Shown: one piece after another, positions 1-64,000 of the stretch | Position numbering within the stretch: the first letter of the stretch is position 1 | How the letters are laid out: every line of letters begins with the position of its first letter | Source of the DNA: a virus | Lineage: Duplodnaviria > Caudoviricetes | Length of the DNA stretch: 64,000 bases | IMG/VR virus record: IMGVR_UViG_3300035497_000279 | Coordinates: 32,001 to 96,000 of that record | Direction: 5' to 3' (one strand) | Made by a program: the position numbers and the translations under genes | The notes under the pieces: generated by a model | Databases searched by the model: none | What the model was told of the DNA's origin: nothing | Seen by the model: the letters and a program-made list of their open reading frames with translations, nothing else

Positions 1-8
1 CTTGTGTT

Positions 9-311
9 TTATTTTTTTATTGTTATGCATAACAAATCGCCATTTAGGAATATTTCGGGCGTATATGTTTTGCCATATATCATCAAAGAAGCCGAAGCGG
101 ATTGGAATCTTTTAATTAATCTATCTTTGTTCTCATCGTTTAATTTGATTGAGTACATGATAGACGCTTCGTTTATGGATATGTCGTTTAATGATACGAA
201 ATCCACTCCTTTGAGTAAATCATATACAAGCATGTGTTGTTCAAAATAGTCTTTAAATACGGCAGCAACAGTACTAGCCGGAATATCCTTTACAAATTCT
301 ATGGTATTCAT
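9..311 (-). CDS. hypothetical phage protein (100 aa)
   Basis: ORF with GGAGG RBS; ATG overlaps the upstream TGA (ATGA coupling). Confidence 0.75.
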   Translation of the reverse strand: MNTIEFVKDIPASTVAAVFKDYFEQHMLVYDLLKGVDFVSLNDISINEASIMYSIKLNDENKDRLIKRFQSASASLMIYGKTYTPEIFLNGDLLCITIKK

Positions 312-481
312 GTTAATGCCGCCTCCATTTCATCTTCAAGAACTTCAGCATTATGTTGTTCTTGACCTTCTTTATCTTTCTGTTGACGCTCAGCGATCAA
401 ATACAGTGAGTTTATATATGATAGAGGAAGATACATCATTTCAGTAAATGAGCTTCTCCCTCTATAATATGTGCAAAGCAT
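308..481 (-). CDS. small gp51-like baseplate hub/tail assembly chaperone segment (57 aa from ATG); probably the -1 frameshift extension of the upstream gene
   Basis: Not in ORF track. Translates MLCTYYRGRSSFTEMMYLPLSYINSLYLIAERQQKDKEG...EAALT*; no RBS; frame open back to the T-run at 528-534. Confidence 0.65.
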   Translation of the reverse strand: MLCTYYRGRSSFTEMMYLPLSYINSLYLIAERQQKDKEGQEQHNAEVLEDEMEAALT

Positions 482-492
482 TTCTATTTTAG

Positions 493-2172
493 TTATAAAC
501 TCTTGATTTGGGCCAACTGAGCTCGTGTAAAAAGCAAGTTAAGCATTGAATCAACAGCCTCCTCAGGAATTTCCTCTCCGCACTCAGGACATTCAGCTGC
601 TGGATAAATATAAGTAACCTTTGGATCTTCAATAAGGTTCTCAAGTTTACCAGTTAAAATATTATACTGATCTGTAGAAAGAGTCTTAAGGAGTTTTACA
701 TAAGTTTTAAGCTTAGAAATGACTGTCTTATTAATATTTCCAGGATATTCTTTAATAGCCATTCTTACAAGTTCCTTAGATTCTCTATCAATCTTAAAGA
801 ACTGATCTACATAAGCCATAGTGTTAAGAATATCAGAATACTTCTGAGTAATTTCTGGTTTTAATGTAGAGTACTGAACGAATGTACTATATAATGTAGC
901 AGGTAAGAAAGAGATAACGTAATCATCAGAGATCTGCATAAGTGTTCCTTCAATCTCTTTAGTTGGTGTAGTAGAATCCATAGAACGAATAGTGTCGAAT
1001 TCTGCTTTAACTTCATCACTTTCAAACTTAACCATCTTATATACATCAGTCTCAATCAATGATGTCTTATTACAAGTCTTACTATCATGCGTACGAGCCA
1101 TAAGATTTGAATCCCCATAGCAAGCTAAATATAAACCAAAATATAGAGACTCAATATCTTCTGTACGAATCATTTTAGTCCATGCTTCAAATGAAGGTTT
1201 GTCTGCATCAATGATATGATTATAGATAAATCTTAATGAAGCAATAACTCCATTGACACCATTACTATTTCTAATAGTTTTTCTAAGAGCATCTAACTCT
1301 GGACCATCGCATTCAAAGAATGTTACATTCCTCTTAGTGTAATATAGTGCCCAATCTGCTTTCTTTTTTGTGGCTTGAACGTTATTATCATCTAATAACC
1401 TAGATGCTGATACTGGCTTTTCTCTAATCTTATACTGAGAGAAATCAATAGGATCTTTAGAAGATACAATAGAACCCATACGCTCTTTGAACTTTGCTCT
1501 AAGTTCCTCAGGTGTTTCTTCCTCATCATCCTTAACATCATATGCTTCATCTGCTGCATTAAGATCATTTAATAAACCATCAAGATCATCATCCCCATTA
1601 TCATTAATAGATGCTGGAATCTTAGTAGTTTTCTCCACTACTTTTGGTTTATCATTATCAGACTGTTGTGCTTCTTGAGAAGCTTGCATATTCACTGGAG
1701 CTGGTTTAGAAACTTCTGGTTCTGGCTGCTCTTCTACTGAAGAATCTTCATCATCATCTAATAACTCATTATCGAGTTCATATTCAATCTCATCTAAACT
1801 CTTAGTATTATTTTCAATTGATTCTTCATTTTCTTCAGTATCTTTTTCAAATTGCTCTTGTTCTACAGCTTCTTTAACCTGTTCAACCATTCTATCAGCA
1901 TTAGCCTTTTTCTCAGCAATAGTTCTATCAAGAGAACTAAATGCGTCAGTTATAATTTCAGGATTAATTTTCTCTGAAGCCTGCTTTTTAGCTGCACTTT
2001 CTTCAGGATGCATAATTTCTAATTCCTTACCAAGTTCAGCCATACTTACTGGCTTCATGGTTTCTGGTGCATGAGGAGTATTTTTAACCTCACTTTTTTG
2101 GTTATTAGTTGTAGTCTTCTGCTGATGTGCTACAGATTTACTCAGAGCGTCCAATGATATTTCTTTACCCAT
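493..2172 (-). CDS. baseplate hub assembly protein / tail assembly chaperone (T4 gp26-like) with long acidic N-terminus
   Basis: D..SLYFGLYLACYG core, C-terminal CPECG zinc ribbon then LLF; next to gp25-like gene; AGGAGG RBS. Confidence 0.6.
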   Translation of the reverse strand: MGKEISLDALSKSVAHQQKTTTNNQKSEVKNTPHAPETMKPVSMAELGKELEIMHPEESAAKKQASEKINPEIITDAFSSLDRTIAEKKANADRMVEQVKEAVEQEQFEKDTEENEESIENNTKSLDEIEYELDNELLDDDEDSSVEEQPEPEVSKPAPVNMQASQEAQQSDNDKPKVVEKTTKIPASINDNGDDDLDGLLNDLNAADEAYDVKDDEEETPEELRAKFKERMGSIVSSKDPIDFSQYKIREKPVSASRLLDDNNVQATKKKADWALYYTKRNVTFFECDGPELDALRKTIRNSNGVNGVIASLRFIYNHIIDADKPSFEAWTKMIRTEDIESLYFGLYLACYGDSNLMARTHDSKTCNKTSLIETDVYKMVKFESDEVKAEFDTIRSMDSTTPTKEIEGTLMQISDDYVISFLPATLYSTFVQYSTLKPEITQKYSDILNTMAYVDQFFKIDRESKELVRMAIKEYPGNINKTVISKLKTYVKLLKTLSTDQYNILTGKLENLIEDPKVTYIYPAAECPECGEEIPEEAVDSMLNLLFTRAQLAQIKSL

Positions 2173-2187
2173 CTTTAATTCCTCCTA

Positions 2188-2577
2188 TTAAATTAATAAT
2201 TCATCTAACACATGGGTTACCCCAGCATCAAGATCATCAGTTTCTGTATTATAAGCCAATGTATAAGCTCCTTCAGAAGTATTGATTATAATTCCAATAG
2301 AATGATCCTTAAGCATACCCACCTTAATCTCAGTAGAGTATAACCATGGTAAATAAGTTTCTATTTGATTACTTATGTTATTTTGTAATTCTTGGATCAT
2401 ATTCTCTTCATTATTGAATCTATACTTACTCTTTATACCTACACCCATTTCTGGATGTGATTGGAACTTCCCAGGCTCTAATAATATGATATACATAATA
2501 TGTACGTATGCCGCATCTGCTTTATCAAATACTTTTGGCATACCAAAAACATTTTGAGATAATACATGAGCCTGCAT
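2188..2577 (-). CDS. baseplate wedge protein, gp25-like
   Basis: IILLEPGKFQSHPEMGVGI..YRF...ISNQIETYLP matches the gp25/GPW pattern. Confidence 0.7.
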   Translation of the reverse strand: MQAHVLSQNVFGMPKVFDKADAAYVHIMYIILLEPGKFQSHPEMGVGIKSKYRFNNEENMIQELQNNISNQIETYLPWLYSTEIKVGMLKDHSIGIIINTSEGAYTLAYNTETDDLDAGVTHVLDELLI

Positions 2578-2598
2578 ATTAAGTACCTCCTTTAGATA

Positions 2599-2611
2599 TT
2601 AATTTAAAGTT
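2599..2611 (-). promoter_or_regulatory. late-type phage promoter (AACT-N6-TAA)
   Basis: Variant of recurrent AC(A/T)-N6-TAA motif, upstream of the gp25-like RBS. Confidence 0.55.
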
Positions 2612-2651
2612 GCGGTAGTAAAAATTTACACAGCACAAAATACTATTAAAT

Positions 2652-2662
2652 TATATATTATA
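2652..2662 (+). promoter_or_regulatory. early-type phage promoter (TATATATTATA)
   Basis: Same motif precedes about 13 accessory genes. Confidence 0.6.
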
Positions 2663-2711
2663 ATAGTGATCATAATTTAAAATCAAAATAAAATTAAGGA
2701 GGAAATAAATT

Positions 2712-3269
2712 ATGGGAATGATATTTAATCCAAATATAAATGATAATAACGCTTCATTATCATTTATTGTAGAATTTACACAGGAATGAGCGTTATTAGA
2801 ACAATTTAACGTTAAAGAAACTATGGACGATAAAACTAAAAAGAAGATTAATCGTAATATTATGATCGATAATCAGATTAATCAGCATGGTCCAAGAATG
2901 AAGGTTTCAAAAGAAAATAGTAGGGTAACTACAGATCATAAAAGTACCATATCCATTTATGTCTCAAAAGAGAAGTATGACATCAATGGAAATCCAGATT
3001 TCGAATATGGTCATATTGGGAATTTAAAGAATATAAAACTAAGTAATAAAGAATATAAATATTTGTGCGATATGTACGGTAGGAATTACAATTTAATCAA
3101 GATGGTAAATTCTAATAATGCCAAACAATGCGAAAAAGCAATGATAAATGATGAGCATCTTTATCATAAAGGAACGAAATATAATAGAGATGAGAATGGA
3201 GTTTTAACAGTGTATGATAGCAAAGGTAATATACATCACAGAGAAAATTTGGAAGGAGATATAATATGA
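2712..3269 (+). pseudogene. NQHGPR-family protein with in-frame TGA at 2787-2789 (track ORF 2823-3269 is the distal part)
   Basis: Strong AAGGAGG RBS before ATG 2712, same frame as 2823; one internal TGA; paralog 3723 has an intact MIF-starting N-terminus. Confidence 0.55.
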
Positions 3270-3709
3270 TAGTATGTGACAGCCTTATATGCACTAGTGG
3301 TAATCATATGTATTCGCAAAATAGTCCTTATTTGTATATAGGAGATTCTCTTCTTGAAACTGATGAAGATGGATGGAAATATCCAAATAAAGAAGAATTA
3401 GAGTATAGAATACAACAAGCACGACTTCTTGATACGCGTTGTGCATTAATGAATGCTAGAAAAGCAATGCCTATATTTAGATTTATTCCTAAAAAGAAAA
3501 TAAGTATTTTTAGTTTAGTATGGTTTATTTCTGATGAAAAGAAAGATGCTATACTTGTATATTTTGTAGATATTAAAACTGGTAAGTATATTCAGTTATT
3601 TACATCATGTGCAAATTGGTATGCTTCAAAAAAGGATTATTTTGAAGATAAATGCCATAATGATTATGACGATATAGTAGAAGAAAAACTTGGTATTAAA
3701 TTAAATTAA
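3266..3709 (+). CDS. hypothetical protein, paralog family B
   Basis: Shares YP...ARK...RF..K pattern with 4307 and 4747. Confidence 0.8.
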   Translation: MIVCDSLICTSGNHMYSQNSPYLYIGDSLLETDEDGWKYPNKEELEYRIQQARLLDTRCALMNARKAMPIFRFIPKKKISIFSLVWFISDEKKDAILVYFVDIKTGKYIQLFTSCANWYASKKDYFEDKCHNDYDDIVEEKLGIKLN

Positions 3710-3722
3710 GGAGGTAGAAGTT

Positions 3723-4310
3723 ATGATATTTGATTATAATGAATTTCAAACAAAAATTTTAACGGAAGGAGAAATAGTTAATTTATTAACAGAAGATATG
3801 CAGCATGGCATAATTCTAAAAGCTACTTTAAATGAGAATCAGATTATATTAGAAAAATTGGAATCTGAGGATTTAGGGTTGCCTGTAAAGGGTGGTAAAT
3901 CTAGAATCATTATGATAGGAATGACAGGAAATCAGCATGGTCCTAGAATAAAGATATCTAAATATGGAAAAGGAATAAAGCGTAACGATAAGAAAAGCTA
4001 TGTTGGATTATATACAAAGGATGAGCCTACAGGTAATGATAAGTTTTATTTTGAGGGTGATCCTAAGAATGTAGATCTGCGTGGAGAAGAATTAAAGTCT
4101 TATGAAGATATATTCATACGGAATTATAATCTCATTAGATTAGCTCAGGATTCTAGTAATCTTGATGATTGCGAAACTGCGTTGCTTAATGATGAAAAGC
4201 TTTATCGTGATGGAGTTAAGTATGAAAGAGACAAATTTGGTACATTGATTGTTTATGATGATAAAGGTAATATATCTTATAGAAAAAATTTAAAGGATGA
4301 TAAAATATGA
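3723..4310 (+). CDS. hypothetical protein, NQHGPR family (paralog of 2712-3269)
   Basis: NQHGPRIKISK, RNYNLI, NDE.LY..G.KY.RD..G.L.VYD.KGNI shared with paralog. Confidence 0.85.
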   Translation: MIFDYNEFQTKILTEGEIVNLLTEDMQHGIILKATLNENQIILEKLESEDLGLPVKGGKSRIIMIGMTGNQHGPRIKISKYGKGIKRNDKKSYVGLYTKDEPTGNDKFYFEGDPKNVDLRGEELKSYEDIFIRNYNLIRLAQDSSNLDDCETALLNDEKLYRDGVKYERDKFGTLIVYDDKGNISYRKNLKDDKI

Positions 4311-4735
4311 AGGTATTTATACAAACTACTTGCTCATATAAGAGCCATGCTTATAATAGCGAAATTGACGTTCAAACAAAAGCAGATAATGAGGGTACTG
4401 TTATAACTATTGATAATAAAAAATACCCAACAGATAAAATGCTTAGATATTGCATGAAGCAAGCAGATATAACTGCTAAATACCATTTAGATGAAGCTAG
4501 AAAAGAAATGTTTTATCTTAGGTTTGTACGTAAGAATAAACTTAATTTGTTTTCACTAATTATATTTGTATTTGATGATGATGAAGAATGGTTAACAACA
4601 TACTTTTATGATCATAAGTCTAAGAAAACCATACAGATATTTATGTCACATAATGATTTTATGTCTTCAGATTTATCTGAAATTTATGGCAATATATCAG
4701 ATGCCGTTACTCAGTATGGAGTAACGGTAAATTAA
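4307..4735 (+). CDS. hypothetical protein, paralog family B
   Basis: KYPTD...EARKE...RFVRK; coupled to upstream gene. Confidence 0.8.
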   Translation: MKVFIQTTCSYKSHAYNSEIDVQTKADNEGTVITIDNKKYPTDKMLRYCMKQADITAKYHLDEARKEMFYLRFVRKNKLNLFSLIIFVFDDDEEWLTTYFYDHKSKKTIQIFMSHNDFMSSDLSEIYGNISDAVTQYGVTVN

Positions 4736-4746
4736 GGAGGTGTAAT

Positions 4747-5178
4747 ATGGTATATAAGATAGAATTATTTTGTGAAGGTAAGAATAGTCTATTTACTGCA
4801 ACTTATGACCCAATGCTATTACCAGATAGTATGATAGAAATAAGAGATGGTATGCAGTATCCTACAGATTTCGGATTTAGATATGCTACTAGAGATTATA
4901 TAAACAAAGGGGATGATATAATAAAAGCTGCCAGAAAAGAAAATTGGCGTATGAGATTTATACCAAAAGATAAACTTCATACTTATATGCTGCTATATTT
5001 ATTCTCTGAAGATAAAGGTGGAAAAGTATTAGTATATTACTATAATTTTACTACAAAGAAAACGCTTGAACTATATACTATAGATACTGACTGGTTTACA
5101 AGACCTTCAGAAGATGCTTGGCCATATCCGTGTTTAAGTTATATATTAGAATCTGTTTTTGGAATTAAATCCAAGTAA
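4747..5178 (+). CDS. hypothetical protein, paralog family B
   Basis: QYPTD...AARKE..MRFIPK; AAGGAGG RBS. Confidence 0.8.
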   Translation: MVYKIELFCEGKNSLFTATYDPMLLPDSMIEIRDGMQYPTDFGFRYATRDYINKGDDIIKAARKENWRMRFIPKDKLHTYMLLYLFSEDKGGKVLVYYYNFTTKKTLELYTIDTDWFTRPSEDAWPYPCLSYILESVFGIKSK

Positions 5179-5183
5179 TTAAT

Positions 5184-5209
5184 AGAGCGTGGTATAATAA
5201 CCACGCTCT
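5184..5209 (+). terminator. intrinsic terminator hairpin
   Basis: AGAGCGTGGT-N6-ACCACGCTCT. Confidence 0.7.
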
Positions 5210-5233
5210 TATACCACATTTATTTTTACCCAA

Positions 5234-5246
5234 GACATCAAAGTAA
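5234..5246 (+). promoter_or_regulatory. late-type promoter GACA-tcaaag-TAA
   Basis: Matches recurrent ACA-N6-TAA motif, upstream of RBS. Confidence 0.65.
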
Positions 5247-5274
5247 ATTATTTTTAGTAGGAGGTGTGTTATAT

Positions 5275-8200
5275 ATGTCTAGTAAAAGATATAAATGCCC
5301 ATATTGTAATGAGCGATTAGATAGAGCTAAACTTATAAAACACGTAGATAAATCGCATCAGGAATTAATTCCTGATACTTTTACCGCTACACAAGTAGTA
5401 TATAACTCGGTAAATAAAACTACTGGAGGAAAATGTAGAGTATGTGGTAGACTTACTAAGTGGGATGAATCTAAAGGTCGTTACGAAGTATTATGTAATG
5501 ATCCTAGATGTAAACAGAAGTTAAGAGATGATTATAAGAAGAATATGCTTAGAGTTAAAGGCACTTATAATATTCTTAATGATCCTGAACAACAGAAATT
5601 AATGCTTGCCAATAGATCTATATCTGGCGAGTATCAATTTCAGGATGGTGGTAAAGTTGGTTATACTGGAAGTTATGAGAAGAAGTGCTTAGAGTTTATG
5701 GATGTAGTCATGAATATTAAGTCTGACGATATCATGTCTCCAGGACCAACGATGGAATATGAATATAATGGTGAGAAACATGTCTATATTCCTGACTTTT
5801 ATTATATTCCGTATAACCTCATTATTGAGGTTAAAGATGGAGGAAGTAACAAGAACGCTAAAGACTCACCAAGTATGAAAGCTTCTAGAGAAAAGACTAT
5901 AGAGAAGGAAAGGTTAATTACAGATAAGGGAGTATATAACTACGTTAGATTAACCGATAATCAGTTTGCTCAATTAATTGAAATATTTATGGATATTAAA
6001 GAGAAATTGATTAATGGTGACCCATCTAAGACTGTTAGAGTAAATGAGAACACTGCTGATATATTAATGGAGAATGTATTTGAAGAGGCTGGGTTTATTG
6101 GTGGAAAAGAGCTTAAAGAATCAGTATTTATAGAATCAGAAAATCCTACAAGATATTTTGTATCTGATAAGGAATTATCAAATGCTCCAGTAGGAGGAAA
6201 TGAAAATCCAGTAAGTGCAATTTGTTTATATGCTAGTAGAAATATTGGTAATTCTTATTCAACTAAAGACGGTATAAATACTACAGTTAGGTCTAAATTT
6301 AAACAACAGGTGTATTTCTATAAATTCAATACAAATGATAGAAGTTTTGATTTGGAATACTCTGGAACTTTCGAAGATCTCTGTGATAAGAAAGGTATTA
6401 AGATTAAAGAAATCAATGATGCCAGAAAGAATAATCATATTAATGCTTATAAACAAGCTGTACAATTATGCAAACAAGAATTGCAGAAGAATAAAGCTAT
6501 AAATAAGCATGTTAAGTTCCCTAGTACTGGTGATAATTTAGATAGATTTTCTGCTGAGGTTGGCGATATAACAATTTTTTGTATAAATTCAAAAACATCA
6601 AATAATGATAATGATGAATTTAAAGAGAAAGTTATTAAGCCAGTAGCAAAAATGATGACTGAAGTAAATAAACAATTACCAGATGGTTATAGCATGGATA
6701 TTAAGCCATGCTATATCAAAGGTGAAGGTTATACGTATGCACTAAAGACTACAAATAATCTTAAAGAAGCTGCTGTTATAACTGAAGGAGTAATGTTTGC
6801 ATTTGCTGGAATTGTACTTGGAATAACTGTTTTAGCAGAATTAGAAAAAGCATTTAAGAAAGCTGTTAATACGTACTATGTTTATATGGTATCTGATAAA
6901 GAGCTTAAAGAAATTCCTAAGTATGGTTGTGATTCAAAAAGAGCAGCATTAGTACAATATGGATATTATAATCTTAATTTCCGTAAAGGAGATAAAAATA
7001 TTTTATATGAAGATAAGAGTACGGGAAATGTATCTAAGAAAGTTTATCTTTATAAATTTAAGAAAGACTCTCTTATTCTTGTAGACTATGGTCCATTTGA
7101 TATCTTATGTGCTTCAAATAAAATCGAAATAGAACCATTTGATAAATCTAATAGTACAAAGAATAAAGATACCGCAGATAAAGCAATAAAATATTTGTAT
7201 AATTATATTAATTCTAAATCTGATATTATTTGTGGTGAAATAAATTGGTGCAAAGTTCATAAAGATTATAGTTGGAATAATGCTAAAGATAGAGACACAA
7301 AATTATTTCATCTAGATCTTACCAATAAAAATTTAAAGCAAGTTAATGGAGATATCAGAAATATTCTTAAATCGTGTGTAAATTATACTAATAAGAAACT
7401 TCCTAAGGATTATAAACTAATATTGAAATATGGTACTGGAGACGTTGATTGTTTATTATTATATGCCGGTAAGAAAAGAACTGAAGAATCATTTAAAGAA
7501 TCTTTGCTTGAATCTAAAAATGAACCATTTTATTTCTATCATTTAGTACCAAAGGGCGCTAATGTATCTAATGGCATTACTAGCTTAGAATATCAATATA
7601 ATCATAATATAGATGATTTCTTAAATAATTCAAATAAATACAGAGCTAGATTATGTAATGGCTGGGGTATTTATCCAGGAATCAATCCAAATTCTTTATC
7701 TTATAGTGATATTCATGATGGCATAAATCAACACAGAAATTCAGTAGATGGATGTAATAAAATTTACTTATTCAGATATGCTCCATATAAAGAACTTGGT
7801 GCTCAAATGAAGAAGATTCTATCAGGAAAAGATATTTATAGAGTCGATGTAGATAGACTTTTAAAAGATGGAGTAATAACTTCTATTGATTATGGCTATG
7901 TAGATTCTAATACTGATAATGATAGATTAGATGAAGATTGGTATAGGAATATATCTTATGAGGATTATTTTAAGAATTATACAGAATCAGATCCTGATCG
8001 TCTATTATTTAGTTATATGAATCATATAAGTGTTACACCTAAGGATGGAGTTATTCCTAAGAAATATTTAACCAAAATCAATAACTATAATAAAATATCT
8101 GAAGGTGCAGGATTAATGATTCAAAATTATACATGCTATGAATGTAATTATACTGCTGATGAGACTGAAGTACAATTTGATCAACATCCAGATTATAATA

Positions 8201-10074
8201 GGGTAAAAAGACTGCACCCTAATTGGAATTTATCTAAAGGAAAACTTGCTTATGTTGTATGCCAGAATTGTGGTACTCGTAATGATATTCTTATAAATAA
8301 AGAACAAACTATAACCGAATCACAATATCCTAAAGCTAGTAAATCTATCAAACTATATCATGGTTCTACAAAACAAGGATTAAAATATATTAGTCCACGA
8401 TCTATAAATATAAAGAAAGAACTTGGTAAGAAAGATTTAGTTTTTGCATCTGATACTAAAGATTTTGCTGCATGTTTCTGCGGTAATTGGAATGATTCTA
8501 TAGCAAGACAGGGTTCTTGGGATGGATGGAATACTGTTACTATTGGAATTTCTGATAAAGTAGATATGGATAAACCATGCTCTTTATATGAATTAGAGAA
8601 TGATGGAGAATTCGAGCAGGTTGCAAGAAAAGAATTTGTATCTGACCACAAAGTTAAAGTGCTAAAAGAAACACAATATAAATCTTATAGAGAAGCATTA
8701 AGAGCTAATGGAATAGAAGTCATATCTTACCAAGAATATCAAGATAGATTAAAAGCTACTAAGAATGAATCTGCTATATTAGAAAGCAGTAATGATTTAT
8801 CGGCAATACTTAAATTTAATCAATATATGCTAGACAAAGAGTATGTAGTAAATTCAGGAAATGGTAAAGTTATTGATCAAGAATCACCTGAAGATTTTTG
8901 CAAGTATTACAGATTAATGAGCCCGAAAGAGTTTGAGAAATTTGGTGGAGGAGTTTGTTGGGATTATGTACCATATGAAGCTTATTATTTTAGCAAGAAC
9001 TTTCCAAATATTAAGTATAAAACCTTTTATCATGTTTTTAATGATAATCATAATTGTCCGACTCATACATTTTTATTATTCTATATGAATAATAAATGCT
9101 ATTGGTTTGAAGCAAGTTGGAAGAAGTATGCTGGAGTATATGAATTTAACTCTGAGATGGATGCATTAAATTATATAGTTTATAATCTTAGTCTATTTGT
9201 GGATAATAATAAAGTGGTTAATGATTACACATGTGAATATAATGCATTAAATCAGAAAATATATGGAATGAATACGATTGAATTTATGAACTATATGGAT
9301 GCATTACCAAAGTATAATTATCAAAAATTTAGTATGTCAAAACCAAATACTATATATAAACCCAGCTCTCCAACTAATAAACTATATAATGAATTATCTC
9401 TATTAGAAGAAGTTGCTATAAATAGTAAATATTTAGAAAGAGATGATTATTGTTACAATCTTGACTTATGGGATCCATTCTCAAATAATATACTTTATAT
9501 TACTGGAGTATCTGGTTCTGGCAAAACTACGTTAGCTATAGATATTGCTAAAGAATTTAACTGTAATATAGTTGAATTGGATGATATTGCTAATTATAAT
9601 TACACTAAATATCTTAATAATGGCAATAAGCAGTCGATTATTTATAATTGCATTAAAAGAAATTGTGCTGGAGCTGAAAGATTCTTTGATACACATAAGT
9701 ATGAGCCATATAATAATCCCAATATTGGTCTTAAAGTATGTAATGACTTCTTAAAATGGTTTATTGAAAATATGAGTAATGATGGCAATCTTTATGTCAT
9801 AAATGGAGCACAGATATATTACATGGTTGAACCATCTTATTTTGCTGATAAACCTATAATAATTAAGAAGAGTGATTTATTTACCTCTATCAATAGAAGG
9901 AGTCAAAGAGAATCAAAAGACCTAAAAACTTACATAAAGAAATATATTGATTTTCTTGCTAAGAGTCCATATAGAGATGCTCAAAGAAGTGCTGTTACAT
10001 TTGCAAAAGATATTGGTAGATTAACTAATGAATCATCTATAGACTATCTATGCTTAGATGATGATGAGGAATAA
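5275..10074 (+). CDS. multi-domain polyprotein (~1600 aa): C2H2 Zn finger + PD-(D/E)XK nuclease (TnsA-N/T4 gp4-like), two related unknown domains, two ADP-ribosyltransferase-like domains, Zn ribbon, transglutaminase-like domain, P-loop kinase
   Basis: CPYC..H...H; YIPDFY...IIEVKD; FYHLVP..GITSL; LYHGST..ISPRS..VFAS; GGVCWDY..THTFL..WFE; ITGVSGSGKTT; modules separated by x-E-S/A linkers. ATG 5275 preferred over GTG 5266 on RBS spacing. Confidence 0.8.
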   Translation: MSSKRYKCPYCNERLDRAKLIKHVDKSHQELIPDTFTATQVVYNSVNKTTGGKCRVCGRLTKWDESKGRYEVLCNDPRCKQKLRDDYKKNMLRVKGTYNILNDPEQQKLMLANRSISGEYQFQDGGKVGYTGSYEKKCLEFMDVVMNIKSDDIMSPGPTMEYEYNGEKHVYIPDFYYIPYNLIIEVKDGGSNKNAKDSPSMKASREKTIEKERLITDKGVYNYVRLTDNQFAQLIEIFMDIKEKLINGDPSKTVRVNENTADILMENVFEEAGFIGGKELKESVFIESENPTRYFVSDKELSNAPVGGNENPVSAICLYASRNIGNSYSTKDGINTTVRSKFKQQVYFYKFNTNDRSFDLEYSGTFEDLCDKKGIKIKEINDARKNNHINAYKQAVQLCKQELQKNKAINKHVKFPSTGDNLDRFSAEVGDITIFCINSKTSNNDNDEFKEKVIKPVAKMMTEVNKQLPDGYSMDIKPCYIKGEGYTYALKTTNNLKEAAVITEGVMFAFAGIVLGITVLAELEKAFKKAVNTYYVYMVSDKELKEIPKYGCDSKRAALVQYGYYNLNFRKGDKNILYEDKSTGNVSKKVYLYKFKKDSLILVDYGPFDILCASNKIEIEPFDKSNSTKNKDTADKAIKYLYNYINSKSDIICGEINWCKVHKDYSWNNAKDRDTKLFHLDLTNKNLKQVNGDIRNILKSCVNYTNKKLPKDYKLILKYGTGDVDCLLLYAGKKRTEESFKESLLESKNEPFYFYHLVPKGANVSNGITSLEYQYNHNIDDFLNNSNKYRARLCNGWGIYPGINPNSLSYSDIHDGINQHRNSVDGCNKIYLFRYAPYKELGAQMKKILSGKDIYRVDVDRLLKDGVITSIDYGYVDSNTDNDRLDEDWYRNISYEDYFKNYTESDPDRLLFSYMNHISVTPKDGVIPKKYLTKINNYNKISEGAGLMIQNYTCYECNYTADETEVQFDQHPDYNRVKRLHPNWNLSKGKLAYVVCQNCGTRNDILINKEQTITESQYPKASKSIKLYHGSTKQGLKYISPRSINIKKELGKKDLVFASDTKDFAACFCGNWNDSIARQGSWDGWNTVTIGISDKVDMDKPCSLYELENDGEFEQVARKEFVSDHKVKVLKETQYKSYREALRANGIEVISYQEYQDRLKATKNESAILESSNDLSAILKFNQYMLDKEYVVNSGNGKVIDQESPEDFCKYYRLMSPKEFEKFGGGVCWDYVPYEAYYFSKNFPNIKYKTFYHVFNDNHNCPTHTFLLFYMNNKCYWFEASWKKYAGVYEFNSEMDALNYIVYNLSLFVDNNKVVNDYTCEYNALNQKIYGMNTIEFMNYMDALPKYNYQKFSMSKPNTIYKPSSPTNKLYNELSLLEEVAINSKYLERDDYCYNLDLWDPFSNNILYITGVSGSGKTTLAIDIAKEFNCNIVELDDIANYNYTKYLNNGNKQSIIYNCIKRNCAGAERFFDTHKYEPYNNPNIGLKVCNDFLKWFIENMSNDGNLYVINGAQIYYMVEPSYFADKPIIIKKSDLFTSINRRSQRESKDLKTYIKKYIDFLAKSPYRDAQRSAVTFAKDIGRLTNESSIDYLCLDDDEE

Positions 10075-10100
10075 GAATATCATAGTTAATAAAAATTTAT

Positions 10101-10124
10101 TAGGCTAGGTTAAATCCTAGCCTA
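10101..10124 (+). terminator. intrinsic terminator (GGCTAGG family)
   Basis: TAGGCTAGG-ttaaat-CCTAGCCTA plus T tract. Confidence 0.75.
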
Positions 10125-10193
10125 ATCTTTTTGTATTTATAGGAGCTTAAACTTAGAGGTAATAAACTATAAAATATTTGGAGGTGATATGAT

Positions 10194-10487
10194 ATGGTAG
10201 ACACCCAATTACAAGAATTATTAAAAGAATTAGAATGCATTGTCATTAATTCAATATGCCATAATTGTACAGATTATTATCAATTTACGGCTCAATATAA
10301 TGAAATATTGCATAATTATGCTGAATATTGGAATAGAATAAATTATGGGGAAGAAATTGAACTGGTGTTTAACTTAGATGAAGAGGCTAGTGAAAGATCA
10401 CATGTGATAGGTAATTTAACTATTACTGGGCCTGGAGCTGATTATTTTAAATCTATTATTCGAGATGGGGTTAATTATAATAACTAA
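10194..10487 (+). CDS. hypothetical protein
   Basis: GGAGGTG RBS; AACT-N6-TAA motif at 10150-10162. Confidence 0.75.
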   Translation: MVDTQLQELLKELECIVINSICHNCTDYYQFTAQYNEILHNYAEYWNRINYGEEIELVFNLDEEASERSHVIGNLTITGPGADYFKSIIRDGVNYNN

Positions 10488-10538
10488 AATGATTATATAT
10501 TATATTTTTGTAATAGTATAATAAAATTATATTTAATA

Positions 10539-11021
10539 ATGAGGTTTAATATGGATGATAAAGAATTTATTAAACAAAAAGTAATTAAAGCTATTAAGCT
10601 TAGAGCAGCACTTATCAAAGATATGCAGGATCTTGGTATTAAATCTTTATGGGAAAATGTACCAAAACTAAATCATTATAATAGTGCAAAGCAGTATACT
10701 AGTTTAGTAATTGCGTACTCTAATCGTTATCCTGAAAAAATCTATACTCCGATTGGTTATATTAATATCACAACTAGTGACACTGTATACGCCACTAATA
10801 AAAACTCCAGTACACAAACTATGAATCTTATTACTAGCAAATATGGATTTGAACTTGCTTACGTAATGCAAACGTATGATTTCGGATCTTTTGGTCCATG
10901 GTATTCTGAGGATGGTGAAATACATGATGTTAGTAGTAATTTAAACGACTATGAATGTGAAGATATATATGAAGAAGCGTTACAGGAGGCTGCATATGAT
11001 AGCACCAATACGTATTGGTAA
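10539..11021 (+). CDS. hypothetical protein (start possibly 10551)
   Basis: ORF after early motif at 10494-10504. Confidence 0.7.
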   Translation: MRFNMDDKEFIKQKVIKAIKLRAALIKDMQDLGIKSLWENVPKLNHYNSAKQYTSLVIAYSNRYPEKIYTPIGYINITTSDTVYATNKNSSTQTMNLITSKYGFELAYVMQTYDFGSFGPWYSEDGEIHDVSSNLNDYECEDIYEEALQEAAYDSTNTYW

Positions 11022-11072
11022 TCAATTGTTTGAACAGAATTGTAGAATTTATATAATAAGGAGGATATAAAA

Positions 11073-11372
11073 ATGGCAGTATGTGAGTATTGTAACAATG
11101 AAATGCTTAGTGGTTCATCGTGTCTCTCGACGTTAGTTATTAATGGGTCAAGATATCAAAGAATAAAATATGGAGATCCAAATGATTTGTATCCAGATAT
11201 TGCTGATAAAACTAGTTGTCCTGATTGTGCTTGTCTTAAAGGTGCGTATCATCATTGGTTGTGTGATATGGAACGATGCCCAAAATGTGGTAATCAGTTA
11301 CTTATGTGCGATTGTGATGTGTATATGGATTCAGGACACATGTGTACTAAAGTCACAGATAAAGAATCATAA
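11073..11372 (+). CDS. cysteine-rich zinc-binding protein
   Basis: CEYC...CPDC....G.YHH..CDMERCPKCG.QLL.CDC. Confidence 0.75.
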   Translation: MAVCEYCNNEMLSGSSCLSTLVINGSRYQRIKYGDPNDLYPDIADKTSCPDCACLKGAYHHWLCDMERCPKCGNQLLMCDCDVYMDSGHMCTKVTDKES

Positions 11373-11393
11373 TTTAAAACTGGAGGAAAATAT

Positions 11394-12053
11394 ATGATAC
11401 TGGTAAATAGAGACGAAATTAGTAAGGTATATGATATGATGAATCTTATGAATGAATATTTTGATGAAACTAATCATATCCCGCCACAGAATGTTTTCTA
11501 TTCAACATGTGTTACATTTTTGGATGAGAATGATACTTTAGATTTAGAGGGATTCTTTAATAAGATTATCATGCAGATAAATGTATTGTATGATATGGTA
11601 TATAATTTTAGTGAAACTAATAATGATTCGAAAGAATCAGAGATGGATAGAATTATAAATAAATATTCAAAAGAAGAAATCTTACCGATAGCATCAGAAT
11701 TATTTGTAATTTTTGAATATTTATTACCATCTGAGTATGGAATTTTGCATAAAATGATGCATCGTTCAGACTGCGAGAGATTGAAAGGATGGTTGGATAC
11801 GACTATCAAAGTCAATTACGATTATGATCCAAAGAGGGATCTAGCTAAGTGTATTCATAAGCTAGTAAGTCAATTGCGTTATTTATCAATGCATACAAAT
11901 GGTTATGTAAAAAATGATTACTATAAGTCTGTTTCATTTAATTATATTGAATGCTTAAGAGTTGTACTTAAATACATAGGTATGGGAAGTAAAGAGTTCT
12001 TTAATATGGTAAGAGCTATATGTGCTTTGTATACCAAAAAGTTACAACTGTAA
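11394..12053 (+). CDS. hypothetical protein, paralog of 13049
   Basis: Shared ILPIASELFVIFE and FFNM..A.C motifs. Confidence 0.8.
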   Translation: MILVNRDEISKVYDMMNLMNEYFDETNHIPPQNVFYSTCVTFLDENDTLDLEGFFNKIIMQINVLYDMVYNFSETNNDSKESEMDRIINKYSKEEILPIASELFVIFEYLLPSEYGILHKMMHRSDCERLKGWLDTTIKVNYDYDPKRDLAKCIHKLVSQLRYLSMHTNGYVKNDYYKSVSFNYIECLRVVLKYIGMGSKEFFNMVRAICALYTKKLQL

Positions 12054-12079
12054 AACACAAATTATATACCTAAAGGAGG

Positions 12080-12556
12080 ATGATTAAAATGAAGGTAGAA
12101 TATAATATTAAGGTAAAAGCATTAACTTATGATTTAGGATGTAAAATCTTTAATCAGACTTACAGCACATTAGAATCAATGTGTAATTCTTTAGAGAATA
12201 TGAATGTAAACTTTTATCATAAGATCAAGAAAACGAAATACGGATTCAATTTAAAAATCTCTGAAGGAGATGTTTATCCGTCAATTGGTTTTATTAGAAA
12301 GTATGGTACTCATACAAGGTCGACATACTCTGCTGATAACAATTTTGTTATTAAAATTGAATGTAATAATGCTAAAAAAGCAGAGTCATTATCAAGAGAT
12401 ATTTATAATAGACTCGTAGATTCATTTGACTATGAACTTGGCAAAATCACTTATGATGTAGGGTATGACGCAACGATAAAAATAATATTCAGAGCAGACT
12501 CAGATTGTATGCCAATCTTGTTACTTTTACGAAACAGAGAAAACATAAGGGGGTAA
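12080..12556 (+). CDS. hypothetical protein, paralog of 12561 (start likely 12089)
   Basis: MKV.Y.I, PSIGFI, NNF.I.I.C shared. Confidence 0.8.
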   Translation: MIKMKVEYNIKVKALTYDLGCKIFNQTYSTLESMCNSLENMNVNFYHKIKKTKYGFNLKISEGDVYPSIGFIRKYGTHTRSTYSADNNFVIKIECNNAKKAESLSRDIYNRLVDSFDYELGKITYDVGYDATIKIIFRADSDCMPILLLLRNRENIRG

Positions 12557-12560
12557 ATGT

Positions 12561-13034
12561 ATGAAGGTGCAGTATAGTATTATAGCAAAAGCAGAAAATG
12601 CTGAATTGTTGCATAGAATTGAGAATCAGGCTTTAAATGCTATTAAGTCTATTTCTAGTGATAATAAATTGGGTATTGAAACTGGTGCATTAAATGAACA
12701 AATTGGGTTTTATTTAATAACCACTCAAGAGGTTGAAGATGACACCAATATTATATGCCCATCAATTGGGTTTATTCAGGAAGAAGGAGTCAATAGAGAG
12801 CATGGTTCTATTTATTTTAATAATTTTGATATAACGATTGCTTGTTCTAATCATGAATTGATTAATAGAACCTATATTGGAATGCATAATAAATTATGTG
12901 GATTACCAGACTATATGGATAATAATGTTATACTTCGTATGGAAGATAAAATAACTGTACGGTTTTTACCGGAGTCAAGATGTATACCAGTATTTTTATT
13001 CCTACAATATCAAAATCCTATGTTTAGCGTATAA
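12561..13034 (+). CDS. hypothetical protein, paralog of 12080
   Basis: MKVQYSI, PSIGFI, NNFDITIAC. Confidence 0.8.
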   Translation: MKVQYSIIAKAENAELLHRIENQALNAIKSISSDNKLGIETGALNEQIGFYLITTQEVEDDTNIICPSIGFIQEEGVNREHGSIYFNNFDITIACSNHELINRTYIGMHNKLCGLPDYMDNNVILRMEDKITVRFLPESRCIPVFLFLQYQNPMFSV

Positions 13035-13048
13035 GGAGGCGAAATAGT

Positions 13049-13693
13049 ATGTTATTATGCAAAAACGATATCAATGAGACTTTCGATACAATAACTATTC
13101 TTGATAATTATTGTACCAAAAATAATACAATATTGGACAACGCTGCATTAGATGCATGTAAAGTAACTTTCGGAGGTAGAAAAATATGCTTACCAAAATT
13201 ATTTAAATATCTTAATAAATATATAATGCAAGTATATACTAACGTATGTACCAATTTAGCAATGAAAGAATCGAGGATTATAGATTATGAAATCAATGCT
13301 TATGCTTTAAGAAATATATTGCCAATAGCATCAGAATTATTTGTTATATTTGAAATTGGACTCCCATATATTTATAATACATTAAGAATACCAATTCATG
13401 ACTATATCTGTAATATCGATATGGATAAATTTTACAATATGCTCCATTTTTATAATTGCTCTACTAAATTAATTAATGAATTACAAAATGCAGAGCGATA
13501 TACAGATACAGATAATCCTAATGAATATATAGATTTAATTAGGCGCTATTATCTTAAATGGATTGAAATTATTATAGTTGTTACAGGAATAACCAACAAA
13601 CAATTTTTCAATATGACATGGGCTGTATGCATTAATTATTTGAAGTTGGGCAATAAAGATATTGACAAATACTTGTATGATGATATATTGTAG
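13049..13693 (+). CDS. hypothetical protein, paralog of 11394
   Basis: ILPIASELFVIFE; AAGGAGG RBS. Confidence 0.8.
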   Translation: MLLCKNDINETFDTITILDNYCTKNNTILDNAALDACKVTFGGRKICLPKLFKYLNKYIMQVYTNVCTNLAMKESRIIDYEINAYALRNILPIASELFVIFEIGLPYIYNTLRIPIHDYICNIDMDKFYNMLHFYNCSTKLINELQNAERYTDTDNPNEYIDLIRRYYLKWIEIIIVVTGITNKQFFNMTWAVCINYLKLGNKDIDKYLYDDIL

Positions 13694-13709
13694 ATATCTA
13701 AATACTAAC

Positions 13710-13735
13710 AAGGATAGTGTATATGCACTATCCTT
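13710..13735 (+). terminator. intrinsic terminator
   Basis: AAGGATAGTG..CACTATCCTT plus T tract. Confidence 0.75.
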
Positions 13736-13759
13736 ACTTGTTTTTTGTTTATTTTTAAT

Positions 13760-13783
13760 TATATATTATATATGTAGTAGTAG
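13760..13783 (+). promoter_or_regulatory. early-type promoter with GTAGTAG leader
   Basis: TATATATTATA followed by GTAGTAGTAG. Confidence 0.65.
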
Positions 13784-13814
13784 CAAATAATATTCAATAT
13801 AAGGAGGGAAAGAT

Positions 13815-14132
13815 ATGAAGATATTAAACTATACGCCACACGAAATTAACTTGATTAAAGAAAACGGGTACAGCATTTCAATACCATCAACAGGTATAGC
13901 TCGTGTATCAAGTACTGAAAAGGTAGTTTCTACCTTGGATGGTATTACAGAAACAGAAACAGTATACGGTGAGGTAGAAGGTCTTCCTGCTCCGGCAGAT
14001 GATACTATTATCATCGTATCCCGCCTTGTATTATCAAGGTGCCCTGATAGATCTGACTTTCGGGCTCCAGGTTTACAGGTACGTGATGATGAAGGCAGAG
14101 TAATTGGTTGCAAGTCCCTGGCTCGCAATTAA
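13815..14132 (+). CDS. Crn4-like cyclic oligoadenylate ring nuclease (putative anti-type III CRISPR)
   Basis: NYTPH...IPS.G.ARV...V.GLP.P...IIVS..V...R.D..P...VRD..GRVIGC..L pattern, recalled as the Crn4 family signature. Confidence 0.6.
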   Translation: MKILNYTPHEINLIKENGYSISIPSTGIARVSSTEKVVSTLDGITETETVYGEVEGLPAPADDTIIIVSRLVLSRCPDRSDFRAPGLQVRDDEGRVIGCKSLARN

Positions 14133-14140
14133 TTACAATA

Positions 14141-14169
14141 AAGGGCTCGCTTCGGCGGGCTTCTTTTTT
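14141..14169 (+). terminator. intrinsic terminator
   Basis: GGGCTCGC-TTCG-GCGGGCTT plus T tract. Confidence 0.8.
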
Positions 14170-14278
14170 GTCTATTATCTACGTTCCTGAGGTTGAAATT
14201 GTAAAAGTTGTAAATTTCAGCTATATAATATAATGATGTAAAAGTAGTAGTAATACATATTTTAAGGAGGAAATTCTT

Positions 14279-14698
14279 ATGAGAAAAGAAGTTAAACGCA
14301 TTTATCAAACAGCACAGAAGTACATGACACATGAGAACAAAAAAATGAGGAGAACATCCTCGAAGCCAGAATACCCACTGGTTGACGACATGCTGAACGG
14401 GGCTAGACATCTTAGTTATTCAACAGACGGCATGGAGTTAAACATCATCGTCGGTGAAAAATACTGTATGGTATATGTATCCGATGATGAAAGCATTGAA
14501 TCACTGAAGCTCACAGCGTACGAGTACAAACTCGTAAAAGAGCACATCAGGAGGCAGAGGGATGATGCAATCATGCGGCTCCAGCAGATGAGAGATGACT
14601 ATAAAATGAGCAAAATGATCGCATTGATTAACGAGCAGATTGATAAAAGGGAGGCTGAGAAGTATTGCAGGAATCTGCCGGCACTTAAGAAAAACTAG
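14279..14698 (+). CDS. hypothetical early protein
   Basis: Early motif 14222, AAGGAGG RBS, terminator 14705-14723. Confidence 0.8.
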   Translation: MRKEVKRIYQTAQKYMTHENKKMRRTSSKPEYPLVDDMLNGARHLSYSTDGMELNIIVGEKYCMVYVSDDESIESLKLTAYEYKLVKEHIRRQRDDAIMRLQQMRDDYKMSKMIALINEQIDKREAEKYCRNLPALKKN

Positions 14699-14858
14699 CA
14701 ACATGGGGGTCTCTTGACCCCCTAATATTTTTTATTAATTTCGTTTATTTTTTATTACTTTATTCTATGATCCAATTGGGCGATAATAATAAAAATTAAT
14801 TGTATAATATTATTGTGTAGTAGTATAAAAATATAATATATCTAAAGGAGGGAAGATT

Positions 14859-15410
14859 ATGAATAATACTACAGCTGAGGTATTGATTAAAGGTATCGAG
14901 AACGGCACTATTAAATTAATAAAGTTCGCAAACACGGTATACGAGAGAATATCTGAATACGTATGGATGTACAGAAAACTTGACGATGGTAAGTCTGAAG
15001 GTGTAATGCTAAGTGATTATATTATCAAAAATATAAAGATATTTAACGAGAATGATTTTAAATTTGTGAATTTTTATCAGTTTACGATGAATGACATAAT
15101 GTGCACTCCAAACAGAATCATCTCACCAGAAATTGCAGAGATGATGGATAGTATTGTAATGCATCGTGATAATGTTGATTCAGTATCTGTAGGTGATGGC
15201 GAGTCAGTGTTTACATGGTATAACGTTGAAGGTGGTGATCACTGGATTGAGAGGGAACAGCATTTCGTAGATGGTGATGAGGTAAGTTGTAAAAGACGAA
15301 CCGTTGATTCTGTTAGCATTATTGAAACTATCTATAGGATTGAATATGCTAAAAAGGAAATGCAAGAAAAATTAAACATGTTTGAGAATTCAATAGCATA
15401 CTCCTCTTGA
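14859..15410 (+). CDS. hypothetical early protein, paralog of 15545
   Basis: MNNTTAE..KGIE.GTIK..YERISEY.W shared; duplicated promoter and terminator. Confidence 0.85.
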   Translation: MNNTTAEVLIKGIENGTIKLIKFANTVYERISEYVWMYRKLDDGKSEGVMLSDYIIKNIKIFNENDFKFVNFYQFTMNDIMCTPNRIISPEIAEMMDSIVMHRDNVDSVSVGDGESVFTWYNVEGGDHWIEREQHFVDGDEVSCKRRTVDSVSIIETIYRIEYAKKEMQEKLNMFENSIAYSS

Positions 15411-15417
15411 ATATGTT

Positions 15418-15451
15418 TATGGCTAGGGTTATTCCCTGGCCATATTTTTTT
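15418..15451 (+). terminator. intrinsic terminator (identical copy at ~16107-16140)
   Basis: ATGGCTAGGG-ttatt-CCCTGGCCAT plus T tract. Confidence 0.8.
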
Positions 15452-15544
15452 GTTATATTATAATGCAAGAGTAATAGTATAAAAAATTAATTGCATAATA
15501 TTATTGTGTAGTAGTATAAAAATATAATCAAGGAGGGAAATATT

Positions 15545-16102
15545 ATGAATAATACTACAGCAGAAATACTTGTAAAAGGCATTGAGGACGGAACTATTAA
15601 AATTATAACATGCGGTAATATGACATACGAGAGAATATCTGAATACGCATGGATATATAACAGGAATGATGTAGATGGTAACATCGAGGGGGTAATATTC
15701 CGCAACGACCTGATTGACAGAGTAAAAACAATTGAAGATGATGATCCTGATGTATATTTTTATCGGTTTACCATGAATGACATACTATGCGCGTCTGACA
15801 GAATCATATCTCCAAAGAAGGCGGAGATTTTTGATGCGGCAATAATGCATCATGATCGTTTGGATTGTATATACGGAGGAGATGGTAGAGTAAACTACAC
15901 ATGGCATAGTGTAGACGATGGCACAGATCATTGGCTTGAGATTAGGGAGGAATATTATAACAATAAAAGAAAGCCAATTACAGATCTCACAGTAACTACA
16001 CTTCATCTCGTGGAAACAATGGTGAGGATGGAGTATTCGAAAAGGGAGTTGGAAGAAAGATTAAACCTGTTCGAGTCAGGAAGCATACGTTATTCTGAAT
16101 AA
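15545..16102 (+). CDS. hypothetical early protein, paralog of 14859
   Basis: Clear end-to-end similarity with 14859. Confidence 0.85.
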   Translation: MNNTTAEILVKGIEDGTIKIITCGNMTYERISEYAWIYNRNDVDGNIEGVIFRNDLIDRVKTIEDDDPDVYFYRFTMNDILCASDRIISPKKAEIFDAAIMHHDRLDCIYGGDGRVNYTWHSVDDGTDHWLEIREEYYNNKRKPITDLTVTTLHLVETMVRMEYSKRELEERLNLFESGSIRYSE

Positions 16103-16249
16103 TATTTATGGCTAGGGTTATTCCCTGGCCATATTTTTTTGCTATATTCTATGATTCCGAATGGTATTAGTCTGTAAAACCTATTAATTTCAGCTATATA
16201 ATATAATGGTGTAAAAGTAGTAGTAATAATATCCTAAGGAGGGAAAACT

Positions 16250-16525
16250 ATGTTAAACGAAAAAATTATGAGGTACTATAATAATGTTAGAGGAGTCATT
16301 GCAGACGCAGTAGCTAAAATAACAAAAAATGATTGGAAGGAGCTAAGTAAATTATTTGCATCATCGTCAACATATAGCACATACGATTCTGATAGATTAA
16401 TACAACAGATCGTATACTTTTGCAAAATTTATTTATATGATCTGACGTCAGGAGCGGTTCCGGAGTTTAATGATTTCGAGTTAAATTTTATGGTTAGGAT
16501 GTTTATATTGGAACATCTCGACTAG
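16250..16525 (+). CDS. hypothetical early protein
   Basis: Promoter/leader nearly identical to that of 14279; RBS; terminator ~16532-16562. Confidence 0.8.
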   Translation: MLNEKIMRYYNNVRGVIADAVAKITKNDWKELSKLFASSSTYSTYDSDRLIQQIVYFCKIYLYDLTSGAVPEFNDFELNFMVRMFILEHLD

Positions 16526-16662
16526 AAAAATGAGGGTAGCAAAAGCTATCCTTATTTTTTTCACTAATATTATTTTTTATCTTATATACTCTAATCTACA
16601 ATTAAGTATACTTTTAATTATATATTATATATAAGTATAAATACAAAAGAAAGGAGTAAAAA

Positions 16663-17592
16663 ATGGGGGAAACAAAAGATGAAACCATTGAGAGATGGTC
16701 AACTAAAAACATTAGCGATGAGAAAATTAAAAGCATTACAGATAAATTAAAATCTGGAATGAAAAAAGTTGATATCGCTGAATCTGTTGGTATATCATAT
16801 GTAACAGTTTATAGATACGCTAAAAAGTTAGGTTATGTTAAATGTAGGGGAGATAAAGAGGTAACCGAACCACTAAAACAAACAAAAAATTTAACAGAAT
16901 CTAAACCATTAGAAGAACACAATAACAGAGTACTACTAACTACAAAGAGGGAGACTTTAGAATGTGCGCTAATAAAAGATCGCCATACCGGAATTCCCAC
17001 AGATAAGTATATATTTAGTAGTATTAACCAACAAATAATGTTTAATTACAAACGTCTTGATGACATTGTTAAAAAATTCATAATTTCAAATATGGAATTT
17101 GTTAGTAATGAATCTGGAATAATGGTTGGGAGTAAGGACTTGGTTGTATATGTTACTGGGTTGGCATGTACCCAAGCATCAGTATTGAAAGTATGCCAAG
17201 AACTCAGAGTTAATTTAACTCTAATGCATTGGAACAAGCGTAGTAAACAATACTTTCCACAAGTAATTTGGAAAGATTTTGGGAGGCATAATATTAGAAG
17301 CATATTCCCGCTTACAGATAATATATGTATGCGTTGTACATATAAAGATCTTGAAGCCAATGAGTTCTATTATACAAGTGTAGTAGATGATGGTTATAAA
17401 GACAACATAATGAGAATGTATGAAAGCATAACGATCTGTAAGTCCGAAGAAGATATGTGGAATCAATATGGAGCCCAGTTCAGTGAATTAATGCCTGACA
17501 AAAATGCAAAGAAAATAATACGTGCTTTTAAAGCAAAACTCAAATCTGATGGTATGAGCAAACAGTGTTTATACCAAATGTCTACTTATTAA
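16663..17592 (+). CDS. N-terminal helix-turn-helix protein fused to an RH...YVTGL...LTL.H domain (possibly CARF/SAVED-like)
   Basis: GMKKVDIAESVGISYVTVYRY is a clear HTH; fold of second domain (DRHTGIP..YIF..VVYVTGL..LTLMHW..YFPQ) is inferred. Confidence 0.55.
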   Translation: MGETKDETIERWSTKNISDEKIKSITDKLKSGMKKVDIAESVGISYVTVYRYAKKLGYVKCRGDKEVTEPLKQTKNLTESKPLEEHNNRVLLTTKRETLECALIKDRHTGIPTDKYIFSSINQQIMFNYKRLDDIVKKFIISNMEFVSNESGIMVGSKDLVVYVTGLACTQASVLKVCQELRVNLTLMHWNKRSKQYFPQVIWKDFGRHNIRSIFPLTDNICMRCTYKDLEANEFYYTSVVDDGYKDNIMRMYESITICKSEEDMWNQYGAQFSELMPDKNAKKIIRAFKAKLKSDGMSKQCLYQMSTY

Positions 17593-17609
17593 TAATAACA
17601 AGTCTATAT

Positions 17610-17633
17610 GCGGTGAGGTATAATCCTCACCGC
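17610..17633 (+). terminator. intrinsic terminator
   Basis: GCGGTGAGG-tataat-CCTCACCGC. Confidence 0.75.
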
Positions 17634-17747
17634 TATTTCTATTCGTTTTTATTTTTTGTCTATAATTAAATTCTAATAGAATTGTATACTATATAGGTAT
17701 ATAAGTAGTACGTATTATAAAACTATATCTTAAGGAGGGAACCAAAG

Positions 17748-18251
17748 ATGGAAACAAAACAAAAATTTTTCAATTTAATCATTGCCAATGGTCCAATATT
17801 TAGTGATAATGACATTTTTAAATTGACCAGAACCAAAGGAGACTCAGATATTGAGTACATTTATGATGTACCAATGAAGGAATCAAATGGACTATACTTA
17901 TACTATTCAAGAACTAATGGTAAATCATTATTTGAGAATGAATCACTTAAGAAATTGGATAGTGCTTTTGTACTTATTTCAAATGAGCTGGATTATAGTT
18001 ATATAGACGTGAATGTAAAGACAGGCTTTGAATATATTCCTTTTGAATCAATTGTTAATTCAATCAGTAAATGGGAAAAGTATCCAGAAGCAAAAAAAGA
18101 CTTTTATAGTATTCTCGATAAGATAACTGATTTGTTTGAAGTAAATAAGTTTTCTGATTCTGATAAGAATTTCATATCAGGAGCTTATATTACTGACATG
18201 AATATCGTAAGAGAGTATGAAAGATTATGCTGGATTGCTGGTGCTGATTGA
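17748..18251 (+). CDS. hypothetical early protein
   Basis: Early motif 17683, AAGGAGG RBS, terminator 18259-18284. Confidence 0.8.
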   Translation: METKQKFFNLIIANGPIFSDNDIFKLTRTKGDSDIEYIYDVPMKESNGLYLYYSRTNGKSLFENESLKKLDSAFVLISNELDYSYIDVNVKTGFEYIPFESIVNSISKWEKYPEAKKDFYSILDKITDLFEVNKFSDSDKNFISGAYITDMNIVREYERLCWIAGAD

Positions 18252-18356
18252 TAATGATAAGCCCATGGATAAAACCATGGGCTTTTATATTTTATTATTT
18301 TTTGTTAAATTGTAAAGACTCTATAACTTTGAAGTAATATATTTATATAAGGAGGA

Positions 18357-18938
18357 ATGATTATGAAGTGCGATAAGTTAATAGTAGTTATCAATGGTAA
18401 AGGCGGATCTGGTAAAGATACTTTAGCTAATTTTGTTGCAGAGCAAATGCGGGAAGGATCAGCGGAGGTTGTAAGTAGTATTACACCAATTAAAGAAATT
18501 GCATACAAATACGGATATAGTGATGATGATAAGAATTTAATGGCTAGAAGATTCTTATCAGAGTTAAAAGCAGTATTTATAGAATGGAACGATTTACCAC
18601 TTATGTATTTAGGCCCAATTATTGATGATTTTTTAGATACACCATCTAAAAAGTTGTTATTTGTTATGATAAGAGAACCTGTGGAAATAAAGAAGTTTAA
18701 AACACTGGTTGATAGGAAGTTAGTAGATTTGACAAAGGAAGGGAATTGTCCATCTACAGAGATAGTCACTTTATTAATTAAAAGACCAGAAGTAGATAGT
18801 ATAGATTTCTGCAATGAATCAGATGATTATGTAGATAACTATAATTATGATTATATTTATAATAATGATGGAGATCTTTTCAGAGAAAAGTATAAGTTCA
18901 TGTTATTCTTTATAGATAATATACTAAGTGTATATTAA
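18357..18938 (+). CDS. deoxynucleoside monophosphate kinase-like P-loop protein
   Basis: INGKGGSGKDT Walker A, PIKEIA, R.FLSELK, IREP.EI, C-terminal YDYIYNNDG. Confidence 0.75.
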   Translation: MIMKCDKLIVVINGKGGSGKDTLANFVAEQMREGSAEVVSSITPIKEIAYKYGYSDDDKNLMARRFLSELKAVFIEWNDLPLMYLGPIIDDFLDTPSKKLLFVMIREPVEIKKFKTLVDRKLVDLTKEGNCPSTEIVTLLIKRPEVDSIDFCNESDDYVDNYNYDYIYNNDGDLFREKYKFMLFFIDNILSVY

Positions 18939-18976
18939 TTGCTATTGACTAATAAATGAAAGGAAGGATGCTATAG

Positions 18977-19120
18977 GTGTTGCATAATTTATTAGGGGAG
19001 GTTTTATCATGGATTAATGATCCTAAAAATAAAGATATGGTAATTGATATTTCTTTGGGTATATTTACATTCTGTATGATAATGTGTGCAGTCTTAGCAA
19101 TACTCATTGATCAGAATTAA
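18977..19120 (+). CDS. small membrane protein (47 aa)
   Basis: Not in track; GTG start after AGGAAGG; hydrophobic ISLGIFTFCMIMCAVLAILI. Confidence 0.5.
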   Translation: MLHNLLGEVLSWINDPKNKDMVIDISLGIFTFCMIMCAVLAILIDQN

Positions 19121-19690
19121 TAGGTATAATTACAGGAGTATATGAAAAGAACGGAGGTTAATTAATGTCTAAAAGTAATAAAAACGAAAGTGGGTTTTTG
19201 ATTTCGATGGAATTCTTAATTATAGTATAATAGAATAATCCATTTTGTATTTTCAGTTATATAAAATTGCATATACAAAATAATCATACGCCGTACTATT
19301 AGCGTAAACTAGCAAGGGCAAAATTGTAATACTTAGCTCTTGGAGAATACTTATTATGTAGATTACAACGAGACCGGCTTAACGAGACAATTCTCTACAA
19401 AAAAGTTTAAACCTTCTATGTATCAATTAATTGATATACACTTAATTATAAACTAGAAAAAGAGAGGGAGTGATCCAAGCTTGGTTGGGAGAAAATAAAA
19501 AATGTGAATAATTCATTATCTTTAACAATGAATCTTTTGATATTAAAAATTACTTTCCAATACTTTAATTTAACTTTAAGAAATGATAAGTTTGCTAGAG
19601 TTTAATATGTAAATTTTTAGTTAAACTAGAAGTATATTTTATTTACTTACGGGATAGCATTTATTAAAAGTATATTGGAGGTAAAAAGAT

Positions 19691-20494
19691 ATGTTAGTAT
19701 TAATGATTCAAGATAAGCTTGAGTTTGACGTGGATGGAATAGCTATATGTAAAGATAAAATTAGCCCTGAAGTTAAGGGGTTCTTTAAAAGAATAAATGA
19801 TTATTATAATAAAGTATTTGATACTAATTATAGTAGGAATTTTTTCTGGGGATTTAACAATCTTAATCCCCTTATTAAAACAATAGACTTATCAGTAGAA
19901 GCAATTCAGAGAGCTATGGCTATGGCATGTAAAGATTGTGATAATATCTACCTATTGGATGTACCTAAAGAGATTGCTTTGGTTACTGATTATTACAGTT
20001 TTCAGGATGCTATATACACATCTAGAAATTGTAACTCTGTTGATTTAGATTGGGAAACAATATTGCAGCTTGATAATGATAGAGAGCAACAAGTATTAAT
20101 CCCATATATAAATAAATCCTGGATCATAGAAGAAATCACATTTGCTGATCTTATTAAGAAAGTAGTATTAGAATTAGCAGATAAATATAAAGGTTATGAT
20201 GCAGAATTTTATAAAGCACCAATTGGAAAACGTATAAAGAGAGGAATACAAAGAATGACAATTAATGTAGACCCAAGGCAAATTATTGAAGGAGACACTG
20301 TTTTATGCAAATTAGAGGATCTTGGTAAATTAGGTTCTGATATTGCTGACAAATTTGATTTACGTATATATGATTCTATTTATTTGTATATCAATACAGA
20401 GCATCAAGTTTATGGTGGAGCACTATTAAGTGGATTACATTTAAATTTTTCTAAGCTTGATGTAAACTATAGTGATTATTATATTAACTATTAG
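19691..20494 (+). CDS. protein with N-terminal DUF3841-like (ADP-ribosyltransferase-fold) domain
   Basis: LMIQ...FFWG...LLDVP.E..L.TD...QVLIPYI.KSWI pattern. Confidence 0.45.
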   Translation: MLVLMIQDKLEFDVDGIAICKDKISPEVKGFFKRINDYYNKVFDTNYSRNFFWGFNNLNPLIKTIDLSVEAIQRAMAMACKDCDNIYLLDVPKEIALVTDYYSFQDAIYTSRNCNSVDLDWETILQLDNDREQQVLIPYINKSWIIEEITFADLIKKVVLELADKYKGYDAEFYKAPIGKRIKRGIQRMTINVDPRQIIEGDTVLCKLEDLGKLGSDIADKFDLRIYDSIYLYINTEHQVYGGALLSGLHLNFSKLDVNYSDYYINY

Positions 20495-20606
20495 AAGCAT
20501 GTAATACTATAAAGGTATAGGTGGATGCCTATACCTTTATAATTCTGATTTTGGTAATATATTATACTTATGATTATAGAAACTAATGATATTAAGGAGG
20601 AATAAA

Positions 20607-20975
20607 ATGGATGACAAAATATTTGAATTTATTGTAGGTGATGGAGCTGATCTAAAAGATATAGTTCGTAATGAATTATCAGATCATATTAATAAGATTA
20701 TTCTTGATGGTCTTATCAGATGTTGGGGAGAAGTGGAGTATACATTTGTAAATCATTTTATTATAAATGATAATAAAAACTTCACTATTAATTTCATTTT
20801 TAGTGACATGGTAATTTACATGTTTAAAGTTGATGATGATACTTTTAGGATGATTATAAGATATAATATAAGTCCTAATACGAGAACAGAATTGGTTATA
20901 GAAAATATACGCATCCTTACAGATCCAGATAAAATTCAAGCGTTAAACAATAAAGATAGCAAGGAGGACAAATAA
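20607..20975 (+). CDS. hypothetical protein
   Basis: AAGGAGG RBS before ATG 20607; early motif 20556. Confidence 0.75.
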   Translation: MDDKIFEFIVGDGADLKDIVRNELSDHINKIILDGLIRCWGEVEYTFVNHFIINDNKNFTINFIFSDMVIYMFKVDDDTFRMIIRYNISPNTRTELVIENIRILTDPDKIQALNNKDSKEDK

Positions 20976-21221
20976 ATGACTTGGATGAATAATATTGTAT
21001 TAAGTATTTTAAACAAACTTAACCATGAAGAAATCATATCGTTCTATAAAAAGGTTTATTGTGAGAATGATATTGTTATGAGTGAGCTTCTTAGGAATAT
21101 GAAGCTTAAGTATTTAACACCTGAAGATATATCATATCTATTAGAGTGGGCTGGAGATTCTGAATATGTAACAGCAGAGCAACTGATAAATGAAGTAAAG
21201 GAATTAGACGAATCAGCATGA
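20976..21221 (+). CDS. hypothetical protein
   Basis: AAGGAGG RBS, coupled to upstream gene. Confidence 0.75.
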   Translation: MTWMNNIVLSILNKLNHEEIISFYKKVYCENDIVMSELLRNMKLKYLTPEDISYLLEWAGDSEYVTAEQLINEVKELDESA

Positions 21222-21367
21222 ATCAATTATAAAAAGTAATAATAGCATTGACAAGAAGAATAAGGAATAATATATTGGCTAGGGTTTGTGCTCTAGCCAT
21301 ATTATTTTTTGGTTATATATTATAGTGGTGTAATAGTAAATATATTTGTAATAGGGAGGAATAAAAA

Positions 21368-22372
21368 ATGCAAAAAACCAGATGTAGAAATGACGCGTTA
21401 AAAGATTCAATTGAACTTTTAGACGAGATCAAATGTGTACTTCAGGAAGTTATAGAAGGTGAGAATCTTACTGATTCTTGTAGAAATCATAATCTTGATT
21501 ACATGAGAATACGTAGATTTATTATGGGGACTAATAGATTTTACGTAGATAATAGATTCACGATAGATACATGTGATATAGATTTTCCTGTAGAGGATGG
21601 TTATCACAGGCTCTATAGAAAGATATTCAGTTTACCGGCAAAACAGAGAATTAATTTGCCGAAAGATTTGAGAGAATCTATTGATTTTATCATAGACACA
21701 CAGTTAACCCCAATACAGGCAGATATTTTAACTAATCGTTTTGCTGTTCATGGTGTAGAGGAAGCTAAAACCATGAAGTACTTAGCCTATAAACATAATA
21801 TAAGAGAATCTAGAGTAAGAGATATTGAGATTAAAGCTCTTAGGATTTGTCGTGCAGGTAGTAATAGCAGTATTATAAGAGATGGTATGTCAAAACATTT
21901 GGAAGATGTTTCAAATAAGAAATTCATAGCTGCTAGAAAGAAGGCTGGCGAAGAGCAGAGAGCTGCCGCTGAGCGTAAATCTATTGAGGAGTTTTATGAG
22001 TCATATCTAAATGGATTATCAAATTCCGAAAAAGAAGTATGGGATGCTATAATGCATAATCTTAATTCTCGCAGAATATATGATTTAGATAGAGATGTAT
22101 TATCATCAAGAGCTTTTAATGCATTAAAAGCAATACCGAGCCAGTATGATGATCCTGATCACTATACACAGTTTCCGTATGATACTCATTCATATATAAC
22201 TCTTGGTGAGCTTATATTATTAACTGACGATAAGATATTATCTTTACATTCTTGTGGTAAAGCAACCACAAAAGAAATTGGAGAGGCTATCGAATCAATC
22301 ATACATGAATATGGTATTCCTTACACAAGAGAAGAATTCTTAGATGCTTATAAGAAATATTGTGAAGGCTAG
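21368..22372 (+). CDS. sigma-70 region 4 HTH + RNA polymerase alpha-CTD-like fusion protein
   Basis: LTPIQADIL..RF...KT...LA...NIRESRVRDIEIKALR (sigma4); LSSRAFNALK..TLGEL...T...IL.L..CGK....EI (alpha-CTD). Confidence 0.75.
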   Translation: MQKTRCRNDALKDSIELLDEIKCVLQEVIEGENLTDSCRNHNLDYMRIRRFIMGTNRFYVDNRFTIDTCDIDFPVEDGYHRLYRKIFSLPAKQRINLPKDLRESIDFIIDTQLTPIQADILTNRFAVHGVEEAKTMKYLAYKHNIRESRVRDIEIKALRICRAGSNSSIIRDGMSKHLEDVSNKKFIAARKKAGEEQRAAAERKSIEEFYESYLNGLSNSEKEVWDAIMHNLNSRRIYDLDRDVLSSRAFNALKAIPSQYDDPDHYTQFPYDTHSYITLGELILLTDDKILSLHSCGKATTKEIGEAIESIIHEYGIPYTREEFLDAYKKYCEG

Positions 22373-22427
22373 GGTTAATCCCTAGCCTATATTTTAAGAT
22401 AAATAATAAGAAAGGAGATTTATAATT

Positions 22428-22817
22428 ATGCATATGTTACCAGATGATTACAGAGATGATATGTTGCTTGGTAGATTATTATTTGATATTATTGGCGTTG
22501 CAGAAATAAGAGTGTACGGATCTGAAGGAGATATTGAACCACATTTTCACATAATAAATAATACAGTAGATATTGCTATATGTATTTTTGAAAATAGTTA
22601 TTTGCCGGCTCACTCAAATAATGTAAAATCATTAACAATAAATGATTATAATATGCTAAATAAATGGTTAAAAAAGAATGTATCTAATTTACCATTCACT
22701 GTTAATATGACTAATTGGGAAAATATATGCCTTACCTGGGATTGCTGCAATGATGGAGATACAGACCCAAATGCTCCACAACCAGAATATTTAATAAGGG
22801 AACTTATATCTAATTAA
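22428..22817 (+). CDS. PHFH-motif protein (DUF4160/HicA-like), paralog 1
   Basis: VYGSEGDIEPHFHI..IAICIFEN..LNKWL..NWE. Confidence 0.6.
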   Translation: MHMLPDDYRDDMLLGRLLFDIIGVAEIRVYGSEGDIEPHFHIINNTVDIAICIFENSYLPAHSNNVKSLTINDYNMLNKWLKKNVSNLPFTVNMTNWENICLTWDCCNDGDTDPNAPQPEYLIRELISN

Positions 22818-22869
22818 TATATTAATGCTATGGTTAATCCCTAGCCTATATTTTAAGGAGGATTTTATT

Positions 22870-23301
22870 ATGGATAATAATTCTGTATTAATAGGAATAA
22901 TTAAATTTGAAGATGAATTAAACGAAGCTGAAATAATTGCTACAGGTGGAAGATTCAATCCGTCTCGTATTGGTTTATGCAAAATAAATGTATACTCTAA
23001 TGAAGGTCAGAAACCTCATTTTCATTTATATAAATTAAATGGGAATGATGAATTTGAAACTTGCATATGTATTTATTCAAATAATTATTTTTCTCATGGA
23101 GGGAAATATACATCCAAATTAAACTCTAAACAATGCAAAGAATTAAATGATTGGTTGAAGAATCCAAATAAAACATACCCAAATCTCAGCAATTGGGAAG
23201 CAATTGTGTATGAGTGGGAACGTGGTAATGGAGGTAAGAAATTCAAAAATAAAGTTTCTGTTCAACCAGATTATGATAAAATGAATATGTTCAAAGATTA
23301 A
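22870..23301 (+). CDS. PHFH-motif protein (DUF4160/HicA-like), paralog 2
   Basis: VYSNEGQKPHFHL..CICIYSN..LNDWL..NWE; AAGGAGG RBS supports ATG 22870. Confidence 0.6.
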   Translation: MDNNSVLIGIIKFEDELNEAEIIATGGRFNPSRIGLCKINVYSNEGQKPHFHLYKLNGNDEFETCICIYSNNYFSHGGKYTSKLNSKQCKELNDWLKNPNKTYPNLSNWEAIVYEWERGNGGKKFKNKVSVQPDYDKMNMFKD

Positions 23302-23316
23302 ATAAAGGAGATTTAT

Positions 23317-23691
23317 ATGATAGTTAAGCATGGAAGAGATGAAAAGTTTGTAGGAGAACTTAATTTCGACAAAATAGGAGTCGCTAAAATGTGGGTATAT
23401 GGAGATGAAGGTAACTTACCACCACATTTTCATATTATTAATAACGAAACAGATTTAGCTATATGTATTTTTGATAATGCATATATACAAAAGCATTCTA
23501 AATATATTAATATGATAACAGATAAAGATTGTAAGATGCTTAATGAATGGTTTACAGATAATATATCAGATATGCCATTTAAAATTAATAATTGGAATGC
23601 AACCGCTGGATTATGGGAGTCTAGTAATGGTTTAACTGGCAGGGAACGTAATCAAACAATTTATTCTATAAATGAATTTAAAGCCATTTAA
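23317..23691 (+). CDS. PHFH-motif protein (DUF4160/HicA-like), paralog 3
   Basis: VYGDEGNLPPHFHI..LAICIFDN..LNEWF..NW. Confidence 0.6.
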   Translation: MIVKHGRDEKFVGELNFDKIGVAKMWVYGDEGNLPPHFHIINNETDLAICIFDNAYIQKHSKYINMITDKDCKMLNEWFTDNISDMPFKINNWNATAGLWESSNGLTGRERNQTIYSINEFKAI

Positions 23692-23751
23692 AAATTACAG
23701 CTAGGCTATTATTGTCTAGCTGTATTATTTTTTGCTTAATCTAATTCCTTG

Positions 23752-23764
23752 GACAATCTATTAA
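23752..23764 (+). promoter_or_regulatory. late-type promoter GACA-atctat-TAA
   Basis: Recurrent motif upstream of GAAAGGAGG RBS. Confidence 0.65.
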
Positions 23765-23786
23765 TGTAAGAAAGGAGGTCTTATAA

Positions 23787-25931
23787 ATGGCTTTAGAAGA
23801 ATTTAAAAGCTCTAATAATCCATCTGATAAAAGGGCACTACTTGTTCGTACTGCTACAGACACTCTAAAAATTTATGGTATTGATTATTCTATTACTGTT
23901 AAAGATAGGGATGATTTTATTAGTGGTAAGAAAAATGACTTTGGAGATATATCATTATGCTTTATGCTTGGAAGGAATATAAATAAAGCATGTAGAGTTG
24001 TCAATAAAGCAATTAAGAATTTTGGTGGGGAATTTGAGCAGGGTAATCATGGGATGGCTTTCTTATATCTAAATAGAAATGATGATGATTTAGAATTACC
24101 AGAGGATGAATCTCAAGATATTCATTTTATTCTGGATAATACAGATCCATCAAGAGTATTCTTATCCTCAGATTGGCATATATTTGGTGATCATTACGGT
24201 AAAGGTAAGAATCATGTAAATATTAGAGATATTGTATCATGGTGTAAGAAAAATATTAAAGATGATGATGTGTTTATTTTTTTAGGAGATCTTACTCATA
24301 GATATTGCAATGAAGAAGATCAACAGAAAGCATCAGCAATTTATAGATCAATTCCAGGAATCAAAGTATTAATTTTGGGTAATCATGATATTATTACTGG
24401 AGAAGACTTCTATAACAATTGTGGATTTGATTTCATATTTAATGAATTAATTCATAATGGAGTAATATATACTCATAGACCAAAGAATATTGATATAGAG
24501 CCTGAATGTTATCTTAATATTCATGGTCATAAACACAATGTAAGAACTTATAATGTTACTGATGGCAAGAGTTCTATAAATGTATATCCTGAATTCTTTG
24601 ATAATAAACCTACTACATTGAAATATTGTTTAGCTCATGTAGGAAAACTTACCAAAGACAATATTCAAGATTATGGTTCTAATTATAAAGAGAGCACAAT
24701 AAGTGAAACTAAAAGATCAGAATTACCAAGTTCATCATTTGGAATTCCAGAAGATAGAAAATTCCCATTAGATACAAAACAGCATATCAATTCTGCTATT
24801 AAGTTATTTGGTCATGCTGAAGAATCTAAGAAGAAATTATTAGCAAAGAGAATATCTAGCGCTGCTAAGAAGTATAATATTTCTATTAAAGATGATTCTC
24901 AGGTTGCTAAATATTTATCTGAAGCATCTGATGTAGTTTATCAGAAGGATTCTATCATGGTTAATAATGATGGAGAACTTATTGAGATGGATATTAAGAA
25001 TATTTGTCATTGGTATGTAACTGCATCAAGATATCCAGGAGATATACCTGAAGAGAATTATTCTAAAAATCTTATAGATGCAATAGAAAGTTGTGAAGAT
25101 ATAACTGAAGAAAATAATCAGTTATATGTATTCATTTGTAATGGATTAAGAAGAGATCTAGATCATTGTTTTAAAGGTATTTGTGTTGGTATTATTACTG
25201 TAGATGAGAATAAGCAATATGAATGGTTAATTCAATATCCAATAGATTTAGTAGATGGAGAGTATAAAGGATTAAGCATTAATGAATGGGCTATGTCTTC
25301 AGTAAATCCTATAGTAGGGGTTAGTAAACCATTTATTATGAAGATAGGAACTATGGATTCTACATTAAATCCTAAACAATATTTATTCTCTCCAGATGTA
25401 GTTTCTGATAAGTATTTAGCTATATCTGAAGATGCTAAACTTACTATAGTAGATGCTAAATCTGTTGCTAATTATTATATTGAATCAGAATATGAATTTG
25501 TTGGTGATAGAAGAAAACTAAGTAAGATATATGAAGCTTATAAATCTGGTAAGATTGTAGATAATACATTCTTCTATACTGCTCTTGCTGGGAAACCATT
25601 ATTAACAGAAGATCAAATTGATTTTGATAAAGATTTTAGAAAGATTAATTTTAAAGCTTTAAAAGAATCATTTATCGGAAAACTTGCAACTACAGAATCT
25701 CAATATAATTCTATATCTAGAATAAGTAATAATGTTATAGATATTGGATTGTCTGAATCTATATATGGTACGCTAGATACTAAGTATGGTATTAAAGCTA
25801 AGTTTTCTTTAGATGGGTATTATTTAGAATCGTCAGTATTGAATACAAGAAGTCCATATTATGATACATTAGAAGAATTGAAAGAATCAGATTCTAGTTG
25901 GTTAAGACTGGATTTTCAGGAGGTGATATAA
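23787..25931 (+). CDS. multi-domain protein: calcineurin-like metallophosphoesterase + DUF6582-like domain + unknown C-terminal region
   Basis: SDWH, LGD, GNHD, THRP, HGHKH motifs; RSELPSSSFGIPEDRKFPLDTKQHINSAIKLF; x-E-S linkers. Confidence 0.75.
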   Translation: MALEEFKSSNNPSDKRALLVRTATDTLKIYGIDYSITVKDRDDFISGKKNDFGDISLCFMLGRNINKACRVVNKAIKNFGGEFEQGNHGMAFLYLNRNDDDLELPEDESQDIHFILDNTDPSRVFLSSDWHIFGDHYGKGKNHVNIRDIVSWCKKNIKDDDVFIFLGDLTHRYCNEEDQQKASAIYRSIPGIKVLILGNHDIITGEDFYNNCGFDFIFNELIHNGVIYTHRPKNIDIEPECYLNIHGHKHNVRTYNVTDGKSSINVYPEFFDNKPTTLKYCLAHVGKLTKDNIQDYGSNYKESTISETKRSELPSSSFGIPEDRKFPLDTKQHINSAIKLFGHAEESKKKLLAKRISSAAKKYNISIKDDSQVAKYLSEASDVVYQKDSIMVNNDGELIEMDIKNICHWYVTASRYPGDIPEENYSKNLIDAIESCEDITEENNQLYVFICNGLRRDLDHCFKGICVGIITVDENKQYEWLIQYPIDLVDGEYKGLSINEWAMSSVNPIVGVSKPFIMKIGTMDSTLNPKQYLFSPDVVSDKYLAISEDAKLTIVDAKSVANYYIESEYEFVGDRRKLSKIYEAYKSGKIVDNTFFYTALAGKPLLTEDQIDFDKDFRKINFKALKESFIGKLATTESQYNSISRISNNVIDIGLSESIYGTLDTKYGIKAKFSLDGYYLESSVLNTRSPYYDTLEELKESDSSWLRLDFQEVI

Positions 25932-25932
25932 A

Positions 25933-27456
25933 ATGAATGATAATAAAATTCAAGCAATGATAGAATCGTTTAAATCATCCAATTTAACTGAATCACAGTC
26001 GGTATCAAAATATAAATTCCCAGGAATGTATTGTCCATACTTTACTCCTAATGAAGTTGCTTCTTATACAGGGTATTATTCAGATCATATAGATGAAGAA
26101 TGTGTTTCTTTATATGAGGAAGCTATCAATATAAATACACATCATACTCCAGATCATGCATTTCAAAAATCTTGGAATTCTAAGGTAGGGGAATTACATG
26201 ATAAACTTAAAAATACTGAAGATCAGGATGAAATAGATCAGATCAAACAAGACATGATTTCTTTAGGATGGAATCCAGAGATAGAATATAATACTGAGAA
26301 TCAGATTATGGCTAAAAAGAGATTTGAAAATATAATGAATGAGATGTATAATAGGGTATTTATTTCTAATATCACACCATTAGTTGAATCTTTTAATGAT
26401 GAATACATAGAGGAATCTACTTCATCTAAAAAGAAATTATTCCCTGTTCATATAGTTTTAGTTAGAGGTTGTTCACCATTATCTAAACTAATTACTAGTG
26501 TGACTCCTGGAGAGTTTTCTCATTCTGCTATATCTTTAGATAATAAACTTGAAAAGTTATATAGCTATAACTTTGATAATAAGTTTAATTTTGGTGGTGG
26601 ATTCTCATTAGAATCTATTAAAGAATATCCTAAAGAAAATAGATTAGCTGTATATACTGTATTTGTTACAGAGAATGCTTATAAGAAGATTTCAGATAAT
26701 ATTCAATATCTTCTTGGAGATATTAAAAATACAACGTATTCTATTGTAAATCTTATTACGTTTCCTATAAAGAATATTAATATAAATATGGGAGAAAATA
26801 TGATTTGCTCTCAATTTGTAGATTCTATTCTTAAGTTAGCAAATACAGATTTTACTAAAAAAGATTCATCTAAAGTTTCACCTAACGAATTGAATTTTGC
26901 TTTAAGTAATAATCCTAAAGCTTATAAGATATTTGATGGTGTTGTAAAAGACTTTGATGGGAATAAAACAAATAAGTTTATTAACAAGATTTCAAAAACA
27001 GCTACCTCAGCTAACGAATCATGTAAGTATGAGAATGCTATATTTGAAGCTCGCAAAATTCCTGTAGAAGTGAGTTCAGAGGGTGATGTACTACTTACAA
27101 ATCCATTTCCTGACTATAGTGAAGAATATTTTTCATCTCATAAGTTATTATTAAATTATGAGAAGACTGGTAATATTGATGGTATGAAATATGAATTGGC
27201 TAGACTTTATTATATGAATTATACATTAGAGAAGAAGCTATATCATAATAAACTTCTACCGAAGAAAAATGAGTATATAAAGACAAGAGCTAGAATACTT
27301 AATGATTTTAATAAATATCTTAAATATGTATTAGATAAAGATAAGAAGTTTAACTTTGGTGAATATTATGAGCAATCGCCTTTCTATGCTAATACAATCG
27401 AAGTTAAAGGATCCACTATAGGACAAGTAAAAGATATAATTAAGTATATATTATAA
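25933..27456 (+). CDS. multi-domain protein with permuted papain-like (YiiX/C92-type) amidase domain
   Basis: LSKLI..VT..EFSHSAISLD...YS...MICSQFVDSIL (His before Cys). Confidence 0.7.
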   Translation: MNDNKIQAMIESFKSSNLTESQSVSKYKFPGMYCPYFTPNEVASYTGYYSDHIDEECVSLYEEAININTHHTPDHAFQKSWNSKVGELHDKLKNTEDQDEIDQIKQDMISLGWNPEIEYNTENQIMAKKRFENIMNEMYNRVFISNITPLVESFNDEYIEESTSSKKKLFPVHIVLVRGCSPLSKLITSVTPGEFSHSAISLDNKLEKLYSYNFDNKFNFGGGFSLESIKEYPKENRLAVYTVFVTENAYKKISDNIQYLLGDIKNTTYSIVNLITFPIKNININMGENMICSQFVDSILKLANTDFTKKDSSKVSPNELNFALSNNPKAYKIFDGVVKDFDGNKTNKFINKISKTATSANESCKYENAIFEARKIPVEVSSEGDVLLTNPFPDYSEEYFSSHKLLLNYEKTGNIDGMKYELARLYYMNYTLEKKLYHNKLLPKKNEYIKTRARILNDFNKYLKYVLDKDKKFNFGEYYEQSPFYANTIEVKGSTIGQVKDIIKYIL

Positions 27457-27548
27457 AAACGAACAAGAATCCCATACTCTTTCGAGTATGGGACCATCTT
27501 GCGGAGGACTTTTACATGAAAAAAGTAACAATTTTAACCATAACTATT
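27455..27548 (-). ncRNA. putative antisense small RNA (~93 nt) with its own late promoter and terminator
   Basis: Minus-strand AACA-N6-TAA at 27547-27559; hairpin CCCATACTC-GAAA-GAGTATGGG then T-rich tail on minus; body is anti-AUG/anti-SD (UUUUCAUGUAAAAGUCCUCC). Confidence 0.55.
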
Positions 27549-27614
27549 ACTTAAATGTTATCAAATAAAAACAGCATTATCATTTAAGTAATACAAGTCT
27601 AAGGAGGGAAACAA

Positions 27615-28547
27615 ATGATATTAACAGGTACAAAGTATTATAAGTACGATGAAGATCAACTTCAGGTATACCGTGTAGTTAATAATAAAGACGACAAGTA
27701 TACTCTGAAAGAATTATTTGGTAAAGGTAAAAGAATTGTAGTAGAAGAAGAGAAACTCAAATCTGTATATATAAAGTTAAACAATGATGCATTCTTAAAT
27801 ATGATGATTACTGCAAGCAATGGAGTAGCTAACGAAGATATTAAAGATGTATTTGCTTGTGTTAATAAAGTCGTAGATATGCAGTTAGATAAATTAGTAC
27901 CGTGCTTGATAGTAAGGCAAAATTGTATGTCTCAATCTAAGAATGCATTTAATACTGGGATAGAAACATACGTTGGGGATTGTTTTACCAGTAAGAATAT
28001 TCAATTAGATATGAGTATGGAAGAGGTAATGGAGTATGATGAGATTAGTTATACTTATTCTGTAGCATTGTATATTGATGATACGATTAATGATATATTT
28101 GATTCTATACCACCACATATACTGGAAGAATTTAATAAAGCATTAAAAGAAATCAAATCATCAAATAAAAGTTCTTTAGTTAAAGGATATTCTCTTACAT
28201 TACAAGATTTATTTAATGACAATAACTTTATGTATAATTATAGAGATATCTTTGGCGTTGTTCAATTAGATTTCCCTATATATTTAGGCAAGAGTTCATA
28301 TAATGAAGATGGGGATATTGTATTAAATGAAAAGCAGCATAAGAAGTTAGAAGATCGTATGTATCAATATATCAATATTGTTGCAGTTCTTAAATATGAT
28401 AGAGATATAGATGTATCTAAAATTGTAAAATATGCACATATAGTTGTATCTGACAGTAATGGAGATATATATCTTATTGCTTATCAAAAGATAGGTGATT
28501 ATAAAATTGATGATGATGTATTAAATGCATTCAATTTAGTTAAATAA
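27615..28547 (+). CDS. hypothetical phage protein
   Basis: 310-aa ORF, AAGGAGG RBS. Confidence 0.8.
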   Translation: MILTGTKYYKYDEDQLQVYRVVNNKDDKYTLKELFGKGKRIVVEEEKLKSVYIKLNNDAFLNMMITASNGVANEDIKDVFACVNKVVDMQLDKLVPCLIVRQNCMSQSKNAFNTGIETYVGDCFTSKNIQLDMSMEEVMEYDEISYTYSVALYIDDTINDIFDSIPPHILEEFNKALKEIKSSNKSSLVKGYSLTLQDLFNDNNFMYNYRDIFGVVQLDFPIYLGKSSYNEDGDIVLNEKQHKKLEDRMYQYINIVAVLKYDRDIDVSKIVKYAHIVVSDSNGDIYLIAYQKIGDYKIDDDVLNAFNLVK

Positions 28548-28650
28548 GAAAATATAACAGAGTAAACAAAATTATAATCGCATAATATATTGGTGTATAA
28601 CGAGTATGACAGCTCGATATATAAAAAAATTTATTAAGGAGGAACTCGAT

Positions 28651-29490
28651 ATGGAGACCTTAGAAAAATTAAACAATGTCAAAACCGTAACTACAAAAGA
28701 TGGTGAGAAAGAGCCGAAGATGATCGGTAACTTACCGGAGAACTCAGTATTTGAGTTTGAGCCTACCCCATTTGATAAGGTAGGTGAGTTCACAAGAACA
28801 ACAAACAAAAAGCTCTGCATGTTAATCAAAGCAAAGTTCTCACAAACATTTCATGATCTTCGCGGTGTGATGATTCATTTTCGCGGTGGTCAGTTTATCA
28901 CTGAGTTTTACTTTGAGCAGAATGCAGATCCGTTAAAGCCGGGACAGATCCATAACCTTGAGAATCTTGTTACTCAGGTTAATAACAGCAAGTCATTCTT
29001 ACCTGGCCAGCAGGCTATCTCAAACAAACTTAATGGCAGAATGTTTACGCTCAATGACGAGACTAAGTTGCTGTTGTCTGATTTCATGATGGGTGGTAGA
29101 AGAGCAAACCATCCGAACGATAAAGGCAAGTGGGATAAGAATATCAAAATTGTTGACAGTCAGATTAGGGTTGGAGGAATGAATCCATTATATCCGACAA
29201 CTGCACATGAGGTATATGTGATGGTTACAGGACTTGATCTTCGCAGATTACTCAAAGGAGTTGTATACGGAGAGACAATGGTAACAGAAACCAAAACAAA
29301 TGCTGATGGCAAGACAGTCAACTTAACTGCAACAGCTTTTTATGAGCCTCGCTATATGAGACCGTTGCCTAGTGTTGATGAGTTATTTGCTATCAACGTT
29401 GATCGCTTTGATAAGGCGGCTGTAGAGAAGTCTATTATCGAGGAGAACCCAACGATTTACAATGCGCCAAATGGTGTTGCTTTCTATTAA
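28651..29490 (+). CDS. hypothetical early protein
   Basis: AAGGAGG RBS before ATG 28651; early motif 28579; terminator 29508-29537. Confidence 0.8.
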   Translation: METLEKLNNVKTVTTKDGEKEPKMIGNLPENSVFEFEPTPFDKVGEFTRTTNKKLCMLIKAKFSQTFHDLRGVMIHFRGGQFITEFYFEQNADPLKPGQIHNLENLVTQVNNSKSFLPGQQAISNKLNGRMFTLNDETKLLLSDFMMGGRRANHPNDKGKWDKNIKIVDSQIRVGGMNPLYPTTAHEVYVMVTGLDLRRLLKGVVYGETMVTETKTNADGKTVNLTATAFYEPRYMRPLPSVDELFAINVDRFDKAAVEKSIIEENPTIYNAPNGVAFY

Positions 29491-29570
29491 AGTATTGGCG
29501 CGAGATATGTCGGGATGGACTTATGTCCATCTCGGCATTATTTTTATTTTTTGGAAATTGAGGTTGTATA

Positions 29571-29750
29571 ATGATTAAAGTGATATGTACTATAATTTGG
29601 GTATTAGTAATAATAGTAAACATTGTTACAATTATTAATCTTAATAAGGCTAATAAAAATTTAAAAGAAATAGAAGATTTAATGTATACTAATAGTTATT
29701 TAAATGATCTTATTAATGATTTTCATGATGATGAAAATGATGAAGAGTAA
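29571..29750 (+). CDS. small membrane protein (59 aa)
   Basis: Not in track; GAGG RBS; N-terminal TM VICTIIWVLVIIVNIVTII, acidic tail. Confidence 0.6.
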   Translation: MIKVICTIIWVLVIIVNIVTIINLNKANKNLKEIEDLMYTNSYLNDLINDFHDDENDEE

Positions 29751-29810
29751 CATTTTATACTAAGCATTACTAATAAGTAATATAATAATATAAAATGGAG
29801 GAATAGAGAC

Positions 29811-30188
29811 ATGAGAGGAAATAATAATTCAGATTTTACCTATGAAATTAACAAGAAGTTTGATTTCGTATTAGAAGAAGGAGATAACACATCCATTAAT
29901 CTTCGTAAAATTTCATGGAATGGACGTCCAGAAAAACTGGATATTAGAAAGTATGTATACGAAGATGGTAAAGAGAAGATGATGAAAGGTATATCATTAT
30001 CGGATGAAGCTGCTAATGAATTAGCAAATAGATTGGTGGAGAATAATTATGGCGATACCAATAAACTTATTGATTCTATTAAAATGAGAAGTGATTTTAC
30101 CGAAGCATTAATCAGTATGCCGAATGATGAAATTTTTGATCCTGATGAGGATGAAGAATACTATGATCCTAAAGAACTTTTAGGGTAG
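29811..30188 (+). CDS. PC4/YdbC-like ssDNA-binding protein
   Basis: NLRKISWNGRPEKLDIRKY...KMMKGISLS..A..L; acidic C-terminus. Confidence 0.8.
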   Translation: MRGNNNSDFTYEINKKFDFVLEEGDNTSINLRKISWNGRPEKLDIRKYVYEDGKEKMMKGISLSDEAANELANRLVENNYGDTNKLIDSIKMRSDFTEALISMPNDEIFDPDEDEEYYDPKELLG

Positions 30189-30201
30189 AGAGGAGTATAT
30201 A

Positions 30202-30483
30202 ATGCTAAAGAGAGAAATTATTCCAAGAAGCAAACCTGCAAAAATAGAAAAAATATATGCTGATACTACACCATCTGCAAACAAAGATAAAATGGTTAAT
30301 ACTGTAACAACACAGTCTACATCTAAAGAGAGTAATAGTGTTAGTCTTAATGCTGTTGGTGTGGAGGTAGCAACAGATTGTATGATTTGCTCCAACCCAT
30401 TTATGCAAGATTGGCAGCACCCAGAATATAATATTTGTCCATCTTGTAGGGAGAAACTTAGAAATATTATAAACGGAGTGTGA
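30202..30483 (+). CDS. small zinc-finger protein
   Basis: CMIC...ICPSCRE. Confidence 0.7.
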   Translation: MLKREIIPRSKPAKIEKIYADTTPSANKDKMVNTVTTQSTSKESNSVSLNAVGVEVATDCMICSNPFMQDWQHPEYNICPSCREKLRNIINGV

Positions 30484-31544
30484 TATTCATGTCTTACGAT
30501 GCTAAAGTTAATTTAGAATCTCTATTATATAGTAATTATATAAAATATGATAGATTAAAACTTCTAATAGATTCTATACCATATGATATAGAATCAAATA
30601 AAGTGGATATTTATATAGACGTTTATGATATGCTAAAACCTATATATACAAGAGATGTGTATGCTGAAAAGAAATTTCTTATAGTATCTCAAGTAATAAA
30701 TTTAGCAGCACATATGAGAGGATTCTTCTGGACTAGATACGGTATTGCTACAAGAATATATCTAGTCTATGGAGAAGATATTACAACAAACCATCGTAAA
30801 TTCTATCAGTCATTTGGAAATGATAAATTCAAAGATACTGTAGATTTTGATAGGAATAATGCTGTTGTAAATTCTCAATTAGACATGGTTAGGTTATTGT
30901 GTGCTTATATACATGGAGTATATTTTATTAGAAGATCAACCAATTTTTCTATGTTTACTTACGATAATATAAGCAAGAATCAACCAATACCGTCTATCAT
31001 AATAACCAAAGATAAATATGCTTATCAGATACCAGCACTATTAGATAACGTATATTTATTAAGACCAAGAAAAACTGCTAGTGGCGATGAATCTTATATT
31101 ATATATAAGAGAGTAGCATTAATATCATTCTTTAATAAACTATCTGAAGCTTCAATAAAGAATTTGTCATTAATAAACCCAGAGTTATTGAGTTTATTAA
31201 TAGCTCTAACAGGATTTCCGTCTTATAATTTGAAGACAGTATGTAATATAACTACTGCATCAAAGATGGTTATTAATGGTATAAACACTAATAGGATTAT
31301 AAATGCTTATAATACTGATATTGATTATGTATATAATCAATTATCTATAGATAGGCGTATGGATAGTACAACTTTCAAATTCAGATTTAATGCTGTAGAT
31401 TTAGTGTATCAGCATAGGTTATATAATTCTAGTGCTGAAGCTAGAGATATATCATGGATTATAGATCTTGAAGACAAGTTTACTATACAAAGAATCAATA
31501 ATCAATATTTTATTGATAATTCATTGGACCTAAACAATTTATAG
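30480..31544 (+). CDS. putative degenerate PIN/flap-type 5' nuclease fold protein
   Basis: IYID, IYLVY, SIIITKD, LLIALTG pattern; acidic catalytic set incomplete. Confidence 0.35.
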   Translation: MIFMSYDAKVNLESLLYSNYIKYDRLKLLIDSIPYDIESNKVDIYIDVYDMLKPIYTRDVYAEKKFLIVSQVINLAAHMRGFFWTRYGIATRIYLVYGEDITTNHRKFYQSFGNDKFKDTVDFDRNNAVVNSQLDMVRLLCAYIHGVYFIRRSTNFSMFTYDNISKNQPIPSIIITKDKYAYQIPALLDNVYLLRPRKTASGDESYIIYKRVALISFFNKLSEASIKNLSLINPELLSLLIALTGFPSYNLKTVCNITTASKMVINGINTNRIINAYNTDIDYVYNQLSIDRRMDSTTFKFRFNAVDLVYQHRLYNSSAEARDISWIIDLEDKFTIQRINNQYFIDNSLDLNNL

Positions 31545-31560
31545 TGGAGGTAGTAGCGAT

Positions 31561-31878
31561 ATGATTAAATTTAAATATACATTGCCGAGAGAACTATTAC
31601 CATTGATCAGACAGGTTGTCGTCGATTATACAGACGATTTCATGTATGGCTGTATGAATGAGGGCTTGGTAGGGCAGTTAAAGCACTGTACATTATTCTT
31701 AGTATGTGAATACGAAGAAATAAACAGTCAGCAAGTATACAGAAACCCAGTGGTAGTAGTAGCTCGTAATGATAGTGCTGCGGTAGAAACTTATAATGAA
31801 ATGACCAATAAGATTGGATTCATTCTTCACCGTATCACAGAAGATTGTTCAACTCTTACTGTTGAACCAGTAGATTAA
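31561..31878 (+). CDS. hypothetical protein
   Basis: GGAGG RBS. Confidence 0.75.
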   Translation: MIKFKYTLPRELLPLIRQVVVDYTDDFMYGCMNEGLVGQLKHCTLFLVCEYEEINSQQVYRNPVVVVARNDSAAVETYNEMTNKIGFILHRITEDCSTLTVEPVD

Positions 31879-31893
31879 AATGGAGGATTATTA

Positions 31894-32508
31894 ATGATTC
31901 AATATTTAGTTTCTCAACAAACCAGCATATTAACAATTGATGATATCAATCTTGTTAATTTTATTAAAAGGACTGATGATAATAAGTCAAAAAATTATAC
32001 TGTCTTTAAGAAGATCAGTAAATTAAATGCTCTTACAAATGCTAATAATTTTTTTAATATTGCTTCTGTTATTTCTACAGTAGAAATAACAAGTATTTTA
32101 CCTACAGTATCAAGATGGAAAAACAATGATGCTCCATCAAATACTAGAGTATTTGGCTTAATGTATAAGAAGTCATCAGATGTCAATAATGTATATTACG
32201 TTGAGCCTGTAATATGTGATGATATTGTTACCGCTTCAAGTATATTAAATACTAGAATTGAGGGGTATGATAATGTCATTAAAGAAAGCATATCTGTATT
32301 CCAGATTGGAAGTATTATTGGTAGTGATGAGAATAAAGAATCCATAAAGGATAAGAGATTTTCCATTGCTATAAATGAACAGAAAGTACCTAGTATGCTT
32401 ATAAAGGAAGGGTTAGATTCATTTAAAGAATTTAATAGAAAAGTTTATGTTGCTGAGTTATCAATATCCTATGTATCATCTAATGATGAAGGGAATGATA
32501 ATGAATGA
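31894..32508 (+). CDS. hypothetical protein
   Basis: GGAGG RBS. Confidence 0.75.
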   Translation: MIQYLVSQQTSILTIDDINLVNFIKRTDDNKSKNYTVFKKISKLNALTNANNFFNIASVISTVEITSILPTVSRWKNNDAPSNTRVFGLMYKKSSDVNNVYYVEPVICDDIVTASSILNTRIEGYDNVIKESISVFQIGSIIGSDENKESIKDKRFSIAINEQKVPSMLIKEGLDSFKEFNRKVYVAELSISYVSSNDEGNDNE

Positions 32509-32915
32509 TTAGAAGGAAAAATAAAACGAGTTTAGAAAATGTTTTAATGAGTCTTACTCTTATAGGTATAGAAATAGTATCATTTAGGGAAGTAGGCACA
32601 CACCCAAATAAAAACCTTGTCATAAAGTTTACAATACCAGAAAAAGTTGTTGTTGATAAGAAGTACATAAAAAAGGTTGCAGGAATTGATATAGGCTTTA
32701 GTGAAATATCTCAGGAAGAGCTTATAAATTATGTAAAGAAATACATAGTTTCTATAGTAAATGCTGATAAGGGATCAAGCTTACCAGAAGAACAAATTCT
32801 TAAGCATTGTAAATTCTTATGTAAAGTAAGGAATGGAGATATCTGGGATGCAGAAAAAACTATGTCAAAGTATAAAGAAATTCAATCTAAAAATCCTAAT
32901 AATATGGAGGAATGA
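32505..32915 (+). CDS. hypothetical protein
   Basis: ATGA coupling. Confidence 0.7.
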   Translation: MIRRKNKTSLENVLMSLTLIGIEIVSFREVGTHPNKNLVIKFTIPEKVVVDKKYIKKVAGIDIGFSEISQEELINYVKKYIVSIVNADKGSSLPEEQILKHCKFLCKVRNGDIWDAEKTMSKYKEIQSKNPNNMEE

Positions 32916-33220
32916 TTATGTTGAATACAACTTCATATAAAGTAGATATGAGTAATGATTGCTTAAGAAATCTGGTTGAGCGTTTTAATTGGGATTATAA
33001 GAATGCTGATATGCGTATTATAGATTGTGCTATTTCAAAACTGGATAATAATAATGGGTCTGTATATAATGCTAATATAAAGGCTAATGCATACAAATCA
33101 TTCTATGCTAGTTATTATCCATTAGACTATTATGATACAGAGTCAGAAGCAATTAAAGAAGCATTTGAAAAACTTGTTGTAAGTATTAATACTGGATCAA
33201 GACATATAACGGCGTATTAA
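32912..33220 (+). CDS. hypothetical protein
   Basis: GGAGG RBS, coupled to upstream gene. Confidence 0.7.
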   Translation: MIMLNTTSYKVDMSNDCLRNLVERFNWDYKNADMRIIDCAISKLDNNNGSVYNANIKANAYKSFYASYYPLDYYDTESEAIKEAFEKLVVSINTGSRHITAY

Positions 33221-33248
33221 ATAAATAAAAATATTGGAGGGATATAAA

Positions 33249-33509
33249 ATGGATGAAATGATTGATAAGAAGTCTTGGGAAGAGTTTAGAGATTCAGGAT
33301 TATTATGGTTTGTTAATTCTATCCTACAGGTATTTGGGTGGAGTATCATTACAGAATATGATAAAGACACTAAGCATATAAGTTCAGTTTATCCTGCTAG
33401 AACAAAGTTTAGAGGATTTGATAATAAGACTAACGATATAGGCTATGTTAAGGTTAGTGAGTATATGAAAGAGAATGCTGACACTCTTTTACAGGAAGCA
33501 AAAGAGTAA
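33249..33509 (+). CDS. hypothetical phage protein
   Basis: GGAGG RBS before ATG 33249; WEEFR..GLLW..N..L..FGW..YPAR..FRGF. Confidence 0.75.
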   Translation: MDEMIDKKSWEEFRDSGLLWFVNSILQVFGWSIITEYDKDTKHISSVYPARTKFRGFDNKTNDIGYVKVSEYMKENADTLLQEAKE

Positions 33510-33567
33510 TCTATTATTATTTTTTATCAATACATTCACATTCTAGTATTGTTAGGGGGGTAATAAT

Positions 33568-33735
33568 ATGACTAAAACGCATGATAAGAAACAAGATTTT
33601 ATAGATAAACTTATGGTTATGACTGATACTGAACTTAATGATTATATTAAGCAGTATGGTAAGAAACCTAAACCATGTATTATGGTTAGAATAGTTGACA
33701 AAAGTAAGCATAAAATGGATGCTCAAGTTGTATAA
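33568..33735 (+). CDS. small hypothetical protein (55 aa)
   Basis: Not in track; AGGGGGG RBS; MTKTHDKK...LNDYIKQYGKKPKP; CACA-N6-TA motif at 33537. Confidence 0.65.
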   Translation: MTKTHDKKQDFIDKLMVMTDTELNDYIKQYGKKPKPCIMVRIVDKSKHKMDAQVV

Positions 33736-33816
33736 ATATACAACTATGATTACATATGAGTAATGTAGAATAGGTTTGGTAGCAAAAACTTAGATATGTT
33801 TAGGAGGTAAAATAAT

Positions 33817-34362
33817 ATGAGTGATGTAACTAGAGTAATGGATCTAGTAAAATCAATTGATCAGAATCGTACACAGGTTTCAGCATCCAATAAGGATGAA
33901 GTTGCTGTAATGAGAGCTATGCTTAACGATGATACTTATAAAGTAGACGTTTATGGAAAATCTGGAGTTGAAGGACAGTATTGCCCATATGAAGAGTCTA
34001 GAGCACTCGCTGCTAGTATTCTTAAGGGAGCAGCAAATATTACAAGTAATGAAGCAATTGAGCTTGCAAATAAGTATGAATTCGGTAAGCAGGATGCTAT
34101 TATTATGATTGGTATTTCTAAAGAATTTGTTAATACATATCTTGAGACTGGAAGAAAGTTACCGCTTGGAGGTAGAGCAACATCAGACATCTCAATTCAG
34201 AGAAAGATTAAAGAAGAGACTGTAAGTAGTTTCCCGGTTAAGACTGGAGTGAATGATGATGGATCTGATAAATATGAGCACACTCAGGGTAGAGTGATTC
34301 CGGCTCATGGAAGTCTCAAAGTAAGCTCACCATGTCCACCATGGGTTGGAGCTAATAAATAA
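33817..34362 (+). CDS. putative HU/IHF-like DNA-binding protein
   Basis: YLETGRKLPL...beta-arm...VIPAH..LKV resembles the HU C-terminal half; late motif TACA-N6-TAA at 33751. Confidence 0.45.
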   Translation: MSDVTRVMDLVKSIDQNRTQVSASNKDEVAVMRAMLNDDTYKVDVYGKSGVEGQYCPYEESRALAASILKGAANITSNEAIELANKYEFGKQDAIIMIGISKEFVNTYLETGRKLPLGGRATSDISIQRKIKEETVSSFPVKTGVNDDGSDKYEHTQGRVIPAHGSLKVSSPCPPWVGANK

Positions 34363-34402
34363 GCCCATCACGTTTAATACTATACATGCCTTTATTTCTC
34401 TT

Positions 34403-34430
34403 TACTCCCATGGTTAACGCCATGGGAGTA
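34403..34430 (+). terminator. intrinsic terminator
   Basis: TACTCCCATGG-N6-CCATGGGAGTA. Confidence 0.75.
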
Positions 34431-34447
34431 TACGTTCTCATTTTTAA

Positions 34448-34460
34448 GACATCTTAGTAA
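34448..34460 (+). promoter_or_regulatory. late-type promoter GACA-tcttag-TAA
   Basis: Upstream of the tape-measure RBS. Confidence 0.65.
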
Positions 34461-34491
34461 TCTATAATATTACGTTAGGAGGTGAAACTTA

Positions 34492-37400
34492 ATGAAAGGT
34501 GTTAATAACTATTTGAAGAACGTCACTAAATCTATAGCATTTTCTGCCGCTGATGTTAGTAAAGAGGAATTTGCGCCTGAAATAGTTGAATTCGCCGAAG
34601 CCAATAAAGAGATATTCGTAGAAACTTATGCGATGCTCAAAAATCCTAAGGTAGCTATTAAGAAGTCTGTTCAAGCCATACAACAATCTAAAGTATATCA
34701 AGCTTTAGATTATGGTTCAAAGAATTTGTTTGAGGATTTACGTACTGGTAATTTCTACAACAAAGAACGTATGGAGAAAGACGAAACTAGACTAGCTGGA
34801 CTTAATGCCGAAAACTGGAATGATTTGTCAGAGTTTGGTGTAGACGATGACTGGGAGAAAAATCTTGGAAAAGATAAGAATGATAAGTCTAATGTAGTTA
34901 CTGCTGGGGATAAGGCTGTAGTTAGTGCTATAGAAGATACAACTAAAGCATCTAGCAGTGCTACAGTTAATGCTGTTATTGGTGGTGCTAATTCTATTAA
35001 TAAGAATAATAGAACCAATATGGCTATGCTGTATACTCAGAATGAGAAATTATTTGGAGGATTGCATCAAGATGTAACCGCTCTCGGTACTACTATTAAC
35101 TCTATGGCAAAAATGCAATCTACATCATTGCATAATATTGACGAAAATACTTCTAAATTCTTCACCGAATCATTAAAGCTTGATAACGAGCGCAATGCTA
35201 TCCTAAAAGAAATGCTGGAGATGCAGCGTAATATGTACAAGTCTGCTGCTGATAAAGAGAAAGAGCAAGCAGATAAAAGAAGAAGCAATAATAAATTTAG
35301 ATGGAGTGATATTTCAGCTAGTGGAATGCCTGATTTAAATAATTACTTTGAGTTAGTAAAGAAGAATGTAAAGAATCAGGTTTCTTCTTTAGGCATTGGT
35401 GGGTTATCTGAAGACTCTAATATGCTTGCATCATTCATGGTTAGTCCAATGAAGTATGTAACTGACTATGTTGTTAGTGGACTAATACCTGCAACTATTA
35501 AGGAAGCTACTAGGGAATTAAATGATAGTGTTGCCGGTATATTTGGCAACATTATTGGTCGTTTGGGAAATGCTAGAAGAGATAATGAGGGTGGAATACT
35601 AGGAGTACTATCTAAAATATTTGGTATTAATACTGGAGTAAATAGAAGTATTGATGTGTCTAAATATGAGAAGGGTCCTGTACCATTCGATGGTTTAACA
35701 CGTAAAGCTATTATTGACGTAATTCCTGCTCATTTGAGAAGGATAGAAGCAGCTTTAACAGGAAGACCAGAGCAAATGTTTAACTATGACTCTGGTAAAT
35801 GGGTTACTGTTAAAGATATAGAGAAAATGTATAAAGATATTAAGAAGAATGCCACTGCTCAAGGCACTGCTGAAATATCTAGAGTTGTTAAACCAGCATT
35901 TGATAGGGTTAAAGCATCTAATAAATACGATAATGATTCTCTTGATAAAGCATGGGAAGAGCTTACAGAATTCTTAATGGAGAATAATGGTATATTTAAC
36001 CCTAATGTATCATCTAGCAAGAATAATATTAACCCTGGAAAATATCCTAATCTGACTAATAGTAAAATCTATAAAATTGTTTGTACAATATGGAAGGAAT
36101 CTATTACTCATACTACTGAAACTGGAACAACTAGAAGTAATTATTCTAAATTACTTAATGTACCACAACAGGTATTAGCAGCAAAAGATGCTGAAGAGCG
36201 TAGATATAGAGAGATAGAAAGTTCTCAAACAAACGTAATTAAGCAATTAATGTCTGAGGGTGGTTTAAATAACTTTGATAAGCACGGTAAATGGAAAAAG
36301 AAGAATGGTAGAGATGATAGAGAAGAATTTAAAGTTTATAATAATCTTAATGATTATAAGGATGAATTTGGAAACTCTGTATTTAACTATCTTCAGAATA
36401 TCAATAAGGAACTTACCTTTGTTAGACTTAATGGTTTAACTACAATTACAACTTATTCTGGAACTATTAATGCTAAAATTAATGGTCATAATAACAAAGG
36501 CAAAGGGAAAAATAAAAATAAGAAATTACAAAATAGTCTTATTAATACCCCTATAAACCAGAATATAGATTTTAATAGTATAAGTATTGATAATCCTCAT
36601 TTATCTAGAGCATCATCTTTATTGAGTCATAACGATCCTATATCACAGAGATCATTAAATAGGGCTATAGAGAAAATTAATAAAGGTGAAGCTATCGATC
36701 TTAGAGATTTTGATGATGATGAGAATCAAGCTTTATTAGCTCTTACTGCATTAATAAGAGATGCAAATACTGATGAAGAAAATAAAAAGATTCGTGATGC
36801 TATCAATTCTAATGAAGTATCTGCATTTATTGATAAGAATTTCATTGGTACTAATACTACCACACTTAAACAGGTTAAAGAAGCTCAAAGGAAAGCTGAT
36901 AAAGAAGATTCTGATAATGACAAAGACGATAAGTATGATGATCTTCAAGAGAAGAATTTCATAGATAAGATTAAAGAAACTCTTAATAAATATGGTTCAG
37001 TAAGTAAAGCCATTAATGGAGCTGGAATTGAAGCCTTTAGAAATACATTATATGCTGCTGATAAAGCTATATATGAAATGATGTATAAAGCTGAATTAAA
37101 AGATGAAGATGAAGAAGGCAATGAAAATAAATATGAAGGTTTCATGGATATGATTGTTGGCAAAACTAAGGAAACTTTTAAAGGTTTAAAGAGTAGTATA
37201 GAAGAAAATATTATTAAACCTTTTAAAGAAAGACTTGGCATTGGTGATGATTTTAAAACTAATTTCTTTGATGCTCTTAAAGATTTAGCAGGTAAAGGAA
37301 CTAAGATGTTTCTTAATGCTAATAAAGAGGTTTACGGTGGCGTAGTAAAATATGGTAAAAGACAAATACAAAATCGTGAAGATAGAAAGCGAGCAGCAAA

Positions 37401-40400
37401 AACTAAAGAGCGTTTGTCTGGAATATACTATAGGAATGAAAATATAAATTCTGATACAGATTATATAGATTCTGATGGTAAATATATAAATTCTGATGAT
37501 GAATATGAGCTAGAACAGAGAGCTAGAAATCTTGGAATTTCAGAAAGAGATCTTCAGAAGTTAAGAGATCAATCTGTAACCGAAGATGGTCAATATTACC
37601 CACAAGTGTATGTATCTTTACTTAATCAATATTGTAAGAGTAACTCTAAGAAGTTTTCTAAAAAGATAACTCCTACTGATTATGATGAGCTTGCTAGTAA
37701 ATTTAGACGAGATAATCGTCTTGATGCTCTTGGAGCTGGTCAGATCTCTGTTACTAAAACTAAGAAAGATAAGAATGGTAATGTTATAGGAACTTACCAG
37801 AAAAGAACTGTTGATAGAGATGCCTCTGATAAACGAATGCTTGAATGGGGTCAAGATAATAATTATCTTCTTGAGAATGAAAAAGATATCGAGGATAACC
37901 TTATCAATAATGGTCTTGTAACTAAAGAAAAACTAGATACTATTAGAGATAATTCTTATAATTTCACATACAAATATGAAAAAGGTGAAGATGGTAAGAA
38001 AAGACGTAAAAAGATAAGAGGAGATTTTAATTACGACAGATATAGAGCTTCGTTAATGAAAATCTATGATAGAGATTTAAATAAGAATCATGCTAAAGGC
38101 ACTTTACCATTCATGGGTAAAAGTATGCTCTCTAAGGGAGAATTGCTTTTTAATTCTAAAGGCATGAGTTTAGTTAATAAGACTGATGCTTATAATATAA
38201 CTGAGCCTACACATATTCTTAATTCTGAAGATTCTCATGATTTATTAGAAGGTTTAGGAGTTAAAGGTATAGGACCAAAAGTTTCTATACAGCAGTCTCT
38301 TGGTAAAGAGAAGATTGCTGAGAAAAAACTATTTGGTAATAAGGGTGGAATTTCTCATAATGCTAGTGGTAGTGTAAAGATTACTGGAGGTACTGATATT
38401 ACATTAGATGATCTAATGGAAAATGCAAAGAAGTACTTACCAGAAACAGCTGCTGGAGGAACTATTGGTGGTATAGTAGGTTTATTATTCGGAGGACCAC
38501 TCTTAGGCGCTGGTATTGGTGCTGCTTCTTCACTCATTAACAGTAGTGAAACTCTTAAGAGTAAATTATTTGGTAAGATGGGTGAAAATGGTGAGCGTAA
38601 AAATAATGGTCTTATTTCTAAATCTATTCAAGATACTGTTAAGAAGTACTTGCCAGATGCTACTAAATATGGTTTGGCTGGAATTATTCCTGGATTATTA
38701 ACTCCTCTTGGACCTCTTGGTGGTCTTCTTATTGGTGGAGCTATTGGTATTCTTAAGAATAATGAAAATTTCACTAATAAATATTTCGGTGAGAAGGGTA
38801 AACTCACTATTAAATCTAAAGAGAAAGCTATAATTGAAAAGCTTGCTCCTGGAGCTATTAAGGGGGCTGGAATTGGAGCTATAGCTACACTATTCATTGG
38901 TGGGCCATTTGGTATTCTTGGTAATGCTGTTATTGGTAGTGCTCTTGGAATGATGACTACTACTGATGAATGGAAGAATATGATCTTAGGTACCGATATA
39001 AATGGTGTTCGTCAGGGTGGTTTAGTAGGTGCTCTTAAAGATGCTTTATCCCCAATAACTGATTCTTTCGTAAATCTTAAAGATAAATTAAATAAAGTTA
39101 TTGATGATAATATTGTAACCCCATTACAGAAGTTTTTAGTACCTGCCATTCATTCTATTCCTAGATTATTAGGATTAGTTCCTAAGAAGATAACAGAATT
39201 CTTAGATTCTAGATATGGTAGATCATTTAATAAGGTTCTTCAAACAGCATTAAAACCTGTAAACTTTATTGGTTCTAAAGCTATTGATTTTGCGGGTGGT
39301 GTTGCTGATGTAGCAACAAGACCATTTAAACTTCTTGGTAAAGCTGGAGATGCAATTAGAACTAGCGATATAACTCATAATAGAGCTGATTATATGACTG
39401 CTAGAGAAAGAATTAAGTTCTTGCAGGAACAGGAAAAGGATTATCTCGTTTCACCAATGGAGAAAGTACTTGCTAATATTGGTCTTGGAGGTGATAATCT
39501 ATCAGTTGAGGATGCTAAAAACCTTAGAGATAAGCTTAATATACTTAGCGATAATGAGAAAGATATAGATAAAGCGCAAAGAAGCTCTTTTAAGGATATA
39601 AGATCAAATCTTGAAAATTATAGAATGGGTAATGGAAAATCATTATCTAATAAAACTCTTAAAAAAGTAAATAAAGCATTAGAAACTAATGATGTTCCTC
39701 AGGTTGTTAAAATACTTGAAAATTCTGGTATGTCTAAAGAAGAGCTTAATTCTCTTATGTATGGAGATGTTGGTCTCAATGATAAATTAACTAAATTTAG
39801 CGATCTCAAAGAACGTAAAAGAAGATTAATTGATAATAAGGGCGATAAAGCAGGAATTACTGATGAAGCTAATAAAATGCTTGAGAAGCTTGGTATTAAG
39901 GATATTGACCTAAGTAAATCCGATGATGTACTAAAATTATCTAGTTTATTAAATACTGAGATTACTGATCGTGAAGCAAATCCTAAATCTTTAGAAGAAA
40001 AAGAGTTATCACTTAGCGAAGATAGAACTGAAAATGTTAAAATTTTGGTTGAAGATATTAATACTATTACTGATATCATGAAGGAAGGTATCAGTATAAA
40101 AGGTGATGACTTAGCAAAACTCTTTAAAGATAATGTAGAGCAACAAGTATCAGAAGCTATGGATGAAGCAAACGAGAATTTTGATAAGGTTGCTGGTAAA
40201 GAGGTTTCTAAATTTAAAGGTGAAGCATCTGATAGTTTAATAGATGAATTAAGCCGCCATAATACCAATTCAATTGCAGCAGCGGCTAAGACTGGATTGG
40301 ATCATCTTAATAACTCTAAGCAAGCAAAAACATTAACTGCTGAGCAAGCTTCTGTAGATCCAGATCAAGAAACAAGAAAAATAGCAGCAAAATTTATTAA

Positions 40401-43400
40401 AGATACTAAACTTATTATTGATGATGGAGTTATAGAATTATTAGCTTCAGAATCAGAACAGAATGATAAAACTTTAGAATCATTCTTTAAACAAGCATCT
40501 GAATATAGAGATGTATTTAATAACGAAATCAGCAAAGAAGATGCAGAATGGGTATTATCATTAATGCCTGTAGAAAGAGAAAATGTACTTAATAAGCTTA
40601 AATCACTTGATAAAGCCGGAATACAGGTAGAAAACATTAGAGAAGTATTAGAAACTAATACTATGGATTACGGAAATAGTAGTGCTGGAAATTTAACTAA
40701 GCACGCACTTAAAGTATTAGGTGGTGTTGGTACTGGAGCTGGTAAATTTTTATTTGATAAACTAAATCCTCTTTCTAAGGAAAGTGCATACAAGACTTTT
40801 AAAGGATGGCGCAATGATCGTAGATTAGATAAAAACTATGAAGAAGTTAAAAAAGAAGAAGAAGTTAAAAAAGAAGAAGAAGTTAAAGAAGAAAAAGAAG
40901 AGGATACTGGTGCTGAACCTGTAGCTGAGAATGGTTTAGGAACCATGCTTCTTAGAGGTGCAGGTAAACTTGCTAGTGGAGCATTTAAGGGTATTAAATC
41001 ATTACTTGGTGGAGGGAATAAAGAAAAAGATTCCGGTAATACTGAGAAAGCAGCAGCTGCAAATGCTGTAGAAAAAGCTATTGGTGAACCTCCTGAAGCC
41101 GCTCCTGCTCCTGTAGGAGATACAGATGATATTGATAAAAAGGGTGATGGTAGAAGTGTAGTACAAACATCCGCTGGACCGGTATACGCTAAGTTAGGTA
41201 CAGATGGAAGTATAGACTATGACACTACTGATTCAAAGACTAAAGAGGTTGTAAATAAACTTACTACAAAAGAAAAGATAACAGAAAAACTTCAGAAGGC
41301 ACAACAAGCAGCATCTGATTCCATCAATAAATTATTTAAAGAAGGTAAAGAAGAACAGAAAGGTACTAAATTATCTTTAATTGATTTAATATTTGGTGGA
41401 GCATTATTAGCAAAATCTGGAATCTTGACTAAATTATATGAAGGTGTTATTAAGCCTTTATGGGAAAATAAGCTCGAACCATGGATTAGCGATACAGTTA
41501 TACCATGGGTAACAGATGATTTAATCCCTGCAATTGTAGATGTTGGAGGCACTGTAGTAAATGGTATTGTATCTGCTCTTAAAGATGAAATTTTTAATAG
41601 TGGTGGGTTAGTAGCTCAGCTATTTAAAAATGTATTAGACCCAAATAGTGATGATGAAGAGAAAGATACAGAAATACCTCTTGATGATAAAGATCCTAAT
41701 CAGATGACTAAAATGTATGACGAAAACGGTAATTATTTGACTTATGGTCAAATAAAGAACGGAGAATACAAAAAGTTATACAGTGTTGATGGAGAGGAAA
41801 TCTACGTTGACGACAATAATAATATAATAAATAAGGCTGAAAACAATTACTATGGTAAGATAGCCAGTATCATTGGTAATGGTGCTGCTCATGCATTCGC
41901 TCAAGGCGGAGTTCCATTTATTAGTAAAGTATCAGAAGGATTAACAACCCTAAGTACAAAAGGTGGTATTGCTAGTAAAATCATAGGTGATACTGGAAGT
42001 GCTATATTAAAACCAGTTACAGCTGCTGGTAGTTTGGGTGATACTATTGCTAATTCATTAGCTGAGACTTCATTAGGAAGAACAACAGTTAAAAATGCAA
42101 GAGCCGCTGGTACTATAACTGAAGACGCTGCTACCCTAGGACAAAACTTATTAGGCAAAGTTAAAAATGCAGCATCTGGCACCAAGATTGGTCAGTGGTT
42201 ACAATCAGGTAAAGATCTTAATAAGGCTAAAAGCTTAGGTGGAATGTTTACAGAAGATGCTGGATTGAGTCAGAAAGTAGCTTCTAAAGTAGCAACAGCA
42301 ACAGAAGCGGTTAGTTCTAAACTTAGCAAAATAACTACAAAAGCTCATGGAGTTATTGATAATTTATTTACTAATAGTAGAGTAGTAAGTAAGCTTAAAT
42401 CTGTAGCTGAAGTGCTGCATATAGACGATGTAGTTTCATGGATATCTAAATTCAAAGATAAAGTAGTCAGTGTATTTGATGATGCTCTTGCTAAGGGTGT
42501 AGAAAAGGTTAGTTCTGAAACTGTAAAGAAAGTAGCTTCTAAATTAAACTTTATAGCAACAATAGCATTTATTGTTAAAGACTTTATAACTGGTTGTGAT
42601 CAAGCAGAATCAATTCTTGGAGTTACTGATACTACTATAGTTGAAGAATTGGTTGCTGGTATTGTAAATGCTTTATGTAATTTACTTATTATTCCTGCTA
42701 TATTCCCTGGAATTGCTACTATAGCTAGATCATTATTAGAATTCCTTGGTGATGATCTAGATGATCGTCAGAAAGAAGCTGATGAAGAATTAGAGCAGTA
42801 TAAACAGATAACTGGTAGTGATATAAGTAAAGAAGAATATCTTAAACAGAATTATTCTGTTACTGGAAAAATAGGTTCAAAAATTAAAAGTGTTACAAGC
42901 AAGGCAAAGGATGCTGTTGTAACCAAAGTTAAATCTGCTGTTACTACAGGAGTTAAAACTGTAGGAGATGGAGTACTTGGAGGTATTAGTACTGCTGTAA
43001 ATGCTCTTGGTAAACTTTTTGCTGTACCAGCAGCATTTGTATCTAAATGTATTAATTCTATTGGAGATACGTTCCAGAATTTAGTAAATGAAATTACTAC
43101 AGTTAAAATTGATAATAATACTGTAATTGAGCAAGCTAAAGCTGGAAATATATCAGTATTCTCATCAGATTATTGGTCAGTTGAATCAAATCACACTGGA
43201 TTTGGAGCTATTGGTAAAATATATGGTTGGTTGACTAGAGCTATGAATGCTCCAATAATTCTTTTATCTAATGTATTTTCTAGTGTTGCTGACTCATTCA
43301 GCAATATTAAAGATTGGTTAGGTGATAAATTTAGTGGGGTTAAAGATTTCTTTGAAGATCCTTTATCATTTATATATAAGAAAGTTACTGGTAAGGGTAC

Positions 43401-45807
43401 TGATGAAGGAACTGGTGGCGAATTTGAATCTACTACTGGAACTGGCACATTTAGATATGGTAGAGGATATAGCAAACAAATAGATCCTGGTATAAGAAAT
43501 GTTTCATTCAATTCCAAGAATGATACAGAGAAACAAACTATTGGCGATTCTGGATGCGGACCAGCAGCTGCTGTAAACGTATTAGAATCATTTAGATATG
43601 GTAAAGGAAGTAATGTTGTTAATGCTGCTAAGTATGCATTAGACAATGGGTACAAAGAAACTAATGGAGGAACTAAACCTGGATTCTTCTCTGACTATTT
43701 TGATATAAATGGTTATGGTTCTGAAACTACATCTAACAGATCTCAATTAGAGAATAATATTAATAATGGTATGCCTACAGTATTGATGGGTAAAGATTCA
43801 AATGGAGTATCATCTTCTACACCATTTGGTAAGACTCCTCATTATGTAGCTGTAACTGGAACTGATGGTAGAGGGCACGCTATAGTACAAGATCCTGAAT
43901 CTAAAGTTGATAATCAGCTTTATTCAACCAAAGATCTTTTATCTAAATCTTCTTTAGGAGTTTCTGCTTATGGTAGAGGAACAAAACGTAATAGAAGATC
44001 TAAAATATCTTCTTATGGTAAAGGTTTACGTGCTAGATATGGTATGGGTACAGTTAACCTAGATGACATGGTTACTGGTAATAATGGTATAAATCTTATT
44101 AAACACTATGAAGGGTATCGTTCTACAGCATATATGCTTTCTGGTGAAAGTAAATATACTATAGGTTGGGGTCATTCTGGTAGTGATGTTAAACCTGGGC
44201 AGAAAATTACAGAAGCTCAAGCTACTGAATTGCTTAAACAAGATCTTAAATCAGCAGAGCAATCTGTTAAGAGTAATCTTAAGAGTATATCCTTCACTAA
44301 TCCTACACAGAATCAGTTTGATGCATTAGTATCATATACTTATAATAGAGGTGTAGGAGCAGCTAAACAATTATATACTAATTGTAAGACACCTGAACAA
44401 ATTTCTGAAGGATTTGTTAAATATTGGGGAAGCGCTGTTAAATATAAGAGTGGCATAATGGCTCGTAGAAAAGCTGAACAAGCATTATTTAATTCAAATG
44501 CAACAAATTTTGTTGTGACTGGGTCAACGTCAGATACCGATACCACATCATCTGATGACTCTACTAGCAGTGATAGTTCTTCTAGCAATACTGGAATTAT
44601 TGATTCAGTTATTTCTACATTCTCTAATGTCTTAACCAACTCTACAGGTAGTAAGCTTCTTGAGGCATTTGCTGGATTAACTTCAAGCAGCTCATCCTCA
44701 ACTGATGATACTTCATCTGATAGCACCACTACAGATAGTACAGTATCTGGAGGTAATTATACTGGAACAGCTGGAGGACAACCTAAAAAGTTGTTAGAGG
44801 CTGCTACTAGCCAGATTGGGTATAGAGAAACTGGGAATAATAAGACTAAATATGGTGAATGGTTTGGTATGAATGGTCAACCATGGTGCGCAATGTATGT
44901 ATCATGGGCAGCTAACCAGGCAGGAATACCAACAACTATAATTCCTAAATATGCTTCTTGTGTTTCTGGATATTCCGATCTTAAGAATGCAGGAGCAAAA
45001 GAAGTTAAAGCTAATCAAGCAAATCCAGGTGATATTGTATTTTTCTATAATGGTAATAGATATTCTCATACTGGAATTGTAGAAGATTTAACCAATGGCA
45101 CTCTTCATACTGTTGAAGGAAATACATTAGATATGGTTGCAAGAAGATCATATAGTACTAGTGAAAGCAAGTTACATCTGCTTAGACCAAACTATACAGA
45201 TACTACATCAGGTGCTAGTTCTAGTAGTTCTTCTTCTACTAAGTATGCTGATGTTACAGGAATTCAGTCTTATGCTAATACCAGAGGTGGTAATTCTAAT
45301 AAACCATTATCTAGATTTGGTACATATAATGCTTCTCTTAATAGTGGTAAAGGTGGATTGGGCACTACAGGTATTAGGCATATGCTTAAGAGTAAAGAAG
45401 GAACATTTAAAATTGAAGAGCCTAATGAAGCAGAACAGTTATCACGTCTTGCTAAATCTGCTACAAGAAAAGTGGTTTACTATGGTAAAGGATCTTCAGA
45501 TAATACTTCTACAGCGTCATATACAACTAATGATTTCTTAAATTCTATAGTTAATATTTTAATGAGTATTGCTGATAATACTGATAAGCTTAACTTAATT
45601 GTAAGCATATTAAATGATAAACTTGGTATTGATATAACATCTAAAGATGTATCTAGCAACACTGGTAAATCATCTACATTAAAGAGTAAACTTAAGAGCA
45701 GTGTTGATAAGGGTACAGAAACAAATCTTAATAACTATGCAGATACTATTAATAATTCATCATTTAATACAGTAATTGAAGCTATGACAAAAATAGCAGC
45801 CGAATAA
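34492..45807 (+). CDS. giant tape-measure / tail-associated lysin (3771 aa) with glycine-zipper region and C-terminal C39-like peptidase, GH24 lysozyme and CHAP amidase
   Basis: SGCGP..HYV..VQDP (C39); LIKHYEG..YTIGWGH..QNQFDALVS.TYN.G..RRKAE (GH24); PWCAMYVSW..PGDIVFF..HTGIV..TVEGNT (CHAP). Confidence 0.85.
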   Translation: MKGVNNYLKNVTKSIAFSAADVSKEEFAPEIVEFAEANKEIFVETYAMLKNPKVAIKKSVQAIQQSKVYQALDYGSKNLFEDLRTGNFYNKERMEKDETRLAGLNAENWNDLSEFGVDDDWEKNLGKDKNDKSNVVTAGDKAVVSAIEDTTKASSSATVNAVIGGANSINKNNRTNMAMLYTQNEKLFGGLHQDVTALGTTINSMAKMQSTSLHNIDENTSKFFTESLKLDNERNAILKEMLEMQRNMYKSAADKEKEQADKRRSNNKFRWSDISASGMPDLNNYFELVKKNVKNQVSSLGIGGLSEDSNMLASFMVSPMKYVTDYVVSGLIPATIKEATRELNDSVAGIFGNIIGRLGNARRDNEGGILGVLSKIFGINTGVNRSIDVSKYEKGPVPFDGLTRKAIIDVIPAHLRRIEAALTGRPEQMFNYDSGKWVTVKDIEKMYKDIKKNATAQGTAEISRVVKPAFDRVKASNKYDNDSLDKAWEELTEFLMENNGIFNPNVSSSKNNINPGKYPNLTNSKIYKIVCTIWKESITHTTETGTTRSNYSKLLNVPQQVLAAKDAEERRYREIESSQTNVIKQLMSEGGLNNFDKHGKWKKKNGRDDREEFKVYNNLNDYKDEFGNSVFNYLQNINKELTFVRLNGLTTITTYSGTINAKINGHNNKGKGKNKNKKLQNSLINTPINQNIDFNSISIDNPHLSRASSLLSHNDPISQRSLNRAIEKINKGEAIDLRDFDDDENQALLALTALIRDANTDEENKKIRDAINSNEVSAFIDKNFIGTNTTTLKQVKEAQRKADKEDSDNDKDDKYDDLQEKNFIDKIKETLNKYGSVSKAINGAGIEAFRNTLYAADKAIYEMMYKAELKDEDEEGNENKYEGFMDMIVGKTKETFKGLKSSIEENIIKPFKERLGIGDDFKTNFFDALKDLAGKGTKMFLNANKEVYGGVVKYGKRQIQNREDRKRAAKTKERLSGIYYRNENINSDTDYIDSDGKYINSDDEYELEQRARNLGISERDLQKLRDQSVTEDGQYYPQVYVSLLNQYCKSNSKKFSKKITPTDYDELASKFRRDNRLDALGAGQISVTKTKKDKNGNVIGTYQKRTVDRDASDKRMLEWGQDNNYLLENEKDIEDNLINNGLVTKEKLDTIRDNSYNFTYKYEKGEDGKKRRKKIRGDFNYDRYRASLMKIYDRDLNKNHAKGTLPFMGKSMLSKGELLFNSKGMSLVNKTDAYNITEPTHILNSEDSHDLLEGLGVKGIGPKVSIQQSLGKEKIAEKKLFGNKGGISHNASGSVKITGGTDITLDDLMENAKKYLPETAAGGTIGGIVGLLFGGPLLGAGIGAASSLINSSETLKSKLFGKMGENGERKNNGLISKSIQDTVKKYLPDATKYGLAGIIPGLLTPLGPLGGLLIGGAIGILKNNENFTNKYFGEKGKLTIKSKEKAIIEKLAPGAIKGAGIGAIATLFIGGPFGILGNAVIGSALGMMTTTDEWKNMILGTDINGVRQGGLVGALKDALSPITDSFVNLKDKLNKVIDDNIVTPLQKFLVPAIHSIPRLLGLVPKKITEFLDSRYGRSFNKVLQTALKPVNFIGSKAIDFAGGVADVATRPFKLLGKAGDAIRTSDITHNRADYMTARERIKFLQEQEKDYLVSPMEKVLANIGLGGDNLSVEDAKNLRDKLNILSDNEKDIDKAQRSSFKDIRSNLENYRMGNGKSLSNKTLKKVNKALETNDVPQVVKILENSGMSKEELNSLMYGDVGLNDKLTKFSDLKERKRRLIDNKGDKAGITDEANKMLEKLGIKDIDLSKSDDVLKLSSLLNTEITDREANPKSLEEKELSLSEDRTENVKILVEDINTITDIMKEGISIKGDDLAKLFKDNVEQQVSEAMDEANENFDKVAGKEVSKFKGEASDSLIDELSRHNTNSIAAAAKTGLDHLNNSKQAKTLTAEQASVDPDQETRKIAAKFIKDTKLIIDDGVIELLASESEQNDKTLESFFKQASEYRDVFNNEISKEDAEWVLSLMPVERENVLNKLKSLDKAGIQVENIREVLETNTMDYGNSSAGNLTKHALKVLGGVGTGAGKFLFDKLNPLSKESAYKTFKGWRNDRRLDKNYEEVKKEEEVKKEEEVKEEKEEDTGAEPVAENGLGTMLLRGAGKLASGAFKGIKSLLGGGNKEKDSGNTEKAAAANAVEKAIGEPPEAAPAPVGDTDDIDKKGDGRSVVQTSAGPVYAKLGTDGSIDYDTTDSKTKEVVNKLTTKEKITEKLQKAQQAASDSINKLFKEGKEEQKGTKLSLIDLIFGGALLAKSGILTKLYEGVIKPLWENKLEPWISDTVIPWVTDDLIPAIVDVGGTVVNGIVSALKDEIFNSGGLVAQLFKNVLDPNSDDEEKDTEIPLDDKDPNQMTKMYDENGNYLTYGQIKNGEYKKLYSVDGEEIYVDDNNNIINKAENNYYGKIASIIGNGAAHAFAQGGVPFISKVSEGLTTLSTKGGIASKIIGDTGSAILKPVTAAGSLGDTIANSLAETSLGRTTVKNARAAGTITEDAATLGQNLLGKVKNAASGTKIGQWLQSGKDLNKAKSLGGMFTEDAGLSQKVASKVATATEAVSSKLSKITTKAHGVIDNLFTNSRVVSKLKSVAEVLHIDDVVSWISKFKDKVVSVFDDALAKGVEKVSSETVKKVASKLNFIATIAFIVKDFITGCDQAESILGVTDTTIVEELVAGIVNALCNLLIIPAIFPGIATIARSLLEFLGDDLDDRQKEADEELEQYKQITGSDISKEEYLKQNYSVTGKIGSKIKSVTSKAKDAVVTKVKSAVTTGVKTVGDGVLGGISTAVNALGKLFAVPAAFVSKCINSIGDTFQNLVNEITTVKIDNNTVIEQAKAGNISVFSSDYWSVESNHTGFGAIGKIYGWLTRAMNAPIILLSNVFSSVADSFSNIKDWLGDKFSGVKDFFEDPLSFIYKKVTGKGTDEGTGGEFESTTGTGTFRYGRGYSKQIDPGIRNVSFNSKNDTEKQTIGDSGCGPAAAVNVLESFRYGKGSNVVNAAKYALDNGYKETNGGTKPGFFSDYFDINGYGSETTSNRSQLENNINNGMPTVLMGKDSNGVSSSTPFGKTPHYVAVTGTDGRGHAIVQDPESKVDNQLYSTKDLLSKSSLGVSAYGRGTKRNRRSKISSYGKGLRARYGMGTVNLDDMVTGNNGINLIKHYEGYRSTAYMLSGESKYTIGWGHSGSDVKPGQKITEAQATELLKQDLKSAEQSVKSNLKSISFTNPTQNQFDALVSYTYNRGVGAAKQLYTNCKTPEQISEGFVKYWGSAVKYKSGIMARRKAEQALFNSNATNFVVTGSTSDTDTTSSDDSTSSDSSSSNTGIIDSVISTFSNVLTNSTGSKLLEAFAGLTSSSSSSTDDTSSDSTTTDSTVSGGNYTGTAGGQPKKLLEAATSQIGYRETGNNKTKYGEWFGMNGQPWCAMYVSWAANQAGIPTTIIPKYASCVSGYSDLKNAGAKEVKANQANPGDIVFFYNGNRYSHTGIVEDLTNGTLHTVEGNTLDMVARRSYSTSESKLHLLRPNYTDTTSGASSSSSSSTKYADVTGIQSYANTRGGNSNKPLSRFGTYNASLNSGKGGLGTTGIRHMLKSKEGTFKIEEPNEAEQLSRLAKSATRKVVYYGKGSSDNTSTASYTTNDFLNSIVNILMSIADNTDKLNLIVSILNDKLGIDITSKDVSSNTGKSSTLKSKLKSSVDKGTETNLNNYADTINNSSFNTVIEAMTKIAAE
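40840..40890 (+). repeat. in-frame 18-bp tandem repeat (EEVKKE x ~3)
   Basis: GAAGAAGTTAAAAAAGAA repeated. Confidence 0.8.
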
Positions 45808-45847
45808 ATATTACGATTTTCTTGGAGTGGTCAAAATCGACCACTCC

Positions 45848-45860
45848 AACATTATGTTAA
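45848..45860 (+). promoter_or_regulatory. late-type promoter AACA-ttatgt-TAA overlapping hairpin 45822-45849
   Basis: Motif match; TTGGAGTGGTC..GACCACTCCAA hairpin. Confidence 0.6.
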
Positions 45861-45880
45861 TATATAGGGAGGTGAGTATA

Positions 45881-47470
45881 ATGGCTAAACCTAAAGGTAA
45901 AAATGTTACTTCTGAGAAGAAAAGCAAGACAAAATCAAAAAATACAACTAGTAGTAGCACCACTACCACTACAAATAAAAATGAATCTATCGTAAATGTA
46001 GTAGACGACAGTAGTGATGAAACTATTATAGATGATAATTTCTTAGTAGACTATGGAAGTGTAAATAATAATACCGATTCTGGATATTTATCAAATTTAG
46101 AAAGTGGATTATTAGTTAAAGATCTTAGAGGTATACTTGGTATGCCTCCCCAGTTTCTTGCTAGTGCTGATCCTAGAATAAATTCTACAACAGGTCAAGG
46201 AGCAGATGGTGGTCTTGGTAGAACATATTCTGAAAAGATAATAAAGAATATACCTTTATTACTTATTACTGCCGGTACTCCATCTTTTATGAGTTCATTT
46301 AGCAAATCACAAAAGAAATCTATAATAGAGAATTTCTTAGGTGCCACTACTAAATCATTCGACAATCTAATGACAACAGGTTCTGGCAAATACTATAGTC
46401 TCAAATACTCCTATACAGAATACTTTGGGTACGTTAATACAATGCTTAGATCAGCAGCAATATTTTTGGATATTGCTGATGAGAAGGTTGATAATAAAAA
46501 ATTGGGAAGCCTTAATTGGTTATATTATAATACATCAGATGGAACAGATATATTTGGACATGAAGGATTAAAGAAATTCTTAGGACCATATGCTGGGTGT
46601 ATTGCTATGTATGCTGATTGCGGCACAGATGTATCAGATTCATTTGGTAACTCTACAACAGAATCATCATTAGTTTCAAGTATCAATTCATTATCAGATA
46701 AAGGTAGAGAATTAAATTTCTTAGTTGGTACCACTAGTAGTATGACTGGAGTTGATCTTGATAAATGGATTGGGCAAGAAGATTTACAAGAAAATATTAA
46801 TAATGTGCAAGATATGGTTAGTAAACTAGGTTTAGGTAGTAATAATGTATTTTCTGATATAATTGGTAAAGCTAGAACACTATTAGCTGGAGGAAGATTG
46901 ATATTCCCAGAAATATGGTCAGATTCTTCATTTAGTAGATCATATGGTTGTAAAATGAAATTGGTTGCTCCTGCTGGAGATAAATTGTCAGTGTACTTAT
47001 ATATACTAGTACCAATATACCACTTAATAGCATTAGTATTACCAAGACAATCTACTGGTCAAGCTTATTATTCACCATTTCTTGTTAGAGGGTATTATAA
47101 GGGATTATTTAATATTGATATGGGTATTGTTACTGATTTATCTGTAACTAAGGGTTCTGAAGGTGAATGGACTATAGATGGAATCCCTACAGTTGCAGAA
47201 GTATCATTTTCAATAAAGGATTTATATGATGGATTATCTATGTCATCAGATATTACATTCTCTAAAGAGATATTCTCTAATATATCTGAATTAGACTATA
47301 TTGCTAATAGCTGTGGCATAAATATTAATGACCAAGAGATTGGTAGAACTTTTAAACTATGGAAGGGTCTTACTGCGGCATCATTTAAAGATATTGTTAC
47401 TACTGGTATATTTGGAAATGTAGCTAAATACTTCAATCAAAAACTTGCTAATATATTTGGTGTGTTTTAA
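45881..47470 (+). CDS. baseplate / tail-tube initiator protein (gp48/gp54-like)
   Basis: IFPEIWSDSSFSRSY..KL..P..LPRQ..SPFL..GIVTDLSV..PT..EVSFSIKDLY; GGGAGG RBS supports ATG 45881. Confidence 0.55.
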   Translation: MAKPKGKNVTSEKKSKTKSKNTTSSSTTTTTNKNESIVNVVDDSSDETIIDDNFLVDYGSVNNNTDSGYLSNLESGLLVKDLRGILGMPPQFLASADPRINSTTGQGADGGLGRTYSEKIIKNIPLLLITAGTPSFMSSFSKSQKKSIIENFLGATTKSFDNLMTTGSGKYYSLKYSYTEYFGYVNTMLRSAAIFLDIADEKVDNKKLGSLNWLYYNTSDGTDIFGHEGLKKFLGPYAGCIAMYADCGTDVSDSFGNSTTESSLVSSINSLSDKGRELNFLVGTTSSMTGVDLDKWIGQEDLQENINNVQDMVSKLGLGSNNVFSDIIGKARTLLAGGRLIFPEIWSDSSFSRSYGCKMKLVAPAGDKLSVYLYILVPIYHLIALVLPRQSTGQAYYSPFLVRGYYKGLFNIDMGIVTDLSVTKGSEGEWTIDGIPTVAEVSFSIKDLYDGLSMSSDITFSKEIFSNISELDYIANSCGININDQEIGRTFKLWKGLTAASFKDIVTTGIFGNVAKYFNQKLANIFGVF

Positions 47471-47520
47471 AACAACGATGCACATCTATATAAAGTTTAA
47501 ATATTGGAGAATTATATATT

Positions 47521-48231
47521 ATGAAAAACAAGAAACAAAAAATGATAGAATATGAAGAAAAATATTCTCATATTCCTAAAGATTATAAAGAAAGACTTGA
47601 ATATCTTTATGATGCTTTAAAGATAGATGATACTAAATCAGAAGAAATCTTAGCAGCTAGACAAGCATTTATAGATAGTACATATTATGAAACTGTAAGA
47701 ATGGTGTTATATGAAGTGCCAGAATATACTCCAAGACCAAGAGCTAGACTTATAAATAAGGCAGGTATACTTAATGCTGCCACAGGGAACAATAGTTTTA
47801 TTCAAGTATATTCAATTACCGGAAGACAAAATAAAGAATACATGAAGATGTTTACCAAAGAAAATTTATGGTATCTTAATCAATTATTATGTACTCCATG
47901 TGATATTGAATATAAAGCTTATTTCCCTACACCATCATATTACAATAAAACAGATATATTCTTGGCAGAGATTGGTATTAACCGCCCTATAATAAAACCT
48001 GACTTTGATAATATAGAGAAATCTTATGCTGATTCATTTACTAATAATATATGGATAGATGATATTGTTGTAGTAGATGCTACAATAAGAAAGTATTACT
48101 CTATATTACCAAGAGTTGAAATAGATCTTAAATATGCTAATCAATTATGTAATTACCATCAATATAAATCAATGATAAAGAGAAAAGATTTTACCGATGA
48201 AATGAGCGTTATGTATTTTGGAGGTAAATAA
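47521..48231 (+). CDS. rusA: RusA-like Holliday junction resolvase
   Basis: PRPR; RP..KPDFDNIEK...D......DD..V......KYYS..PRVEI; late motif at 47481. Confidence 0.85.
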   Translation: MKNKKQKMIEYEEKYSHIPKDYKERLEYLYDALKIDDTKSEEILAARQAFIDSTYYETVRMVLYEVPEYTPRPRARLINKAGILNAATGNNSFIQVYSITGRQNKEYMKMFTKENLWYLNQLLCTPCDIEYKAYFPTPSYYNKTDIFLAEIGINRPIIKPDFDNIEKSYADSFTNNIWIDDIVVVDATIRKYYSILPRVEIDLKYANQLCNYHQYKSMIKRKDFTDEMSVMYFGGK

Positions 48232-48233
48232 TT

Positions 48234-48512
48234 ATGGTAGAATTTGAAGAGGTTTATGAGTGTAAGAAACTTATAAATAGTTTTAGTGTAGATGAGATTA
48301 AGAAGGTTATAGAGAATAATACTAATAGTATTGTATCTATAACTAATAATGGTTATGCTGTAACTTGCAGTGGAGGTATTAATGAAGCGACATGTATTGC
48401 AGCTCAAGCATGTAAAGAATTACTTGGAGATAAGCTAACCGTACCTTCGATATTATTATTTAATATCTATACTATTATGAAAGATTATTTTATTATTTCA
48501 TTTAGAGCATAA
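48234..48512 (+). CDS. hypothetical protein
   Basis: GGAGG RBS. Confidence 0.7.
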   Translation: MVEFEEVYECKKLINSFSVDEIKKVIENNTNSIVSITNNGYAVTCSGGINEATCIAAQACKELLGDKLTVPSILLFNIYTIMKDYFIISFRA

Positions 48513-48517
48513 AATCA

Positions 48518-48543
48518 CCGTACTGCCATTATCGGCAGTACGG
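48518..48543. terminator. bidirectional terminator between convergent genes
   Basis: CCGTACTGCC-attatc-GGCAGTACGG. Confidence 0.75.
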
Positions 48544-48597
48544 CAATCTTTTTATATATAAGGAACAGACCCGCTCTTACAATATTGTTAGTTAATT

Positions 48598-49599
48598 TTA
48601 TACAGCATTTATAGATCTAAGATACTCATCAATAAACTCCTCATTCATTGGGCAGATCTCTGCTGTATTAACCATTTCCAGCATTGTATACATAAGTGTA
48701 GCAGAATTAACAATGCTTTCCATATCTACTGAACCTTCAGTAATGTATTTAGATTTAAGATTATCATCCTTAAATACTGCCTTGGTCAATGATTCTACAA
48801 GACACTGGAAGATTGATTTTTCTTTAAATGTTTCCATCTCAATAATCTGTCTTTTAGCACGGGAAGTAATATCTTCAGCATATGACTCTTCTGTAGCCTG
48901 ATCAATCTGATCTTTTGCTGTATTAATTACTTCCTGATAATCTAACTTAGAAGCCGTATTAGAATCAATAAAATCAGCGATAGAATCAGCAACTCTATCT
49001 TTAATCATCTTAGATGCATCAGAACAATCCACATCTTCAAGCTCCTCAAAGAATTCATTTCCAATAGTATTATCAAGCTTAAGTGGTCTACCAATAAGGA
49101 ATCCTAACTCATCAGTTTCAGAATTATCATCACAATTATTAGTATCACACTCAAGCAGTTTATTATAATATTTATCACAAATTCTACTAAACTCTGATAA
49201 CATGATGTTCTTGGTAGCGAAATTACTAACAAGATTCCATGCTCCATTTTCCTTAACAAATTTAGTTACAAGATTTCTAGCAACTAATTTATCATTCTCA
49301 TCAAGAGGAATAACAGAAGATTCTTTATATAACTTATATAAACACTCAGAAACAAATGCATTCTTTACAGTTTCTAAATATTCTGAACGTTTAGCAATCT
49401 CATCATATGATTCATTTATATATGCAGTACGTGCTACATTTGCTTCGTCATACTCTCTCTGCATAGCAGACTGTTCTCTCTGGATTTCTTCCTGCTGCTG
49501 ATTATACGCTGCTTCTCTCTGAGCCTGAATATCTTTAAAAATCTCAGCTGGGCTATATGAAAGACCTCCTTTAAGAGGCTGATTTTTATCTGTATACAT
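48598..49599 (-). CDS. putative virion structural (head) protein
   Basis: Late promoter 49622-49634; INES/TEES/ITEG/VES motifs; structural context. Confidence 0.55.
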   Translation of the reverse strand: MYTDKNQPLKGGLSYSPAEIFKDIQAQREAAYNQQQEEIQREQSAMQREYDEANVARTAYINESYDEIAKRSEYLETVKNAFVSECLYKLYKESSVIPLDENDKLVARNLVTKFVKENGAWNLVSNFATKNIMLSEFSRICDKYYNKLLECDTNNCDDNSETDELGFLIGRPLKLDNTIGNEFFEELEDVDCSDASKMIKDRVADSIADFIDSNTASKLDYQEVINTAKDQIDQATEESYAEDITSRAKRQIIEMETFKEKSIFQCLVESLTKAVFKDDNLKSKYITEGSVDMESIVNSATLMYTMLEMVNTAEICPMNEEFIDEYLRSINAV

Positions 49600-49634
49600 T
49601 ATTTAATACCTCCTTAAATTTTTACTTGAATGTT

Positions 49635-52600
49635 TTAATATACGACTATTGTTACATCTGGAGTTAATGTCTTATCATCAGACGTAGCAACATTGATAAA
49701 TTCTGGACAAACGTCTGCATCTATTGATTCATCTAAATATAAATGCTGGCAGTTTGGTCCGTAATTATTCACTCCCTGGAATTCAAAGTATTTTAATTGC
49801 TCTCTATAGTTATTTGTTATAAGAGTAACAATATTAGGCATATGTATTTCATTAATCTCATTAATAGTTTCAATATATTCTTTAATATCATCTACTATAT
49901 GAGAAGCAATTGATTTATCACTTGAGGATTCAGCCTCTAAAGCAAACTTCAAAGATATAGCAACGTTATCTATATAATTGATACATCTTGAAGTATCTGC
50001 TAATCTTACCCATCCTTCATAAGGACTATCAATCTTGCCCCATAATCCATCTGTCTGTTTAATGGTAATAACTTCACCTAAAGCAATCTCGCCAATTACA
50101 GTCTCAGTTTCAAGATCTGAGTATACATATAATTTCTTTGTAGCAACTTTAGCGTTATATGAAGTCTCTGTAGGTAATATGTAATAGAATCTATTAGATG
50201 GACCATAAGTATTAACAAACTTAAAGTCTACACTAAATGTATCCTCAAGAGTTACTAAGCATTCTTCCATGTACTTACGACGTTCTTCCAATACAAATAT
50301 AAAATCTTGCATAGAAGACTCAGTAGATAAGAATCCATATTTAAGCATAGGGATTCTTTTAACTGAATAATTATAGTAATAATTGCCACTACTATTCATC
50401 TTATAGATAGGTTTATACTCAGAGTATGTATTTCCTAAAGAATCCTTTCTAGTAATCTCTTTATACAATGGAGAACCATTAAGATCTGTATCCTGAATCT
50501 GGCTTACTGTTACTTCACTAGTCATCATACTAGAATAATCATGATAGAAATCTAATCCACCATCTACAGATAATACATTACATAATGTATATCTACTAAG
50601 ATCTACGTAGTTATACTGATTTATAAGTTTTACAACTAATTCATCATTGAGCAATGTATTCTGTACAAAATCAGAGTCTTTATTATTTCTAAGATATTTA
50701 AGAATAGAAGTTTCTGTACTAAGCTCATCCCCATTATAATCATATACATGCTGCATATACTCATTATTTGACTTCATAATAGAAACTACATTAACCTGGC
50801 TTCCATCTTCATTTTCATAATAAACATCATTCTTTAAGAAATCACTAATTATATCATCTTTAGTTGGTAATATTGCTTCAAGTTCTGATCTATTACCAAT
50901 TCCATCATCTCCATATAAAACTATCTTAGCAGTCTCTTCAGTAATAGTTTTATTGTTCTCATCTTTCTCACCAGGCAAAGTACCAAAGTCAGCTAAGATA
51001 TATACTTTTGCATATGTATTCTTATTCATATACCCATGTGCTGAACTGATAGAATCTACATGCTGTAATGCTTCTGGTTTAGCATTGTTGATTCCAATAA
51101 TATTAATTCTGTTATTAAGATCCATTAGATCATCTGTCTCCATTACGAAAGTAAATGTGTATACATCACTTTCTCTATCATATGTAGATAATGTACCTTC
51201 AATATATCTATATGGGTTACTGTCAGTTTCATCAGCATATAAAACCATGATTACTTTGATTTTGATATTGTTTAATACAATTTCATCATTAGCATCATAA
51301 TCTATAGTTACAAGATCTTTACTTGTACTATCTGTATTTCTGATTATATCCATAGTCATAATATACTTATTATCATAAGTACATTCATTACCATTCTCAT
51401 CTTCATACAAATATTTACGTGCCCAATTCATATTGGTTGTGACAAACTGAACATCTGATTCTGTATTAACAGACTCAAACTTAAATGTTTTATTCTCGTT
51501 CATTACTGTAAGTAAATATGAAGTAATAAGATCATCATCTATAGTTATAAGAAATGGAGAGATATACTCAAATACTCTTACAAGATCTCCATCACTATTG
51601 TATACCATAGGGTAAGGGTATTTATCATCATCCAATCCTTCAACATACACAGGTTTTTTGGTTGTAGCATAGTTGTTATCTGAGTCTGTACCATGATCAT
51701 AATAATAGAATTTCATTCCTGGAGTTATAACCAGATTATTATTCCCAGCAAATCCATTAAAATCTGTCTGCTCAATAATTGCAGATAAAGTATTTGTAGG
51801 GTATACAGTATCATTCTTTTTTGTAATCATGTATGCATAATACAATCTCTCAAATGGGTTATCCCTTTTCTTATAGAAATAAAGATAATTGTAATCATCA
51901 TTAATAGAATTGAAGAAGTTATTCAAATCAGTAGTATTGATTACTGATCCTCTAGATTGAGATTCTCTAGGAATGATTTTCTTTAAATCACTCATAGATT
52001 TTTTATCTTTACCACCATTAGATACACCATTTAACAATGGGTATACAAGCATATACATTCCGTTATAATTATTATAATCTTCACAAGCCATACTAGTACG
52101 GAAGTCTTGATTATAAGTAATATTTCCACTATAACCATCACTAAGTGTTACATTGATTCTTATTGTAGCATTTAGTTTTGGAACATAGGAGTCTCTAGAG
52201 AATATAATTCTTATGGTATTCTCATTAAGATATTCATAATAACACCATTCTCCATCCTCTACAGTATAATCTAACAATCCAGAATATATAGGAGTTAGAT
52301 GTTTAACATAGCCATCAGATTCGATAATATCTATATCAAAACAAGTTAACTGATCTTCGAATTCAAATGTAACAGTCTTATTCTCTATATCATTATCAGT
52401 CAATATATTTCTATCAATCTCTACTAATGTAACCTGATGTAATCTAGCAGAGAATGCTACATACTCTACATCATCTACAGTTGTCTTTATGATTGTAGTA
52501 ATATATGGGTTAGTTATATCAGATATTGGATTTGCTTGCTTAATTACATTAGTACCAGTCTCAAATAGATCATACATTGCTGTATATATAAACTCACCAT

Positions 52601-53069
52601 TAGTGTTTCTAGTTCTTGTTATAATAACATCGTAATCTAAATGGAATTCATATTCACCTATATAGATTGGTACTCTTCTATCTAATATGAATTTAGCTTT
52701 GCCAGATGTACTATTAACCTCAACAAAGTTGTTAGACATGTGAGATATTGGAAGATATAACATCATTGTCATCGTTGCTGGAGTAGCATTAATATCAGTA
52801 ATTGCTAAATTCATTGCATGTGCTAAGATATTTTTATGAAACTTAGCTCTTGTAGCTAAAGTCTCATTAGTTGTTTCGGATATAGCAATCAATACATTCT
52901 GTAATGATTGAGAAGATATTTCTGTAATATATCCAAATATTCCTACCATTGCTGCTGTAGAATCTAAATCAGTTATAGTCTCTTCCCTTATACTATCAAT
53001 AAATTCAGCAATGTCATATATATCAGTACTAAGAGTTGTAGAACTCGTATTTGTATTAGTCGAAGCCAT
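49635..53069 (-). CDS. baseplate wedge protein (T4 gp6-like) with SH3b-like domain near the C-terminus
   Basis: NET..TRA....IL.HA, GG.D..S...L....P....RG.VIN..D; VIGEIALGEVITI...GLWGKI....GWV (SH3b). Confidence 0.7.
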   Translation of the reverse strand: MASTNTNTSSTTLSTDIYDIAEFIDSIREETITDLDSTAAMVGIFGYITEISSQSLQNVLIAISETTNETLATRAKFHKNILAHAMNLAITDINATPATMTMMLYLPISHMSNNFVEVNSTSGKAKFILDRRVPIYIGEYEFHLDYDVIITRTRNTNGEFIYTAMYDLFETGTNVIKQANPISDITNPYITTIIKTTVDDVEYVAFSARLHQVTLVEIDRNILTDNDIENKTVTFEFEDQLTCFDIDIIESDGYVKHLTPIYSGLLDYTVEDGEWCYYEYLNENTIRIIFSRDSYVPKLNATIRINVTLSDGYSGNITYNQDFRTSMACEDYNNYNGMYMLVYPLLNGVSNGGKDKKSMSDLKKIIPRESQSRGSVINTTDLNNFFNSINDDYNYLYFYKKRDNPFERLYYAYMITKKNDTVYPTNTLSAIIEQTDFNGFAGNNNLVITPGMKFYYYDHGTDSDNNYATTKKPVYVEGLDDDKYPYPMVYNSDGDLVRVFEYISPFLITIDDDLITSYLLTVMNENKTFKFESVNTESDVQFVTTNMNWARKYLYEDENGNECTYDNKYIMTMDIIRNTDSTSKDLVTIDYDANDEIVLNNIKIKVIMVLYADETDSNPYRYIEGTLSTYDRESDVYTFTFVMETDDLMDLNNRINIIGINNAKPEALQHVDSISSAHGYMNKNTYAKVYILADFGTLPGEKDENNKTITEETAKIVLYGDDGIGNRSELEAILPTKDDIISDFLKNDVYYENEDGSQVNVVSIMKSNNEYMQHVYDYNGDELSTETSILKYLRNNKDSDFVQNTLLNDELVVKLINQYNYVDLSRYTLCNVLSVDGGLDFYHDYSSMMTSEVTVSQIQDTDLNGSPLYKEITRKDSLGNTYSEYKPIYKMNSSGNYYYNYSVKRIPMLKYGFLSTESSMQDFIFVLEERRKYMEECLVTLEDTFSVDFKFVNTYGPSNRFYYILPTETSYNAKVATKKLYVYSDLETETVIGEIALGEVITIKQTDGLWGKIDSPYEGWVRLADTSRCINYIDNVAISLKFALEAESSSDKSIASHIVDDIKEYIETINEINEIHMPNIVTLITNNYREQLKYFEFQGVNNYGPNCQHLYLDESIDADVCPEFINVATSDDKTLTPDVTIVVY

Positions 53070-53087
53070 TATATATTAACCTCCTTT

Positions 53088-54098
53088 CTAATTAGCCCAT
53101 TTAAGTCTATAATCATAATAATTTTTAGCCCCTTCAGGAGCTCTTCTTCTAGATCTTACATCTGAAATCTTGATTATATATGGGAGTGTAGCCCACGAAT
53201 TATCAATTCCATTCTTATTCCATACATCAACTGTATTACTCATGCTAGTGTAATAATCATAAACCACTTTATTAAATTCACATAATATAAGTGGGTTAGA
53301 ATCTTCTATAAATTGAGCATGGAATCCTAAAGAGAATTTGCCAAAATCTGTAGGATCACTAAAATCAGATCTTGGTACATCTGTAAAGTATACTCCTGTT
53401 GCTTTAGCATAATACATTATAGTTTCACCATCAGAGTTTACAAGGAATTTATATACAGAGAATTGATCTGATAATATATTATTTTTAATATGCTTTTTAT
53501 ATGGAGATATCTCTCCAGTCTTAGTTCTTCTAACATATTCATCATAAGCTTTAACCATTGTATATAATTCAAGATATGCTGAATCTGTAAAGCTTAAAGT
53601 AAAATCATATCCATTATCAGATTTTAAACTATGACCACGTATTGATATTTCTGTACCCATAATATTTGCTGTAGTGGTTTGAGATTCTGAAGATATAGAT
53701 GGTAGGTCCATCTTTGATGTAACAGAATTACTTAACAAATTCATAAATGGAGATTTGTTAGGGCAATTTGTGGTTTGTAATTGCCATAATGAATTAGTAT
53801 ATCTATTTTTTGCATCTATAAAGAATGGGATATCTTTTAAAGCCGTACGCAAATCACCAGTAGCTGAAAATATATGTAAATCTGGTTTTGTAAAGAATAG
53901 GAATTCTTTTAATACATTTTCATATATATATGGATCTATGTAACCATATCTATTAAACCTATCATACCATCTAATATCATCTTTAGAGAATATTAGATTT
54001 TGACCCATCACGTTAGACATCTGTTTGATTTCAAATGTCTTTTGTGGGTGACTATATTTGAGCGTACCATTCCCATCTAGTGGGTCCATCCAAGCCAT
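53088..54098 (-). CDS. tail-tube-fold structural protein
   Basis: FLFFTKPDL, DFTLSFTD, YAKATGVYF..VP; GGAGGAG RBS supports ATG 54098; late promoter 54128-54140. Confidence 0.55.
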   Translation of the reverse strand: MAWMDPLDGNGTLKYSHPQKTFEIKQMSNVMGQNLIFSKDDIRWYDRFNRYGYIDPYIYENVLKEFLFFTKPDLHIFSATGDLRTALKDIPFFIDAKNRYTNSLWQLQTTNCPNKSPFMNLLSNSVTSKMDLPSISSESQTTTANIMGTEISIRGHSLKSDNGYDFTLSFTDSAYLELYTMVKAYDEYVRRTKTGEISPYKKHIKNNILSDQFSVYKFLVNSDGETIMYYAKATGVYFTDVPRSDFSDPTDFGKFSLGFHAQFIEDSNPLILCEFNKVVYDYYTSMSNTVDVWNKNGIDNSWATLPYIIKISDVRSRRRAPEGAKNYYDYRLKWAN

Positions 54099-54213
54099 AA
54101 AGTCTCCTCCTTTCAATCTATTATAAATTACATAGATGTTTTCCGTATGCGAATTTACCATAAACCAAATATAATTATGATAATATACTATATACGTGGT
54201 TATAGAAAGTATT

Positions 54214-54568
54214 AAGAGATTGCAGAACTCATTAAAAAGAAATCCCTATTCTTCACTAATACGTTGCAATAAATTATTGCCAAATTTTAATTAAGAAAGG
54301 ATGATTTCAATTATGAGTAATTATAGGAAATATACATCAACTGGAGGTTTGAATCCATTCTGGGTTGAAGAGCAGTGTGAGGCAAGAAGAGCCAGAGAAA
54401 GACAGCAGGAGGCAGAGGAATGTCTTAACTACGAAAAGGCTCAGGAAACAATGCGGTTAGAAGCTAGAATGGAATTTTTAAAATCTCATTCAGGTGATCC
54501 TAGAGACTTGGAACTTGCTAGAATAGCATTAAACGGTTTTAGATAAAAACATATTTCTGCAATCTCTT
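54214..54568. repeat. 14-bp perfect inverted repeat flanking the small ORF
   Basis: AAGAGATTGCAGAA (54214-54227) / TTCTGCAATCTCTT (54555-54568). Confidence 0.85.
54313..54546 (+). CDS. small helical hypothetical protein inside a fold-back structured transcript
   Basis: AGAAAGGA RBS before ATG 54313; early-type motif 54182-54192. Confidence 0.65.
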   Translation: MSNYRKYTSTGGLNPFWVEEQCEARRARERQQEAEECLNYEKAQETMRLEARMEFLKSHSGDPRDLELARIALNGFR

Positions 54569-54619
54569 TTATTTTTTGCCATAAAACATAGTATTAATAT
54601 CGAAAGGAGGATGAAACTC

Positions 54620-56038
54620 ATGAACGAATGTCAGAGACTACATGAAACAATAGTTAGAGATGTTTATGATATAATGACTGATGTCAAAGACTTTGATGAA
54701 GTAGAGTGGATGAGGCGTAAGAATAATACTGGCTCAATCGCTAGAAGAGCTTCCAATCTAATCTTAGTATTTCCTGTCATTGTATCAACGTCATTGTCAA
54801 TACAGACTGCAAGTGTAATTTCTAAAGCTATCGAGAGGAAGTGTGTATCACTTCTTCAAATACTTTTCAGTGCAATGCAGATTTCTTCTGTAGACAATAT
54901 GTACGACTACATAAAACAGTTTCATACCAATCTAAATCTTAAATCCAGTTTAACTCTGGATGATTTTATTGATGTTGTAGATACTCTCGCTAATGAGGGT
55001 GCTATTACTATCACTGATAAAGATGCATACGAGGCCGTTAAAGAAGATATGCATAATATCAACTTCTATCTTAAGAATGAGTATAACCCTACATCATTAA
55101 ATGACTATGAAGTTCGTAAAAATATGTATGGAGAGTCAGCCGTTATTCTAAATGAAAAAAAGAACGATAACTATGCCCAAGTAAGAATTAGTTTTGATAA
55201 GAAATATCTTGATACATTTTTAAATGGTATGGGTGGTAACGGTGGTAATGGAAACGATGGTAACGGTAATGGCGGAGGAAATAACAATAATGGTGGAGGT
55301 AATGTAACATACCGGAATCCAAGAGGTACAGAACGTTATTCTGACGTATATAAAGATCAGGTTGATTATTTCCGTTATCAGTTAACTCAGCCAGATGTTG
55401 ATAAGGCTAATGAGTTAATGCCTACAACAATGATTGTTAATTTTATTGCCACACAGGATGGTAAGAAGATTCAGACATCTGGAGTTATTGGTGTTAAGGC
55501 TAAGTTATATCCTGTTGATGCTATGGATATCGTTGCTAGAATCTCTTCTAAATATAAAGAGTCTAATGGCTTATTTAATTTAGTAAGAGCTTCTACAAGA
55601 GAAATTTCTTTTTTCAGAGATTTAGCATTTGCTATAGATAAAGCTAAGCTTGATGCTGTTAATATGGCTAGAGAGTCTAATAATGCTAAGATCTTTAAAG
55701 TACTTGAAAGAAGAGCAGCAAAAAATAAATTCTCAACACTACTTAAAAAGAATGATGCATCTCCAATTACATCATTGGTATTGTCCCAGGATGAAGTTGA
55801 ATATCTTAAAAAGTATTCCGATATTAATATGGAAAAGTCATATATAACAAGAAGTATTCTTGAGAAGTATAATCTCATGGATATTATTATTGCAGATGAG
55901 TCTTTAGAGGTTGCTAAATTCTTATTTGATGATGGTGATGGTATATATGAAGTTTTACCATTTGATGAATTAGAAAAGCAAGCTAAAGATTCTTCATATA
56001 AGAAAGTTATAAATCTTATGAGTAAATTAAATCGTTAG
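54620..56038 (+). CDS. putative virion structural protein with Gly/Asn linker
   Basis: Late promoter AACA-tagtat-TAA 54585-54597; GN-rich segment ~55225-55300; RBS favours ATG 54620. Confidence 0.6.
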   Translation: MNECQRLHETIVRDVYDIMTDVKDFDEVEWMRRKNNTGSIARRASNLILVFPVIVSTSLSIQTASVISKAIERKCVSLLQILFSAMQISSVDNMYDYIKQFHTNLNLKSSLTLDDFIDVVDTLANEGAITITDKDAYEAVKEDMHNINFYLKNEYNPTSLNDYEVRKNMYGESAVILNEKKNDNYAQVRISFDKKYLDTFLNGMGGNGGNGNDGNGNGGGNNNNGGGNVTYRNPRGTERYSDVYKDQVDYFRYQLTQPDVDKANELMPTTMIVNFIATQDGKKIQTSGVIGVKAKLYPVDAMDIVARISSKYKESNGLFNLVRASTREISFFRDLAFAIDKAKLDAVNMARESNNAKIFKVLERRAAKNKFSTLLKKNDASPITSLVLSQDEVEYLKKYSDINMEKSYITRSILEKYNLMDIIIADESLEVAKFLFDDGDGIYEVLPFDELEKQAKDSSYKKVINLMSKLNR

Positions 56039-56055
56039 AAAGGAGGTAAGATCTA

Positions 56056-57186
56056 ATGTATATTTATGAGAATAGCAATAACGAAGCTATTAGCAATAAA
56101 GCATTCAATGGGTATATGGTTCAGCAGGAAGATACGGTAAAAGATTTTGATCATACCCAAATCTATAGATCTAAGCAGTTTACTGAAGCTATGGAATATT
56201 TTGATAAGACAGATGACATGACTAGAAAGATTCTTTTATCTGTTAATGAGGCTGATCAGAATGCAGTTTTAACTTCATTATCTAATAAGCTTTATCAGCA
56301 TATTGTAGATAAAGTAGATGATATTGATTTTGGAACTATTCCGTTATCTCGTGGTGATATTACTAAGATTGATAATTATGATCAGTTAGTTGACTGTATT
56401 AATATCATTACTGATATTTTGCAGCATTATAATCAACCTGTAGAACCTACAATTGGAGTTGTTAGTATAGCATTGCAGAATATGATTGATAGGGCTGATC
56501 TATTTACTAAAGCTTATAAACTTGATGTAGAGATGCCTATCATTATCTATAACACAATGGCTTTATCTATTGTAAGTGCAGTATCACTTATGATTTCATC
56601 ATGTATTGAATTCATGAAGCTCCCAGATGATCAGGGATTTGATATTGCTGTAGATAAAGCAGCTCTTGCAAAGACTAAAGATAATTTATTATTCACAGAT
56701 CTTGCCAAATTCAATAAACTTTGTGCGTCTGGTGAATTCGATAAAGCTATGGATTTTGTTATTTCTGGTAATAGTAAGAATTTTGCTGGTGGTGGATTTT
56801 ATTTAGCATATACAGCCAGTTCGGTAGCGGTAAGCCTTGGTTTAATTTTGCTAATTATTCCTGTGATTAGAGAGTTAATCTTCTTCTTCTATTATAGCCG
56901 CACAAAAGTATCAGATTATTTTGATGCTCAGGCTACTCTGTTAACAATGAATGCTTATAATGTAGAGAATTCATTAACTAGAGAAAGTAAGAATAAGAAA
57001 GAAATTGCTAATCGCCAGCGTAAAGTAGCAGATGCATTTAAGAAGATTTCTAATTTTCTTAAAGTTAATTTAAAATCTGCTGAACAGAAGAGTCAGAAAG
57101 ATATTAAAGATCTTGATAGTAAGAAATATAAGCATGATGAAGTGCTTGATATTGTACCAGACTCGTCTAACAGTATTCTTTTTTGA
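56056..57186 (+). CDS. putative virion/head protein with a transmembrane-like segment
   Basis: VNEA motif; hydrophobic SVAVSLGLILLIIPVI. Confidence 0.55.
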   Translation: MYIYENSNNEAISNKAFNGYMVQQEDTVKDFDHTQIYRSKQFTEAMEYFDKTDDMTRKILLSVNEADQNAVLTSLSNKLYQHIVDKVDDIDFGTIPLSRGDITKIDNYDQLVDCINIITDILQHYNQPVEPTIGVVSIALQNMIDRADLFTKAYKLDVEMPIIIYNTMALSIVSAVSLMISSCIEFMKLPDDQGFDIAVDKAALAKTKDNLLFTDLAKFNKLCASGEFDKAMDFVISGNSKNFAGGGFYLAYTASSVAVSLGLILLIIPVIRELIFFFYYSRTKVSDYFDAQATLLTMNAYNVENSLTRESKNKKEIANRQRKVADAFKKISNFLKVNLKSAEQKSQKDIKDLDSKKYKHDEVLDIVPDSSNSILF

Positions 57187-57297
57187 GTTAAATCCTATAA
57201 CATATAATTAAATTATAGGGGTATATTTACCCTATGTAAACTTCGTTCAAAAAAATAAACTATAGAAATATAAAATATTACAAGGAGGAATATTGTT

Positions 57298-58614
57298 ATG
57301 ATTTTTAATAACAACACTACAAGCCTTGGTGGTAACATCCCTATGGCTGAAGGTTATGATTGCTCATACGGAACAGCTCTTGCTCTGGTAGAGAGTGCTC
57401 GTAATGATTATGCTATGTTCAGAGCAATGTTGAATGTTGAATCTAGAGAGCTTCAGATTAGAAATGAATCTGCTGGGTATGTAACTGAGGGCGAAATTAT
57501 GGCTTTAACAGAGGCAACTCTTGGTGGAATTTGGAATAAGATTAAAGAGTTATTCTCTAAGCTTATTGCAAAGATTAAAGCTATTTTCCATACATTCTTA
57601 AGCAAGATTGATTCTCTTTATAAGACAGATAGCCAGATGGTTAAGAAGTACAAGACTGAAATTCTTCGTAAGGGCTCCATTGGTAATCTTGAAGTTAAAT
57701 GGCGTAAAGTAAAAGAAAGCCCTCTTAAAACAATTCAGGGTGATAAACTTACAATTGGTGATACGGATAATTTAGTTGTTTTGGATGATTTATTTAAAAG
57801 CTCAACTACATTAACCACATCTCAGCAGGATCATGCTGTTAATAATTACTGGGCAGAAGATAGTGATGATAGATTTAATAAAATTTTTGGAATGAGTGAA
57901 GATTCTATTGAAGATGATTTGATGGAAGGGTATTTTGATGATGATTCTCCATCCACTTATCAGATTAAAGATAATGAAGTTGGTGGTATTAGAGGCATTA
58001 TTACATACCTTGAGAATTTTGAAAAGTTAAATAAATCAGTTAATAAACACGTAAGTAAAATTACCCAAAAATTAACAAAACTTGTTAATTCTTGTGATAA
58101 AAACGCTAATATCAAAGCAAAAAATAGTAACGATAAGGTATCGACAGATGAAAATGGTAATAAAATAACAATAAAAGGTCAGTATTCAGAAGACGATGTT
58201 GATAAAGCCAATAAAGTGTATGAAATATCAGTAACATATCAAAATGGATATCTTAAAATAATTGGGGTAGTTCTTGAGGCTATTAAAATTGAATATAAGC
58301 AGAATAAGGCTGCTTTTATGAAGGCTATCGCTGCAAATAATGAAAAGCTTAAGAATGAATCTACATTACTTGGTGCCTTTGCTGAGGCTGTAGAGGATGA
58401 GGTTGAGGATGTTATTGATGGTGCTATTAGTAGCGTTGATATCTCTAACACTAACAATGCTTCTACAGATCTTCTTGATGGAAGTGTTTCTAACGATCCT
58501 GATAAGCTTGTTTATGCAGATGATCCTGATTATGACGAAGCAAAGACTGATGGTACTGTTGATAGCAAGTATACCAGTAATGAGTCGGCATTCTTTGCCG
58601 CTCCGTTATACTAA
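57298..58614 (+). CDS. internal head protein (phiKZ IP-like family), paralog 1
   Basis: LTEA then amphipathic KIKELFSKLIAKIKAIFH; late promoter 57199-57211. Confidence 0.65.
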   Translation: MIFNNNTTSLGGNIPMAEGYDCSYGTALALVESARNDYAMFRAMLNVESRELQIRNESAGYVTEGEIMALTEATLGGIWNKIKELFSKLIAKIKAIFHTFLSKIDSLYKTDSQMVKKYKTEILRKGSIGNLEVKWRKVKESPLKTIQGDKLTIGDTDNLVVLDDLFKSSTTLTTSQQDHAVNNYWAEDSDDRFNKIFGMSEDSIEDDLMEGYFDDDSPSTYQIKDNEVGGIRGIITYLENFEKLNKSVNKHVSKITQKLTKLVNSCDKNANIKAKNSNDKVSTDENGNKITIKGQYSEDDVDKANKVYEISVTYQNGYLKIIGVVLEAIKIEYKQNKAAFMKAIAANNEKLKNESTLLGAFAEAVEDEVEDVIDGAISSVDISNTNNASTDLLDGSVSNDPDKLVYADDPDYDEAKTDGTVDSKYTSNESAFFAAPLY

Positions 58615-58634
58615 TTTAAAGGAGGTAAAGATTC

Positions 58635-59777
58635 ATGATTTTTGATGCTGATGGAAGCTCAAGCTATGGAAATGATTCTTATGTAAAAGAGAGTCGCTAT
58701 GAGCTTGGTCTTAAAGGCGCGCTTATGCACGTATATGAAAATGAATGTAATTACAATGCTATGATGAAGTCTATTGGCTTATCAGAGCTTAAGTATTATA
58801 AAGAGACTGGAGAGGATCTGTTCGTTAACGAAGCTGGAGCTTTTTCTGGAATGCTTGATAAAGTTAAGAAGTTCTTTAAAGCTGTTATCGAAAAGATTAA
58901 GAGTATCTTCCATAAGTTTATGGCAAAGATTAATTCTTATACAATGGAAGATAAGAAATTCGTGAAGAAGTATAAAACAGAAATTCTTCGTAAAAATGTA
59001 ACAGATCTTGAATTCACTGGATATGAGAAGTTTAAAGATAAAGTTATTAATATTCCTATTAATAATATAAACTATTATAGTGATACAGATTTACGTACTT
59101 CGGGATCTATTAACAGAGGAGAATTAAATAATAATTATAAATCTACTACTACAGATTTTACTTCTACTACAAATAAAGATAATTATTATGCAAAATATGC
59201 AGATCAGGATGCTGTAAATGATGAGTGCGAGAAAAAAAGAGGGGCAATTTATAATGGTGAGGGCTCAGCAGGTAATATGACTGAAGAGGAATTTAGAGAT
59301 GGACTTAAAGAAACATTGTATGGTGATAAAGAAACTTTCGATGTAACACCTACAATTGTAAGGAATGCACTTACCACTATTGAAAACACTAATGATGCAA
59401 TTAAGAAAGCTAAAAAAGCTCAGGATAATATTACTAAGAATATTGATAATCTTATCAGGAATTTAGATAATTATCAAAAAGAAGTAGATAAGGAATTTAG
59501 TGAAAAAAATAAAAACGGGAAAACTGCTGATAATACTGATATTGCAATGGCAAATAGAAAAACACAGAATATCAGTGACGAAATTACTATCTGGAAGTCT
59601 ATGTCTAATGACTATACTGTAGCGTATGGAATGTATGTTCAGGCTTTGAAGGATGCTAACCGTCAGGCTAAGGCTCTTTGTGTTAAGGTTATTTCTTATA
59701 ACAAGAAGGAGTCTGCTAATTACGAGAGTGCTTCTTATGCAAATGATGACATCTTCTCTGATGTAAAGTTTGTATAA
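58635..59777 (+). CDS. internal head protein, paralog 2
   Basis: VNEA..KVKKFFKAVIEKIKSIFH..VKKYKTEILRK shared with 57298. Confidence 0.65.
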   Translation: MIFDADGSSSYGNDSYVKESRYELGLKGALMHVYENECNYNAMMKSIGLSELKYYKETGEDLFVNEAGAFSGMLDKVKKFFKAVIEKIKSIFHKFMAKINSYTMEDKKFVKKYKTEILRKNVTDLEFTGYEKFKDKVINIPINNINYYSDTDLRTSGSINRGELNNNYKSTTTDFTSTTNKDNYYAKYADQDAVNDECEKKRGAIYNGEGSAGNMTEEEFRDGLKETLYGDKETFDVTPTIVRNALTTIENTNDAIKKAKKAQDNITKNIDNLIRNLDNYQKEVDKEFSEKNKNGKTADNTDIAMANRKTQNISDEITIWKSMSNDYTVAYGMYVQALKDANRQAKALCVKVISYNKKESANYESASYANDDIFSDVKFV

Positions 59778-59809
59778 AGCATAATACTAATCACATAAGT
59801 AGAGATATA

Positions 59810-59838
59810 AAGAGGGTAGGATAATCCCTACCCTCTTA
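59810..59838 (+). terminator. intrinsic terminator
   Basis: AAGAGGGTAGG..CCTACCCTCTT. Confidence 0.75.
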
Positions 59839-59899
59839 ATCTTTTGCATTATTTAAAAATTACATATTAATAAATTATATGATATTGGTGGTGATTAAA

Positions 59900-61222
59900 T
59901 TGATTTTTAATACAAATAAAGTTCCTGTAAATGAAGTATATTTTGGTAAAACTAAATCAATACAGAAAATAGAATCAGCAATAGATCATTTTAGAAATAA
60001 ACATATGAATCAATATATGGTTTATAATGTAAATTCAGATCCTGAACTCATTGCAATAAATCGTATGTTGGAGAAGGAATTTGGATTTGGTACTTTTAGT
60101 TTACATATTGTAAATTGTTCTGTCGCTAATGCTGCAACATATCCGCTAGATATGAGATTTGATGTAAAAACATTTGGCAAAAATGATGAACTTCTTGTAG
60201 ATAAAACGGGTTTTAGATTTAATCCCAAAGCAGATTATGCTTGTTTATTAATTATGTATACTGGATTGATTTTCAGTCCAAATTTCACTACAGAAGAAGT
60301 TATGGCAGCTATATTGCATGAGATTGGTCATAATTTCTATGCATCTATTAATAGAAAGAATGGTGTATTATCAGCAATTTATAAAGTTCTTTTGTTTTAT
60401 GATATGTTTTACTGTTTCATTCACAGTATATATGAAGTACCAGAAGCAATTGAAATTTTACTGCATACTAATAACTCGTTTGAAGCATTGACTCAGAGAT
60501 GTGAAAGATATTTAAGAGAACATGGTAAAATACTTATTGATGTAATTGAAGCTTTTAAATTATTTTGTGATGCATTCTATGAGTTAATGATCAAAGTAAG
60601 CCAATATAGACGTTTAGTTACTTTTAATATTTATTATTTAGTAATTGCTTTAAAAGATACTCTAAATACAGCATTAAATCCATTCACATATATACTTCTT
60701 CCAATTGATTATAGAAATGAGAGGTTAGCAGATAACTTCCCTACAATGTATGGTTATGGTCCAGCATTATCATCATTTGTTACAAAATTAGATTCTGCTG
60801 GAAATAAAAATGATATACTTGTAAATGTTGTAGAGAAAACACCTGTAATTGGTACTCTTTATAATATGGTTGGATTGTCTGCACAAATATTAATAACTGC
60901 GCTTGATGAACATCCAGAGGGTATTTCGAGATGCAAGGATCAGATTGATTTACTTAATAATGAGCTTAAAAAATCTGATATGGATCCTAAGATGCGTAAA
61001 GTTATTAAGTCTGATATTGATCTTATTCAGAGAGAAATTGATAAATCTACCAATATTTCAAAATTTATTATAGATCCAGATTTTGCTCGTCATTTGTATA
61101 ATAGATTATTATATAAACTTACTGGGGCTAGAGAATTTAAGACATTCTTATTAGAAGATAGACATAAGTTTGAAGAATATGATAAGACATTCTATGAGCA
61201 ATTAGATAAATCTAAAGCTTAA
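59900..61222 (+). CDS. zincin (M48-like) HExxH metalloprotease, probably virion-associated
   Basis: EVMAAILHEIGHNF, ERLAD.F..MYGYG, HP...R; TTG 59900 after GGTGGTG RBS gives an MIF start; late promoter 59861-59873. Confidence 0.7.
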   Translation: MIFNTNKVPVNEVYFGKTKSIQKIESAIDHFRNKHMNQYMVYNVNSDPELIAINRMLEKEFGFGTFSLHIVNCSVANAATYPLDMRFDVKTFGKNDELLVDKTGFRFNPKADYACLLIMYTGLIFSPNFTTEEVMAAILHEIGHNFYASINRKNGVLSAIYKVLLFYDMFYCFIHSIYEVPEAIEILLHTNNSFEALTQRCERYLREHGKILIDVIEAFKLFCDAFYELMIKVSQYRRLVTFNIYYLVIALKDTLNTALNPFTYILLPIDYRNERLADNFPTMYGYGPALSSFVTKLDSAGNKNDILVNVVEKTPVIGTLYNMVGLSAQILITALDEHPEGISRCKDQIDLLNNELKKSDMDPKMRKVIKSDIDLIQREIDKSTNISKFIIDPDFARHLYNRLLYKLTGAREFKTFLLEDRHKFEEYDKTFYEQLDKSKA

Positions 61223-61255
61223 GACATTTAATTAAAAATCCAAGGAGGTAGAGTA

Positions 61256-62407
61256 ATGAGCAATGTATATGGGTTAAGCCCAGTTAATACGTTAGCTAAC
61301 GCTTCATATGATGTGTTGCGAATGGATGCTATTGAAGATCCATTAATTAACGTAAATAAGTTAGCTACTATGGACTTTGAAGAGTCTTATTTTGCTATTG
61401 CTGTAGATTACATTAAAGAATCTACTAGAGAATATACTGACTCTAAAATTAAGCTCTATAAAGCTATTTCAGAAGCTACATCTGAAGGTGTAGTTTTAGA
61501 GTCATTTTCAGATTTCTTTACATCTGTAAAGAATATTATTGACAAATTCCTCAAGTGGATAAAATCTTTATTTGAAAGATTTCTGAATACTCTTAATAGT
61601 CTTATTAGTAGTGATAAGTATCTTAATAAGCATAAGAAAGATTTAGATAACTTTAGAAATGTAGATGAATTTACTTTCACTGGGTACAATTATACTTTTA
61701 GTGAGACAATTCCTAAGGCAAGTGCTGCACTGGAATTTAATTCTAGTCTTATTGGAGATGATTTAAAAGCTGCTGCTGGAAATGCACTTACAGTAGAAGA
61801 TGTAAAGAATACTGTAAATGGATTAAATCTTGATGAGGCTTATAATACATTCAGAGCAGAGGTTCTTGGTTATGCTGGTGATAGTATTGATTACTCTGAC
61901 TTTTCTGAAGAGTTATTTAGAGTATATAGAAATGATGAATTAGATACAGAAGAAATTGAAGTCAATTCTTTATATGTACGTAAAGCAAAGGCTAGATTCT
62001 TTGATTATAAGAAAGCTAAGTCTTCTGTAGAAAGACAGCAGAAAGCTGTTAATGAGGCTTATCGTAAAGTAGAGAAGCAAGTTAAAGAATTAACCAGCAA
62101 TAATGGTAATATTAATATTGCTGCATTTATGGCTAAAATGCCAGACAGTGCAGGGTTTAACACTATTGACGTTAAACATACTACTACTCCTAATACAGAT
62201 AATGGCATTCTTACTGCTGAGTTTATGACTCAGATGGATATCTATCTTAATGCTAAGATTGACATGATTCAGGAGTATTCTAATATTCATGCTCTTGCTT
62301 ATAGTGCTAAATTGGATGCTATGAAAGATGCATATAAGCAGGATAAGGCTGTATTATATACTGCATTATCAAAGATTATGCGTACAGATAATGCAAGAAA
62401 GGAGTGA
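61256..62407 (+). CDS. internal head protein, paralog 3
   Basis: VLES..FF..VKNIIDKFLKWIKSLF; late promoter 61223-61235. Confidence 0.6.
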   Translation: MSNVYGLSPVNTLANASYDVLRMDAIEDPLINVNKLATMDFEESYFAIAVDYIKESTREYTDSKIKLYKAISEATSEGVVLESFSDFFTSVKNIIDKFLKWIKSLFERFLNTLNSLISSDKYLNKHKKDLDNFRNVDEFTFTGYNYTFSETIPKASAALEFNSSLIGDDLKAAAGNALTVEDVKNTVNGLNLDEAYNTFRAEVLGYAGDSIDYSDFSEELFRVYRNDELDTEEIEVNSLYVRKAKARFFDYKKAKSSVERQQKAVNEAYRKVEKQVKELTSNNGNINIAAFMAKMPDSAGFNTIDVKHTTTPNTDNGILTAEFMTQMDIYLNAKIDMIQEYSNIHALAYSAKLDAMKDAYKQDKAVLYTALSKIMRTDNARKE

Positions 62408-63783
62408 TCTATATGGTTTTTGAATCAAATGTAGAGAATACATCAAATGAAATTCTTGGAATTCGTAAATCATATTCAGACTATAGCGTATATAGTTCTG
62501 GTGTTGCTACCCATGATTATACATACGAATGCTGTTATGAATCTTATATCCAAAATAAGATTAACAATGAACAGCGTTTAGCATATATGATTAATTCTAC
62601 TCTCGCATTAACCAATGAGTCAGCTATTATGCTTGAAGCCAAGGTTGGAGATAAGATTAAGTCTGGCTGGACTAAGCTTATTGAGTTTATCAAAAAAGTT
62701 GGCGCTAAATTTATGGAGAGTTTATCTAATATCTTACTTAATCAGAAAGACTATCTTGAGAAATATAAAGATATTATTCTGAATAAGAAGCCTAAAGATG
62801 ATCTTAATTTTTCATATACTGGAAATTATGATGAAGCTGCTGATAGACTTGTTAATAAAGAACTTCCAGTGTTTAATTATGCAACACATAAGAAAGCTTT
62901 AGAGGCAGAGGGTGATAAAGAAATCGCAGAGCAAATTATTAATGATAGTGCTAAATTTACTTACGATGAAAATGAAACTCTAGCCGATCAGTTTAAAGTA
63001 TATTTCATGGGCGGAGATGATCAAAAAGAAGGAAAATTCTCAGATCTTAATTTCACCACCATGTATAATTTCTGTTATAATTTTGAGAAAATTAAAGCTT
63101 CAACAGATAAGGATACTAAGCATCTTGAACAGTCTAAAACAGCTATTGATAATGCTATAGATTCTGAATTTAAAAATGCTGGAGTTGCAGAGGCTGCTGC
63201 ATATGGACAGCGTAATAGATCTTATGTACAAGAAGGGCCGAATGATGAAACAAATGCAGAAAAAACTAGCGAAGAGAAGAAGAGTTCAGATAATGATGGC
63301 AATGAGAAGAAAAAAGATGGTGTTACCATAACTAGTACTAAAGATCCTTCAAAAGCTATTAATTCTTATGGTGATAGAAGAAATGATAATCTTACTAAGG
63401 ATCAAGCAAAAGATGCTATAGATGGAGCTGCTAATGATTATAAAGACGAGAAGAATTCAGATGCTATAAATAAAGTTAAAGACATGGTTGATAAATTTAC
63501 TGAAGTATGTAGAACATTTATCACTGCTAAATATACTGCATGTGAAAAGATTTCTCAGCAGATGATGGAAATTATTAGAGCTCATGTACGTTCTTATGGC
63601 GGTAAAGATTTAAAAGATAAATCTACAAACACTGGTAAAAAGGACGGTAAAGAATATAGCAAGGGACAACCACAGCAAACAGAAGAACCTAAGGAAGAAG
63701 AACCTAAGAGAAATAGTGTTACTGCGGAAAGAATTAAGAGCAGATTTCAGAAATCTGGCGAAAATAATAATCAAGAAGATTAA
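62404..63783 (+). CDS. internal head protein, paralog 4 (start likely ATG 62413)
   Basis: TNES..MLEAKVGDKIKSGWTKLIEFIKK..YLEKYKDIILNK. Confidence 0.6.
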   Translation: MIYMVFESNVENTSNEILGIRKSYSDYSVYSSGVATHDYTYECCYESYIQNKINNEQRLAYMINSTLALTNESAIMLEAKVGDKIKSGWTKLIEFIKKVGAKFMESLSNILLNQKDYLEKYKDIILNKKPKDDLNFSYTGNYDEAADRLVNKELPVFNYATHKKALEAEGDKEIAEQIINDSAKFTYDENETLADQFKVYFMGGDDQKEGKFSDLNFTTMYNFCYNFEKIKASTDKDTKHLEQSKTAIDNAIDSEFKNAGVAEAAAYGQRNRSYVQEGPNDETNAEKTSEEKKSSDNDGNEKKKDGVTITSTKDPSKAINSYGDRRNDNLTKDQAKDAIDGAANDYKDEKNSDAINKVKDMVDKFTEVCRTFITAKYTACEKISQQMMEIIRAHVRSYGGKDLKDKSTNTGKKDGKEYSKGQPQQTEEPKEEEPKRNSVTAERIKSRFQKSGENNNQED

Positions 63784-63821
63784 GGCTAAATAAATAATAG
63801 TGACATATATAGAAAATAAAC

Positions 63822-63845
63822 CCCTCTAGGAAATTTCCTAGAGGG
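63822..63845. terminator. bidirectional terminator
   Basis: CCCTCTAGGAAATTTCCTAGAGGG palindrome. Confidence 0.75.
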
Positions 63846-63854
63846 AGTTTTATT

Positions 63855-64000
63855 CTATCCTATCATATGTAAATTAATCATAGATGTCATTATAAATGAT
63901 TCATCTTCTCTACTATAAACTTCACGTTTTCTAGATAATAAATAAGTACCATTAAATTCTTTGTATGCATCAATATGATTTACTGATATTTTCTTATTTA
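63855..64000 (-). CDS. 3' end of a gene entering from the window edge (possibly baseplate hub/tail protein)
   Basis: Open frame ...NKKISVNHIDAYKEFNGTYLLSRKREVYSREDESFIMTSMINLHMIG*. Confidence 0.55.
   Translation of the reverse strand, partial: NKKISVNHIDAYKEFNGTYLLSRKREVYSREDESFIMTSMINLHMIG

Follow-up and report, generated by a model that had tools for sequence, protein, structure and literature searches.

In Firmicutes, small RNAs with a C/U-rich seed, such as the RsaE/RoxS-type RNAs and the csRNAs, occlude Shine-Dalgarno (SD) sequences. These RNAs carry a single-stranded CU-rich motif that lies beside an intrinsic terminator and is complementary to GGAGG, and the same arrangement is predicted for the phage RNA described in this study. 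However, the phage RNA has no sequence or Rfam relation to them, it is phage-encoded, and its motif is present once instead of in repeated C-rich loops.

Among phages, the OOP RNA of lambda (pO-oop-tO) is comparable in layout. Both OOP and the RNA predicted here are short, have their own promoter and hairpin terminator, and run toward the 3′ end of the upstream gene, antisense to its transcript. For OOP, cleavage of the hybrid by RNase III has been proposed (PMC5869508). In OOP, however, the overlap extends over 52 bases of cII coding sequence, whereas the RNA considered here would end at a stop codon and cover only the 3′ untranslated or read-through part of the opposing transcript. In addition, it would be a late RNA of a lytic jumbo phage with a conserved anti-SD stretch. 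Transcript mapping in phiKZ, PAK_P3 and further Pseudomonas phages has likewise yielded ORF-less promoter-to-terminator RNAs and antisense RNAs (PMC10914365, PMC8244752). Like the present RNA, these are small, belong to jumbo or virulent phages, are often late, and have a start site and a terminator. They are defined by RNA data and no anti-SD core has been described for them, whereas the present RNA is defined only by its sequence and conservation. In phiKZ, the regulatory RNAs amount to a handful of candidates, none with a function (PMC8244752, PMC10914365), and our literature search returned nothing on regulatory RNAs in the AR9 group.

Two further systems bear on the interpretation of the locus. 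The late promoters of Bacillus phage AR9, which are used by its non-virion RNA polymerase, have the consensus A(−11)ACA-6N-T-A/G(+1) (PMC7598289, PMC9209446). In Bacillus thuringiensis cry3A, the STAB-SD element is found around position −129, where it blocks RNase J1 (PMC4113751). On its plus strand, our locus resembles the latter in having an orphan GGAGG about 110–130 nt before a start codon and no conserved ORF. However, STAB-SD acts near the 5′ end of the sense RNA, whereas the GGAGG of our locus has no preceding plus-strand promoter and the strand-specific features favor the minus strand.

Results

The window, that is, the whole stretch of 64,000 nucleotides that was analyzed, is part of a 236-kb phage genome (G000), which is a distant relative of AR9, is classed as AR9/PBS1/BpSp-like, and is only about 75% complete. 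Two sets of RNA polymerase beta and beta′ homologues are encoded in it; two profile matches to Rpb2_6 (beta) and one to Rpb1_2 (beta′) lie above the cut-off, and a second Rpb1_2 match is weak (17 bits, below the cut-off). The locus lies between a 507-aa gene and a 310-aa gene. The 310-aa gene has no nucleotide or protein match in isolated phages, and the relatives are metagenome sequences only. Twelve of them carry the unit described below, and their 310-aa proteins show 40–56% identity.

The 236 kb contain 80 copies of the late promoter motif of this phage, ACA-N6-TAA, for which ACAT-N5-TAA was used as the search pattern. Intergenic DNA, which makes up 9.7% of the genome, holds 47 of these copies, an enrichment of approximately 6-fold, and 44 of the 47 are oriented at gene starts, including those of a virion gene at 45827 and of a 3771-aa gene. 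Only three stringent intergenic copies have no gene downstream, and one of these is the minus-strand sequence AACATTTAAGTA, which reads from 27559 down to 27548 in the form AACA(−11 to −8)-N6-T(−1)-A(+1). A sequence-only reading of the locus had placed a minus-strand late promoter at 27547–27559; the promoter is present and of the AR9 consensus type, and its coordinates are corrected here to 27548–27559. By analogy with the AR9 late consensus, transcription would start at the A at 27548. The conserved positions and their spacing are identical to those of the AR9 late promoters, and both phages have multisubunit RNA polymerases; unlike the AR9 promoters, the orphan copy has no gene to drive and its start is a predicted one. 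Approximately three to four stray intergenic matches would be expected by chance against the three orphans observed, and a lone orphan copy is within chance if conservation is ignored. The minus-strand copy scores 12.0 bits with the position weight matrix (PWM), which is the 86th percentile of 71 gene-facing sites, and the 95th percentile of the matches in coding DNA is 8.9. Because of this score and the conservation in relatives, we consider the minus-strand promoter to lie above chance.

The 310-aa gene has its own late promoter on the plus strand at 27579–27590, an ATCA-N6-T-A variant (PWM score 9.5 bits, 56th percentile) with a predicted start at 27590, which would give a 25-nt leader containing AAGGAGG. 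The sequence CCATTTAARTAA at this promoter is conserved among the near relatives. The two back-to-back promoter copies form the 13-bp inverted repeat that had been read from the sequence, which spans 27545–27593 with exact 13-nt arms at 27545–27557 and 27581–27593; the arms extend to 16 nt at 94% complementarity (27545–27560 and 27578–27593). Because the repeat is less perfect in the relatives, we regard it as a by-product of the two promoters rather than as a separate element. The 13-mer was also considered as a recurrent motif and rejected, with only two copies in the window and matches with two mismatches at chance level.

A predicted intrinsic terminator lies on the minus strand at 27468–27495. 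Its stems occupy 27470–27479 and 27484–27493, its loop reads TTTC on the plus strand and thus GAAA on the minus strand, and it is followed by the tail UUCUUGUUCGUUUUU to approximately 27455. The stem has 10 Watson-Crick pairs, and two outer G·U pairs that are possible on the minus strand only bring the total to 12. A terminator consensus scan of 27200–27800 returned this single site (27495 to 27468, minus strand) against a mean of 0.0 sites in shuffled sequences, which bears out the earlier description of a GAAA-loop hairpin whose T-rich tail is on the minus strand only. Within the same interval the scan gave no terminator signal on the plus strand, where the hairpin has no U tract, so that plus-strand read-through transcripts are plausible. 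Of the four-base terminator loops in the whole genome, three are sense-oriented GAAA, and the only TTTC is the one at 27468–27495.

The promoter and the terminator would delimit a minus-strand RNA of approximately 87–94 nt (27548 down to 27455). In its predicted fold (z = −5.0 versus shuffled sequences), there are two weak hairpins at the 5′ end, UCCUCCG is single-stranded, and the terminator hairpin is extended and has a U tail. At 27503–27518, the complement of GGAGG (27503–27507) and an anti-start CAU, the complement of the ATG at 27516–27518, lie eight bases apart, and in predicted folds the mean unpaired probability of the anti-SD stretch is 0.74, compared with 0.39 for the whole RNA. The predicted 3′ end coincides with the stop codon of the 507-aa gene (27454–27456) or falls immediately short of it. 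Unlike OOP, the predicted RNA does not reach into the coding 3′ end of the opposing gene; the U tract ends at 27454–27456, with an overlap of at most 2 bases. Rfam covariance models gave no match at the gathering score in the window, and an E-value scan of 27300–27750 gave only chance-level matches. There is no conserved ORF on the minus strand, and a 9-codon minus-strand frame is not conserved.

Read on the plus strand, the sequence that mirrors the RNA body contains a 12-codon frame, MKKVTILTITIT (27516–27554), behind GGAGG at 27503–27507. As the sequence-only reading had stated, an SD sequence and an ATG at 27516 are followed by a stop after 12 codons (27552–27554). The RNA body is also, as claimed, the exact complement of this SD-AUG region, but the same holds for any antisense RNA and does not constitute evidence for a target in trans. 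A type I toxin-antitoxin system was rejected; the sense frames of the different copies have 0–12 codons, are unrelated and are often hydrophilic, whereas a conserved hydrophobic peptide of approximately 20–60 aa would be needed.

Four parts of the unit are kept in 12 of the 12 relatives that have a long spacer: the minus-strand promoter, the hairpin, the mostly minus-sided U tail and the CU-rich anti-SD stretch. The minus-strand AACA-N6(7)-T-A/G is found exactly once per relative and at the same position in all 12, with the consensus positions at least 90% conserved, and its plus-strand counterpart is absent in 9 of the 11 relatives scanned on both strands. The N6 within the promoter and the RNA body drift between relatives, and the bodies have diverged too far to be aligned usefully. 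The hairpin stems show compensatory changes, and in 8 of the 12 the minus-strand loop is a GNRA. Moreover, the plus-side tail of the hairpin is U-poor in 8 of 11, and the U tail is minus-sided in most. Every relative has an SD complement of 5–9 nt, whose identity to the 16S tail extends over 9 nt at most; the promoter-terminator distance stays at 70–150 nt. In the relative L013, the unit remains behind the homologue of the upstream gene despite an extra gene inserted downstream; in L015, L016 and L024, no unit is present at the corresponding position. A second unit of like design, including the anti-SD stretch, occurs in G000 at 166232–166381 and is kept in three relatives.

The plus-strand frames are not conserved. 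They measure 12 aa in L005, 9 aa in L013, 7 aa in L020 and L022, and 6 aa in L012 (with a TTG start), and are absent or of just 2 codons in L001, L004, L008, L011, L017 and L023. A start codon at a workable SD spacing occurs in 6 of 12 copies, which is roughly chance level, and 4 of these read ATGAAA. The suggestion that the MKKVTILT mirror image is meaningful finds no support in these data, in which the frame is not conserved, approximately half of the relatives have a start codon, and the peptides are unrelated.

The search for targets covered phage and bacterial genomes. A blastn-short search with the RNA against the phage's own 236 kb found no match longer than 15 nt, and the 15-nt match was sense-oriented. 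RNAduplex comparison with all start regions of G000 gave no outlier, the best z being −2.9 for the start region of a gene resembling that of RNA polymerase beta′. Across six whole phage genomes, the best duplex partners (z −2.9 to −4.1) are not orthologous, and the orthologues of the best target of each genome were not predicted as targets in the others. In 4–5 of the 6 genomes, cognate pairings were no better than non-cognate pairings. The exception is G004, whose RNA shows matches to the start of a phage gene at approximately 26 of 30 positions, with an energy of −39.5 for the best cognate pairing versus −35.0 or weaker for non-cognate pairings. In G003, a 147-aa gene has a start with which the G000 RNA pairs at −34.6; this pairing was rejected because neither the G000 orthologue of that gene nor the G003 RNA matches. 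The neighboring 310-aa gene was likewise rejected as a target; by eye, no more than about 6 bp can form between its start region and the RNA.

For hosts, the exact 21-mer GGAGGACTTTTACATGAAAAA was compared with 185,579 species genomes. It has seven exact matches, all of them true MKK gene starts, in bacteria of unrelated phyla, and the matches end at 21–25 nt. Because these matches are scattered and short, as expected for start regions of low-GC genomes, we read them as generic, and no host can be inferred from the scan. The check that had been proposed for this RNA, a short-word BLASTN or duplex search of target start regions, gave no conserved target in the phage genomes and no specific match in the 21-mer scan of species genomes, and neither of these searches found a target with co-varying complementarity. 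Since G000 is only approximately three-quarters complete, a target may sit in the missing part.

Discussion

We consider the spacer at 27457–27614 to be best explained as an independent late gene for a non-coding minus-strand RNA of approximately 90 nt with a base-pairing anti-SD core, and we assign this reading a probability of roughly 0.55. That the locus is a new phage small-RNA gene is probable, and a stand-alone late minus-strand transcription unit is the reading that best fits what is conserved. The parts of the unit, the strand asymmetry and the conservation support this half of the sequence-only reading; its other half, a specific silencer of an MKK mRNA, found no support. In the scheme we favor, transcription by the phage's non-virion RNA polymerase would begin near 27548, at the AR9-type promoter AACATTTAAGT-A, and would end at the hairpin with the GAAA loop and its U tract, directly beside the stop codon of the 507-aa gene. 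The exposed 5′-CAU-N8-UCCUCCG-3′, which immediately precedes the terminator and is complementary to a ribosome-binding site, would be the functional core. From this complementarity we infer that the RNA may act by base pairing, in cis or in trans, and thereby occlude an SD region. The sole partner guaranteed by the sequence would be a transcript of the locus itself that reads through on the plus strand and carries an orphan GGAGG approximately 110 nt before the 310-aa gene. The RNA may also pair in trans with further strong ribosome-binding sites, in the phage or in the host; an anti-SD stretch of 5–7 nt has little specificity by itself.

Selection on the plus strand would account for the conserved GGAGG equally well. 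A GGAGG placed after a hairpin may be an orphan ribosome-docking site, either a stabilizer of the STAB-SD type or part of a short leader ORF, that protects or tunes the read-through mRNA of the downstream gene, with the minus-strand promoter match being incidental. A GGAGG-like run is present in all relatives approximately 70–160 nt before the next start, read-through is plausible past a hairpin with no U tract on the plus strand, a well-spaced start codon follows in half of the copies (four of them with ATGAAA), and the hosts evidently rely on strong SDs, with AAGGAGG dominating upstream regions. However, this proposal leaves the conserved minus-strand AACA..TA, the minus-strand U tail, the GNRA loop and the minus-only G·U pairs unexplained. 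Moreover, no plus-strand late promoter precedes the GGAGG (27360–27470 was read and the relatives were scanned), and the ORFs of 2–12 codons are unrelated and occur at a frequency near chance. We therefore regard such an element, taken as the whole explanation, as unlikely; it is nevertheless compatible with the small-RNA gene because an antisense RNA could mask the GGAGG site. A unit that is transcribed but whose RNA has no function of its own is somewhat easier to accept, although still rather unlikely. Its transcription might silence read-through from the 507-aa gene by collision, or the promoter might be the structural partner of the divergent one, and the terminator would shield the upstream gene from antisense transcription. 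The back-to-back promoters 17–23 bp apart with their inverted repeat, the terminator set exactly at the gene border, the fast divergence of the RNA body and the empty target searches in phage genomes are all in line with this view. Against it, the anti-SD stretch is kept in every copy while the remaining body drifts, the second unit (166232–166381) also has an anti-SD stretch, and the promoter-terminator distance is maintained at 70–150 nt rather than minimized.

The proposal that the RNA is a trans silencer tuned to one host or phage mRNA with the start region GGAGGACUUUUACAUGAAAAAAGUAACA..., encoding an exported protein of the MKK type, appears very improbable to us. It draws on the perfect SD-spacer-AUG-AAA-AAA that the complement forms in G000, on the extended match of the G004 RNA to a phage gene start, and on the fact that all seven exact bacterial 21-mer matches are true MKK gene starts. 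However, the phage's own 236 kb contains no match above 15 nt, the orthologues of the best matches are not targets in other genomes, the bacterial matches lie in unrelated phyla and end at 21–25 nt, and the part of the mirror image after the AUG is not conserved. With no conserved phage target and no specific host match, we do not retain the claim of a silencer aimed at a particular MKK-start mRNA.

Conclusions

A broader idea, which we put forward as speculation and consider improbable as it stands, is that AR9-like jumbo phages of low-GC hosts have a set of small RNAs that are late and polymerase-specific, with at least two of them in G000, and that display the anti-SD tail of the ribosome; in the present RNA, the initiator anticodon triplet accompanies this tail at the distance of a start codon. 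Transcribed in large amounts from replicated DNA, such RNAs would compete with the 30S subunit for ribosome-binding sites and reshape late translation. If this were true, the effect could be host shut-off or a ranking of phage messages by SD strength, and the set of small RNAs would be the translational counterpart of the phage's private transcription system.

Regulatory RNAs have hardly been explored in virulent jumbo phages, and this locus provides a precisely bounded candidate, with predicted ends, a six-base core, a dozen natural variants and a sister unit within the same genome. If the RNA is real, the phage's own polymerase would also drive non-coding genes, and translation initiation would be regulated late in infection. 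If the unit is merely an antisense insulator, it would show how AR9-like phages separate adjacent late transcription units.

Results

The plus-strand genes flanking the predicted small-RNA unit, a 507-aa gene (25933-27456) and a 310-aa gene (27615-28547), are separated by a spacer of 158 bp. On the plus strand, the stop codon of the 507-aa gene (27454-27456) is followed by an A-rich run, a perfect 10-bp hairpin (27470-27479 with 27484-27493, loop TTTC) and, 3′ of the hairpin, GCGGAGGAC, with GGAGG at 27503-27507, after which comes a frame of 12 codons (ATG at 27516, stop at 27552-27554). The left arm of an inverted repeat, TATTACTTAAATG (27545-27557), is separated by 23 AT-rich bases from its reverse complement, the right arm CATTTAAGTAATA (27581-27593), after which AAGGAGGG leads on the plus strand into the start of the 310-aa gene; a repeat search gave this repeat as 16 nt at 94%. 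A consensus scan of 27200-27800 found a single terminator-like site, on the minus strand, with 12 pairs followed by CTTGTTCGTT, and shuffled sequence contained a mean of 0.0 such sites. The two outer G.U pairs of this stem are A.C mismatches if read on the plus strand. The sequence-only reading had described these features accurately, except that it placed one repeat arm two bases off.

The virus record is 235.8 kb long with 31% G+C, and the window is its positions 32001-96000. According to a virion protein, the nearest isolates are the Bacillus phages BpSp, AR9 and PBS1 and the Yersinia phage phiR1-37 (25-31% identity). The RNAP beta domain Rpb2_6 has two genome matches, both above the Pfam cut-off, and the RNAP beta′ domain Rpb1_2 has one above the cut-off and one weak match (17 bits). 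Paired RNAP beta/beta′ sets are a hallmark of phages with one virion-borne polymerase and a second made afterwards. In addition, a 334-aa protein (window 21368-22372) matches sigma-70 region 4 and, weakly, the RNAP alpha-CTD.

The upstream regions of all genes were printed and inspected, and two motif classes were recognised. The first is AT-rich, TATAATATTAT...GTAGTAGTA, and lies ahead of clustered small genes. A (T)TGTATAATATTAT..TGTAGTAGTA class, probably the early (virion polymerase) promoters, occurs ahead of a row of small genes at window 13700-17750 and in other spacers, and TATATTATA was found in 21 spacers. The second, ACA-N6-TAA, lies 10-30 nt upstream of the Shine-Dalgarno sequence in many genes, including those for a virion protein (window 45827) and a 3771-aa product. 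Searched as ACAT-N5-TAA, it has 80 copies genome-wide; 47 are intergenic, though only 9.7% of the genome is intergenic, and 44 of these 47 face a gene start. Judged by its sequence, this motif is the published AR9 late consensus, A(-11)ACA-6N-T-A/G(+1), which is read by the non-virion polymerase (PMC7598289). The analogy to AR9 and the kind of genes preceded justify calling it a late promoter, with late timing a prediction.

The left repeat arm is AACATTTAAGTAATA when read on the minus strand and matches the consensus in full, with a predicted start at 27548; the right arm, on the plus strand, is a slightly weaker ATCA variant serving the 310-aa gene. In a position matrix from 71 gene-facing sites, with percentiles from leave-one-out scores, the minus orphan copy scores 12.0 bits (86th percentile of gene-facing sites) and the plus copy 9.5 bits (56th percentile), and the 95th percentile of relaxed matches within coding DNA is 8.9 bits. 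Approximately 3-4 stray intergenic matches are expected, and three orphans were seen genome-wide. One orphan site per genome is thus within expectation, and the case for the minus copy rests on conservation. Two AACA-N6-TA matches, at window 48578-48589 (minus strand) and G000:C1:156222-156233 of the whole record, lie directly past the stop codons of minus-strand genes and lead into shared convergent terminators (7.1 and 8.2 bits); they could represent 3′-end small RNAs or chance.

Homologous loci were gathered from viral and metagenome contigs with both flanking proteins as queries, and the 310-aa protein of these relatives is 40-56% identical to that of the window. Exactly one minus-strand AACA-N6-T-A/G is present at the corresponding place in all 12 distinct relatives with a long spacer behind the 507-aa homologue (with N7 in place of N6 in L001), and no plus-strand copy was found in nine of the 11 of these relatives scanned on that strand. 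The alignment shows at least 90% conservation of AACA, T(-1) and A(+1), with variation at the six free positions and in the transcript body. The hairpin is kept in every relative with differing stems (CCCATACTC, CCCCATAGTC, CCACATAGGC, CCCCATGGGA, CCCGCATGGG and others), which indicates compensatory change. Its minus-strand loop is GAAA in seven relatives and GUAA in one; three of the four-base terminator loops genome-wide read GAAA in the direction of the terminated gene, and TTTC is found at this site only. The minus-side tail ...GUUUUUAUAA is found in most relatives, and U residues are scarce in the plus-side tail of 8 of 11. The promoter, U tail, tetraloop and G.U pairs are strand-specific sequence signals, and all four indicate the minus strand. 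In L013, an extra gene is inserted ahead of the 310-aa homologue, and the unit remains with the upstream gene. The unit is absent at this position in three relatives (L015, L016 and L024). In L016, whose gene order differs, an unrelated 178-aa gene is followed at 720-910 by a similar hairpin, AAAAAGGAGCC and a TACA-N6-TAA on the minus strand, possibly a unit of this kind in a different location.

The predicted minus-strand RNA, ~90 nt long, would start at 27548 and reach the U run (27455-27459). In its predicted fold (MFE -27.9 kcal/mol), two weak hairpins form on the 5′ side, UCCUCCG is left unpaired and the terminator stem is extended; for the 146 nt of minus-strand spacer that contain this RNA (27455-27600), folding gave z = -5 versus shuffles. 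Every homologue has a Shine-Dalgarno complement (anti-SD) 8-28 nt ahead of the terminator; its match to the 16S tail is 7-9 bases in several (CUCCUUUCU in L004 and L022), and its mean unpaired probability in the predicted folds of the homologues is ~0.6 versus ~0.45 for whole RNAs. Orphan GGAGG-like runs are uncommon in the spacers of this genome (a handful comparable, counted by eye among 57 regular-expression hits in 143 spacers), so that keeping this one in every copy points to selection. An HU-like gene has CAUGCCUUUAUUUCUCUUU directly ahead of its terminator, in its 3′ untranslated end (window 34363-34430); the anti-start and CU-rich layout is the same, but here it belongs to a sense transcript and no minus promoter accompanies it.

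Outside the window, between two plus-strand genes (G000:C1:166232-166381), is a second unit built in this way: its minus promoter is AACACTATAGTAA, its body contains CCCCACCU, and it has a hairpin with a U tail on the minus side. It is kept in three relatives (G001, G002 and G003), and the box GCAUYCUGGUCAA is common to the copies of G000 and G001. Elsewhere outside the window, in this 31% G+C genome, a AACATGGGGGTAAGGGGGGACTGGGAACAGGG run stands behind a promoter-like match at G000:C1:183496-183660, followed by ~130 bp of palindromic sequence that is almost entirely A/T, between two convergent genes. Unusually long spacers at G000:C1 ~19.3, 26.6-26.9, 178.0, 209.5-209.9 and 222.3 kb hold repeated structured-looking elements (TCAACGACTATCCCC...; ...AAGGAAGTTCATAAGAGAACTGC...; ...CAGCAACAGGAGTAGGGC...GGTGAGAACCCTTTAAATCAAA) that appear intron- or mobile-element-like; a search of one locus gave no Rfam match.

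Discussion

Read on the plus strand, the conserved GGAGG could equally be a ribosome-binding site. A start codon follows it at 4-12 nt in the window (12 codons), L005 (12), L020 (7), L022 (7), L013 (9) and L012 (TTG, 6), and is missing or followed by only two codons in L001, L004, L008, L011, L017 and L023. Because the frames are patchy, the peptides are unrelated between relatives and a start codon at this distance is expected by chance in about one in three cases, we rejected a conserved mini-ORF. A fair rival is that GGAGG is an untranslated ribosome docking site of the STAB-SD type (PMC4113751) on the plus strand; however, this gives no account of the promoter, tail and loop on the minus strand, and ahead of GGAGG no late promoter was found on the plus strand. 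The docking and antisense readings can coexist, because an antisense RNA would mask that very site on read-through transcripts.

The sequence-only reading had further proposed a trans-acting silencer of an mRNA with an MKK-type start. The phage's own 236 kb contains no match to the mirror sequence longer than 15 nt, and the 15-nt match is in sense orientation. When each RNA body was compared by RNAduplex with all start regions of its own genome, in G000 and five whole relatives with crudely called genes, the best partners (z -2.9 to -4.1) were in unrelated genes, their orthologues were not predicted targets in the remaining genomes, and the cognate minimum energy was no better than the non-cognate minima in four to five of the six. 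Only the relative G004 stands out, with ~26 of 30 positions identical to the beginning of a 129-aa gene. The best partner in G000, the start region of an RNAP beta′-like gene (G000:C1:149304-150905), does not reach significance (z -2.9), nor is it conserved among relatives. Among 185,579 species genomes, an exact 21-mer has seven matches, all at genuine MKK gene starts (in Huintestinicola, Mucispirillum, Brevibacillus, Mesobacillus, Limiplasma and a Clostridia MAG); no match continues beyond 25 nt, a pattern typical of generic low-GC start regions and not of a specific host target. With no conserved phage target in the six genomes and only generic host matches, a silencer tuned to one MKK-start mRNA finds no support, and what stands of the earlier proposal is the stand-alone minus-strand late unit, whose features are present and conserved in relatives.

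These sequences are best read as a conserved late transcription unit on the minus strand that contains no gene, and we consider it likely that the small RNA exists. For the full statement, a conserved minus-strand late small-RNA gene including anti-SD pairing, our rough probability is 0.55. We infer both this pairing as the mechanism and the target of the RNA. The antisense RNA would mask GGAGG in cis on plus-strand read-through transcripts of its own locus, an action that would resemble that of lambda OOP (PMC5869508), or its anti-SD would pair generically with Shine-Dalgarno sequences; either mode fits better than an MKK-specific silencer.

Follow-up and report, generated by a model that had tools for sequence, protein, structure and literature searches.

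[quoted passage not shown] In B. subtilis hbs, S. aureus icaR, and RNAIII/hld, such 5′/3′-UTR interactions comprise 7–14 nt and affect stability or translation (PMC7821165). The hbs interaction, 14 nt long, is described in that source, which cites Braun 2017, as protection from RNase Y, and both the hbs and the icaR interactions were reported not to be conserved among close relatives (PMC7821165). A related arrangement is found in the type I toxin mRNAs hok and aapA1, in which the full-length mRNA is closed by a 5′–3′ long-distance interaction and the Shine-Dalgarno sequence (SD) is sequestered until 3′ trimming frees it (PMC5416894).

Here, we analysed a stretch of 64,000 nt (the window), which corresponds to bases 32001–96000 of a 235,843-bp IMG/VR virus record. 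The original prediction for this DNA, made from the letters alone, described a fold-back, translation-locked early mRNA between two late operons, likened it to the hok and aapA mRNAs, and proposed an RNA switch or timer that governs a potent small protein. The comparison with relatives presented below indicates that the element is a genuine conserved RNA architecture, whereas the toxin-timer interpretation is unsupported.

By analogy, the element is functionally most like the Firmicute 5′/3′-UTR interactions (hbs, icaR, RNAIII), with which it shares the pairing of 5′ UTR and 3′ UTR within one mRNA and, in the case of hbs, the length class (14 nt). It differs from them in that the 3′ partner forms the final pairing ahead of a U tract and appears to replace a terminator hairpin instead of accompanying one. 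In icaR, the 3′ UTR masks the ribosome-binding site (RBS), whereas a separate leader hairpin is found here, and, unlike hbs and icaR, the present case concerns a phage early mRNA whose pairing is conserved, with covariation, across a clade of jumbo phages. With canonical intrinsic terminators the element has in common a stable stem (≈ −21 kcal/mol) followed by a U-rich tract of ~ 11 nt, and it occupies the exact position expected of a terminator hairpin, but the loop has 327 nt instead of the canonical 3–8 nt. A shallow literature search found no description of a terminator with a whole gene as its loop.

Genomic context and the early transcription unit

The nearest cultured relatives of the proteins around the unit were the uracil-DNA jumbo phages AR9/PBS1, Staphylococcus jumbo phages, and phiR1-37, at ~ 26–28% identity in tblastn searches. 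Judged by these matches, the phage is an uncultured, AR9/PBS1-like jumbo phage, and the AR9 transcription scheme is the relevant background because AR9 and PBS1 are among its nearest cultured relatives. In AR9, the early promoters of the virion RNA polymerase (vRNAP) have the form AAATATATATTAT-N6-G, and the late promoters of the non-virion RNA polymerase have the form AACA-N6-TA/G (PMC5312081).

The element lies in a predicted early transcription unit of ~ 380 nt, with putative ends at a transcription start site (TSS) near position 54198 and a U tract near 54577, between two divergent late virion operons. On its left, a leftward tail-tube-like virion gene is served by an AACA-N6-TA late promoter at 54129–54140 (− strand; motif scan), which is followed by an SD and an ATG. 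On its right, another AACA-N6-TA promoter at 54585–54596 (+ strand; motif scan), kept in relatives, precedes the rightward gene of a 475-aa protein (54611–56038), which matched a PHROG virion structural protein and is homologous to AR9 g214. The flanking genes matched virion-protein PHROGs and the Pfam family Phage_TTP_15, and the embedding of the unit between two late operons was borne out. The longest open reading frame (ORF) of the tail-tube-like gene (53088–54161, − strand) has its start, at 54161, in a position that overlaps the gene’s own late promoter. The true start is probably the ATG at 54098 (336 aa) and not 54161, since the positions of the SD and of the promoter favour it; the identical Logan contigs also call a 336-aa protein. 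An AACA-N6-TG match at 54548–54559 (+ strand), within the 3′ UTR, was weighed as a candidate for an internal late promoter and dropped, as it is absent from the relatives and is probably due to chance; its would-be TSS, G54559, falls within the 3′ arm of the helix described below.

The early-promoter-like core ATATACTATA occupies 54183–54198 (+ strand) together with the predicted TSS, G54198. The strong early promoters of this phage have the core ATATATTATA and a G five bases downstream of it; ATATACTATA is one base off, with C where the strong promoters carry T. When scored with a position weight matrix (PWM) based on 23 strong sites in this genome, the core reached 14.1 bits and ranked 27th of 471,602 positions; it lies one base from the early motif that had been placed at 54182. 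A k-mer enrichment for the early motif returned only SD sequences and coding repeats. In all relatives with enough flanking sequence, an early-promoter-like core lies 1–21 nt upstream of the 5′ arm, and the syntenic early promoter of AR9 is experimentally active, with a mapped TSS. We must also note that AR9 vRNAP was reported to be sensitive to single promoter deviations (PMC5312081); given this sensitivity, the one-base deviation of the core at 54183 counts against the explanation that we favour.

Outside the window, at least 7–9 copies of an element of ~ 38 nt, either GAACTTCCTTAGTATTTCTCTAAGAGTTGAGACTATATC or a variant of it, are present in the same genome (G000:C1, near 19205 (−), 26762, 178059 (−), 209875 (−), 222231, 223523, and 226127). 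This repeat holds an internal hairpin (CTTAG..CTAAG) and could mark the boundary of an intron or homing element or have a regulatory role.

Pairing of the transcript ends

The 5′ arm of the long-range helix (54214–54227, + strand) and its 3′ arm (54555–54568, + strand), which begins 8 nt past the stop codon of the small gene, were detected by a repeat finder as 14-nt segments with 100% complementarity, 327 nt apart. The perfect 14-bp pairing claimed for these two segments, just ahead of a T tract, is therefore present. The helix contains five G-C pairs and has a predicted energy of ≈ −21 kcal/mol; in the minimum free energy (MFE) structure, weaker A-U pairs lengthen the 5′ arm back to ~ 54203. 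The U tract TTTTATTTTTT (54567–54577, ~ 11 nt, + strand) follows directly, is invariant in alignment A3, and is presumed to be the termination site. When positions 54200–54580 were folded, the MFE structure held both the 5′–3′ helix and the pairing of the leader with the SD and AUG, as the original prediction had proposed; the fold had z = −4.2, and 0 of 100 shuffled sequences were as stable. The interior of the mRNA, folded without the arms, had no unusual structure (z = −1.06).

The genome has eight distinct perfect 14-bp inverted repeats with loops of 100–800 nt, compared with ~ 2.7 expected from Markov-random genomes. A single repeat of this kind is not significant alone, and the significance of the helix therefore rests on the relatives. 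Among 279 early-promoter-like sites in the genome, this unit had the best duplex between a leader and the segment before a U tract, at −21.1 kcal/mol, with the next at −16.9 kcal/mol. None of the other sites had a comparable helix, and the phage therefore does not use this arrangement as a rule.

Conservation and covariation of the terminal helix

A near-identity DNA search and a tblastn search with the small protein against cultured phages gave no match. Relatives were gathered through the downstream 475-aa virion protein, which, at ~ 40–75% identity, retrieved four genomes from IMG/VR and 17 metagenome loci. For the small ORF itself, a homologue with 64% identity was found on a short JGI contig, and identical copies were present on two Logan contigs. 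The covariation set comprised 14 syntenic loci with full transcripts (40–75% identity of the neighbouring protein) in a plain MAFFT alignment of 636 columns.

Every locus with enough flanking sequence has the same order of elements, that is, an early-promoter-like core, the 5′ arm, the leader and ORF, the 3′ arm, the U tract, and the late promoter. In the relatives, the 5′ arm consists of (A)AAGAG and a variable part and starts 1–21 nt after the predicted TSS; the 3′ arm consists of a variable part and CUCUUU and is followed by AUUUUUU(U) and then by the late AACA-N6-TA promoter. The outer AAAGAG/CUCUUU pairing is kept, and the inner helix sequences vary. The loop, formed by the whole leader and ORF, has 327 nt here and 290–440 nt in the relatives.

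The 5′–3′ helix was present in the MFE structure of 14/14 full transcripts, and it was the sole consensus helix that RNAalifold returned over the 636 columns. Of its 11 consensus pairs, seven have compensatory changes; 89% of the helix cells are paired and 16 are changed on both sides. These counts are conservative because two rows (L014 and L024) are misaligned by one column. The covariation score was 0.388, compared with 0.215 for shuffled alignments, and 0 of 500 shuffles reached any of the five measures; slid controls were 42–63% paired, with scores of at most 0.16. Four further members of the family were looked up afterwards, and three of them (L028, L031, and L030) lie in the same synteny. 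Two of these fit the predicted helix with new inner sequences, AUUAUUA/UAAUAAU in L028 and ACUGUGA/UCACAGU in L031. The helix directly adjoins the U tract in all 14 relatives as well as in L028 and L031.

There are 37 G-U pairs in the duplexes, and the predicted stability is greater for the + than for the − strand (−21.9 versus −18.7 kcal/mol, p = 0.05), which points to selection on + strand RNA and not on DNA. At the level of comparative sequence analysis, these results demonstrate that the 5′–3′ helix is a conserved, covarying + strand RNA structure that always abuts the U tract. Two homologues of the small gene in other genomic contexts (L033:701–934 and L003:114–341) are without the architecture of promoter, helix, and U tract.

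Masking of the ribosome-binding site

The leader segment at 54227–54253 (+ strand) was predicted, from the MFE structure and pairing probabilities, to pair with the start codon through 54227–54232 and with the SD through 54239–54253. Its target is a weak SD (AAGGA, 12-nt spacer) with the start codon at 54313, both within 54293–54318 (+ strand), and the pairing probability of the RBS is ~ 0.9 in this unit. The SD and AUG were paired to a leader segment in 14/14 transcripts, with probabilities near 0.9, and the pairing sequences differ among the relatives (CUCC/GGAG, AAACCCCC/GGGGGUUU, and AAAUC..CCU/AGG..GAUUU). The mean probability of the RBS being paired was 0.74, compared with 0.50 for the RBS of the neighbouring late gene folded from its own TSS (p = 0.0002) or 0.59 for the same RBS in a −110 window (p = 0.017). 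Compared with dinucleotide-shuffled leaders, the leader:RBS duplexes had a mean z of −2.1 and a Fisher p of ~ 1.5e−9, a value to be read with the relatedness of the loci in mind, as they are not independent; the duplex of the window itself was marginal (p = 0.076). Within the genome, the RBS pairing of this gene ranked 24th of 177 and was not exceptional. RNAalifold found no consensus pairs in the leaders alone, either for all 14 or for the nine closest, owing to register shifts between relatives, and the anti-SD helix thus shows no covariation at the level of the alignment.

The pairing of 54227–54253 with the SD and AUG is present and recurs in 14/14 relatives, but it is modest and its register is not conserved. 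The folding predictions suggest that the masking is real but modest, as would suit a low level of translation and not a lock. When the last 32 nt were removed in silico, the mean SD pairing in the 14 relatives was 0.73 both with and without them, and therefore no refolding switch driven by 3′ trimming is predicted. This result, together with a relative (L030) that keeps the anti-SD without the terminal helix, suggests that the terminal helix and the leader hairpin are two modules that appear to be independent. In the early/late arrangement of the phage T4 lysozyme type, a late promoter lies between the anti-SD and the SD; a motif scan found no late promoter between them here.

The leaders also share a CCU(G/U)CAC(A) motif right 3′ of the anti-SD (54240–54262 in the window; also in L002, L006, L015, L018, L022, L023, and L025), whose CAC is invariant in alignment A6. 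This motif could serve to bind a protein. The leaders likewise have in common a small inner hairpin (AUUGn..nCAAU), and the changes in its stem are compensatory.

The 77-residue protein

The gene at 54313–54546 (+ strand) encodes a conserved protein of 77 aa, with homologues at the same locus in ~ 17 loci. Nearly all relatives have a small ORF of 65–108 aa in the same place. The family is marked by an N-terminal KY..GGLNP.W motif (GGLNPxW) and a C-terminal F.F.K.HS..PEDL.LA..I.G motif, with a variable middle part; these same-place ORFs with shared motifs indicate that the small gene is real. A profile search retrieved 70 clusters at 50% identity, all of them stand-alone proteins of 63–142 aa. 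One of the two copies found in other genomic contexts (L033 and L003) sits upstream of an RtcB-like gene.

AlphaFold (AF2), run with a 15-sequence alignment, gave a model with a pLDDT of 90, in which a long helix (residues 15–58) is followed by a short one (residues 63–74). The product is predicted to be a charged, soluble helical hairpin without a membrane segment, which agrees with the earlier view that it is hydrophilic and no classic membrane toxin. The protein had no match in Pfam, PHROGs, PDB profile and sequence searches, the BFVD fold search, or the ESM Atlas, and the family, profile, and fold searches revealed no homology to any known toxin.

Possible functions of the terminal helix

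A scan of 53900–54800 found no local terminator-like hairpin, in agreement with the original prediction, whereas the early gene cluster at 10–30 kb has 21 canonical terminators with a hairpin and a T tract, compared with 4.3 expected. In one relative (L030:1049–1180), the 5′ arm is missing, and a perfect local 13-bp hairpin with U’s stands just upstream of a vestigial GUCUUUAUUUUUUU. Such a natural swap is expected if the long-range helix supplied the terminator function. Moreover, the 5′ arm was predicted to be mostly unpaired in 3′-truncated RNAs (0.32 here, mean 0.51) and would therefore be available when the 3′ arm emerges. We propose that the long-range helix replaces the local terminator hairpin, with the whole leader and ORF (327 nt) as the loop, and that it would stop early transcription ahead of the late virion gene. 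The same helix would clamp both ends of the mRNA and protect it against exonucleases, and the small helical protein would probably be made at a low level from this stable message. On balance, we think that the helix probably does serve as both terminator stem and end-clamp in an mRNA that also has a weak, masked RBS. If the helix is indeed the cause of termination, hairpin loops of several hundred nucleotides are within the reach of a multisubunit RNA polymerase, and the 5′ end of a message could govern whether transcription continues into the late genes.

Some points weigh on the terminator part of this proposal. With more than 300 nt in the loop, the pairing of the two arms may be too slow to bring about intrinsic termination, and the helix could instead act only after termination. 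The CUUUAUUUUUU tract persists in L030, which has no helix, and may thus be conserved for another reason. A more far-reaching version, which we regard as doubtful, is a split intrinsic terminator, at which the early RNA polymerase stops only if the transcript’s own 5′ end is available for pairing with the 3′ segment as it emerges. If it were true, read-through into the late virion operon would follow whenever the 5′ arm was occupied or removed, be it by a protein, a ribosome, a nuclease, or a factor made late, and the element would be a promoter-specific or state-dependent terminator with an entire gene as its loop.

The helix may also form after a stop brought about otherwise, by the U tract alone or by a factor, and serve only as an end-clamp or processing stalk, which would protect the ends from RNase J1, RNase Y, and 3′ exonucleases or offer an RNase III site like that of the rRNA processing stalk. 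A helix that is real and covarying agrees with this reading, as does a 5′ arm that begins 1–9 nt from the predicted TSS in most relatives, a position suited to 5′-end protection. The duplexes reach 13–25 bp in several relatives, which is the size range of RNase III substrates, and a precedent is given by the 14-nt interaction that shields hbs mRNA from RNase Y, as summarised in PMC7821165 after Braun 2017. The 3′ arm, however, always abuts the U tract, the local hairpin absent here is present at the other early terminators of the phage, and L030 swaps the helix for a local hairpin and a U tract; a role confined to the clamp seems rather unlikely to us. Far less probable is an inverted repeat that acts at the DNA level, either by bounding a small mobile cassette at its termini or by serving as a recombination site, or one that is due to chance. 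Taken singly, the 14-bp repeat does lie within a few-fold of the genome-wide chance level (8 versus 2.7), but synteny across deep divergence, compensatory changes, G-U pairs tolerated on the + strand only, and arms that coincide precisely with the start of the transcript and with the U tract all argue against such an origin, and direct-repeat flanks were not seen.

The type I toxin-like timer proposed originally would be a closed, translation-locked store of mRNA, which 3′ trimming or a trigger RNA would activate later to release a harmful small protein. The locus does combine the two features of hok and aapA1, namely 5′–3′ closure of the full-length mRNA and SD sequestration (PMC5416894). On the opposite strand, however, a motif scan of 54200–54580 found no early- or late-type promoter, where an antisense RNA such as that of the hok/Sok or aapA1/IsoA1 pair would start, no sigma-70-like site scored above shuffled sequences, and no Rfam family matched. 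The SD pairing is the same without the 3′ arm, which leaves no predicted refolding, and the masking, ranked 24th of 177, is ordinary for this genome. Type I toxins are hydrophobic peptides under 50–60 aa, whereas the present product is a hydrophilic helical protein of 77 aa, charged and predicted to be soluble. In addition, the gene is syntenic and core-like within a clade of lytic jumbo phages and is not an addiction or maintenance module, and we consider the timer very improbable.

The syntenic early RNA of phage AR9

The layout in AR9 is alike, with g213 as the tail-tube-like gene and g214 as the homologue of the 475-aa protein (E = 4e−15). A primary early TSS of AR9 was mapped by dRNA-seq at 181724, 340 nt upstream of g214, and was listed as the start of a 340-nt 5′ UTR of that gene (Lavysh et al. 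2017, PMC5312081, Table S2). The g214 gene also has its own late TSS at 182012 (PMC5312081, Table S3), which lies just past a long T tract. The reads reported for g214 were 0.69, 20.7, and 1427 at 5, 20, and 40 min (PMC5312081). As g214 is essentially silent at 5 min despite the early TSS at 181724, the early RNA evidently stops before it.

The AR9 transcript has the same syntenic position as the present unit, and in both an early promoter is followed by a U tract and then by a late AACA-N6-TA promoter; strong structure is predicted for the AR9 RNA as well (z = −4.7). This RNA differs in having a local hairpin in its 3′ part, and the 5′–3′ closure in its MFE structure is unlike that found here, being partly A-U only. 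Since the syntenic early transcript is mapped in a cultivable Bacillus phage and the cassette could be transferred to B. subtilis, the proposals made above are testable at the bench. The analysis also flags a widespread family of small early proteins and, between g213 and g214 of AR9, an unannotated early RNA of ~ 270 nt (NC_031039, ~ 181724–181990, equivalent to L027:3140–3406 on the − strand). This RNA ends in a long T tract right before the g214 late promoter, and its only ORF, unlike the 77-aa gene, encodes 15 aa (MFKALRTVLSIIGLQ), the end of which resembles the C-terminus of the small protein family.
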